A stretch of 64,000 nucleotides of DNA from the human T2T-CHM13v2.0 reference genome, Homo sapiens: NCBI RefSeq assembly GCF_009914755.1, contig NC_060928.1. One strand, 5' to 3'. The translations under genes and the position numbers were made by a program. Positions 1 to 64,000 of this stretch are shown in pieces (position 1 is the first letter of the stretch; each line of letters starts with the position of its first letter). The notes beneath the pieces are model-generated. The model searched no databases, was not told the origin of the DNA, and saw nothing but the letters and a program-made list of their open reading frames with translations.

Positions 1-331
1 TGGGAGGTGTTTGGGTCATGGGGGGTGGATTCCTTATGAAAATCTTGGTGCCATCCTTGCAGTAATAAGTGAGTTCTCACTCTGAGTTCACACAAGGTCT
101 GACTGTTTAAAAGAGTTTGACACCTCTCCTTTCTTATGGTCTCACTTTCACCTTGTGACAGTCCCCTCTCCTTCTACCATGATTGTAAGTTTCATGAGGC
201 CCTTACCAGAAGCAGATGCTGGAGCCATACTTGTACAGCTTGCAGAACAATGAGCCAATTAAATCTCTTTTCTTCATAAATTACTCAGCCTCAGGCATTC
301 TTTTATAGCAATTCAAGAATGAAATAACACA
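1..331 (+). mobile_element. MaLR 5' LTR (MSTB-like), cut off by the window start
   Basis: Typical MST LTR text (gaagcagatgctggagcc...gagccaattaaatctcttttcttcataaattactcagcctcagg...) ending in ...aacaca, followed directly by MaLR internal sequence. Confidence 0.85.
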
Positions 332-1878
332 GAAAATTGATACCAGGAGTTGGGCATTGCTATAAAGATACCTGAAAATGTGGAAGCAAGTATGGAATTG
401 GGTAATGGGCAGAGGTTGGAAGAGTTTGGAGGCCTTAGAAGAAGACAGGAAGATAAGGGAAAGTTTAGAGCTTCTCAGAAATTTGTTAAGTGGTTGTGAC
501 CCAAGTGTTGATAGAAATATGTACAGAGAAGAAGGCCAAGTTGATGAGGTTGCAGATGGAAGAGAGGAAGTTAATGGAAACTGGAGCAAAAATCCCCATG
601 TTATGCCCTAGAAAGCAGCTTGGATGCATTGAGTCCATGTCCTAGGGCTCCATGGAAGTTTGAAATTAAGAGTGGATGACGTAGGGTATCTGGCAGAAGA
701 AATTTCTAAGCAGTGAAGCACTCAAGGTGTGGTCTGGCTGCTCCTAACAGCCTACATCAGAAACAGGAGCAAAAAATGATTTAAAGTTGCATCTGATATT
801 TAGAAGGAAAGCAGAGTATAAAAATTTGGAAAATATGCAGCCTGGCCCTGTGGTAGGAATAGAATCTAAGTAGGATGCAGAGCAACCACTTGCTAGAGAG
901 ATTAGCATGACTAAAGAGGAGGCAGGTGCTAATTTCCAAGACAATGGGATAAAGGCCTGGAAGGCATTTCAGAGAACTTCAAGGTGGCCTCTCTCATCAC
1001 AGGCCCAGAGACCTAGGATAGAATAATGGTTTTGTGAACCAGGAACAGGGCATCACTGCCCTGCACCACCTCAGGAGGCTACTCTTCCCATCCCAGCTGT
1101 TCCAGCTTCAGCCTGAAGGTGTAAGCTGTAAGCCTTATTGGCTTCCACATGGTGTTAAGCCTGCAGGCATGTAGAATGCAATAGTGAAGGAAACTTAGCA
1201 GTGTCCACCTAGATTTCAGAGGATATATGGAAAAGCCTAGATGCCCAGACAAAAGCTTGCTGTAGGTGCAGAGTCCCCACAAAGATACTCCACTAGGGCA
1301 GTGCTGAGGGGAAGTATGGGATTGGAGCCCCCATAGAGAGTCCCCACTTGGTCACTGCCTAGTGAAGCCGTGGGAAAGGGGAACACTGTCCTTCAGCCCC
1401 GAGAATGGTAGAGACAATGGCAGCTTGCAACTCCAGTGTTGAAAAGCCACAGACACTCCACTCCAACCAATTAGAGCAGCCACAGGGACTGAACCATGAA
1501 AAGCCACAGAGGTGGAGCTGCCCAAGACCTTGGGAGCCCATCACTTGCACCAGTATGCCCTGAATATGGGACATGGAGCCAAGGATTATTCTGGAGCTTT
1601 AAGATTTGATGAGTTTCTGACTTGCATGGGGCCTGTTACCCCTTTCTTTTGTTCAATTTCTTCCTTTTGGAATGAAAACGTCACCCAATGCCTGTATCAC
1701 CATTCTTTCTTGGAAGTAAATAACTTGGTTTTGATTTTACAGGCTCATAGGTAGAAGGAAAATACTTTGAGTCTCAGGAGACTTTGGAATTTGGACTTGA
1801 TAATGGAATAAGTTAAGACTTTGGGGGACTATTGGGAAGAGATGATTATATTTTGCAATGTAGGGGCCAGAGGTGGAA
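332..1878 (+). mobile_element. MaLR internal region (MST-int), non-coding remnant
   Basis: Starts gaaaattgataccaggag...gctataaagatacctgaaaatgtggaagc, matches THE1/MST internal consensus throughout, and ends in purine-rich ggggccagaggtggaa before the 3' LTR. Confidence 0.85.
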
Positions 1879-1975
1879 TGATATGGTTTGCATACTTGTC
1901 CCTTCAAAATCACAAGTTAAAATGCAATCCCCAGTGTTGGAGATGGCATCTGGTGGGATGTGTTTTGGTTATGAA
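1879..1975 (+). mobile_element. MST 3' LTR, only the first ~95 bp present
   Basis: tgatatggtttg...ccccagtgttggagatgg...; 1954-1973 (tgggatgtgttttggttatg) parallels 1-20 of the 5' LTR, then the sequence switches to L1. Confidence 0.8.
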
Positions 1976-1977
1976 AG

Positions 1978-2429
1978 ATTTACAAATAGTAATCACATGG
2001 AAACAATTCAAGTGCCCATCAGTGATAGACTGGATAAAGAAATGCTGTACATATATATGATGAAATACTATACAGCCATAAAAAGGAATGAGAGCATGCC
2101 CTTTGCAGGGAAGCTGGAAGCTTCATTCTCAGCAAACTAACATAGGAACAGAAAACCAAACGCTGCATGCTCTCACTGGTAAGCGGGAGTTGAACAATGT
2201 TAACACATGGACACAGGGAGGGGAACAACACACACCAGGGCCAATCAGGGGGTGGGGGTTGAGGGAAGGGAGAGCATTAGGACAAATAGCTAACGCATGT
2301 GGGGCTTAAAATTTAGATGATGGGTTGATGGGTGCAGCAAACCACCATGGCACACATATACCTATGTAACAAACCTACACTTTCTGCACATGTATCCCAG
2401 AACCTAAAGTGAAATTAAAAAAAAAAAAA
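1978..2429 (+). mobile_element. L1PA7/8-like 3' end (5'-truncated LINE-1)
   Basis: ORF2 C-terminal remnant (CPSVIDWIKK), 3'UTR ggacaaatagctaacgcatgtggggcttaaaa...gcagcaaaccaccatggcac, poly(A) ending at 2429. Confidence 0.85.
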
Positions 2430-2551
2430 GTGTGACATAATTTAAAGAGCTAAGAGTAAAAGACAGAAGAAATCAGTATATCAGCGCTGCTACATGCAGG
2501 CTGTGAAACCTTTGGAAATCAGGCAACTTCTGCCAAAAAGTAATGGAGATT

Positions 2552-2770
2552 AGTGGTTTAGTTGCAAAGAGATGGTCTTGGAACCAGGAAAACTGTTCAG
2601 CTCCTGTCTTCATGTATTCTCCAATTTCGCTTGTGTGCAGTAGTAATAATAATGGTGTCTACTTCATTGGATTATATGATGATACAAATTAATTAATTCA
2701 TATAAAGCCTTTAAATAGAGTATACTTTTCTAGTAGGCAGAAAATATTAAGTAAATACTAACTATATTAC
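2552..2770 (+). mobile_element. MIR (degenerate)
   Basis: Weak match to MIR core (taataatggtgtctacttcattggattat...taaagcc...aagtaaatactaactatatta). Confidence 0.5.
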
Positions 2771-2900
2771 TGGGTTCTCAAATATAAACTTCTCATTAAT
2801 CCCAATAATTGCTCTACTCAAAGAGTAGTTCAGAAAATCCAATCATATGATGACTTTGAATGCCTTGTAGTCTCAGAGAATCACAATTTATTGGGATTAC

Positions 2901-2980
2901 AAGCATGCTTACATCTATTCTGCATTAATAGATGCTGCATAACTAGATGCAAGCATAGTTACATCTATTCTGCATTAATA
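2901..2980. repeat. 30-bp direct repeat (period 50) with internal hairpins
   Basis: aagcatgcttacatctattctgcattaata (2901-2930) versus aagcatagttacatctattctgcattaata (2951-2980). Confidence 0.9.
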
Positions 2981-3739
2981 AGTGATAAAGTAGGAACCGG
3001 AACTCTGGTTTCTATTTCTTATATTAAATATATCAATTTTTACTTCAGTAAAAATAGGCACTCCTACCGTAAAATTCTTACTCTGAATTGCGTCAAGTTG
3101 ATCCAGCAGTATTTCCACAGAATTTTTTTTTTTTTTTTTTTTGGAAAACTCCTATGTGTGGTCTGAGAACCTCTGTTTCTGAATAATGTAGGAGCATCAA
3201 GGTATTTCTTAAAGCATCTTGGTCACACGTTGTGGCAGTGCAGGGCCACTTGGGAATTCCTGATCATTGCTAACATGAAGCAGGTGTGTGGCCCATGTCA
3301 GCTGCTGTGCTCATCATTTCCTATTTATTAGCTCATTTATTTTACCCAAAACCACATTGAATATTCTTCTTATTATGCAACTGAGGAAATACTGTATGAT
3401 TATATAAATAATTAGCTTCAAATCATATATTTTTGGGCCATGGATTGAGGTCAAATTTGTCTAGATCCAAACCTACTTCTTGAAAATTTTCTCCTTGGAA
3501 ACACAGAACCAAGCACATAATTATCTTCCCTATTTATCTTTTCTGCAAACTACAAATTATAACAGTACTTATCTCAATGATTTGTTTCAAGAATTAAACG
3601 AATAAACGTATGTAAAGTAATCCGAATGAAAGAAAGGACTTAGTAAACTCTTGCTTTGCCTTTTTGCCCTTCTTTTTACTTTGAAACAAACTTGATATTC
3701 TATGAAATTTACAAGAATGGAACAAAAACTTTTGTTTAC

Positions 3740-4960
3740 TGAGATATTTGGGGACAATATGTTGATATGCCCCAATGCTTTCTTGTGTATTTCTTACAAA
3801 GGAGGAATTCTCCTACGTAATCCAACATGACCATAAACATCAGGAAATTAACATTGGCACATTACTGCCCTCTAATCCTCAGACCCCATTCAAGTTTTAC
3901 CAGTTATTATAACAATATCCTTTATGACAAAAGAATGCAGTCCAGATTTACCCATTGTATGTAATTGTCATTTCTTTTTGGTTTTCTTTGATGCAAAACA
4001 ATTTCTCAACCTTCTTTGACTTTCATAACCTCAACACATCTGAAGACTACAGGACATTTCTTTGAGGTTTTGCTGTTGTTTATTAGAGTGTCTGTGATTT
4101 GGGATTCTGTGATGTTGCCTCAGGATTAGTTTCCATTTATGCATCTTTAACAAGCAAATCACAGATCTAATGCTATGTTCATCTCACTGCAGCCTATTGG
4201 ATGATACAGTTTTGATTTTCCCCATTACTGGTGATGTTCACTTTGATCATTTAACAAATGTGATCTCTGCCAATCTTCTCTGCTGGAAAGTTATTTTTTA
4301 AAAGTTTCCTTTGAATGGATATGTATTTTGGGGGAGTTGCTTGGAGTTGATAAAATATCACATCCTCAATTTATGTATTTATTTACTACAGTATAAACAA
4401 ATAGATCATTCTTAATCTATTCAATAGATTAGCATCTATTAAGAATGAGTGATATTTAAATGTTCCCAGATTTGCCTACTGGGAGTCTCTTCTGTGTCCT
4501 TTTCACATGGGTCCTTATCATTCTTGGAGTGAATTCTTATTTTTGGCACAATGAGATGTTCTGATTCATCCTGTACTTTCCCTGTCTTAACTCTGGAATC
4601 AGTCATTTTTCTAAGAAGCTCTGTTTTTTTTTAGTGGAGAATTATATCTGGAAATTAAGCTCAGGATATGTGCTCACTCCCTGCTCTTGAATATAGCTGT
4701 TCTCAGGCACTTGCGGTGGGCAGATCAAGGGGATATATGCATGCATCAAAGCACTCACATCGACATCTGCATCCATGTATCCATCTGAAAAGTTCACACC
4801 GGTACCTGCAATTCCATCCCAACACCTTAGGATTCATCTCAGTGTTTACTCTCGGTGAGCTACAGCCTTATCTAATGTTGAGAAGCCTAAATCCCATTTT
4901 CCTTAATATATTCACTCATTCAATTAAACACCTTGTATGTAAACACTCTCCCAACACCCC
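3740..4960 (-). mobile_element. Old L1 3' region (L1MC4/5-like)
   Basis: catcaggaaattaacattggcac...cagaccccattcaagtttt...gatgttcactttgatca...tgtactttccctgtcttaactctggaatcagtcatttttctaagaagctctg resembles the L1MC 3' end in reverse. Confidence 0.6.
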
Positions 4961-5904
4961 TGCTAGATTCTCTCACCCCTTGCAGACAGCCTCATCCCCC
5001 TGTATAGTCTCCAACACTGCACACAGTAGGTCGTCTCTTCTTACAATGACATCCTCACTCTTGCTAGGCTGAGTCTACAACACCCCAAGGCACCTGCCCT
5101 CCCAATGCAAACAGTAGCTTCACAATCCTGAGGTTTTGACACTTCACTCTGGTCACCAGGCTTGGCAGGCCCCATCTCTACCCTGTGGTCGTCCAGCTCT
5201 GATAGACAGCCCTGGCCATAACTTCATCCTTCCATACCCCTCCATCAACCTCAACCCCCAAATGCCTACCTTGCTTGGACACATCTAATTGATTTTGAAC
5301 TGAAGTGATTAAAAAGAGATATACGGAGAAGGAGGAAAAGAAATAGAATGAAAAAGGAGGAAAAAAGAGGGAAGACGCCATATTAGTTTTTAATTGTTAT
5401 TATTATTAATTACCTAATGTTCTCTTTTCTGATATAAAAATCTGGTTTTAGAGATCAATTTGTCAATTATGTCTCAATGTGAGCTTAATTAATCCCCAGG
5501 ATTTAGCTCATTTCTGCTTAAAGGGATGTTGTGAGATAGATTTTATTGTTAAAAATGAACAAACTGATGTTAAAAAGACTGTGTCTTTCCCTCTTTCCCA
5601 ATGTCGCATGGTTTGTAAGTGGGTATGTCATGTTTTCAGCATTAAATCTCATCGAAATAATGAAAGACAGAGTCTTCTGCAAAAACTATCCTTGTTAGTT
5701 TGTAAGGGGGCAAGACAGAAAGGCAGGAAGAGGTGATGTTACTAGAGAGTAATTTCTTCTTAGTTCTTGAAAGCATAATTGAATCATCGCTCACTTCCGA
5801 AAAAGAGCCAGAAATGGGTCCCACTCCTTCTTTTAATACCCTGGCTCTATGAAGTCAGGAAGCATGTGCATCCTTATATCTTCCTAAATTCAAAACCATG
5901 ATTA

Positions 5905-6697
5905 AAATGAAGAGTTGGATTTTTGGATCATATGGTAGTCATATTTTTAATTTTTTGAGGAATTCTCCATATTGTTTTTCCACGGTGGCTGTACCATTTA
6001 GCATTCCCACCAACAGTGTACAAGGGTTCCCATTTCTCCACATTCTCACCAACACTTGTCTTTTGCTTTTGCTTTTTTAAATGATAACCATCCTAAAATG
6101 GTGTGAGGTGGTATCTAATTGTAGTTTTAATTTGCCTTTTTTTCTGACAAGTTACATTAAATCTCTTCTCATATACCTATTGGTTATTTTTATGTCTTCT
6201 TGGAGAAATGCCTACTCAAGTCCTTCGCCCACCTTTTAGTCACATTATTAGTGTTTTTTTTTTAATTTATTTGTGTGTTTCTTTGTTTTGCTATTGAGTT
6301 GTAGGAGTACATATTTTAGAAATTAATCCCTTATTAAATATATGGTTTGCAAATATTTTCTCCCATTCTGGAGGTTTGCTTTTCATTCTGTTGACTGTTT
6401 CCTTCACTGTGAAGAAGCTTTTTAATTTGATGTACCTCCACTTGTCTAGTTTTGTTTTACTTGCCTGTGATTTTGTTGTCATATCCATCAAATCATTGTG
6501 AAAACTGATTATTTAGTTGGTCTTTTCCTCTATGATTTCTTTTAGAAATTTTACAGTTTCAGGTCTTATATTTAAATCTTTAATCTACTTCTTTTGATTT
6601 TTGCCAATTTTGTTATACAAATGTCCAATTTCATTCTGTTGCATGTGAATATCCAATTCTTCCAACACAATTTTTTGAAGAGACTATTCTTATCCCT
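5905..6697 (-). mobile_element. L1MA-type element, inverted 5' segment (ORF2 3' region)
   Basis: ggatcatatggtagt...cattcccaccaacagtgtacaagggttcc...; the minus-strand ORF reads KSQASKTKLDKWRYIKLKSFFTVKETVNRMK. Confidence 0.85.
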
Positions 6698-7232
6698 GTG
6701 AAATCAGATCTCAAATAGGTATTAGAACTCCTGTGTTCATTGCAGCACCATTCCCAAAGCCAAGATCGTCTCTATCTCTTGACCTCGTGACCTGCCCGAC
6801 TCAGCCTCCCAAAGTGTTGGGATTACAGGCGTGAGCCACCGCGACTGGCCCGTGTATACATACAAGGGAATATTGATGAACCTTAAAAAAGGGAAGAAAT
6901 TCTGCAATATATGGCAACATAGCTGAACTTTAAAGCACATTTTGCTAAGTGAAATAAGCTATTATAGAAGGACAAATACTGCATGATTCCACTTACATAA
7001 ATACCTAAAATTGTCAAAATGTTAGAAGTAAAGAATAGAATGGTGCTGGACAGAAGCTGGAGGCAGGGGGAAATAAGGAGTTGCTAATCAATAGATATAA
7101 AATTTCAGTTTTCCAAGATGAATAAGTTTTGGTGATCTGCTATATAACATTGTGCAGATAACAATATCATAAAATCTCTTCAGAGAGTAAATCTCATGTT
7201 AAGTGTGCTTATTGCAATAAAATTAAAAATAA
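6698..7232 (+). mobile_element. L1MA-type element, sense 3' segment with A-rich tail (interrupted by an Alu fragment)
   Basis: tgaaatcag...tgttcattgcagcaccattc...gctaagtgaaataagc...gacaaatactgcatgattccacttac...caagatgaataagttttgg...aataaaattaaaaataaaa. Confidence 0.8.
6758..6850 (-). mobile_element. Alu 5' fragment (~90 bp, AluSc-like)
   Basis: tctcttgacctcgtga...cctcccaaagtgttgggattacaggcgtgagccaccgcgactggcc; the rest of the Alu is absent. Confidence 0.9.
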
Positions 7233-7486
7233 AACCAAGAAGGGAGGAAGTGCATAAAATATGACTCAAGAGAACTGTGTTTCAGAAAAGGCTCTACCAC
7301 TACTGTCTAATTATTTGATCTCAGGAAAATGGGCAACTCTGATGAAAATCTTGTGAATAATAAGATAAAAGTATATATGAAACCAATAAGGCACTCAAGA
7401 AAATATATAGCTTTAATATTAAAATGTATTTAAATTAGTATGGGCTCATTAAAACTGGGACATGCTGTCATAATGATAGATGTCTT

Positions 7487-7720
7487 GTAGTGTAGCAAAT
7501 TGATTAAGAACATAAACTTGAAAGTCGGAATTGAGTTCAAATCTAGTTTATACCACATAATATATATGTGATCTTCAGCGCATTACACAAAACACTCAAG
7601 ACCCACTTTTCTCCATCTGGAAAATAATTTGACATTCCTAAATCATAGGACAGGTAAAAAGCTAAAATGTACCTGACAAATTGTAAGCAGGTAATATAAT
7701 AAGCACATAATAAGTATTAG
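7487..7720 (+). mobile_element. MIR (degenerate)
   Basis: gtagtgtagc...gagttcaaatctagtt...tgtgatcttcag...ttttctccatctggaaaataat. Confidence 0.6.
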
Positions 7721-8924
7721 CACACTTTTAGTTTTATTTATCCTAAAGTGAAACTTTGTTCCTTTACTATTTTTCTAAGGATTAGAAAATCTACAAACTA
7801 TTTCTACTTTGCAATGCCCAGATTCAAAATTTCCGTAGAGTCATCAATTTGCATCTATCAATTAGTACAGATATTCATAAATCCAGTAAAGCCACATTGT
7901 GTTTGAAGTTTTTTAACATAAAGAAAACTAATGATAAATGCTAAGGGCAAACATAGGGATCAACCTGGACTTTATAAAAAGTCTGCTTATCCATCCCACA
8001 AAGCAATTGGCTTCTCACTAAGTTATCTTTCCCTCTACAACCCTCTAACCTTGAAACAAAGCAATCCATAAACAAATGAGCAAAAAGCTTAGACACATGC
8101 CTAAGAGATTCAATGCTTTATTTTTCTCAGACTTTGCAGAAAGGGTATGGATTTTGCTAAAAAGATTGTGTGTTGACTCTTAAAGGATCCTGTAAGCTTT
8201 GGATTAGTAAATCAGTATGCACTGAGTGAATGAAGAGAGAGAGAACTTTAGTCCAAAGAGCTGATTTTTTGAAACATAACCAAAGTATATCAAAGAAAGT
8301 ATATTCTTGATGACTATAGCACATTTTAAAGTGACAACATTCAAATGGAATTTAAAACTCAAGGAATTCATTTTCAAGGGCTCTCTCCTCTGCTTTTAGA
8401 ACAAAAAAAGTTTTGCATTTATTGATCCACCGTGTACTTACAACAAAAAAACCAACTTTTATTGAAAATCTGCTATGTGCTTAGGAGCCTAAGTGGATGG
8501 CAACAGTATTAATCAGAATAGAGAATTCAGATGAGCAGTTTTGGAGAATGGAGAAGGAAATAATAGGCACATAAGAAATAATGGCAAAAATAAAATCACT
8601 ACTAATAAATACTGTAATTTGAACCAGGTACTGTATTATCCTAGTACTCTGCACTGCTCTAGAAATAGTGTGCTTTATCTCATTAAGCATTCGCCTATAT
8701 TTTTTTCTGGCTCAGTGTTTGGTACTACTGTCTACCTAGTTGTCCAAGCAAAAATCCTGGACATCATTTTTGCTTTCTTTCACTAATCCAAAACCATTGA
8801 TTATCAAGTCCTACTCACGATCACTCTTCAATATCTCTCCAGGTAGTAAATTATCTCTCTCTACATTTTTACTTTCTTTATCACAGCACCACTACCCCTC
8901 ACAATAACATAACAACTGCTTTCT

Positions 8925-9594
8925 AGGTTATATGATCCCGAGTCTTCTCTCTATGTATCCACACCTTTGCCATGGCCTCATGGTGAGCCGAATGTTTTTT
9001 CTTCACCCTTTGTCACTGTGATATCCATAATAATTGGTAAATGTGAATTGATGAGTCTCTGGAACTTTTGAATCTGGGCATTGTAAAGTGGAAATAGTGA
9101 GTCAGTAGATTTTCTAATTCTTAGAAAAATGTTACATTGGAATAACCAATATAAATTTCTGTCATAATGGAAATATTCATCTCTTTGTGATTAAATGTAG
9201 AATTAATTACCTGGCAATGAAACACTTGAAATGTGTCTATTGCAGCTATAGGGATTGTATTATAAATGTTATTTACTCTTAATGAATTAAAATTTAAGTA
9301 TAAATAGCCATATGTAGTAAGTGGCTACTATATTGGAGGGAGCAGTAGTCTGTGAGATATCATTAATTTTCTTTTGCTCTTTAGCATCTCTGCTATCTCT
9401 GAGCAAACATGCCCAGCTTGCCCGCTGGCCTAAGAAGAATGAGAAACACATGGATTGGAACCACTCACGCTGGGACCAGCCTAGATCAGCTGCCCTCCAA
9501 CTGACCTGAAGCTACATTAAAGAGAATGTATCACTGCTATTTTAAGTAGCAAAGCTTGGAGGTAATTTGTTATGCAGCAAATCTTACTAACACA
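8925..9594 (+). mobile_element. MLT1 (H/I/J-like) MaLR LTR, interrupted by MER3
   Basis: tgtatccacacctttgccatg at the start; cagcctagatcagc...ttttaagtagcaaagcttggaggtaatttgttatgcagc...taacaca at the end. Confidence 0.55.
9135..9345. mobile_element. MER3 (hAT-Charlie) DNA transposon fossil
   Basis: cacttgaaatgtg...aaatagccatatgtagtaagtggctactatattggagggagcag matches MER3. Confidence 0.75.
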
Positions 9595-9649
9595 CTGGTC
9601 TTGATTGTTACTTACTTCTCACTTCTTCACATCAAAATAAATGCATTTT

Positions 9650-10120
9650 TTTTTCAAACTGTAAATCTTGTCTCACTACTCTATTCCTTAACATTCAAGG
9701 GCTCTCCGCTATTCTTAATGTGAATTCCTAGGTTTGTGATAATGCCTCTACTTCCTTCAGTAGTCTCATAGTTTTGCCTTCATGTTAAAAGCCATCTCAA
9801 CTTCTATCACTTTCTGTACTTTATTTTTAGCTCATTTAACTCTAATTCTTTAAGTCTCAGTATAAATTTACCTTTGGAAAGCATTGACTGGCCATTTCCC
9901 TTTGGGATTAGGCTTCCCTTCTTTCTGTTCTTATGGCACCATTGAGTCATCCCTTTAGAAACTCTCATTTTCTGCATTACAATTGATTTTTTATACTTGT
10001 CTCTCTTTCCCAGTATGCCATTAATTCCTTGAGAGACAGAACTGTTGATGATAGTAATTCCTATTCTAGAAGAGTGTCAAGTACATAGTATGTGCATAAT
10101 ACATTAATTCTGAATAAATT
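9650..10120 (+). mobile_element. L2 3' end (degenerate)
   Basis: ccttaacattcaagggctctcc...ttccttgagagacagaactg...gtacatagtatgtgcataata...gaataaattaa. Confidence 0.55.
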
Positions 10121-11029
10121 AACTACCATGTAAATATTAGAATAAAGCTGAAATTCTAGTAATTGAAATTATAAATCTTATCTCTCCTAAATTATAGTTA
10201 TTTCCCATCATTCCAGACTTCAGTGCAAGAATACAAGAAAACACACAGAGTTTTAAAACATAATAAAATTTTATGCAAACCTATATTTTATTATTAGACT
10301 TTGATGATATACACCTGGGCCTGACATAGACTCAGTCACTGAGGGTATGAAGGAAAATGAGTTTTGAAATCTGAATGCGTGGATTTTTTTTGTCTCTCAC
10401 TAATTAAGTGATTTTGAAAATTAATTTGAGCCTCAGTTTCTTCATCTGAAACACAGACTCATAATTTCTCTTTCAGAGCACTTATATGATATTTAAAATG
10501 GAAAATGTAAAATAAATTCCTGGCTCCATACATGACAATAGGTAGGTATTCCAGATATTTGCATTTGCTGATTTTCTCCCTTTGACAGTGGTAAAAGAAG
10601 ATTGTTTTCCTATTTTTCTTATGTGTGTGTACTTTTCTCTGAAATCATCAGCCTCTCAACTGCTTCTGTTCAATTTTATATTTTTGCTCAGAGTCAGAAG
10701 AACCAAGTTACTGTCTGCAAATATTTGGAACTTCTAATAAAGCAATGCATACTATTTTTGGAAATATGGAAAGATATCCGCAAAATGTTCCACCTATTTT
10801 ATCCTTGACATTACAATCTTTTCTCTCTCCCTTTCACTCTTATCATAGTAACTCTCTGCTTGCTCCTCTCCTTTACCCACAGAAGAATTCCCAAGTAGAA
10901 TGTCTGGGTTTGGCCTCCAGTACTCTTAGAATTCTAGACTTATAAATATTTACACTTATATATAAATATTGTTGTTTTTTATCATTTTCAGTTATAGAAT
11001 ATTGCTGCAGTTGTTCTTTAAACAAGTAT

Positions 11030-11250
11030 AAGATTTGAAATCCAAACCCCTAGGAATGATTTCTGGATCTATGCTATGTGTATCTACTGGGTGCATTTTT
11101 TAATGGTTGACATTTGAGCTTCAGTTTCTCCATCTGCTACAATGAGAATAATAACGTCTAACTCAGAGATTGTTCTGATAGCTAAATGAGAGAATATTTA
11201 TAGAAATACCCAATATTTTGCCAAGTACTCAATGGACCATGAATATGAGT
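11030..11250 (+). mobile_element. MIR
   Basis: tgagcttcagtttctccatctgctacaatgagaataataacgtctaactcagagattgttctgatagctaaatgagagaat. Confidence 0.65.
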
Positions 11251-11553
11251 GGAATCTTATTTCTGATGCACTTACTTATGGTACAGAAGAGCACTCTGTC
11301 CTAACTGCAGATCTAATTCCATCCATCACCCAATACAAACATCTGAGTCTTGATATTTTGGAGAAATATGAATTATCAGTGGATCCCGTTACACATTTTA
11401 TAAAATTCAGAAGTCTGGCTTAAGTCATACAATTTATATAGGAAGATGAATAACCTCTTAGAAATAGCGAGAGGTGAAAGTTTTATTCCTTCTTATTATC
11501 TCCTAGTATAATATGACTTACATATACATATGTAATTGTGTATCATACATGTA

Positions 11554-11871
11554 CAGTTATGTACCACATAACATTTTAGTCAATAACAAACTGCGTATAT
11601 GACAGTGGTCCCATAACATTATAATACTATATTTTTACTTTACCTCCACTATGTTTAGATATACAAATATTTACCATTGTGTTACAATTGTCTACTGTAT
11701 TCAGTGCAGTGACATGCTGTTAAGGTTCGTAACCTGAGAGCAACAGGCTAAACCATACAGCCTAGGTTTGTAGTAGCAATACCATCTAGACCTGTGTAAA
11801 TATACCCTATGATGTTCGTACGATGGTGCATTTCTCAGAATGCATCCTGGTCATTAAGCAATGCATGACTG
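11554..11871. mobile_element. Tigger3-family (TcMar) non-autonomous DNA transposon
   Basis: Terminal inverted repeats cagttatg.../...catgactg flanked by TA on both sides (11552-53 and 11872-73); internal ggtcccataacattataat...ttacaattgtctactgtattcagt. Confidence 0.85.
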
Positions 11872-12329
11872 TATGAGTGAGTGTGTTGTCAAGATTCAAA
11901 TACATGCACTAAATGTACACATCTTTCTTTCTGTTTATAGACTAACATGCTACCAGATTTAACATCACTACTTCTTAAAGCAATGTGTTTGAAAGCATGT
12001 ATGCAGTCCTGGGGGTTCTTCTGAATTTTAACCCATTCTGCTATTGCATAGCAGAAACCTCACTGAAGGTGAACTCCCACGCTTGCCTTGTGTCAGACTC
12101 AACTCTGGACCCCTTGATTCTATATCTAATTTATATTGTACCTATGCCACCTTGGGTTCTTCTGTATTCTGATCTCCTTTTTTTTGTTTTGTTTTTTTCC
12201 AGTTTCTTATTTTACCTCTCTTCAGGGTAGACACTTGGCTCACTGGTGACACTGTTGGAGAAAGTACTACTGGGGAAAATATTCAACATATCAGTTTACA
12301 CTATCTTTGCAATATGAAAATTCTCCCTC

Positions 12330-13260
12330 CAGACAAAGGGCTAATATCCAGAATCTACAATGAACTCAACAAATTTACAAGAAAAAAACAAACAGCCCCA
12401 TCAACAAGTGGGCGAAGGATATGAACAGACACTTCTCAAAAGAAGACATTTATGCAGCAAAAAAAAACATGAAAAAATGCTCATCATCACTGGCCATAAG
12501 AGAAATGCAAATCAAAACCACAATGAGATACCATCTCACACCAGTTAGAATGGCAATCATTAAAAAGTCAGGAAAAAACAGGTGCTGGAGAGGATGTGGA
12601 GAAATAGGAACACTTTTACACTGTTGGTGGGACTGTAAACTAGTTCAACCATTGTGGAAGTCAGTGTGGCGATTCCTCAGGGATCTAGAACTAGAAATAC
12701 CATTTGACCCAGCAATCCCATTACTGAGTATATACCCAAAGGATTATAAATCATGCTGCTATAAAGACACATGCACAAGTATGTTTATTGCGGCACTATT
12801 CACAATAGCAAAGACTTGCAACCAACCCAAATGTCCAACGACGATAGACTGGATTAAGAAAATGTGGCACATATACACCATGGAATACTATGCGGCCATA
12901 AAAAATGATGAGTTCATGTCCTTTGTAGTGACATGGATGAAGCTGGAAACCATCATTCTCAGCAAACTATTGCAAGCACAAAAAACCAAACACTGCATGT
13001 TCTCACTCATAGGTGGGAATTGAACAATGAGAACACATGGACACAGGAAGGGGAACATCACACACCGGGGCCTGTTGTGGGGTGGGGGGAGGGGGAAGGG
13101 ACAGCATTAGGAGATATACCTAATGTTAAATGACGAGTTGCTGGGTGCAGCACACCAACATGGCACATGTATACATACATAACTAACCTGCATGTTGTGC
13201 ACATGTACCCTAAAACTTAAAGTATAATAAAATAAATAAATAAATAAATAAATAAATAAG
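12330..13260 (+). mobile_element. L1PA4-like 5'-truncated LINE-1 (ORF2 C-terminus, 3'UTR, (TAAA)n tail)
   Basis: ORF 12421-13023 is the ORF2p C-terminus ([18 protein letters not shown]...SLIGGN); 3'UTR ggagatatacctaatgttaaatgacgag; no convincing TSD beyond gaaaat. Confidence 0.95.
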
Positions 13261-15413
13261 AAAATGCAATCCTCTAGGCCTAGCCTTTTTTCTTCTCTTA
13301 TCTACCTGACGGACCTTTCACAAGACACAACAGCTTCCTATCTGTTCATAAGTAAGCCTATCAAGTTAATTTCACCCACTTCTTTTACTTGCAACTATAA
13401 CGTATTGGGTATATTAAGCATGTGTTTGGTAGCAGAGATTCTAAAATATATTCTCAGTGTGTAAACTACATTTTATGGCAATATCTATATTTGTTATTAA
13501 TTTAGATATTATAGCTATTTTATTAATTGTAAAATATAATTAAATTATAACTAATAATAAAGCAAATAGAAGGGCCTATTATGAAAACTTACTTATCCTT
13601 CTCTCCTTCATTACCTAACCATTCTCTACCTTCCATTTCTTCTTTCTTCCACAAATACTGTAATGTACAAATTTGTGTTTTACGTCACGTCAAATTATTG
13701 GTTCTGTGATTAAAAGTAATTTATACTACATAACTATGTGGATTTATGCATTTGATTTAAATAGATAATATCAAATAATGAGTAATATTCACTTTAGAGG
13801 GAAAAGTATGCCTTGGTTCTCCTGTAAGCCATAATATCTCTTTGGTAGTTCACATCTCAGCTGTTCACACTGAGGACCACATTATCTGCCCTTCACTTGA
13901 AACCAATAAACTTTCAGCCCACAATATTCTGATATTTGAAATCTATGACTGAGTAAGAATTTGGAAACAGACGTTCAAATTTTGAAAATATAGAATCCAG
14001 ATAGTTTCATGTCACTATCTTATAGTTGCACCTCCACGATATCTCAGATGCTCATGTGAGGAGGCCAGGTTGTTCATTATGATTACTCCTGTCTGTCTTT
14101 TGGGTCCTCTGTTTTTGTCTCTTTGCCAGCACATGCATACATTGCAGCCAATTCAGCTAAGTGGCATCTTCCTAACTTCCTTTTTTCCTACTCTTTCTCC
14201 AGTTTTCTTGTCTCAAACTTAGAATTCATAGGATCCTAACCCCATCATACTGTCTTCTCTGAATAACCCAGATTCAAAGCGCCCTGAAGGAAAGCCATCT
14301 TTGGAAACTTCTAATCTCATGCTGTAAGAAGCAGTTTATTTTTAACCTATGGGACAGTTGTAAGCTGAAGAATAGTCTATGAAGTAAACAACTGCCCTGA
14401 TAGGGTCTACTGTTCACAACCATGAAGGAAGTTATTTTATTACCCTATATGAACATTCAATTTACATAATGCTATGCTTTTTGTTGAGTCTGTTTCTCCT
14501 GGTCAGAACAAACTTCTTCTCTTCTTCAAATAGTATTACTCTAAAAGAACCTATTTTTATCTGTATGCCCCCAACAGACTAAGTTTCACAAGAAGCAGGA
14601 AAACATCTTTATTCTGTTTTGTACTCCTAGTTCTTAGCATGTTGCTTGGCACATTTGAAATGCTCAATGAACAGAGGTATGCTGAAAGTAATGGGACTGA
14701 AGCATGGAATCACTTTGCTTACAAATCAGCCTCGCTTCTTAGACTCTGGAAACCCCTCTGAGTCAGGAGCCCTATCACAGTTACGGTGAGTTTTCAAGGC
14801 CTAGCTAAATGCCTGTCACATGTAGGGTTTTGATAAATATTTTAAATTTTTAAATAAATTTTTAAATAAATTAATGAATAAATGCACACATGAGGAAAAT
14901 CTGATAAATCAACATATGTACTCTGAAAGCTTAAAGAGCACAAAGGATGATATAATTTAAGTAACTGTTAATTTATGGGCCATTTCTCCCAGCATCATTT
15001 GAACGCCAATAGAGACAGGGTTTTGTAAACTCGGTTTAGTGTCAGGAGACCTAGTAAGTGCAACTATCCCCAGTCAGTCCATGGTTAAGAGCACAGCATC
15101 TTCCCTTTACAGCCGCCCTCTGTCAATAGAAGACTCTATGCTTTTCAAGATAGTAACATTTTCTTGAAACATTCAATTTCTGACCTTCTCATAAAGGAAA
15201 AAAAAGTCTTTTTCTAGGACAAATATTTGATAGCTTGTTTGGATTACAAATAGATCTTGAAAAAGCGCTGAACAAAAATTTTACTGAAAACAGGGGGTCA
15301 TTTTCCTAGTCAAGGGAAGAAGTGAGCCTATCATTTTCTTCAAATGTATCCCTCAATGGGAAAAAACAATTAGCTTTGTTGAGTAAATTACACACTGGAA
15401 AATGATGAAGGAA

Positions 15414-15687
<274 letters not shown>

Positions 15688-15873
15688 TGAAGGATTTTTT
15701 TTGAGCTATTCAAAGACCTTTGGCTCCTAGAAGATTTAGGTCATTTTTGTCTATTCATTTTATCGTCCACTTCTATTTTAATATCTAATATGCCATGTCC
15801 TTCTTCAGAACTAGCATATCATCTCTCATGAATTTAGCAACTGCATCTAATGCCTTTAAAAGTATACATAGAC

Positions 15874-15983
15874 TATGCATATATAAATATACACCTGTGT
15901 ATATTTATACATGCACACTTGTGTATTTTTATATGTATATGTACATACACACACACACACACACACACACATATATGTATATA
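15874..15983. repeat. (TA)/(CA) low-complexity microsatellite
   Basis: atatacac...(ca)n...atatatgtat. Confidence 0.85.
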
Positions 15984-16046
15984 CTTAAAATACAAGTTGC
16001 TACCCAAACACCATATACTTAAAATATAAGTTGTTACCCAAACAAC
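15979..16046. repeat. 34-bp tandem duplication
   Basis: atatacttaaaatacaagttgctacccaaacacc versus atatacttaaaatataagttgttacccaaacaac (3 mismatches). Confidence 0.9.
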
Positions 16047-16960
16047 ATAGAATGTGTGCATAGTTGTAATGGGCATATTGTTATTCCATTTATTTCAGTG
16101 AGTTACTCAGTTACCACAAATTGAGATTCAGGCAAAGTTAAGTGAAGTCAGTTACTTTTAAAGTAGACAAATGAAATTCTAGTTGTGAATCACTTTGCTT
16201 TCAAAGTAATTGTTTGGTTTAATGATACTTTCTCATACACTTCTACCTCAATAAGTATGTAAATAAATAATATAACATAAATAATGAAAAATAAATATTT
16301 TCAGAAGATTTCACTTATATAGACAAAGACTACCTTTCTGTGCATGTCTTACCAAAATTCTTACCAAGTCAATTTCTTTGACTATGGATATGCAAAATAA
16401 TCCAAACCCCAAACAGATTAAAGCAGACAACAACAATATTAAAATATCAAAACACTTATGCATAAGGGAGAACATATGGTACATAGAGTTGCTAATCATT
16501 TTAAAATATTAACATTTTCTGTCCTCTCTACTTATCCAGTTCCTACCTATAATCCAAAGCCCTTCCTGTGTAACCTTCACCTGAATAAACTCTCTGATTG
16601 CCTAGTCATGTTATTTTGAATCTTTTTAAATTTCTTCTATTTTGTGACCATTGGCTCTCGTTTTTCAAATGAAATAGTGCATTAGTCCAGGACACGTGAA
16701 AAGTTGGACTGGTTGTAAAAAGAAGACAAGATTAGACTCTGGTCCCTTAACTGACCCCCTTGCACATTTTAGAGAGAAAAAAGAGAAACTTTTTTTTTTT
16801 CTGTCTAAAAAGTTAGCCTTAAATCCAAAGGCAATTGTAAGCAACTTTAGGATTTGTAACTTTGAATGTTACTAAAAGTTGATCAGAATTTAAAATCTGA
16901 ATATAGTAGAAGCTTCATAATCTTTGCTGTGTAACTGATTTTAAAAAAATGAGACCCAGA

Positions 16961-17228
16961 TTTTTTTCATTTATTTATTTTAAATTGACACATAATATTG
17001 TATTATTTATAATGTACAATATGAAGTATATGCATTGTGGAGCAAATAATCTAGTTAATTAACATATGCATTACTTCCCATCATTATTTTTTACAGTGAG
17101 AATACTTCACATCCACTCTCTTAGCATTTTTTCAGACTACAAAGTATTATTAACTATAGCCTCCATGATGTGCAACCGATCTCTCAAACTCATTCTATCT
17201 AACTGAAATTATGTATCCCTTGACCAAT
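16961..17228 (-). mobile_element. L1MA-type 3' end fragment
   Basis: ttttaaattgacacataatattgta...ttaacatatgcattac...tattattaactatagcctccatgatgtgcaaccgatctctcaaactcattc. Confidence 0.8.
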
Positions 17229-18228
17229 CTACAGTTACTCTTATTGTATTTTCTCACTATCCCTGTGAAATTGTTATCATCATTCCATTATATAAATGAA
17301 GAAATAATCTCACATAAGGTTAAAGCAGACAACTATTTTTTTCCTGACATTTGATAACTTATAGAAGATTGGTATACTTTTGAAAGTCTCTGGAAAAGGG
17401 TATAAATCATTCTTGCTATAAAACTTGGAAGGTAAAATGAGGCACCCATATTAATTAAAATTGGTTTGGGCCTCAGAGGCTCTGCCTTCCCCCTCCTAGG
17501 TACTATATCATTTAAGCCACTAATGAAATTGTTTTCATGTGATGACTGTCATTTAACAGAATATAGTCCCAGTTTATTAGGTAGCAATATCTTCTTATTT
17601 ACTTTGATGCTAACATATTTTACTAAAGCAGGGATACCTTGAAAAGAACACTGAATTTCGGCTTCAGAATTGAAAAGGAATTGTCTGTGGGAAAGGTTCT
17701 GTTCGGATCCACATGCTTGATTTTTAACATGTCTGCTCTGTTAAGAAAGAGCAATCATGTTGCTTGTTGATGCAAAAGATTAGTTCCAGGATCACATTTT
17801 TATGCATTAAGCATCTGGATTATGACAGGGCAAATCTTTGAAGAGTAGTTGTTACAGCAAATTAGGCAATGTGGTTACATGAAAAGGATACCAGGCATTG
17901 ACCCTCATCCTGGAATTGCCATGAGCTATTTGTAGGTCCTTGAGAGAGTCAGTCCATCTACCAGTTCTCTCTTCTGCAAAATAGGAGGGTGGATTTGATA
18001 TTCTCTGAAGGTCTTTATGGTCATGTGTCTAATGATCCATTTTAGTGACAACTCAAAAGAAATAAGTACACTACCACCTGGTCACTATTCCTTAACATAT
18101 TTAATAATTGCATTGTTTATTGAAATTATAGTTTTAAGCCCGGTAGAATTCTGCGTACCTATTTTTATTTGATTAACAATAGCTGACTTATGAAATATAG
18201 TCCTGTCTGCATCCTTTATTTCTTATAG

Positions 18229-18294
18229 ATACGCTTCCTTCAGGGAGTTTTTGGGTTTACCTTAAAACATTAATAGATGACAAGCTCCTACAGG
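18229..18294 (+). other. Candidate 66-bp spliced exon (unverified)
   Basis: Branch-point-like gctgac (18182), pyrimidine tract ctgtctgcatcctttatttcttatAG, donor CAGG|GTAAGT; one frame is open. Confidence 0.3.
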
Positions 18295-18422
18295 GTAAGT
18301 AACAGTTTTGTAAATATTTGTACTCAAAATGACTTGGATAATGCCTGGCTCATCGCAGCAACTCTGCTTTAGATTTTAAAAATAGTCTTAGTGTGGCCAT
18401 AACAATCAACTTGAGAAATTTT

Positions 18423-18525
18423 AGAAAAAGGAAAAAGAGGAAGAGGAAAAGGAGAAAAAGGAGGAGAAGAACGGGGGTGTGTGGGGGAGTTGGAGGTGTG
18501 GAGAGGGAGGAAAAACAAAAGAAAG
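18423..18525 (+). repeat. Purine-rich (GA) low-complexity tract
   Basis: agaaaaaggaaaaagaggaagaggaaaaggagaaaaaggaggagaagaa... Confidence 0.8.
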
Positions 18526-18907
18526 CACTTCAGCCTTTTGCATTTTGGTTTGGGAAATATTTCCTGCTCCTCTCAACTGTCTGTGTTGGCGCCTTCCCTT
18601 GGGTTTTCTTTTGGTGTCCATTTCCCTTGGAGATTGGCTTTTCTTTTCAGTGTCTAATCCAGTTTGTATATGGAAATACATTTTAGGCTGGGCATCCTTG
18701 CTTTCTCCTGGCATACCCTCTTACTATGTTACTTCTGATAATGATTTTTTTTTGGTAATTAAACCCAATATCAATTGATAATGGCTTCTTGATTGCAGGT
18801 CCCACATTCGTGAATGATGGTAGCCACCCGCTACTCCTTGCCCAGCTCTCTAGGTTCTCCATGAAATGAGTCATCAGTCCTGTCAGAGAAAATAAAAACC
18901 ATTCTAG

Positions 18908-18998
18908 GGCTGAGTCAGGAGGACCCCTTGATCCTAGCGGTTTCATGCAAGCCTGGGCAACATAGCAAGGCCCTATCTCAAAATAAGAAAGCAAAAAA
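18908..18998 (+). mobile_element. FLAM/Alu monomer fragment
   Basis: ggctgagtcaggagga...cttga...agcctgggcaacatagcaaggccctatctcaaaataa. Confidence 0.75.
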
Positions 18999-19009
18999 TG
19001 AAACAGAAT

Positions 19010-19380
19010 TGTGAGGTAGAGAATTACCCCAGGATGAGAAATTCAGGAATGAAGAATGGAACATGGCTAACAAAGAAAGACTCTCTTAGGAGGTCAAATT
19101 TAAGCTAAGCTCTTAATGATGAGAAGGATTCATTCTCAGAAAATCTAGGGGCAAAGAACTATCAACAGAGGGAAGAAAGAATGAGGACCTAGGTACTGAG
19201 AGAGGTATGTGCTTGGAACATAAGGAGGATAAAAAGAAAACGAGCGCACCAAATTACAGCAGGCAAAAGGAAGACAGTTTAAAGCTCAATGAAAGGTACA
19301 GGCAAAGGCCAGCCCATAGAGGGCTTTAAAGGAATTAGATGGTCTTTGGGTTTTACTAAAAGTATAATGGAAAATTTGAC
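19010..19380 (-). mobile_element. L2 fragment (degenerate)
   Basis: gactctcttaggaggtcaaatttaagct...aggcaaaggccagcccatagagggcttt...ttgggttttactaaaagtataatggaaa. Confidence 0.5.
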
Positions 19381-20088
19381 AATACTGAATCTTAAGAGAA
19401 AGACTGAGAACTGAGAGCCTCAAGGAATTTTGTGTCAGTTATTTATTGGGGTCACAGGATAGTCACTGGTTGATATCCCACCTCTGCCATAGAATATATT
19501 GACATTCAAGAATAAACTCAATTTATTGTTTTTCATTAAATTGTAGATTACAACTGTATAAACTTGTGTAAATATATAATTTGGCTCTGTGGACTGATTC
19601 TTCTTCCTCATCTGTGAGCCGCAGAATTGACACAGGACAAGTTCTGGTGAATCCTTGGAAAACTCTCAGACACCAGAATTCTTCATCTGTTCTTTAGTGA
19701 ATGGATATTGTGGTATGAGTTTAAAGGCCATGAGCATGGGAGACATGGGCAGGCTTAAACTGTGTGGTATAAATCTGTCTGTGACAGGAGATTTTCCTAA
19801 GATAATCTTAGGTAATAGGTATTCACAGATGGAAATGAAGGGGCATTGGAGAATTTTCTAGCAGGAGCTGTCCTTGAGAGGGAGTCTCAGACAGTATCAT
19901 AGGGACTCTGCATTTTCTCCCCATGTCAATCTCTCCTATTTTCTCATCACAACTTCAAGAGAATATTGACTAGGTTTTGATGTTAGTTTTGATTAACCAT
20001 GTTTCCAGATATACACATTAAAATTATCTTCCCTCGTTGGATGTTTCTTATATTAGTTTTATTTTGTTTTTAGCTTAGCTCATGAGTT

Positions 20089-20215
20089 TGTGATAGGCTG
20101 AATAACAGACCCCAAAGATGTTTACGTTATAATATCTGTAACCTGTGAGTATATTACCTTACACGGCAAAAGGGACTTTGCAGATGTGATTATGTTAAGA
20201 ATCTCGAAATCTAGA
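20089..20215 (+). mobile_element. MLT1D-like LTR 5' fragment
   Basis: tgtgataggctgaataa...cccaaagatgt...aacctgtgagtatattaccttacacggcaaaagggactttgcagatgtgatta. Confidence 0.8.
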
Positions 20216-22607
20216 GAATGTGTTCCAGGGAGCTGGAGGGTAGTAATAGCTAAGAGGGAAGAAATAGAGAAGGCAAAAGACTGAAGATCAGGTATCAAAA
20301 TGAAATTCAATCCAGGGGAATAACAAAAGAGAAGTAGACTCTCTGTTCTGAGACCACAAATGGAGTTCATTGGTAAAGAGTTTTTTAGCATATCTATCTT
20401 GTTTGCATATATTAAAATAAATTTAGTGATGATGAGAATCTTAGCAGCAGATAGCATAGTATTTGGCTCTTCAAAACCCATGCAGATTTCACTACTTAGC
20501 CATCTTGATGTTGCAACTCAACATGCACAGATACCCACTGGATTAAATGATGTACATTTCTTCTGTATTTACACTAATAAAAGTTTGTTAATAACTAAAT
20601 TAATAAAATATGGTATGGAGTCATATTGGATAATCCTATTATTAACCAAATGCCTGGTTATAGCATTAACAAACCATGCATGAAACTGCTGACCTTCCAA
20701 ACAAAAATGAGATATTAACCTAAAGGTGAAACTGATAGATTAAGCCATTTCTGGAATAATTTAGTGGCTGAACCATAATATTTAGATCAAAGAATGAAAT
20801 CTGATTCTATCCAATTTTAGTGGATATGTATGAGTTCATGGTCAATACCAATTAAAAATAAACACTCCACACAACTTAATCTCTTTTTCAATGGGTCAGG
20901 CATTCATTTCACTGAGTTGTTAGTACCAGCAATTCAATTAAAGGAAGAAAAAGAAAGAACTATGCATTGCAATAAACTTTAGTATTTGAAATAGCTTAAT
21001 AAAATGAACATAATCTCAAAAGTGTTTTTCTCCTTCAATGTGCAAGTTTTAATTACTCCATTTTGTATTAAAAAACTTGTTAAAAATGTCTAATTGCCAC
21101 TTCCAACTGAATGACGTTCTATGATTGCTGGGTCTTGCCTGTCTGTAAAGCACTTTAGGCTTGTATTTATAGGTCTTACAGGAAAGAACTGCAGACAATT
21201 AAGAGTGGCAATTAGTCCTGAATGCCTAGATGTCAAGGGAGGAATACAACTCTTGGAGGGGAATACAGCTGCAGATATTGGGCTGATCTGTTAGGTCGCT
21301 ATTGTAAAGCACAAAGCATTAGGTCAGCGTCCCATAAATAATATACCTTCCTTTTCTCTTTGAAAAGATCAGGTTTGAATAGCTATGAGAGTTGGAAATT
21401 ATTCTGATATACCTTATAAGTAAGCAAGGGAAGGCTAAACATTTTAATAATTTTGTTCATGTTCTTATTTTTTTATTGCAAAGTAGGACAAAGTTAAACA
21501 AAATAAAAATGTCACCCACAATTTCATAATCCTAATACAGCAATGTATTTTCTTATAATAAAAATACATGCTCATTTTTGAATACTTGGGAATTTCAAAA
21601 CCAAAAATAGGAAAATAATAAATTAAGTAGTTACACAATAATTAAGACCTGTTTGGGAAATATATTTAGGATTTTGAAGTGCTTCTTGATTTTTCATGAA
21701 CTCCATGAAAGCACAGTAACATAGATTAAGGCAGTCACCACTCCAAAAAATGCTGGGGGACTCCACAGTGTGGGTCAAGGCCAAGGAAATAGCTACTACT
21801 CCTGAGGGTAGTTTCAGCAAACCAAGCAGGCATCCCCAGGCAGCAACACTGTGAATTCTGAATGTCCATCCATGCCTCTGATGGACAGCGGTGCGGAGAG
21901 CCAGGCAGTTATTGTGCATGAATGAATGCCCAAGTTCTTATGGAACTAACCAAGCATGCAGAGTTTCCTGACAAACAGGAAAACCAAGTTCAAAGCAGAA
22001 AACCAAGGATACAACTTAGCTGTGAAGCTGAACAAACTCTAAAAGAGAAAAGGTAAGGATAAAAAAATTAAAAAGCCCAAGTCTCAGAACCAGCTATTGA
22101 AAGATTAATTCTAAGCACTGTTGACTAGATATCCTGTGTCGAATGTGCTAAATGCATGGTGAGAATATGCATGGACAGCTCTGATCTGAAACACAGAATA
22201 TTCTTAATGATTACAGGTGCCTCTTTCCCCCATGAGAAAGTAAACTCCATGAGGAAGAGTTTTGTCTATTTTATTTACTGTGGTATCTGTAATGATTAGA
22301 ACAACGTCTGAAATAGTAGCAGCTACTCAATAATTATCGGCTTACATCATTAATTAATCAGGCTGGTACATGTAAGACTGTCACATCACTAGATTCCCAG
22401 CAAAGTGTTGAAAGGCAAATGAATATTCAACCTCAGGATGGGGTGCAACAGAGCAAGCAGCATGAGAGTTGAAATCAGCTGACCTGATTTCTCAGATCCA
22501 CACTTCCATAGGTGGATAGTCATCGACACATTAATTAATTTATCTCAGCCTAAGCTTTCTCATTCATAAAAAAGAGCAATGGCTCTAGTTAGAAAGCTCT
22601 GAGTTCT

Positions 22608-22664
22608 GAGAATGCACCACTGCACTGCAGCCTGGCGACAGAGCGAGACTCCGTCAAAAAAGAG
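22608..22664 (+). mobile_element. Severely 5'-truncated Alu (~55 bp, AluSc-like)
   Basis: caccactgcactgcagcctggcgacagagcgagactccgtcaaaaaa; degenerate 17-bp TSD agaaagctctgagttct / agaaaactctgaatcct. Confidence 0.85.
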
Positions 22665-24130
22665 AGAAAACTCTGAATCCTATAACTGGTTATATCTCTG
22701 ATGTTCTGAGGGGTCCTTAGACAATTTAATTAATCTTTGTTTTCTTGTGCCCCACTTTCCCCCTCTGTAAAATTTAGAGAGTAATCATATGCACCCTAAA
22801 GCATTTCGATCAAGAATAAATAAGCTGATTCATTTTAAAAACTTTGTGCGACTTGTATTATTATCTGTTGCGTATGGACACTAAGCTAATCCTAGTTCTT
22901 AATTGTATTAGTAATTGTATTTATAGTTTATTATATTGTGGATAACACTTTATGCAGATGGACTCTAGGAGGGCCCTGTGCCTCTCCTTTGGAGTTCTCC
23001 ACTTTCACATGATTATCATATTGTTGGTGCCCAGAAGGGTTGAAAGCACTTCGTGGGCAGAAACTGTATCCTCATTCCTCATTAATTTATCCTCCATAAC
23101 AGTACAAAGCCTAGCACTCAAGAAACACTTAATAGATACTAATGAATTAGCAAAAGATTGTGAGAACATCAAAGGTGATGAGGAGTATAAAATATTTTTA
23201 AAATTAAGGCCTATAATAATATTTTATTTCATTATTATTTCTAGGACAACCTTTTTGGTGTTTGGAGTTTTCCAGACTAATGAGACTTTTTTTTTTTGTT
23301 CTCTTCTCTATTCTCTCAGCTGTGGTAATAGTAATAAGTGCATTCATTAAAGTTTGAAAGAAGTTGTATGGAAAAGAGGGGAAAAGTCTTTAGACAAAAC
23401 AGAGTAAAGAATGCATTGCTTTATTCTCCAACTATAGAGCTCATCTAAAACAAACAGGGGAGCAAGGGCATAGATCAGGAGGTATCATGGTACAGTTTAT
23501 TATTTGTTTATGTTATCAGGGCACATTTGGGGGACCTTACTATTCACTAGGTCGTAAGCTATGCAGTCTAGCTACAGAGAAGAAATGATATTCTTTAAAA
23601 GCTTGAAGAAATCACAAGGTAATGGAATGGCAGACATATGCAATTACATTTTAAGGTAAACGGTGTTCCAAAGACGGGGGATAAAGGAAAGGTGTGTCAG
23701 TCTTCCCAGGGAAAAGTTAGAAAACGTTTCATTCCGTAAGTGATGCTTAAGATTAAGTTAAAGAATGAGTATAAATTTGGGGGGTATCCAAATTGGGTCA
23801 GGTATCAAAGCCAATGAGCCAGAGTGAGCTGGCATCTGCAAAAATCACAAATGTGTGAAATTAGGTCACGAGTGAGGAATTATGCCTACTTCAATATCAT
23901 TGGAGCATAAACGAGGTGAAGATGAGTGAAGTGAGTGATATGTACTATGTAGTGGAGAGATTCTAAAGTGTCTTTCAAGATAAGTTGATTGACTATTACA
24001 AGAGTAAGTGTGAGCATGAAGAATAAATTCATTTTGATTTTAAAAATTGTAGATGGTTGATGGAAGAAATGTAAGGGCTGATAAAGAAGGTATTTTTAGA
24101 AATTAGATATTTCAGGATATATAACCTAAT

Positions 24131-24470
24131 ACTTTTTAAATTTTTGTGGGTACATAGTATATACATACATATGACACATGAGATATTTTGACACAGGCAT
24201 GCAATGCGTAATAATCACATCAAGATAAATGGGGTATTCATCACCTCATGCACTAATCCTGTGTGCTACAAACAAGTCAATTATATTATTTTAGTTATTT
24301 AAAAATATACAACGAAATTATTATTGACTATAGCCACCCTGTTATGCTATCAAATACTAAGTTTTATTCATTCTTTCTATTTTTAATACCCATCAACCAT
24401 TCCCGCTTCTTTGCCACTCCCCAACACCACTGTTCCCAGCCACTCATAACCGTCCCTCTATTCTCTTCAA
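24131..24470 (-). mobile_element. L1MA-type 3' end, inserted in L2-like sequence
   Basis: tttttgtgggtacatagt...gagatattttgacacaggcatgcaatgcgtaataatcacatc...ttattgactatagccaccctgttatgctatcaaatacta. Confidence 0.85.
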
Positions 24471-25305
24471 GACATATAAATCTTAATGAGATATTGACAG
24501 TGAAGATGCAGAAGAGATTTAAAAATATGCAGGAAACAGAACTGACAGGACATGGTAACTGGTTGAATACAGGAAACAGAACTTAGAAGATTGTTCTGTG
24601 TTAGCAATGAGATCATCTATAGGTAAAGATGTTATGAATCTTTCCTGGGGACTGACCTTCTACCTGATTCACTATTGTCAATATCTGCAATTTTTTGTTT
24701 GGTTGTTTTTTTTCATCCTTTAAGTTTTCACGCACTTTGGGAAAACTCTCTCTGTATGTAGACTTTTAAGGAAGCAATTCCTTACACCATCCCTCTATTC
24801 ATGCTCTCATTGTGGAAAACCAGGAACTTCGTCCTCCTTCTACTCAGCCGTAATCAAAATTTGTTCTTTGGACTGTTAATCTTTAAACAGTATTAAGAAG
24901 ACTGCAACAGTTATCAGGTGAGACTCATTGTAGTGCTTGTAGCAATAATGGAATGGTCCAAATTGTGCCTGTAATGTGGTATTTGGATATGGGTTTCTGC
25001 TTCTCCAACATGGAGATCCCTTGATTACTGTTCACATTTTCCAAGTTTTATCTTCCAGCCCGTCCATTCTTTGAGGTCCCAATATCCTTTTAACAAATTG
25101 TCTTTTTGATTAAAAGAACCCAAATTAATTTATCTTTCTTATGACCAAATCCCTAACTACTCTGGTCCCATTCCTTTCAGATAACCAAATGTGCTCCAAT
25201 TTGCGGACACTTCTCTGTAATTGATGCCTATAATGTAATAGTCATTTAGCATACTGTTAATAGAGTAGAGTAAAACAAAGCCAATATTCTTCTTAACCAT
25301 CAAGG

Positions 25306-25496
25306 GTTTTTTTAATTTTTGTTTTTGAGACGGGGTCTCACTCTGTCACCCAGGCTGCAGGGCAGTGGAACCATCTTGGCTCACTGCAAACTGCCTTTCA
25401 GGCTCAGGCAATCTTCCCACTTCAGCCTCCTGAGTAGCTGGGACTACAGGTGTATGCCACCACACCTGGCTAATTTTTGTATTTTTTTGTAGAGAC
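25306..25496 (-). mobile_element. AluJ-like, right arm plus linker (5'-truncated)
   Basis: gagacggggtctcactctgtcacccaggctg...ggctcaggcaatcttcccacttcagcctcc...tttttgtagagac. Confidence 0.9.
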
Positions 25497-26562
25497 AATC
25501 AAGTTTAACAATATCACAGCACAGATTCCAAATCAGTGTACAGTATTATCATTCCAGCTGCCTGCTATTAATGTTTCTTTTTTACTATCATTTTCATAGG
25601 ACCTTAGTAATGCCTGAATTCTGTTTGTGGCCTTTATCTTTCTCCTTCCTTTGTCAATAGAATGCCTTTCCAGATGACCTCTTTAGATGTCTTCTCACAG
25701 CTATGTAGCCTCTGGTCATGTAACATAAAAAAATCTGATCTATAACACCTTCAAGATTGGGCACTGCTCCATAGGAATAACGTGTGCTTAAGATGGGGAA
25801 AATACACAAGTCTCTTCCTTCATACATTCTTGGGCTAGCCCAGCCCAGGGAAAACTAATTCGAAAACTAATGGCAGTACTGAAATCTGTATAAGTGATCA
25901 AGTGGTTATGAAAGGAGAAGTTCCCTGTTAAGCATAAACATCAGAGGCTTTTTGCCCCAACATCCCTAGAGAGATCTGGTATATCTTCTCATAATTATGA
26001 AATTTGGTGGACCAATATTTACTGAAGGCTGATTATGTACCAGACATAACCCTATATGCTGGGATTTAGCCATAAGAAAAACAGAGAAGGTACTATGATC
26101 ATCCCCAAACAAGAGAACTGTTTTCTACACTTATGTAGAGACTCTGAAAGGGGTAAAAGCTATTTTTCAATGACAGAGCCTTTGAGGCTAGAGAATTAAA
26201 ATGAGTGTTACTCTTATAAAAATCAGAGAAAACAAAACTTTTGTCACTCCTCTCTCCAAGAAGGCAGAAGTAGAGTTTCTCATCCTGGCTCTGCAAAGTC
26301 CTAGGAAGCACTGTGAGGGGAGGGTGACACTTCAGGTGACCGGGCATCATTCCCAGAATGACAAATGACAAATCTTCCACCCCTTCCAAAGGAAGTGTGA
26401 GTGGGGATAAATCAATGAGTATGTTTCAGAACTGTAGTTTCTAACACAGGATTTACCTTAGATATAATCACAGCTGCTGCACAAAGTTCCAGAAAAGGCT
26501 TGTTGAACTCATCTACAATGAACTGGCTCTAAGAGCAAAGGCCAATGCTCTGACCGTGCTAA

Positions 26563-26563
<1 letters not shown>

Positions 26564-26606
<43 letters not shown>
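26564..26606. repeat. (TG)n microsatellite
   Basis: About 21 uninterrupted TG units. Confidence 0.95.
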
Positions 26607-26607
<1 letters not shown>

Positions 26608-29600
26608 GTGGAGGTGGTGATGACATATTTCTTGGCCACATTTAGACAGCTCAGCTCTGCTGTCAGCAAAGAGTAAGGCTGAAGGAGAGTATGAATACAT
26701 AGAGATTTAGCTTCCTAGAAATAACTCGGGGGTTCTGATCATACCTTTCACATATGATTTCATCATTTTCTTTAATATGCCCTTTCTTGTGCCAGGCACT
26801 ACATTAGCTATTTCATTGGCATTTCTTGTATTTTTTCATTTAATTATCACAACTATAGGGTAGTTACTAACTTGCATTTTCAGCTGAGTAAACTGAGGCA
26901 TGAAGTGTCGTTGGTTTCTCTAAATCACACAATTAGTCAGAGACAAAGCAAGATTTCAGTTCAATTCTAACTCCAAAGTATATGTTCATTTCAGCATATC
27001 CTTAAGACTTATTGCAAAAGGAATATTGTTTTTTAGATAAAAGAAAAAGATTATATAGGTATTCATGAAGGACACAGACACATAAGCTCTGGTTCCTTAT
27101 TTATACACACTTATTTGCATTTTTCAAACAGGGCTAGTTATTTATATTTAACTTCTCCCACTGGAGAAAAAAATCACATTTTGCCTTTTGTGCCAAGCTG
27201 CAGCGTCGGCTCATTTCATTACATTTTTGTCTTCTCAGAAAGACACTATGCAACTGGAATTTCATCTGTATCAATAGTCTGTTGCCAACTGTCGGAGATT
27301 GCTGACAGTAGATCAATTTTAATTTACAGCTGATCTTGAAAGGCCATCTAAATAGTGGTAATTAAGAAGCAAAATATGGGACTGGAAATGCAGCAAAATG
27401 TGGATAGTTTTAAACTAATGAACTGCTCCAAGCCCTTTCTCTACCAAGCCAAGATGTTCTGTGTGAAGTTTCTCTGCAGTATATATAATTATTTTTGTAG
27501 AGTTAAGGAAAATCATTAAGATACCAGTGCCAGATAAAACTATGCCTAAAATGCTATCCTTTATATTCTCCGCTTCCTTTTCATAATACTCCTCTCCCTT
27601 GTACCCCTTTCACTACTTGTATTCCCCATAGATGTAATCACATAGACTAGAGCCTCTGCCCACCACATTTGCCAGTGTACTCCCACATATAAAAGTCATC
27701 TGGGTTTATGGCTGGCACTTAATACCTATTCGTTTAAATCACTGAGTGACAAAATAACTAAAGGGAGAGACCCTTATTTACATTTGTAAAGGGATCTACC
27801 CATTCAGGGATGCATCGCTCAGTTTTTAAATGAAGCAGCAGTATTGAAATCATGTATGAGAATATTATGCCAGACTATACAACTCCCAGCATTTCAACCC
27901 CGGTTTTTGTAGCTAGCATGTGTATTGGTTCTTACTAACTCTAAACCTTGGGATGACCTGTACAGTCTGTCTCCACTCTGTCTGAATCTTCGACTCTACC
28001 CTCTTTTCTTCATTTTCTTGAGGCTTAACCCCTGATTAGTATTTATACTGGGTTTCCAAAAGAGAAAGATCTCTATTTTCACCATCTTGTAACTATCTCA
28101 ATATACATCACCATTAGGCACTCAGTAAATCTTTCTTTTAATGGAAGTTCTGCCTTTCTCATGACAGACAGTGAAATGTTCTAGGACAGAGCCTTAGGGT
28201 TCAAATTCTAACTGCTTTTATCTTTTTTTTTCCTGTTGCACTTCTCAACAATATATGAGGGAAGCTGTTTTGAAGTCATTCTTGCAGAAGAGCAGACTGA
28301 AGGGCAAGGGGTTGTAAATAGTTTCGAGTCTCACTTTTGGAGAGAATGTGACAACAGGAAATAAAACTGTAACCTTCTTGCACATAATGAAATTCAGTGC
28401 ATACCCACGCCTATCACAGTACCAGACATGTTATAGGAAATTAATGATAATGACCTTTATTTTTATGGTGTTATTTTCCTTAAGTAAATATGTCCATAAA
28501 TAAGGTCATCCTAGTAGCCACTTTGTGGCCAGCAAACACTGAGCATGAGCCTTAAGTATCTCATCTATTTTGATGACAAAATATCTTTGCTCTTAGCCTC
28601 TTCATCTAAATATATAGCAAGATCTATCTTTTGTCTTGCTCTAAATACAAGTCATGTATATGTTTCTTAAATCTCATAATAGGTATGGCTTCTCTAGTCA
28701 ACTTAGCATCGTTTGCGTGTATCGCTATTACTTTTCCCAACCAACACTTGCCATCTTGATAAAATACACTCACTCCTCATGCCAGCTCACATTCCCAGAA
28801 TTAGCACACCAGGCCAGTAATGCTCAAAACGAGCACTTCTTCATCCTTCTACACCCCACCGCAATGCCTCCCTCTTCAGCTAAACTTGACTATTTTCCAT
28901 CATGAGATATGCTTTCTTTTGTTTCTTATTTCATAGAATCACTCATTTACATCTCTCTTGTAATACCTAACTAACTCTGTTATTTGCATACAAAGTTATT
29001 CTAATCATTAACAGGAAAATCTTTAAGGACAGGAGTCATGTTATATTATTCTGAATTTTTAATGCTAACACGTTGCTGGGTATAGATTCAAATGCTATAA
29101 ATATTTTAAGTGAATGAATGATCTATAAGAAAATGGAGTATTGGATGTACAGTGTGTTCTATGAAACATTTCCATTTTTCAGTCTTGGCTTGGAAAAATG
29201 TTGGTTTCATGTAAGTAGATTTAGTCCCAATTATTTTTAATTCTTATATATAGTTATTCAATTAATTCAATACTATATCTTGTAGCTCTCTTACGTGACC
29301 TATTTCATTTTCCTTTTTATTTGTATAACTTTACATTCACAATGTAAATTTTAAAAAGGTATTAGAACTTGGATAAAAATCTTAATAATTTAAAAGTGAA
29401 CTATTCCTCCCTCCACACCACCACCCTATGTGACCTGAAGAGCAAACAAAATGGAGTGAAACACCAAGTTATTTTTCCCCAAGATGCCTCTCTGGCATTG
29501 AAATGTTTTGAATTATTTATAATGTTTACTCAGAAGGAAAAAGACGTAGGATTTCAGTTCTTATAATGAGTAGAACAAAGTGCAAAGATCAAATAAAGTC

Positions 29601-30362
29601 AAAGAAAAAATTCAATAAATAATAAAAGAGTCATGTAAATTAGCATTTGTTTTTGGAAGGTTTTGCATTGTAAAGTCATAGATCATGTTTACAGAAGCCT
29701 TAGGAATGAATAAAAATCTTCTCATTGACTGCACATTACCTCATTTTCCTTTATTATAGTTACATGAACCAGTCAATACCTCGAAGTATTTGGAACATCA
29801 CCTTCTCCAAGGTGGACTTAAGAATATTTTGCTGGAAATCAGAGTCTACTCACCTAAATAAGATGAATAAATATGTTTAGGCCAAATACCAAAGGTTACT
29901 TATACCTGAATTTAAGCTATACATAGAACATATAGCAGAAAGCATCATTATAAACCAGGTCTGGGACACTCATTTTGATAAATAAACTATCAAGTCAGAT
30001 ATCTAGAAACAACAGGAGCCAGAAAAATGATTACTCTCTCTCTACTGTCAAAAATAATGGTAAACAAAGTGTATGGTCATCTGGTACCAACCTATATTTT
30101 AGAATGTTTTAGAAAGTGCCAACACCCTGGAAAATGTCCAGTCACTGCATGAGCACCCAGGGGCAAGAAATGCATTATTTCTAAGCAGGAGATAATATTG
30201 TCTTGTCCCTTAACTTAAAAAGAAGCTTCTTTATGTTAAGGTAAAACCACGAAATGTGGTGGAGAGAATATGCAATCGAAAAAATCACAGAAATGGAAGT
30301 GGTGGTTTGGCTTGGCAATGTCCTGTTTGCATAATCTCAGACATAGCATGTAATGCTTTAAA

Positions 30363-30365
30363 TAA

Positions 30366-30410
<45 letters not shown>

Positions 30411-30420
30411 CACATATATA
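30363..30420. repeat. (TA)/(CA) microsatellite occupying the Alu tail position
   Basis: Lies between the Alu 3' end and its TSD aatgctttaaa. Confidence 0.9.
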
Positions 30421-30712
<292 letters not shown>

Positions 30713-32142
30713 TAAACATTTAATGCTCTTTATATAATTTAAATCCGTTCATTTATAAAACCCCAAATTTTTGAACTTATAAAATTCCATCTGCTCTTCC
30801 TACCTTAACAAAACTCAAATGCGATAATATATACAAAAGTATAACTTGTCCTATATGTTATTGCTTATATGTTATTACCATCACTAATATTTTTTATCTT
30901 TAAGAGTATAACTACCATTTATAGTTATAGTCCCATTTAGACTATAACTATATACCATTTGGATCTATAGAAGAAAATTCTGTTTATCTAACACTTCAGT
31001 AAAAATTGAACTTGAATTACATTATTGGAATCTCCAAGAAAACAAAGAAAGCAGATGAGGAGAAAAAATAAAACAAAAGGAAGCACTAGAAGAAAACTAG
31101 ACACAACAAGTAGACATGAAGAAAGAATGCTCTATTTGACTGTAGTATTAATATGAAGAAAACAAAATGAAAGTTTAAAATAATCAGAGAGGGAGGCAAA
31201 CATAGCAATACAGAAAAAAAATAATGCATTTTATTTCTAGTTAGGTTTATCTGGGGTGAGTACACTTTGAAGTAGTTGGCACACCCTGGATGATTTGAAG
31301 CATAATCTCCACAAAAGTTACATGTTTAATCATCTGCAGGAAGAAAGTGCAGATAGGATTTAGTGATTCATAACCCTGCATTCTCCATTTTTAATTTGCT
31401 GATGAAAAAAATTGAGAGGAATATTTAATGATGTGGTACATATTTTAATATATACGTGTGTGTTGATCTGAAGCCACATCTTTGACATAATGTCATTTTC
31501 CAGTTTTAATCCATGGGGATCCTCTAAGGTATTTCTGGAGGAATTTCTTACCTTAAAAGATAATATTTTCTGGAATGAAATAAATTTGTCTGCCTGCCCA
31601 CTGAGAAAGATACTACTGATCGGTGATGGCTCTTCACCCATCTGGGAAATTCACAGTGATTTTAATGTCTGAGTGTCTGAGTGTGATGTTTCCAAGGATC
31701 AAATCCAAGATAAAATATTGAATATATGAGGTCTTTGCATACCCTCAGTATTTCGTATGTATCATAGCATCCCATCTCCCTATACCTAGACAGAAAAAGT
31801 TACTCTTGCAGAAATGCTAATTTCTTATGCATAAAATTTTTAGTAACAGTGATAATTATAGGCATGTGAATAAAAATTAGCTATATGGTTCACAAATTAA
31901 GATGAATGAAATAATAGCCAGAAAGTCTCCCATTCTCAAACTATCTATCAAGTATCGAGAAAAAATCCAGATTTATTTTCTCTTAAGGCATTGTCCACTC
32001 TGTTAAAAACTATCTACTCTAGAGACAACCTTTTTCAGACAGAACATATATAATATCTTTCCTAATTAAACATAGCATGTATGGAACACAGAATGGTGTC
32101 CAAGACATGGAGAAGGGGGATGGGTAGATGACTGGTTCAGTG

Positions 32143-32180
32143 ATTACAAATATTGGGGATTATTACAAATATTGGGGATT
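32143..32180. repeat. Perfect 19-bp tandem duplication
   Basis: attacaaatattggggatt x2. Confidence 0.95.
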
Positions 32181-33043
32181 TATCCCAGCTCAATTATTCA
32201 TATTTATTAACCTATGTCTCTGAGACTGTTTATACATTCTATAAATCTCAGAAAAGGTAACACTAATTTGTATACTGCCCAGTGGCCTATTATTAGAAAT
32301 AAAAGACATTGTCTGTAGAATAAATGTGTAAATCGCAGATGCCTACTCAAATACTGGTTATTGTTTTTAAAATCAGTATGGAGGTGTTGACGGGGAGCAG
32401 GCAAAATCTGTAGATTGTGACTGCCTTCAGGAACTACTGCTGCATACCATTTGTCTTATTTTTTGGCTGGTCTGTGGGAGCCTTGAGGATGGGGACCACA
32501 TCTCAATTCTTTCAAATGTCCATTGAAGTTAGTAGAACACTCAACACTGTGTGTGTGCTGTATAAGAAACTATATAACACTTCAGGTTAAAATAACAGGA
32601 ATAACCTGCTAATGAACATTACTCTTTTCTCAAAAAAGAGGCAAGCATTAAGCTAGAAGGTCATTTCTAGCTTAAAACATCTATAAAAATGATACCACAG
32701 TTGAGAGGGCACATTATTCCACCCTTAGAGACAGATTTCCTCCAGATGACAGGGCATTTGGGGCAATACAAAGAGCTTAATCCACCCTCTGAAACCCTAA
32801 GAGTCTAACTTGGATACATGTGGGCTTCAGATGAATGTATTTAACTCCATTTAGGGGTAGTCTTCATAGATCAGAAGTGAAATCAATGAAACACTAAATA
32901 AGAGATTAAATATGAAAATTCAATCAAATTTGATTGCATAACTCAATAAAATGTTAAAACTGAGCAGGTAACCAAAGTAAATCAGTAGATCTCTGTTGGA
33001 CATGTTCAGCCATAATAGGCAATAAACATAATGGCCACTTATT

Positions 33044-33694
33044 TTTTCTTTTGTTTCATTTTAAAGAGGGAGTCTCACTCTGCCACCCAGGCTGGAGTGC
33101 AGTGATATAATCCTAGCTCACTGCAGCCCCAGACTCGAGCGGGTCTCAGCTTCCTAGTAGCTGGAACTACTTGTGCCTGTCACCGCATGCAGCTAATTTA
33201 TTTTTTTCTTTTGTGTACATACAGAATCTTGATTTGTAGCCCAGTCTGGTCTCAAACTCCTGGCTTCAAGTGATTCTCTCATCTCGGTCTACCAAAGTCC
33301 TGGGATTACATGTATGTATTAGTTCATTCTCATGCTGCAAATAAATACATACCCAAGACTGGATAATTTATAAAGGAAAGAGTTTTAATGGACTCACAGT
33401 TCCACATGGCTGGGAAGGCCTCACAATCATGGCGGAAGGCAAAAGAAGAGCAAAGGGACTTCTAACATGGCAGCAGACAAGGGAACTTGTGCAGGAGAAC
33501 TCCCATTTATAAAGCCACCAGATCTCATGAGACTTATTCACCCTACCACTGAACAGTATGGGGAAACCACCCTCATGATTCAGTTATCTCCACATGGCCC
33601 TGCCCTTGACATGTGGGGATTATGACAATTCAAGTTGAGATTTGGGTGGGGACGCAGCCAAACCATATCAAGGTGTGAGCCACCATGGCCAGGC
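33044..33694 (-). mobile_element. AluJ split by a THE1 LTR
   Basis: Alu reads to ...tgggattaca at 33310 and resumes aggtgtgagccacc at 33671; degenerate TSD aatggccacttatt / aatagacactcatt. Confidence 0.9.
33315..33670 (-). mobile_element. THE1C-like solo LTR
   Basis: tgtattagttcattctcatgctgc...gactcacagttccacatggctggg...gagatttgggtggggacgcagccaaaccatatca. Confidence 0.9.
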
Positions 33695-34324
33695 AATAGA
33701 CACTCATTGAGCATTTATTCTATGGCAGATATTCCACATATATTGTCTTTCTAAAAACAATCACACAAGAAAACTATAAATTAGATATTTCTCTTCCGAA
33801 ATTACAGCTTTTGCAGGTGGAACTCAGAGAGTCTGAGTGACTTGACCAAGGTCAGATAGATAATAGACCAGGATTTAAACTCATGTCTGACATGTCAACA
33901 TTTCTTGCTCTCTCACATTGGCAAATGGGTCAAATATATCATCAATTCCCATCCATTTTCCAATGTCCACATTCATATATTCATTTTCTTTCTAAAATGA
34001 GGAGTCACAGTTTGATGGCTTATAATATGGACCCTGAAACCAGATTGCCTGAATTGTATGATATCTCCACCAATTAATATCTGCTATGACCTAGTGCAAA
34101 CTTCTTACTGTCTTTTTTGACAATTCCTCCTTTATTAAATAAAATAATAAGTATCAGCCTTATAGGGCTATTTTGGTAATTAAAGAAGTTGCTATATTAC
34201 ACACACACAAACACACAGACACAGAAAACATGCGCTATGTTATTTAAATTTCAGAAAGTTTTAATTACATGGGAACAAAGAGATCATCTCAGCTCTGCAA
34301 TCACATATTTTGCTGAAGAGAACT

Positions 34325-34470
34325 TTTTTTTTTTTTTTTTGAGGCAGGGTCTCACTTTCTTGCCCAGGCTGGAGTGCAGTGGTGCAATCACAGCTCACTG
34401 GAGCCTTGGCAACTGGACTCAAGTGATCCACTTCAGCCTCCTGAGTAGCTGAGAGTACAGGAGTGTGCCA
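34325..34470 (-). mobile_element. Alu right-arm/FRAM-like fragment
   Basis: Poly-T then gaggcagggtctcac...ggagtgcagtggtgcaatcacagctcactg. Confidence 0.85.
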
Positions 34471-35004
34471 GAAAATTGAAGGTTTAAAATCCAAGTGATA
34501 ACTAGCTTGCCTGTGATTGTACATAATGTGTATTAGACATCAAGTCTAAGTTCTTGTTCCATGAGACCCTCTTCCCTATCTTAATTCTATACATCTGTCT
34601 CTGAGGGTTTAAGTCTCATCCCAACAAATACGTTAACTGAAAAGTGATTGTGAATGTTTGGAGAACAGAATGATAGCATTTCTCAGTTGACACCATATAT
34701 AGGACATCTTCAATTTAAATTTTAACAGTTTGGCAAAAAGTGAAAAAAGTGCAGACTTTAAGTATCAAAGAACCTGAGATTGAGTTCAGATACTGCCAGG
34801 AATTTACTATGTGAAATTGAAGAAATTATGTCTAAGCTTCTTCAACTTATTAATAATAATATCTCTACAAACCATTATTACTTTTAGCTTCATTGTATAA
34901 AGGAAAACACAAAGATAAGGAGTTGGCAAATGTCAAACAGCCAGGAAGTGATAGAATGAGTGTACAAAGCCTGGTGGCCCTACATACTCCAGGACCAATT
35001 CGTT

Positions 35005-35395
35005 TTTTGTTTCTTTCATTTTGTTTGTAATTATGGTAAAATATATAAAGAATAAAATTGGCCATTTTAACCATTTTAAATGCACATTTCAGTGGCATTA
35101 ATTACATTCAAAATGTTGTACAACAATTATTACTATTTCCAAAACATTTTCATCACCCAAACATAACTCGTTAAGCAATAAATCACCATTTTTCCCCAGC
35201 CCATGGTAATCTCTAACCTATTTTCCATCTATGAATTAGCCCATTCTAGCATTCCATCTAAGTGTAATCACATAATATTTGTCCTTTCGTGTCTGGCTTA
35301 TTTCACTTAGTGCAACGTTTTCAAGGCTTGTTCATGTTGTAGCATGTACCAGGGCTCTGTCTCCTTTTTATGGTTGTACAATATTCATTGTGTGA
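35005..35395 (-). mobile_element. L1MB-type 3' end
   Basis: ggtaaaatatataa...ttaaccattttaaatgcacatttcagtggcattaattacattc...tctggcttatttcacttagtgcaacgttttcaagg. Confidence 0.85.
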
Positions 35396-35768
35396 TTAGT
35401 TACAGCTGCATTCTGAACCACAACAGAAAACTATAGTATATCATGTAAGGAGGTAATAATAGTTCTTAACTTTCAAGAAAGTTATAAAAGTTAAATAAGC
35501 TAGTGTAAGTAAAAAATATTCACAAAGCACAATATACATTTTAAATATTATTGTTTTTTCAAAGTCTATTCTTAAATTAAGACTTTTTTCCATCATAATA
35601 TAGAAAAATACATCTGTCACTAATGGGAGATAAGACCTTGAATCGCAATATTTTAGGTAATCATTTTTTTCATCCTTAACAGAGGGTAGAGGATAGTATT
35701 TGAGGGGGAAATCTGCTCGTTTTTCAAGAAATAGTCTAGTTTAAATCCTTAATCTTCTGGTAAATAAT

Positions 35769-36157
<389 letters not shown>

Positions 36158-38499
36158 TGATCTTTAAAGCACCATCATCAGTTTTAACGTTGGGTTGCTT
36201 CATCTAAGGGATGACTAAGATGAACCATGTACATATTAATGTCTATAGACTAACTTTTAGAAAGGAAATATTAATTATTTTGGAAATGGGTCCTATATCA
36301 TACCACTTCTTGGAGAACATTGGGATAATTATCAGTACTCTTTTGAGAAAGAAGTGATTTTGGATTATTCCCAAATTGGGACTGCTGAGAATATCTGCAG
36401 CTTATGGCAATTAACTTAATTGAAGCACTTTAAGTACATTAATTAATTAATCTTCAAATTCCCCCTATAGAATGGAACATTAAGGAGGAAATCAATTTAT
36501 CAACAAAAATTAAGAGATTATATGACTTGTTCAAGGCCATGCAGTAAGTCATGGTCCAGATTTGACTGGGAAGGCAGGGCTTCTAAAGTCCAAACTTAGC
36601 CATTAAGGATCTGTACAAAATAAGACTTTATTAATATTTCTGATAGAGGCTTCAACTACTTCATTGATGGTCTTGAGGCCTGTAACACTCACTTCTGAGT
36701 GCTTTTCTTGAATTTTATTTTCTACAGATGTCAGTATTTTCTTCCTTCCTTCGCTCTTGTAGAGCCACAGGTTTCCACTGGTTAGGCTATCAGTTGGTGA
36801 GAGTATGCAGGTGAAAAAAATCACTGCTTGGCTCCTACCCTTGGGAAGCTTACATTATAAGGAAAAAGACAATTCAAATAGAACATCATCACTGCTAAAC
36901 GGAGATCGGTATGTAGAGGTTGACACACCAGGAAGAAAATTGCCTTTCAAAATAAGTACTGATCAATAACTTCTATTGAGTTGCCAGTCACATGTGGCAC
37001 ATTCAGATTTAAGAAACTATGCCCTTGTATCAAATTAGCTCTATTCCTGGACTAAGTGTCCTCAATTATCTTGCCTTAGTTGCTTCATATATCTCCAACT
37101 TTTATCTTATGAAAGAGCTTCCTGGAAATTTCCATAAAAGTAAAATAAATGTATCACAACATGACTCACTAAAGCATTTCAAACTAGATCTGCCTATTTG
37201 GGAAGCCAGAATGTGAAGATTTATACACTATGATTATCATTATCATCATCATCATTTTAAAATCTTTACTAAGAAATCATAACGTTCCTGATATTGTATG
37301 CATGACCATTTCATGATGATGATTTTAGATGCTTCAAACGAAGTTATCTAGAAACAATATGGTAAAAGGACTTGCCACGGAGCTGAGGTTTTGACATTTT
37401 GGCTTTTGCATTGTTTCTCATACTCTGCCTGTTGTGCACACGTTTCCCCTGTGATTCATGAGGATCATTGCATGAACTCTGTTTAGCATCAAAGCCAATC
37501 AACCCAGGAATTTCACTGTTGCTATCATGCTTATGTCTTAATAACATTGGCATTGCATTTTGATTTTCTATATTGAGGAATCTTTTGACATATGAGAGTA
37601 TCCATATACTGTCAGACAAACTCTTGTGAGTTATTGGACTGAATGATGGAAACACTAGAAAGAGGCCTAGGGGCTTTAGTTAAGATCTTTGGAAAAACTG
37701 GCTTGAGGATTCAGAAGTTAACTTCACTTCTGAATATGCAAAGTGAGCAGAAATGTGACGCAAGAACAGGAGAAACCCAGACCATATTTACACCTAAGGG
37801 ACCACTGCCTAGCCAAATGTTAGAGGAACAGAAAAGAGCAGGATACTGGTGAACACAGAGGAAAGGACTTTGACAATAAGACCATGAGACAACCATCCTT
37901 GATCAAAGCTTGGCAGGCTTTAAAGTACACACCTGGGCAGGTGAAACTGGTGTGAAAGAATCAAAGCTCTTAAGAGGATCACCGAGCTCTCTGGGGAAAT
38001 GGAGATCTCTGCAAACTGAAGATGGCCACAGAGCTGCGTGTCTTTGGAGAACCTGGGTAAACCAGAGCTGATGGTCTGTGCTGGCCTATGGGGCTCTGCC
38101 TGCAGAAGGGCCCAGGGAAGTGAGTAGGAATCTTGGCTATTTCACAAATGCTGTCCCATGTGAGTCTCCTGGCAACACAAGGAGAGGAGTATGGTGGGGG
38201 ATCATGATCTCCTTTTTACTGAAGAAAAGAATGGCTCAGAGAGCTAAAAGGAGTGAAGTTACCCAGCAAGGCTGTTCCAGACACAACACTAAAATCTGAT
38301 CATCTTATTTTTAACCCAGGGCACTGTTTACCCCAAAAACAGTCCTCTCTCAAACCTTGTTCTCAATCATTCAGAATTATACCTCCCTTTTAGCATTTGT
38401 TATAACTCGAACTCAATTTTACCTGAGAAGTGGTGAGTTATTTCCAAGTCTCATACCATAACCATATTAGAACCTATAAAAATAATCATAATAATGATA

Positions 38500-38720
38500 A
38501 TAAATGACAATGATAATAATAGCAGTTAAAATCTCTTGTGTACCATGTACCAGGCCCTAAGTATTTTACATGTATAGAGATTATTTAACTTAATCACAAT
38601 AAGTGAGGAAATATATATTAGGATTATTTTCATTTCATAGATTGGGAGGCTGAGACTCATGCAGTATATTTTCATGTTCATGGACACAGTAAGAGATAGA
38701 CCTAAAGTTTTGAACCTAGA
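38500..38720 (-). mobile_element. MIR
   Basis: taataatagcagtta...taccatgtaccaggccctaag...ttatttaacttaatcacaa...catttcatagattgggaggctgagactca. Confidence 0.65.
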
Positions 38721-39124
38721 CTATTTTTGCATTAAAAGCAGGGATCAAACTGTACTTATTTTTGTTTTTTCAATGGTGTAAACCATGATTTGTTACTATA
38801 TACTACCTTTTATGTCTTTATGTGCTCATAAAAGCTTGTGTAAGTGAAGCATAGCTTGATACTTCAACAGCACTGAGTTAATTGGGGAGACCAAACTCTG
38901 TAAGTTGACAAACAGAGGTTTAATGTACAATCTGAGTAAATATCTGCCTATATCTGGGTGTGGAAAAGGTGAAGACGAGTGAAGAAGACATACAGAGGAG
39001 AAAGAGCATACATTAAGTACCTTCTACGCATTAGGCAGGTTGGTCTGGCAGCAGGGAGGGGCAGGGTGAAGCAGACAAAAAGAGAAGTTGCAGCCTTGAA
39101 CTACTTGACTCACTAAAGCATTAG

Positions 39125-39335
39125 TGGCTGGCTACTTGGCTTCATCTAAGGGATGAATGAGATAAACTATGCACATATTAATGTCTACAGACTAACACTG
39201 GCTGCACTGTGGTGATACGAGATGGTTGTACAAGTTAGAGCAAGGCTCCCACCAAAATATATCCTTACCTTCCCACAGGGACTGGGAAGCTGGAGTTATC
39301 CCCTTGAATGTTCCCTTTGGCTGGCTACTTGGCTT
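39125..39335 (+). other. Chimeric locally templated insertion flanked by an 18-bp direct repeat
   Basis: 39139-39196 matches 36197-36254; 39199-39313 matches 47576-47689; tggctggctacttggctt at 39125-39142 and 39318-39335. Confidence 0.9.
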
Positions 39336-40356
39336 AGTTCTTTTTCTTATTAGACAAGATATGTAACTTTTCTGTGCCTCATCCTTTTCATTTATGCAAT
39401 GAACATAACAATCAGTATCTCAGAATCATATGAAAATTAAATCAAGTAACATATGCACCAGCCTTTCAAATGCTCCACTATTTCTCTGTCCCAAGTCACA
39501 TCATCACCACATTCACGTGAGGCTTGTTTTATCTGATTTTTGTTGATTGATTTTTCGCAGACATCTGAAAGGCAGTTGTGACTATCTCTGTTGTAGGGAT
39601 GAAGTAAGTTAGCATTGTTAATTATACACACTGAGGGTCAGGAGCGGAAAAGAGTCCAGATTTGGCTGATTTCAAACCCCAAAGTCTTTCCATAATATGT
39701 TAAAATATACCCTCAGCAGAGCTTTCTAGGACTACTGTATAGAGCCTTTTAAGTAATCCAGAACTTACTGTCACCTCATCTTTAGTTTGGATTTCACTCT
39801 GCTACTCGTCAACTCTCTGTTTAAAGCCATTCAATAAGTAGGGCCAAAATTCCATGCCAACGCTTAGATGGACCTTTGTTAACAGTCCTTTACTTACATT
39901 TTTAGCTTCAATTTCAGCCTCTTTTCCATTTGCATATTAATTGCATAAACACCCAGTGACTTATTTTTTCCCAAATGCACTAGCTATATTTTTGTCTCTG
40001 TATTTTGGAAGAGAGTTTTTACTAAGCTTAGAATAGATTCACATTCACCTAGGCTGCTTGTACGCCTACATGTCCTAAAAAATTTAATTCAATATTTCTA
40101 AAATTTACCAATTCAAAAACACAAACATTAAGCAAAACAAATAAACAGACAAGAAAAAAAAAAAACAAGAAATCTTGTGAAAAACATATTTTTGGACCTG
40201 AACTAAGTAAATTTGAATCGGAACTTCCAGAAGAGGTACCTGTAAGACCTACTTTTTACAAGAACTTCAATCAATTTTAAGATCAGATAAGTTTTAGCAC
40301 TACTTAAATGAAACAAAGTGTATGCTGCACTACAGTTTTCTGTTTGAAGTCTCTCG

Positions 40357-40854
40357 CTAATGTGTGGTGTCCTTTAAGAGTGTAATAGAACAAAACGAAA
40401 ACTGGGGAGGAGCCAAGACGGCCGAATAGGAACAGCTCCGGTCTACAGCTCCCAGCGTGAGCGCGCAGAAGACGGGTGATTTCTGCATTTCCATCTGAGT
40501 TACCGGGTTCATCTCACTAGGGAGTGCCAGACAGTGGGCGCACGACAGTGGGTGCAGCGCACCATGCGCGAGCCGAAGGAGGGTGAGGCATTGCCTCACT
40601 CGGGAAGTGCAAGGGGTCAGGGAGTTCCCTTTCCTAGTCAAAGAAAGGGGTGACAGACGGCACCTGGAAAATCGGGTCACTCCCACCCTAATACTGCGCT
40701 TTCCTGACAGGCTTAAAAAACGGCGCATCAGTAGATTATATCCCGCACCTGGCTCAGAGGGTCCTACACCCACAGAGTCTCGCTGATTGCTAGAACAGCA
40801 GTCTGAGATCAAACTGCAAGGTGGCAGTGAGGCTGGGGGAGGGGCGCCCACCAT
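40357..40854 (-). CDS. L1 antisense ORF0, extended to 165 aa and ending in flanking DNA (translation unverified)
   Basis: MVGAPPPASLPPCSLISDCCSSNQRDSVGVGPSEPG... matches the ORF0p N-terminus; open to a stop at 40357. Confidence 0.5.
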   Translation of the reverse strand: MVGAPPPASLPPCSLISDCCSSNQRDSVGVGPSEPGAGYNLLMRRFLSLSGKRSIRVGVTRFSRCRLSPLSLTRKGNSLTPCTSRVRQCLTLLRLAHGALHPLSCAHCLALPSEMNPVTQMEMQKSPVFCALTLGAVDRSCSYSAVLAPPQFSFCSITLLKDTTH

Positions 40855-41437
40855 TGCCCAGGCTTGCTTAGGTAAACAAAGCAGCCTGGAAGCTCGAACT
40901 GGGTGGAGCCCACCACAGCTCAAGGAGGCCTGCCTGCCTCTGTAGGCTCCACCTCTGGGGGCAGGGCACAGACAAACAAAAAGACAGCAGTAACCTCTGC
41001 AGACTTAAATGTCCCTGTCTGACAGCTTTGCAGAGAACAGCAGTTCTCCCAGCACGCAGCTGGAGATCTGAGAACGGGCAGACTGCCTCCTCAAGTGGGT
41101 CCCTGACCCCTGACCCCCGAGCAGCCTAACTTGGAGGCACCCCCCAGTAGGGGCAGACTGACACCTCACACAGCCAGGTACTCCTCTGAGACAAAACTTC
41201 TAGAGGAACGATCAGACAGCAGCATTTGCGATTCACGACAATCCGCCGTTCTACAGACACCGCTGCTGATACCCAGGCAAACACGGTCTGGAGTGGACCT
41301 CTAGCAAACTCCAACAGACCTGCAGCTGAGGGTCCTGTCTGTTAGAAGGAAAACTAACAAACAGAAAGGACATCCACACCAAAAACCCATCTGTACATCA
41401 CCATCATCAAAGACCAAAAGTAGATAAAACCACAAAG
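40404..41437 (+). promoter_or_regulatory. L1 5'UTR with internal sense and antisense promoters
   Basis: The most CpG-rich stretch in the window; complete 1034-bp 5'UTR; YY1 motif altered (aagacggcc instead of aagatggcc). Confidence 0.8.
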
Positions 41438-42449
41438 ATGGGGAAAAAACAGAGAAGAAAAACTGGAAACTCTAAAAAGCAGAGCACCTCTTCCTCCAAA
41501 GGAACACAGTACCTCACCAGCAATGGAACAAAGCTGGATGGAGAATGACTTTGACGAGTTGAGAGAAGAAGGCTTCAGACGATCAAACTACTCCGAGCTA
41601 CACGAGGAAATTCAAACCAAAGGAAAAGAAGTTAAAGACTTTGAAAAAAATTTAGACCAATGTATAACTAGAATAACCAATACAGAGAAGTGCTTAAAGG
41701 AGCTGATGGAGCTGAAAGCCAAGGCTAGAGAACTGCATGAAGAATGCAGAAGCCTCAGGAGCCGATGCAATCAACTGGAAGAAAGGGTATCAGTGATGGA
41801 AGACGAAATTAATGAAATGAAGTGAGAAGGGACGTTTAGAGAAAAAAGAATAAAAAGAAATGAACAAAGCCTCCAAGAAATATGGGACTATGTGAAAAGA
41901 CCAAATCTATGTCTGATTGGTGTACCTGAAAGTGACGGGGAGAATGGAACCAAGTTGGAAAACACTCTGCAGGATATTATCCAGGAGAACTTCCCCAATC
42001 TAGCAAGGCAGGCCAACATTCAGATTCAGGAAATACAGAGAATGCCACAAAGATACTCCTCGAGAAGAGCAACTCCGAGACACATAATTGTCAGATTCAC
42101 CAAAGTTGAAATGAAGGAAAAAATGTTAAGGGCAGCCAGAGAGAAAGGTCGGGTTACCCTCAAAGGGAAGCCCATCAGACTAACAGCGGATCTCTTGGCA
42201 GAAACTCACAAGCCAGAAGAGATTGGGGACCAATATTCAATATTCTTAAAGAAAAGAATTTTCAACCCAGATTTCATATCCAGCCTAACTAAGCTTCATA
42301 AGTGAAGGAGAAATGAAGTCCTTACAGACAAGCAAACGCTGAGAGATTGTGTCACCACCAGGCCTGCCCTAAAAGAGCTCCTGACAGAAGCACTAAACGT
42401 GGAAAGGAACAACTGGTGCCAGCCGCTGCAAAATCATGCCAAAATGTAA
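41438..42449 (+). pseudogene. L1 ORF1 (RNA-binding protein), disrupted
   Basis: ATG GGG AAA AAA CAG start; ORF1p peptides in separate frames (41523-41825, 41892-42305); in-frame TGA at 41823 and frameshifts. Confidence 0.93.
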
Positions 42450-42497
42450 AGACCATCGAGACTAGGAAGAAACTGCATCAACTAATGAGCAAAATAA

Positions 42498-46329
<3,832 letters not shown>

Positions 46330-46560
46330 ACAATGAGAACACATGGACACAGGAAGGGGAACATCACACTCTGGGGACTGCTGTGGGGTGGGGGGAGGGG
46401 GGAGGGATAGCATTAGGAGATATACATAATGCTAAATGAAGTGTTAATGGGTGCAGCACACCAGCATGGCACATGTATACATATGTAACTAACCTGCACA
46501 TTGTGCACATGTACCCTAAAACTTAAAGTATAATAATAAAAAATAAAGAGTGTAATAGAA

Positions 46561-46619
46561 CCTTATTCATCATTATATCCCTTATTCATCATTATATATG
46601 AACTTATATATATAAGTTC
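46561..46619. repeat. 18-bp direct repeat (period 19) plus a 20-bp perfect palindrome
   Basis: ccttattcatcattatat x2; gaacttatatatataagttc at 46600-46619. Confidence 0.9.
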
Positions 46620-47341
46620 TTTGCTTATAAAAGCCCAGGTCTTCAGAAATTATTTCCTGAATAAATGAATTCATGAAAGAATACCCTTGTACTTACATGA
46701 TAAGCAGATATCTCAGACGACTTATGGAGTCCTTTCAAGTCATAATAAGTAAGCATTCGAGATATTCTGTTGCTGATTTCTGATATTAGATTTTAAAAAA
46801 ATTTACAGAACAATTTTTCTTAGATCAACAGAAATTCCTCTATTTAGAGAACGTTAACAACTCTGCAGCACCTGTTCAGGTTCAAATTGGTTTGAAGAAG
46901 TCTTGTCTGTACACAGTTATACAACAACCAAGATTCAATGTGGATATAGAAACTTAGATTTGATGTATTTAAATTCAATGTGAAGGACTTTCCTGGCATG
47001 AGTACTAAATGATTATGGAGAAGAAGAGTGGTAATAAATCAGCACACCAGAGAAAAGATAAAGACAACAGAGAGAAGAGATTCAGACCAATCTAATATTT
47101 CTGGAATTTATACTGTTATCACAAAGGAACTCTTCTATTCAGAGTTTTATGTATCCTCATTCCTTTCAGAATGTATTCCATACTTCTCATTATGGCATAT
47201 TAGGTCTTCCAAGTCTGGTCCCATCAACTCTACAAGCTTCATTCTATTTCATTTTTATTACTCATCAAAAGAACTACTCATAGGAACCTCCGCTCTTCCC
47301 TCTCTGAACTGTTCCATGCCTTATGCTAAAGCAAAAAAACG

Positions 47342-48021
47342 TTGGGCACTAGTTAATGGTGATAAAGACAGATGTTATTTAGTGACCATTACTATGGAAT
47401 ACAAGAATGTCTAGTATAAACTGAGCTCAAATTTGCCAAAACGAAAAGCAGGAGACATGTTAAAAGCTGAGGTACACTAAAGCAGAGGAACTGGAGGGCA
47501 CAGAGTAGCAGTTTTATTCTTGTGAACAGCTCATATGGGTTTGCTAATTGGCACACATTCGGGGGGGAAACACATTGGCTGCACTGTCATGATACGAGAT
47601 GGTTGTAAAGTTAGAGCAAGGCTCCCACCAAAATATGTCCTCACCTTCCCACAGGGACTGGGAAGCTGGAGTTATCCCCTTGAATGTTCTCATTTCAAAG
47701 AGACGGCTTTGGGGTCCTTGAGAAATCAGTTCTGGGTGATAAAAAGAGTTACTTCTAAAAGAAGCAGAAAAGGGGTTTATACTTGCAAGCTTTCTAAAGT
47801 AACAGTTAAGGGACCTATAGGCCTATCATCAGGTTTTGCCTGGAATAAACACCCGATTATCCTAGTAGCTTTGAGCTTCCTTTGACAGGTATTTTAAAGG
47901 GGCCTGTAGCAACTAAGGCCACAGCCTTAAGGTGCTGCATAGTGTGCTTGAGTTTGGTTAAGTCTCTTAGTACAGGAGCTTGGATGGAGTCAATAAATGC
48001 TATGAGTTTTTGCAGTTTTTA
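47342..48021 (-). mobile_element. ERV1-class solo LTR (MER67-like)
   Basis: tataaactgagctcaa...tttcaaagagacggctttggggtccttgagaaa...gtttggttaagtctcttagtacagg...tgcagttt resembles MER67/MER31 in reverse. Confidence 0.6.
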
Positions 48022-49379
48022 CTTGCTCCTGGGATACTCTTCACTTCCATTTTCTCTAAAGAGAGTATCAGGCCTTTCTATGGTTGTGTCTACATTATCA
48101 AGTGAAGTGTTTGAAAGATGCCTGTGAGACAAAAGAAATAATTAATTAGAATGTCCCCTAATGTTCACAGAGTATACAAAATATCTTCATGTCCATTAAT
48201 AATGGTGTTAATTGCTGTTATTAAATACCTTCTGCATGCCACATGATTTACTTGCATTATCTCATATAATTCTCACAACCACTCTTTTGAGATAGTCATT
48301 GAATCTTTATCTTGCAAATAAAGAATATGAGAGTCAGAGGCACAAATTTTGTTGTCCAAGGGCATTCATTTAGAACTCTAGAGTTGAGAATCTTTAATAT
48401 GTACCTTCATAGCATTATTCTCAGAAAGTCACAATGCCGTTCCACATGCTATATACAACCCATTTGCTGCTAGAAAAGGAGTTGGTTTTACATTTTACAA
48501 ATGACATAACCCAGACTTAACGTACGCAGTATTCCCAAGATTACATAGCTAAATAGTAAAGATATAGTGACTCAAACTGATGCATTTCTAAACTCCAGAA
48601 ACTTTAAGTGTTAAATACACCATTTCTTTGCAATAATTTCAACCGAGTTAAAGAACATCTAAACCGTATGTAACCTTTTATCATTTTTATGCTTATGACT
48701 GTGTGCTAATGGAAAATGTAAATTTCCTGGCAATTTACAGCAGATTTTACATTAGTGGCACTGTTCTCATAGTCCTGTTATCTCAGTTTGTCTTAAACAT
48801 TTATTACTAATTTGACACCAGTGATATTCTAATTAAAGTTCTTTCTCTAACATGAAATAGAGTATTATATAAAGCAGAAAGAATGTTTTCATTCCATTTA
48901 GATTGCCAGATATTTCATGGGTGGTTTACAATAAATGTTGGAAGCAATTTTGTTTATTTGTTTAGGAAATCATCATTTCCATCATTCTTACTCCATATTA
49001 CAACCCTGTATTTCCTTAGCTAATTTTCGTGTTTCATTAGACGCTCTTTCATGCAAAGAGTTTTCGTTTAGGCACAATTGTTAATTAAAGTGAGTATTGA
49101 AATTGCTTAATTGCCTGAAAAAAGATGTTATATTTTTCCAAGCATGACCTATGCTATTGGCAGAAAGATTATTAAAACTTTCATATTTAAGGAAAAAAAA
49201 GCAGGGTTTGAGGATAAAATTAGGTCATTCTGAACTCTTTTTACATAATCAGAATCTAAATAAGCTCCACTCAGTCACTGACCCCTGTTGATTCTTCTTC
49301 CTAAATACACATTACAAATGTCTTTTTCTTTTTTTCATCTATCCCCACTTTCTCCGCTCTAGGTCACTGGCTTATTTTC

Positions 49380-49720
49380 AAACTGAACAATAAAACTGTT
49401 AGAAGTTTAAACAGATTATTGATGCCTATATCCAACTCCAGCCATTCTGATTACATTGATATAGTGTGGGACTGGAGAATTTGCAGTTGTAACCAGTTTT
49501 GGGGTGATGTTGATGCTGTTGGTCTAAGGATCAAACTTGGAGAATCACTGTTCTCATTTCTTGCTAATGAGCATCTGTACCATGGAACAGCAACATTAAC
49601 ATTACTTGTTAGAAATACAGAATTTGGGTCCCCATCCTAGACCTACTGAATAATAATCTGCACCTTCACAACATCCCCAGGGGACTCAAGTGCACAAGAC
49701 AGTGTGAGCAGCACTCAAAT
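49380..49720. mobile_element. Two adjacent MER5-family (hAT-Charlie) fossils
   Basis: ggtgatgttgatgctgttggtctaaggatcaaacttggagaatcactg; cttgttagaaatacagaatttgggtccccatcctagacctactgaataataatctgc. Confidence 0.7.
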
Positions 49721-51569
49721 TAGCACCTTAGTACTCTGTCATCTTGGCTACTCATTAGTTTCTTTGCCTTTTATTCCTCCCCATCCCCAAACAGATCTTC
49801 ACATTCCTTCCTAACATGCATATACAGTCATAACAATGATCACAGGACTAAGCTGATGAACACATGTCTATTTCTTCCTAGGTTAACTTTTAAACTCCTT
49901 TCTTTGTCATGCAAGGTCTGCCTTCTTCCACTGGCTCCCCAAACCTCAAGTCCTGAGGGTTCATTCCATGAATACAGCCTTCTGTACTCTGATGTTTTTC
50001 ATAAGCTCTTCCCTCTGCAAGGAAAAGTCTCCTGGCCATTGCCAAAGACCTATGTGCTATAGCAGCCTGGTTGAGAAAAGCAACCATACAATATTTTAAG
50101 TAAGATGATGGTAGAGTCGAAAGAAAACAAATTTCAGCAAAAATCAGAGCTATCTTATGAATCTGAGTTCTGTTCCTTCCTGGATTTACATCCTTGTAAA
50201 TTCAATGAAATTCAATTGACTTTCTTTCCCTTTTCTTTTAGTAATCTACACAAAGGAGTTAATGACATAACTATTTTAAATGAGATGGTATTCATAAAAT
50301 ATTGGCAGCTACCTAACCCGCATATAGTGGTTACCTAATGAGTGTCAGTGTATCCCATCACTCAAAAGAGAACTAGATACACAATAAGTGCTTAAACATG
50401 CAAATGTGTTTGATGCACTGCCGATCAAAGGAGAGTGCATAAAAGCAAGAGTAAGACACCAGACCTACAGAGTATTTTGTTAAGCTGTCTTTTTTAACCA
50501 TGGATATTTAAAATATCCCTTAGTGAACCTTTGCACTGACCCAATACTTTTTTTCTTACTAAAAAAAGAAAAAAGAAAAATGACTGAATTAAGGAAGATT
50601 CTTTACTAGGAGCCAAAAAAAAAAAAAAAAAAACCCACAAAAACAAGTAGAGGGAAAAAAAGGAACACCCCTTGAATTATTTTTTGAGAAATCTGCAGAA
50701 CACTTAAAATATTTTATATTTCACATTAAATATTCCATTTATATCAGAAAAGTTCATAAGTCCCAGTGAATATGCCTGCAATTAAAACATTTAACTGAAG
50801 AAAAAGGGTATATTTTGGCTGCTGAAATTTAAAGTTGCTTAATTTTTGATTATATAATGTTACCTTGGACTCCCACAAAGACCTGCCCTACTTTAGAAAT
50901 ATTGTATTGTACTAAAGACTTTTAATCCCAGCTCTCAAATTCTAAATAATATATAAGCGTTGCTTAAAAACGGTAAAATAAAAAATGAATCATCCCATTT
51001 TAATAGTCCACATGAATAGTTATTGGATCAATAGTTCATAGTATACAACTGCAATTAAATGTACTCAATAATTCAGTAAAATGTTCATATTTTATACTTT
51101 AAAGTCATTGAGGTAATAAAATGTAACCTCTAAGATCATTCTTCAGTTATAATGAAGCATATATACAAAAATACATATGTATTCTTTCTAACTCTTCAAA
51201 TATATTTGATTGTTTTACTTTAAAAATTCTTGTTTAGAAAAATAATGTTTAACCCTTTTATAGGCTACAGTCAATTTTCAAAATCTTGATTCTCAGCATA
51301 GTAAAATATTTAGATACATTTAGAATTTTAAGGTAGAAACATGTAGAAAAATGTTGAATATAGTTTACAGCTAGATATTTTGGCATCAAAGGCAAACAAT
51401 TTCAAATTTAGTTGATAACCAGTTTATGTTAAAAGATAGAAATTGCTTTTCCTTTCAAACATTTGAGCGCATATTGCTGGCCTTGGATGAGATGAAGTCA
51501 CTATATGCTTATTCTCACAGACCCAAGCAGGAAATGTAGGCTCGAAGCTATGTCTTGAGTGAACAGTTA

Positions 51570-51740
51570 CTCAGTGTTGTGTTGTGGAGTCTGGCCTGTG
51601 GGCAAGCAGCATTAGAAACTCCTGAGTGCTAGTTAGAAAGCCAGAATCTCAGACTTGACCCAGTCCTTTTGAATTGGAATCTGCATTTTGACTGAAGCCT
51701 CACTGTTTTGAATGCACAACATTTGGGAAATCACTGCTGA
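51570..51740. mobile_element. MER5A-like fossil
   Basis: gcagcattag...cctgagtgctagttagaaagccagaatctcag...gaattggaatctgcatttt...ttgggaaatcactg. Confidence 0.7.
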
Positions 51741-51909
51741 ATAGCATGGACCTTAACCACTCAAACTCCAGATTCATTCTGCCTGCACCAAGTTTTGGGT
51801 CCATTGCTTTGCAATGCCTTGCAACATATAAAGGATCCATAACTAATAACTGCTATTATTTGATCAGTGAAGAGAGGGCAGTTCTCTTCTCATGTCACAA
51901 AAGTCATTC

Positions 51910-52811
51910 AGAATCTATAAGAAACTTAAACAAATTAACAAGCAAAAGACAAACAACGTCACTAAAAAATGAGCAAAGGACATGACCTGACACTTCTCAA
52001 AAGAAGACATACATATGGCCAATAAGCATATGAAAAAGTGTTCAACATCAGTAATCATTAGAGAAACACAAATCTCCACACCATCTCACACCAGTAAGAA
52101 TGGCTATTATTAAAAAGTCAAAACATAACCGATGCTGGGGAGGTTGCTGAGAATAGGAATCCTTATACACTGCTGGTGGGAATGTAAACTATTTCAGCCA
52201 CTGTGCAACGCAGTTTGGAGATTTCTAAAAGAACTTAAACCAGAATTACTATTCCACCCAGGAATCCCAGCAATATATACTAGTTATATGCCTATACAAA
52301 TATAAATCATTCTACCATAAAGGCACATGCACATGTATATTTACTGCAGCACTATAAATGACAGCAAAGAAAGAGAATCAACCTAAATACCCATCAATGG
52401 ATTGGATAGACAAAATGTGGTACAAATACATAATGGAATACTACACAGCCATAAAAAAGAATTAAATTCCGTCCTGCGCAGCAACACAGATGCAGCAGGA
52501 GGCCGTTGTCTTAAGCAAATTCACACAGGAATAGAAAACCAAATATGGATGTTCTCTCTTATAAGTAGGAGCTAAACATTGAGTACACATGGACACAAAG
52601 AAGGGAAGAGACACTGAGGCTTACATGAGGGTGGACGTTAAGAGGAGGGTCAAGAAGAGCAAGCTCCCTATTAGGTACTCTGCTTGTTATATGGGTGACA
52701 AAATAATCTGTACACCAAAACCCCATGACACACAACTTACCCATATAACAAACCTGTACGTGTAACCCATGAACCTGAAATAAAAGTTGGAAAGGGAAAA
52801 GAAGAAAAAAA
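51910..52811 (+). mobile_element. L1PA15/16-like 5'-truncated LINE-1 3' end
   Basis: cagaatctataagaaacttaaacaaattaacaagc...aataatctgtacaccaaaaccccatgacacacaac...aataaaagttggaaa plus A-rich tail. Confidence 0.9.
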
Positions 52812-53129
52812 CAAAGCCACCTGTGGCCTCAGAGAATGTATCTTTAACTTTGGCTCAGGAAACCTGGATTTGATGCTCAGCTTTGTGACTTTCCACCTGT
52901 TTACCTCAGGTCCACAATTCAAGTTCTCATAATTTCCAATTCCTAACCAGTAAAACCAGAATATTAACACGCCAGGGTTAATGTTAAGATCTAATGAAGG
53001 AATAATACAGAATCACTTTGTAAACTTTAGAATTCTGCATATATATTAGCTGTTAATATGGCAGCACAGTTGATAAACTAATGTGCGTTCTGTTGACATG
53101 GGGTGGGGTGCCCCATCCATATTCCATCA

Positions 53130-54050
53130 TGAGACTCCTCTTCTCTAAATCCTTTTGAGGATCAAATCCAAATGCCTTGCCATAGTCCTCAAGATTCCTC
53201 CATGAATGGAGCCCTGGATCTCTCATCTTGTACCCATTTTCCCTTTTCTCACACTCCTACAGCCAGATTTGTCTTGAAGATTTTCCATGAAGACAGCAAT
53301 TTTGTACTCGCTGTCCCTTGTTTTGCCACTGTCTAAGAGTGAAATGTACTCCCCTCAGATATCAATATGGCCTCTTCATTCAGGTCTCTCTGAAAATGAT
53401 ATATCCTCAGTCATGGTTTCTATGATCTCTGAAATCAAGCACTTCACTCGCTACCACACTTTATCCACTTACTCTACTTCTTTACATTTCACTAAATTTA
53501 TTGCTACCTAACATTATAATTCAAAGTTCAATCAGGAAAGCAGAGAACTCTACTTATTTTAAGAAGAGGAATTTTAATGAGGAAATGCATGCAAAACCAT
53601 TGGAAGGTCTGGGAGAACAAAGATTAGACAAAGCCTTAAACGACTTTCAGGAAATTTAGAAGGACTGAAATTGCAAAGAAGGTGCCAGCAAAACCACAAG
53701 ATTGTGCATGCATAGGAGATAGCCTGGTCGCTGCTGCAAACTCCACCTTAGCTGTCTGCCCAACTGACTGCCTCAACTTCCATGGGTGATTATTTTCCTT
53801 TCATCTACTTTTCCGGTTATCTACTCTCCAGATCTTCCGTAAGTGCCTATTATTGGTGGATAGAAAAAATAGAAATAATATCTGGCATGCAAATATACTT
53901 TTCTGTCTTCCCTGCTGAAACATAAGCTCCATGAGAACGAGGACTTCATCTATTTTTGTTTTGCTATGGTCTAAAAGAAGAATAGCAGCAAAAAAATCAG
54001 TAGGCACTCAAAGAACAAAATTTTATTGAATGAATGAGTGAGCAAGTGAA
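53130..54050 (+). mobile_element. L2 3' end fragments (interrupted ~53520-53870)
   Basis: aggatcaaatccaaatgccttgcc...; cataagctccatgagaacgaggactt...agtaggcactcaaa...ttgaatgaatgagtgag. Confidence 0.6.
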
Positions 54051-54880
54051 TGGAAGGACCCTAAAGCTGGAATCTCCATCATTATCTATGCCTTATTCTT
54101 TGGTTGGTGTGCAAGCCGTGCAAGGCAGAGAAACAACTGCCCAGGGAGTTTGCTGTCCCTATTCCCACCCTGAAAGTACCTCCAAGCGCTCACATCTTCA
54201 CACATTTCTCCCAGGTTCCTGGGAGAATTATACCAATGCTAGCAGGACACTGGACTGAGTCAAAAGACTTAGACTTCTAGTCTGGTCTACATCTTTGGTT
54301 ACTGGAGAGAACTTAGAGAACACATTTTACTTCTTTGAGCCTCATTTCGTTCTCTGAAAAATGATGATGATGAATGCTGCCTGTTTAGTTCACGGTTTAT
54401 CAGAAGGGTCATTTGAAATGATGTATTTTGCTATTCATTCATTCATTCATAAAACCTTTACCAGGCACTTACTTTATTCCAGGAACATTAGAAAAGACTG
54501 GGTATATCAAAGTGTGTAGAACATCAGCCTCGAGCCTGAGACACTCATTACTGCATAAGCAGAGTTCATGAGCCTATGTAAACAATCAGTGAAATAAAGC
54601 TGACAAGAGTAGGAATAGTAAGAACACACTCAAAGTGGTGTGAGAGTGCAGAAGATCAGGGAATTACTTCCACTAAAGGAGTCAGCAATGTAATTTGTGG
54701 TGGAATTTCAGCAGGGTCTCCAGGGATATGTCTAGTTTTGTCAAGGGGTAAACCAGAAGCAGTTGTGTGCTGCTATAAAAGTTTTAAAAATAAAGATAAA
54801 ATGTTTGAAATTGGGTAAACAGTATAGTTCTCCAAAGGCACTGGTGAATGTCTAACAATGTACATCTCTGTGAAAAGGTT

Positions 54881-54881
<1 letters not shown>

Positions 54882-54911
<30 letters not shown>

Positions 54912-54912
54912 G
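54882..54912. repeat. (TG)n microsatellite, followed by a MIR (~54915-55175)
   Basis: Direct reading; MIR core ttttcctcatccgtaaatttggggtaataatagta downstream. Confidence 0.85.
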
Positions 54913-56224
54913 TTATGTAGCACAGTGAACGCAATCCCTAACTAAGAGATAGACTGCTTGGATTTAAAAATCTGGTTCTACCACTTATTAGTGTGTGACT
55001 TTTCGCCACAGACTTAACTTGTCTGGGCATTTTCCTCATCCGTAAATTTGGGGTAATAATAGTATGTGCCATACAAAGCTGAGAATATTATCTGAGTTGA
55101 CCCACACAAATTTCTTTTAATACTGTCTGACTGTCGAAGAGAGTAAACACACAACTAACCCAGCTATTATTACAGTAACTACTGGCCTACCATTATTATT
55201 ATTGATATAATTTATTTGTCTATAAAATCTGTTCTGCCCAGTCTGAGGGCTTGGGATTAATAACCGTCTGAAATAACAGCTTCAGTCCACACCAGTCTGT
55301 TATATTATCTTTCTCAGTAAATTGTCACCACTCAGGGCCAGATGTTAACACAGCCTCAATCCAGCCCTGTGTATACCCCTGGCCTGGGCCAGCTGTGCTG
55401 GGTTCCCTTCACTAATCCACACGGCTCAAATTTGTGAGAATCCCTGCTGAAAACTTTCTCTTCTGGCCCTGCCATGTGCTTATAAGGTCTTTGGCAAGTT
55501 CTGTTTGAAATGTTTTGGTCAGCTCAGCTCGGATAATTGCATGCAATGATATATGGGAAAGGGACCTGGAGAGCATGTTATCCAGCATCTTCACTTCACA
55601 GATGGCAAATCTGAGGACCAGAGAGAGAAGGAGACTTGCCCGAGGTCACAGAGTTAATTAATGGAAGGCATAAATCCAACACAAATCTGCCCAGTCCCAG
55701 ACCAGTACTCTGTTCCACTACGTGTCCTGCTTAATTACATGCTGACCAAAGCAATGAAACATACCACAGCATTAAATATGTATTAGATTGACATCATTAT
55801 GTTTTTTAATTCTGGTATCAGGAAACACTATCCTGTTAAACATGTTGGTTTTAAAACCCAGGTTTAACAGCAAGAGTGCATGGATTGAAGGAATCATAAT
55901 GCACACATTAACAACAGTAATGGTGGGACTGACACTTATTATATGGCACATTACTGTTCACGAAATATTGCATATATGTTATTTTAATTGTTTTCTCTTC
56001 ATTGTAAACAAATACAAATTTTGGCACTCAAAGGGGATTCTGTTACAGTCCTGTTTTCAGAGGAGACAGATCTTCCCTGTTTTTCTAGGCTCAGGCCAAA
56101 GACTGTCTTCAGTATGAAGTTTGTGCTTCTGTCACCACGCCAAAAGACAAACTTTATCTGAACTCTCATAACCTCCTGGTTAACTAGACTATACTCTCAT
56201 CTTAAGTAGTGGAGGCTGGGTTAT

Positions 56225-56281
56225 GTTTGTGTGTATGTGCGTGTGTGTGTGTGTGCGTGCATGTGCGCATGTGCATGTGTA
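56225..56281. repeat. Imperfect (TG/CG) alternating purine-pyrimidine tract
   Basis: tgtgtgtatgtgcgtgtgtgtgtgtgtgcgtgcatgtgcgcatgtgcatgtgt. Confidence 0.85.
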
Positions 56282-56606
56282 TTACGTTGAGTAATTAAGA
56301 AAATTTCTATTGAATAGGTTCATTTGTGTGGGTAAAATTCACATACTGATATTGAGTAGGCATTTAATAAAGTTTCCAAAATACAACACTTGAAAATGTT
56401 TGTTTGTCAACCTATCCTCCCTTCTCTGTTCTCAATAAATTACCTTAAGACTCATCCCACTGATTAAGACAAAAACTATATGCAATTGTGGTATCATTGC
56501 CCCTCAACCATGACATGCAAACATTGCAAAATATGTCAGTGAAACTCTAAAAACACACATAGAATCTACTCACAGTTGTTTATCTCCACAAATATTGGCC
56601 CAGTGA

Positions 56607-56797
<191 letters not shown>

Positions 56798-57474
56798 AGA
56801 AAGTCCACTTCTTGTCTTATTTACTAGCCTCATAATTTCATGGTCACTTCCTATTATATGATATTTATTCACTTTTTTAACTTGTTTATGATAGTAAAAT
56901 TACATTTTTACAGTTCTGAATTTTAAGAAGAGCATACAATCATATAACTACTACCATAATCAAAAAACCAAATAGTTTCACTACACCCCAAATTTTCCTC
57001 TTGTTGTACTTTTGTAGTAAATTCCTCCTCTGCTCCACAATCCTCAACAACCACTGATCTGTTTTCTGTTTCTATATTTTGCCTTTTCTAGGATATCATA
57101 CAACTGGTGTTATATATTAAAGTCTGGATTTTCTCACTTAAGAAAACAGATTTCAGATTCATCCATGTTGTTTTGTGTATCAATAGTTTTGTTGCTTTTT
57201 ATTGCTGAATAGTATTCATAGTAGACATGGGTCACAGTTTGTCTATCTATTCACCAGATGCAAGGTATTTGGATTACTTCCAACTGAAAATGATAGTGAA
57301 TAAAGTCAATGCATACATTCACTTATGGGATTTTGTGTGAAAACAAGTTTGTATTTCTCTTTGGTAATTTCCTAGGAGTGAGATTCCTGGGTCGTATGAT
57401 ATTTATATGTTTAACTTCAGAATGGCTGTACCATTTTTGTGCTCACTAGACAATATACAGTATTCCAGTTGTTC

Positions 57475-57815
57475 TGTATTCTTGCTGAGACCAGGTAATT
57501 TAAAAATAATAGAAACTCATTTCTTACAGTTTTGGAGGATGGACATTCCAAGATCAAGGTATTCACAGGTTTGGTGTCTGATGAAGGCCCAGGTTTTGCA
57601 TCCCAGATGGTAACTTGAATACTGTGTTCTTATGTGGTAGAACAAAAGAGGGTCTACTTAGGTTTCTCCAGCCCTTTTATAAAGTTCCCCATCCCATCTA
57701 TGGCTAATCTCATGGCCTAATTACTTCCTAAAGACCCCACCTCTTAACACTGTTGCATTGCGGATTATGTCTCAACATAAATTTTAGAGGAGGCACAAAC
57801 ATCTAAACAACCACA
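57475..57815 (-). mobile_element. MST(C/D)-like MaLR LTR
   Basis: gaccaggtaattta...ttcttacagttttggagg...ccaagatcaagg...accccacctcttaacactgttgcattg...aggcacaaacatctaaac. Confidence 0.75.
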
Positions 57816-58312
57816 ATATAGTATGTAAAATAACTATATATACATATATGTCAATATATGATGTTGAACAGCATTTTATATCATAATATATATTATACAA
57901 TGTTGAACATATTTTATGTGATTACAGGCAACCTGTATATATTCTTTGGTGAGATATTTTTCTCAAATCTTTCATCTATGTTTTAATTGGGTTATTCATT
58001 TTCTAATTATTGAGATTAAAAGTTTGTTATATATGTACTTTGTCAGCTATGAGTTTTGCAAATATTTCCTTCTGAGCCTTTGTCATGTCTACTTATTATT
58101 TTAGTGGGGCCTTTCAAAGAGTAGAAGTGTTACATCTTAATTATATTTACTTTTTTCTAGATCATGTTATTTATTTCATATTAAAGATATATGATTTGTG
58201 TTCTTTGCCTAAGACCACAACATTTTTTAGTTTTAGGTTTTACAGTAAAGTTAATGATCAATTTGTAGTTTTTTTGGTGTGTGAGATACATGATACAGAT
58301 CATTTTTGGGGG

Positions 58313-60030
58313 CATATATGTCATATACATGATATATATCATGTGTATCATATATCATATCATACCATGATATATATCATGTGTATCATATATCATATCA
58401 TACACATGATATATATCATGTGTATCATATATCATATCATACACATGATATATATCATGTGTATCACATATATCATACACATGATATATATGTGTATCAC
58501 ATATATCATACACATGATATATATCATGTGTATCACATATATCATACACATGATATATATCATGTGTATCACATATATCATACACATGATATATATCATG
58601 TGTATCATATGTTATATCATACACATGATATATATCATGTGTATCATATGTTATATCATACACATGATATATATCATGTGTATCATATGTTATATCATAC
58701 ACATGATATATATCATGTGTATCATGTTATATCATATATATGATATATATCATGTGTATCATATGTTATATCATATATATGATATATATCATGTGTATCA
58801 TGTTATATCATATATATGATATATATCATGTGTATCATATGTTATATCATATATATGATATATATCATGTGTATCATGTTATATCATATATATGATATAT
58901 ATCATGTGTATCATGTTATATCATATATATGATATATATCATGTGTATCATATGTTATATCATATATATCATGTGTATCATATGTTATATCATATATATG
59001 ATATATATCATGTGTATCATATATCGTATATATGATATATATCATGTGTATCATATCATATCATATATATCATATATATCATGTGTATCATATATCATAT
59101 ATATGATATATATCATGTGTATCATATATTATATCATATATATGATATATATCATGTGTATCATATATATCATATATATGATATATATCATGTACATCAT
59201 ATATATGATATATATCATGTATATCATATATTATATCATATACATTATATATCATGTATATCTTATATCATATATATCATATATAGCATATGATATATCA
59301 TATATCATATATAGCATGTATATCATATATTATATCATATATCATATATAGCATATATAGCATATGATATATCATATATATAATATACAGCATATGATAT
59401 ATCATATATTATATCATATATAGCATATATCATATATATCATATATAGCATATGATATATCATATATATCAGCATATATCATATATAGCAGCATATGACA
59501 TATATATCATATATAGCATATGGTATATATCATATATAGCATATGGTATATATCATATATAGCATATGGTATATATCATATATAGCGCATATGATATATA
59601 TCATATATAGCGCATATGATATATATCATATATAGCGCATATGATATATATCATATATAGCGCATATGATATATATCATATATAGCGCATATGATATATC
59701 ATATATGGCATATATGATATATCATATATAGCATGTGATATATATCATATCATATATAGCATGTGATATATATTATATCATATATAGCATGTGATATATA
59801 TTATATCATATATAGCATGTGATATATATATATCATATATACCATATATTATATATCATATATAGCATATGATATACATTATATATCATATATAGCATAT
59901 GATATACATTATATATCATATCACTTATATCATATATCTATATAACATATATATCATATATATCATGTCATATATCATATATCATATGTCATATATGATA
60001 TATTATATGATATATATCATATATTATATC
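58313..60030. repeat. ~1.7-kb AT-rich minisatellite/VNTR with palindromic units
   Basis: 36-39-bp units containing atacacatgatatatatcatgtgtat, grading into shorter atcatatatagc(g)catatgatat units. Confidence 0.95.
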
Positions 60031-60244
60031 AGAGACAGTTTTAGTTTCTCTTTTCCAATTCATACCTTATTGATTGATTGATTGATTGGCCTTTTCTACT
60101 GTGTAGGACCTCCAATATTATATTGAATTAAAGAGGTAAGAGAAAACACCCTTCCTTCATTTCAATCTTAGATTGAAATGAATCTAAGAATCCTATGTTT
60201 TCTAAGTTTCTCGCTGAGCACTGCTCTACCAGCAGCCCACAAGG

Positions 60245-60245
<1 letters not shown>

Positions 60246-60289
<44 letters not shown>

Positions 60290-60303
60290 AATATATACAT
60301 ACA
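60246..60303. repeat. (TA)n microsatellite
   Basis: Direct reading. Confidence 0.9.
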
Positions 60304-60959
60304 TTTTTATTCAAACTTTTTAGTTTTAATTTTGAATTTTTCTTGACTCATGGAATTTTTTAAGAAGTACATTTAACTTTTAAATATTTGGAAACTTTTC
60401 AGACATCTTTTTGTTACTGATTTCACTTATAATTCTGTTTTGGTAAAAAGCTATAAATTGGATGTTTTCTAGTATTTTAAATTCGTTGAATTTTGTGTTC
60501 CAGAACATAGTCTATCTTGACAAATGTTCAATTTTGTGAACATAGTTAAGTGCAAAATTGTGAACTTAAAATAAGTTATCTCTTGTTGCTTTTGATAGAG
60601 CCACCTATAAAAATCAAAGGGATTGAGTTCATTGTAAATATTGTTCAGATCTTCTATATCCTTCCTATTTTTCTATCTATTTTTGAATAATAACATTTCT
60701 AATGAAAATTGTTGGATTTGCTTCTTTATACTTTTAGTTTTATCAGATTTTACTTCACGTAATAACCTCTCTTGATAGGTTCATACACACAAATTTCATG
60801 TATTCTTGGCAAATTGGCTATTATATCACTATGTCATTTTTCTTTTTGTTCCCAGTAATTTATCTTGTTATAGAGTATAATATTTCTAACACTAAAATTT
60901 ATGTTCAAATTTTGTTTTGACAAGTGCCTTTTTTCTTTTATTGTATCACATTTTCCTTC

Positions 60960-61324
60960 TGGTATAGGCTGAATGCTGAGTACTTCCAAAATTCATATGT
61001 TGAGATCTAATCAGCAATGAGATGGTATTTGGAGGTGACGCATTTGGGGGTGATTAGGTTATGAGGATGCAAACTTCATAAAGAGGGTTAGTTTCCTACA
61101 AGGCAGGCCCCACAGAACTCCTTTGCCTCCTTTGCCACATGAGGTTACAGCAAGAAGACTGCACTCTAGAACAGGAAATAGACCTTCACCAGACACTAAA
61201 TCTGTGGGTTCCTTGATCTCTTCAACTTCCCAGTTTCCACAACTGTAAGAAAGAAATTTTGTTGTTAACAAGTCATTCATTCGGTCTGTGGTAGTTTGTT
61301 ATGGCAGCCGAATGGACTAAGGTA
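60960..61324 (+). mobile_element. MLT1A-like MaLR solo LTR
   Basis: ggctgaatg...ccaaaattcatatgttgagatcta...ccttgatct...cccagtttccacaactgtaagaaagaaattt...tttgttatggcagccgaatggactaag. Confidence 0.85.
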
Positions 61325-61514
61325 CTGTCTTTTAAAAACACTTATCTTATCTGTATCTTTATTATTAAAGTGAATTATTTTGTAGAAAGTCCACTGTTGG
61401 GTCTTGCATTTTTTCCAAGTTGGCAATCTATGGCTTTTGGTCACTGTATTTAGAAGAATTACATTTATTTCACTATCAATATGGTTGCATTTAGGTCTGC
61501 TATTTCATTATTAG

Positions 61515-62092
61515 TTTATATGTCTTTTGACTACTCCTATGTTTTCTTTTGAGAACTGTCATGTCTTTTGCCCACTTTTTAATGGGGTTATTTGTTTTTA
61601 GCTTGTTGTATTAACTTAGATAGAGAGAGAGAGATAAAGATTCTGGATACTAGACCTTTGTTGGATGCATAGTTTGTGAATATTTTTTCCCTTTCTGTGG
61701 GTTGGCTGTTTACTTGTTGATAGTTTCTTTTGCTGTGCAGAAGCTCTTTAGTTTAAGTCTCACTGTCAATTTTAGTTTTTGTTGCAATTGCTTTTGAGGA
61801 CTTAGACATAAATTATTTCCCAAGGCTGATGTCCAGAATGGTGTTCCCTAGGTTTTCTCCTAGCATTTTTAGAGTTTGAGATCTTACATTTAAATTCTGT
61901 TAACTTTCACATATAATGAAAGATAGGGGTCCAGTTTTACTCTCCTGCATTTGACTGGCCAGCAATCAAAGCACTGTTTATTAAATAAGTTGTCGTTTCC
62001 CCATCACTAATTTTTGTCAACTTTGTTGAAGATCAGGTGGCTGTACGTATATGGCTTTATTTTTGGGTTCTCTAACCTGTGTCATTGGTCTA

Positions 62093-62130
<38 letters not shown>

Positions 62131-64000
62131 GATTTGTTTTTGTACCAGTACCATGCTGTTTTGGTTACTATATCCTTATATTATAGTTCAAATTTGGATA
62201 ATGTGATGCCTCTGATTTTGTTCATTTTGCTTGGGATTGCTGGGATATTCAGACTATTTCTTGATTCTATATGCATTTTATAATAGTTTTTTTCAAATTC
62301 TCTGAAGCAAATGACCTTGGTAGTTTGATAAGAATAGCATTGAATCTGTAGATTGTTTAGGAAGTGTGGCCATTTTAATGATACTGATTTTTACAGTCCA
62401 TGAGCATAGAATGTTTTTATATTTGTTTCATCTATAAATTCTTTCACCAGTGTTTCATAGTTTTCCTTGTAGAGATCTTTTATCTCCTTGGTTAGATGTA
62501 TTCCTAGGTATTTTTTGTGATTATTGTAAATGGTATTGTGTTGTTATTTTGGCTCCCACCTTGAACATTATTGGTTTATAGAAACGCTGTTGAATTTTGT
62601 ACATTGATTTTGTATCCTGAAACTTTACTGAAGTAATTTACCATTTCCAGGAGCCTTTTGGCAGAATCTTTAGGGTTTTCTAGGTATAGAATCATACCAT
62701 CAGTAAAGAGAGATAGTTTAACTTCTTTTCCTATTTTGATAGCTTCTATTTTTTTTTTCCTTTTGCCCAATTGCTCTGGCTAGAACTTACAGAACTATGG
62801 TGAATAGGAGTGGTGAGAGTGAACATCCTTGTCTTGTTATAGTTCTCAAGGGGAATGCTTCCAGATTTTGCTAATTCAGTATGATGTTGACTGTGGGTTT
62901 GTCATACATGGCTTTTATTATTTTGAGGTAAGTTCCTTTGATGCCTATTTTGTTGAGGGTTTTCATCATGAAGGGATGTTGGATTTTATCAAAGGCTCCT
63001 TCCTTGTCTATTGAGATGATTATGTAGTTTTGTTTTTAATTTTGTTTATGTAGTAAATCACATTCATTGATTTGTGTGTATTGAACCAACCTTGAATGCC
63101 AGAAATGAAACCTAATTTATTATAGTAAATTCATGTGCTGGTGGATACAAAATACTAGTTCACTAGTATTTTTGAGGATTTGTGTGTCTATGTTTACCAG
63201 GGTTATTGACTTGTAGTTTTCTTTTACTGTTGTGCCTTTGACAGGTTTTGGAATCAGGGTGAGGCCGGATTTATAAAATGAGTAAGGAGTCTCTCCTACT
63301 TGAAATTTTAGATTAGTTTCAGCAGAATTAGTACCAGCTCTTCTTTGTACATCTGGCAGAATTCTGTTACAAATCCATCTGGAATGTTTCTTTTTGGTTA
63401 ATTTTTTTTATTATTGGTTCAATTTTGAAACTCAATATTGGTCTGTTCAGGGTTTTAGTTTCTCCCTGATTCCATCTTTGGATATTGTGTGTTTCCAGGA
63501 ATTTATCAGTTTCCTCTAGATTTCCTAGTTTATGTGATACAAGTCTTCATAATAGTCTCTGAGGATGTTTTGTATTTCCATGGAATCAGTTGTGACATCA
63601 CCTTCATTGTTTTTAATTGTGCTTATTTGGACCTTCTGTGTATTTTTATTTATTAATCTAGCTAGCAGTCTATTCATCTTCTTTGTCTTTTCAAAAAACC
63701 AATTCTTTATTTTGTTGTTTTTTAATATGTATTTTGGGTCTCAATTTCATTCAGTTCTACTCTGATTTGAGTTATTTATTTTCTTCTGCTAGCCTTGGGG
63801 TTAATTTGTGCTTGTTTTTCAAGTTCCTGTAGGTGTGATGTTAGATTGTTAATTTGAGATCTTTCTAACATTTGAGGTAAGCATTTAACACTATAAACTT
63901 TCCTATTAACACTGCTTTTGCTGCATCTCAGAGATTTTGGTATGTTGGATCTCTGTTTTCATTTATTTCAAAAAAATTGATTTCTGCCTTAATTTACTTG
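61515..64000 (-). mobile_element. L1PB-like LINE-1 ORF2 region, continuing past the window end
   Basis: Minus-strand [31 protein letters not shown]...[12 protein letters not shown]; contains (AG)n and (TG)n expansions. Confidence 0.9.

What the first reader, a model, noticed from the sequence alone, without database searches (positions are those of the whole stretch)
39125..39335. Chimeric insertion stitched from two distant local templates between 18-bp direct repeats (template-switch scar)
Seen in sequence: tggctggctacttggctt occurs at 39125-39142 and again at 39318-39335. Between them, 39139-39196 copies 36197-36254 (~2.9 kb upstream; 6 mismatches in 58 bp by eye). Then 39199-39313 copies 47576-47689 (~8.4 kb downstream, inside a MER67-like LTR; about 4 substitutions and 1 indel). 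Both copies keep the donor orientation. Junctions carry microhomology: 'gctt' from the repeat into segment A, and 'aac' from A (ctaac) into B (aacac). There is no poly(A) and no TE ends. Established: serial microhomology-guided copying of nearby DNA followed by rejoining with duplication is the signature of FoSTeS/MMBIR or polymerase-theta templated insertion. Inference: if the event predates the L1PA3 insertion (~6.2 kb), the downstream donor was only ~2.2 kb away, so both donors were within ~3 kb of the break.
Basis: partly seen in the sequence, partly recalled or inferred. Interest (0 to 1): 0.8.

Follow-up and report, generated by a model that had tools for sequence, protein, structure and literature searches.

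The report
Old repair scar copied from nearby DNA
A 175-base insertion in a gene-free part of human chromosome 4 was stitched together from copies of two nearby stretches of DNA when an ancient chromosome break was mended; it is a clean but ordinary example of a kind of repair scar already catalogued in primate genomes.

Summary
An exact 18-base direct repeat (39125-39142, 39318-39335) brackets 175 bases. These consist of a 58-base copy of 36197-36254 (52/58 identical), a 119-base copy of 47572-47689 (113/119) and 4 bases of unassigned filler.

A search of the whole genome finds no other place where the two pieces are joined. Donor A is single-copy. Donor B lies inside an old interspersed repeat whose other copies are at most 77% like the insert.

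Junctions share 4 bases (GCTT) and 2-3 bases (AC or AAC). There is no poly(A) and no GT-AG splice pair.

I add one point: a 23-base patch (39100-39122, 21/23 identical to 37156-37178) abuts the left repeat. Its 17-base core occurs only twice in the 3.1-Gb genome.

Best reading: one ancient germline break repaired by synthesis-dependent copying of local DNA. This matches the "repair-mediated duplications" of Pace et al. 2009 (PMC2671141): 824 proximal cases, 20 with two donors, TSDs of 4-21 nt. This event is not in their Table S1.

The exact pathway (SDSA, serial template switching or Pol theta) cannot be told from sequence. It is a new member of a known kind, of low to moderate interest.

The parts
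39125..39142 (+). Left copy of the exact 18-nt direct repeat (TSD-like). Its last 4 nt (GCTT) are shared with the start of donor A.
   Evidence: 18/18 identical to 39318-39335.
39139..39196 (+). Segment A: copy of 36197-36254. The first 4 nt are microhomology with the 18-mer and the last 2 nt overlap segment B.
   Evidence: 52/58 identical, ungapped; the only other copy in the genome.
39195..39313 (+). Segment B: copy of 47572-47689, with one extra base at 39231.
   Evidence: 113/119 columns; every other copy of the repeat family is at most 77% identical to it.
39314..39317 (+). 4 nt (CCTT) between the end of B and the right 18-mer. Either filler, or B continued to 47694 with 2 mismatches in 5.
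   Evidence: (family D1).
39318..39335 (+). Right copy of the exact 18-nt direct repeat.
39100..39122 (+). Segment C: 23-nt patch, 21/23 identical to 37156-37178, ending 2 nt (AG) before the left 18-mer. Probably part of the same event; the direction of copying is unknown.
   Evidence: (D8); the 17-nt core occurs only at these two places in the 3.1-Gb genome.
36197..36254 (+). Donor A: single-copy DNA 2871 bp upstream of the site.
   Evidence: 36110-36480 matches only itself and the insert. Distance.
47572..47689 (+). Donor B, inside an old interspersed repeat spanning about 47328-48024. It lies 8254 bp downstream today, or 2084 bp without the L1.
   Evidence: 42 matches, other copies 66-81% identical; 25 of 27 family copies run through the right end of B and 2 of 27 through the left end..
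37156..37178 (+). Partner of segment C (donor or copy), 1922 bp upstream of it.
   Evidence: 36850-37480 is otherwise single-copy.
40376..46561 (+). Full-length L1 (6154 bp, 40392-46545, including 12 extra nt at its 5' junction) with 16-nt TSDs at 40376-40391 and 46546-46561. It lies between the site and donor B. It is context, not part of the event.

Best explanation
This is the scar of one ancient germline chromosome break, or one stalled and broken replication intermediate, at about 39142. It was mended by DNA synthesis on nearby ectopic templates. It is not a mobile element and has no evident function.

Proposed steps:

1. Inferred: the break left both ends carrying the same 18 nt. This happens with a staggered break, or if synthesis re-entered 18 nt behind the point where it left.
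2. Shown as a 4-nt identity; the priming itself is inferred. The top-strand 3' end, ending in GCTT, paired with the GCTT at 36197-36200, 2.9 kb upstream, and copied 54 more bases.
3. The join is shown; which route was taken is not decidable. Segment B was copied from 47572-47689 in one of two ways. Either the same growing end switched template at AC/AAC, or the other broken end invaded there and the two new strands annealed at AC. The second route is the two-donor SDSA scheme of Pace et al. 2009.
4. Shown: 4 unassigned bases (CCTT) were left at the right junction.
5. Probable: a 23-nt patch shared with 37156-37178, lying just left of the left 18-mer, belongs to the same event. That would make it a patchwork of at least three local donors.

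Both donors stayed intact, so the process was conservative copying.

Pooled donor-to-copy divergence is 6.3% (95% interval 3.2-11.3%). This puts the event very roughly 15-30 million years ago, with an outer range of about 7-56. Both copies have since decayed neutrally.
For: - Anatomy and statistics of the three matches and the 18-mer.
- Genome-wide, the insert matches only its two local donors plus one 77% copy of the repeat family, 4 matches in all including itself. The same result came with 1061 bp of context.
- Donor A is single-copy: 2 matches, itself and the insert.
- Donor B is the original. It is continuous with its repeat family on both sides: 25 of 27 aligned family copies cross its right end and 2 of 27 cross its left end. 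The family has 42 matches at 66-81% identity.
- Of the 5 B substitutions, the family copies place 2 on the donor lineage (47575 and 47642), 2 on the insert lineage (39211 and 39261), and 1 is ambiguous. That is the pattern expected for an old copy followed by neutral decay on both sides.
- A and B divergences do not differ significantly: 6/58 against 5/118, Fisher p = 0.18. The chance that an 18-mer pair shows no mismatch at this divergence is 0.30.
- There is no poly(A) (longest A run 4). No GT-AG pair fits any junction placement on either strand.
- The 17-nt core of segment C occurs twice in the genome, with 0 hits for the reversed control. In the window, dispersed exact pairs of 16 nt or more outside known repeats are few.
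- The published class has the same features (PMC2671141, sections read). It comprises 824 intrachromosomal duplications under 5 kb apart, mean 162 bp. Twenty acceptors are chimeras of 2 donors, 5 of them with the second donor within 3.5 kb of the first. Microhomology is 2-9 nt, filler 1-68 nt and TSD 4-21 nt. None of the 39 inspected proximal cases has a poly(A/T) tail.
Against: - No orthologous empty site could be examined, so the insertion, its single-event nature and its age are all inferred from one genome.
- Segment A is twice as diverged as B (10.3% against 4.2%). This is not significant, but it is compatible with two events or with error-prone synthesis.
- Donor B is 8.3 kb away today. 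That is outside the 5-kb 'proximal' bound unless the event predates the L1, and divergence does not settle this. The event shows about 3.2% per lineage (1.6-5.7%). The L1's 3' end is 96-97% identical to its 39 best relatives, which are a biased sample of 4082 candidates.
- An 18-nt duplication is also the typical size of an L1-endonuclease TSD.
- Segment C lies outside the 18-mer pair, which the simple TSD model does not predict.
Confidence: 0.8

Rival explanations
1. Reverse-transcriptase-mediated insertion: L1 ORF2p target-primed copying of local RNA with a template jump. This would be a class 1 'templated sequence insertion' or a chimeric retrocopy.
For: - The 18-nt TSD lies in the usual L1 range. 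Class 1 TSIPs are defined by a TSD of at least 5 bp (PMC5110952, text read).
- Read on the minus strand, the nick would fall at GCTT/AG, a partial likeness to TTTT/A.
- A and B lie in the insert in the same order and orientation as in the genome, as two parts of one long transcript would.
Against: - No poly(A) (longest A run 4) and no poly(A) signal position could be assigned.
- The nick site is a poor match to the consensus.
- No GT-AG fits any placement of the A/B junction on either strand.
- No gene is annotated within 100 kb (hub annotation).
- In Pace et al., none of 39 inspected proximal duplications had a poly(A/T) tail, against 17 of 29 distant ones.
Confidence: 0.07
2. Two or three separate insertions at the same spot at different times: A first, B later, and C separately.
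For: A is 10.3% diverged from its donor and B 4.2%. C lies outside the 18-mer pair.
Against: - The difference is not significant (Fisher p = 0.18).
- A and B abut with a 2-nt overlap and are bracketed together by one exact 18-mer pair. A second hit would have had to land exactly between the end of A and the right repeat.
- Dispersed non-repeat duplicates are rare in this window.
Confidence: 0.06
3. End joining with capture of free DNA fragments. Pieces released from nearby breaks would be ligated into a staggered break, and the donors restored from the sister chromatid or homologue.
For: Filler bases occur at one junction and the microhomologies are short, as in end joining (PMC5110952). The fragment sizes of 58 and 118 bp are plausible.
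Against: This needs several simultaneous breaks, each with perfect restoration of its donor. All three pieces keep the donor orientation, which ligation of free fragments does not predict (chance 1 in 4 for A and B relative to the site, by my own reasoning). Copying by synthesis explains intact donors directly.
Confidence: 0.05
4. Not an event at all: chance similarity, or pieces of a repeat family that occur joined elsewhere.
For: Segment B belongs to an interspersed repeat family.
Against: E-values are 1e-44 and 1e-12 genome-wide. A is single-copy. The join exists nowhere else. The insert's B is 95% identical to the local copy and at most 77% to the 26 of 28 fetched family loci that it hits.
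Confidence: 0.01

Closest known systems
[quoted passage not shown]
   Same: - Short insertion: 175 bp here against a mean of 162 bp.
- Copied from intact donors a few kb away on the same chromosome.
- No poly(A).
- Microhomology plus filler plus TSD at the breakpoints.
- Chimeric acceptor built from two donors joined at 2-3 nt.
- Divergence of 6.3% lies within the spread of their catarrhine-age (HCOR) rows on chr4, which run from 1.4% to 14%.
   Different: - Not in their Table S1. Among all 143 'chr4' cells, no acceptor lies between 10.52 and 14.86 Mb in hg18 coordinates. Their pipeline only saw acceptors inside annotated transposable elements.
- Donor B is more than 5 kb away today.
- A possible third 23-nt donor is present.
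- An 18-nt TSD is near the top of their 4-21 nt range.
FoSTeS/MMBIR templated insertions (MMB-TIs; Osia et al. 2021, PMC8421209, passages only)
   Same: Serial switches at microhomology, several templates per event, found as germline variants, and return to the original locus.
   Different: As searched for there, MMB-TIs are inverted copies of templates within 100 bp of the insertion. Here the copies are direct and the donors are 1.9-8.3 kb away. No CNV or larger rearrangement is attached.
Polymerase-theta-mediated end joining templated insertions (review PMC12426944, passages only)
   Same: Minimal base pairing primes synthesis. Iterative dissociation and re-annealing gives a patchwork of segments, with unassignable bases in between. 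The 18-mer and the 23-nt patch are of typical size.
   Different: These insertions are described as generally under 25 bp and copied from sequence flanking the break. Segments A (58 nt) and B (118 nt) are longer and come from kilobases away.
Templated sequence insertion polymorphisms (Onozawa and Aplan 2016, PMC5110952)
   Same: A templated, non-excised patch at a break. It has the TSD of class 1, and the microhomology and filler of class 2.
   Different: TSIP donors are distant and mostly transcribed. Class 1 needs a poly(A) tail and a TTTT/A site, both absent here. Class 2 has no TSD. This event is fixed and old, not polymorphic as far as can be told.

Membership tests
Repair-mediated duplication (Pace et al. 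2009) | Inserted sequence of at least 50 bp with one identifiable parental copy elsewhere in the genome | tested here: met
   A has exactly one other copy. For B, the local copy is 95% identical and every other family copy at most 77%.
Repair-mediated duplication (Pace et al. 2009) | Donor on the same chromosome within 5 kb of the acceptor (proximal class) | tested here: inconclusive
   A is 2871 bp away and C 1922 bp. B is 8254 bp away now, or 2084 bp if the event predates the L1. The order of the two events is unresolved.
Repair-mediated duplication (Pace et al. 2009) | No poly(A/T) tract of 5 bp or more at an end; breakpoints with microhomology, filler, deletion or TSD | tested here: met
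   Longest A run 4, longest T run 2. Microhomologies of 4 nt and 2-3 nt, a 4-nt filler and an 18-nt TSD.
Repair-mediated duplication (Pace et al. 2009) | Empty orthologous site in an outgroup species | not testable with these tools
   No primate genomes are held. The flanks are single-copy, so there is no paralogous empty site either.
FoSTeS/MMBIR | Two or more template switches, each at microhomology, to nearby templates | tested here: met
   GCTT, AC/AAC, and 0-1 nt at the third junction. Donors lie within 8.3 kb.
FoSTeS/MMBIR | Attached copy-number change or complex rearrangement; long-tract, error-prone replication | tested here: not met
   Only 193 bp were added. The flanks are collinear and single-copy. 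The excess divergence of A is not significant.
Pol theta (TMEJ) templated insertion | Small insertion (generally under 25 bp) templated from sequence flanking the break | tested here: not met
   A is 58 nt and B 118 nt, from 2.9 kb and 2.1-8.3 kb away. Only the 18-mer and the 23-nt patch fit by size. The definition is taken from PMC12426944.
L1 ORF2p-mediated insertion (TSIP class 1 / retrocopy) | TSD of at least 5 bp | tested here: met
   18-nt exact duplication.
L1 ORF2p-mediated insertion (TSIP class 1 / retrocopy) | Poly(A) tail downstream of a polyadenylation signal; insertion at TTTT/A | tested here: not met
   No A or T run longer than 4. The candidate nick sites are TTAG/TGGC (plus orientation) or GCTT/AG (minus orientation).
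Processed (spliced) transcript copy | Exon-exon junction flanked by GT...AG in the donor DNA | tested here: not met
   None of the 7 possible junction placements (3 ungapped, 4 gapped) gives GT and AG together on either strand.

The most novel reading that the evidence does not exclude
All four duplicated pieces record one multi-template repair event that sampled at least three separate sites. The pieces are the 23-nt patch, the 18-mer, A and B. The sites span about 11 kb today, or about 5 kb if the event came before the L1.

On this reading the left '18-mer' is not a target-site duplication. It would be a short copy of the opposite break end, made in a first abortive joining attempt. The event would then be a hybrid: a Pol-theta-like patchwork of short pieces that went over into longer SDSA-like synthesis.

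Such events would be fossil records of which sequences were in physical contact with a germline break.
Probability: 0.15. Interest if true: 0.5.

Novelty: new member of a known kind. Interest (0 to 1): 0.25.

Why it matters
It has no functional importance. The locus is a gene desert and nothing suggests selection.

Its value is as a very clean, fully resolved example of a rare subclass. In Pace et al. 2009, 20 of 1,136 candidate duplicons were two-donor chimeras, and only 5 of those had the two donors within 3.5 kb of each other. This example lies in non-repeat DNA, where that TE-based screen could not look.

Cases like this, once dated with primate orthologues, help to calibrate how far a broken end searches for a template in the germline. 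They also show that raw self-similarity scans can recover such scars outside annotated repeats.

Tried and rejected
- **Alu-swamped search.** The genome search with 35950-36500 was swamped by the neighbouring Alu (4131 candidates) and said nothing about donor A. I repeated it without the Alu.
- **Paralogous empty site.** The flanks 38700-39760 are single-copy, so none exists.
- **Direction of copying for the 23-nt patch.** 36850-37480 is single-copy, and the alignment does not extend beyond 23 nt, so polarity cannot be told.
- **Spliced-transcript origin.** Rejected on splice sites.
- **Two-event model.** Not supported by the divergence test, but not excluded.
- **Order of the L1 and the event.** Divergences overlap, so it is unresolved.
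- **Repeat family names (MER67, L1PA3).** These could not be checked because no repeat library was available.
- **Structure, protein and RNA tools.** Not used; the region is non-coding, so I had no question for them.

Full report
**1. The observation**

The sequence was read directly and compared with the whole window by blastn with a 7-base word and by the repeat finder.

- The 18-mer at 39125-39142 recurs exactly at 39318-39335.
- Segment A: 39139-39196 matches 36197-36254 without gaps at 52/58 (E 7.6e-17).
- Segment B: 39195-39313 matches 47572-47689 at 113 of 119 columns, with 5 substitutions and one extra base at 39231 (E 7e-49).
The B match begins four bases earlier than stated, with one further mismatch.
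- Beyond each segment end, similarity falls to background. In the 40 nt outside, identity is 9/40 and 8/40 for A and 10/40 and 16/40 for B. The random mean is 10.8 and the 95th percentile is 16.
- In a self-comparison of the whole 64-kb window, 5 of the 38 non-self matches at E below 1e-4 reach 85% identity. Two of those are these segments. One is an L1 3' fragment (12332-13240 against 45644-46547). The other two are short matches of 37 and 58 nt that touch NCBI-masked stretches.

**2. Is it a repeat family or a unique event?**

The window's own assembly (3.1 Gb, 24 contigs) could be searched.

- The 211-bp feature has four matches: itself, the two local donors, and one 77% match to part of B on another chromosome. 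A 1061-bp query with flanks gave the same four. The A-B join therefore exists nowhere else, and the flanks are single-copy.
- A first search around donor A was swamped by the adjacent Alu. Repeated without it, 36110-36480 matches only itself and the insert.
- Donor B lies in an old interspersed repeat. The query 47200-48100 gave 42 matches (40 of 77 candidates scored), with other copies 66-81% identical and together covering about 47328-48024.
- I fetched 28 family loci. Twenty-seven align to the donor region. Of these, 25 run through the right end of B and 2 through its left end. The insert's B hits 26 of the 28, at no more than 77% identity.
- So 47572-47689 is the original, embedded in its repeat, and 39195-39313 is a copy of that particular copy.

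**3. Junctions**

- *Target to A.* The 18-mer ends in GCTT and donor A begins with GCTT, giving 4 nt of microhomology.
- *A to B.* In the ungapped alignment the two overlap by AC (39195-39196). AAC is possible only with a 2-nt gap. At the mismatch next to this junction (39198 C against 47575 T), both family copies that reach it carry C. The donor is therefore the side that changed later, and the copy was perfect from 39195 onward.
- *B to target.* Four bases (39314-39317) separate the end of B from the right 18-mer. They are either filler, or B running on to 47694 with 2 mismatches in 5.
- The insert has no A run above 4 and no T run above 2. None of the 7 possible placements of the A/B junction gives GT...AG on either strand. 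Classical retrotransposition and a spliced-RNA origin are therefore not supported.

**4. A third patch**

- Directly left of the left 18-mer, separated from it by two bases, 39100-39122 matches 37156-37178 at 21/23, with a 17-nt exact core.
- That 17-mer occurs exactly twice in the whole genome, at these two places and on the same strand. The reversed control gives 0 hits.
- The match does not extend beyond 23 nt.
- Between 39000-39460 and the rest of the window, chance exact matches never exceed 12 nt.
- Across the window there are 137 exact pairs of 16 nt or more, of which 46 survive a filter for masked repeats and low complexity. By eye, most of those 46 are still unmasked Alu or L1 pieces or tandem arrays, and few are dispersed single-copy pairs.
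- This patch is therefore very unlikely to sit next to the scar by chance. It probably belongs to the same event.
- Its partner region is single-copy, so I cannot say which copy is the donor.
- It lies outside the 18-mer pair. This leaves two models: a true 18-nt target duplication with a neighbouring patch, or a longer patchwork (39100-39317) in which the left 18-mer is itself a copy of the opposite break end.

**5. One event, and when**

- A is 6/58 diverged and B 5/118 (Fisher p = 0.18).
- Pooled divergence is 11/174 = 6.3% (95% interval 3.2-11.3%). The Jukes-Cantor distance is 0.066.
- At that distance, an 18-mer pair has a 0.30 chance of showing no difference.
- Substitutions are mostly transitions: 5:1 in A and 4:1 in B.
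- Of the 5 B differences, 2 fall on the donor lineage, 2 on the insert lineage, and 1 is ambiguous. This is the pattern of neutral decay on both sides.
- With 2.2e-9 per site per year, the rate quoted in PMC2671141, applied per lineage, the age is about 15 Myr. With about 1.1e-9, a figure I recall rather than one from any call, it is about 30 Myr. The outer bounds are roughly 7-56 Myr.

**6. The L1**

- A full-length L1 with an exact 16-nt TSD (40376-40391 and 46546-46561) adds 6170 bp. Without it, donor B would be 2084 bp from the site.
- Its 3' 900 bp is 96-97% identical to its 39 best relatives, out of 40 scored from 4082 candidates, which is a biased sample.
- That implies about 2% or a little more of decay in this copy. 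The scar shows about 3.2% per lineage (1.6-5.7%).
- The scar is probably as old as the L1 or older, but the order is not settled.

**7. What is known**

- *Pace, Sen, Batzer and Feschotte 2009* (PMC2671141). I read the abstract, sections 4, 6, 7, 8 and 14, part 1 of Table S1, and all of its chr4 rows. The paper describes exactly this kind of scar:
  - 1,136 candidate duplicons, of which 824 have donor and acceptor within 5 kb, with mean length 162 bp;
  - 20 acceptors that are chimeras of two donors, 5 with the donors within 3.5 kb of each other;
  - breakpoints with microhomology of 2-9 nt, filler of 1-68 nt and TSD of 4-21 nt;
  - none of 39 inspected proximal cases with a poly(A/T) tail.

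  The authors explain them by synthesis-dependent strand annealing, in which the two broken ends may copy different templates and then anneal at microhomology. They link them to the short local 'doublets' of Thomas et al., which I know only through their text.
- This locus is not in their Table S1. The chr4 acceptors nearest to it are at 10.52 and 14.86 Mb in hg18 coordinates. Their screen could only see acceptors inside annotated TEs.
- *Pol theta insertions* are described as generally under 25 bp and copied from break-flanking sequence (PMC12426944, passages).
- *MMB-TIs*, as searched for by Osia et al., are inverted copies from within 100 bp (PMC8421209, passages).
- *TSIP class 1* needs a poly(A) tail and a TTTT/A site, and class 2 has no TSD (PMC5110952, parts 1-2).
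- *Meiotic breaks* are reported as a source of microhomology-mediated germline insertions (PMC7615360, passages). I could not test whether this site was ever a hotspot.

**8. Verdict**

The finding is real and well described. It is best read as one ancient germline repair event that copied two, and probably three, nearby sequences into a break. It is a new, uncatalogued member of a known class rather than a new phenomenon.

Which enzyme pathway made it cannot be decided from one genome. Primate orthologues would settle the empty site, the single-event question, the role of the 23-nt patch, and the order relative to the L1.

Noticed in passing
window 39100-39122 and 37156-37178: 23-nt patch (21/23 identical, 17-nt exact core) that occurs only at these two places in the whole genome. 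One copy ends 2 nt before the left 18-mer of the scar. The direction of copying is unknown.
   Followed up: yes
window 46561-46597: An exact 18-mer repeated in tandem with one base between the copies (46561-46578 and 46580-46597), starting at the last base of the L1's 3' target-site duplication (46546-46561). It may be a small duplication made at the L1 integration site.
   Followed up: no
window 40392-40403: Twelve extra bases lie between the L1's 5' target-site duplication (40376-40391) and the canonical L1 5' start at 40404. They could be filler or a short 5' transduction.
   Followed up: no
window 7769-7875 and 9020-9130: An inverted repeat of about 107 nt at about 83% identity, with an 18-nt exact core, 1.25 kb apart. 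It could be the terminal inverted repeats of an old DNA transposon or an inverted local duplication.
   Followed up: partly
window 12332-13240: A truncated L1 3' fragment, 93% identical to the 3' end of the full-length L1 at 45644-46547.
   Followed up: no
window 2909-2930 and 2959-2980; 32143-32180: Short exact local direct repeats: a 22-mer pair 50 bp apart and a 19-mer in tandem. These are ordinary small duplications.
   Followed up: no
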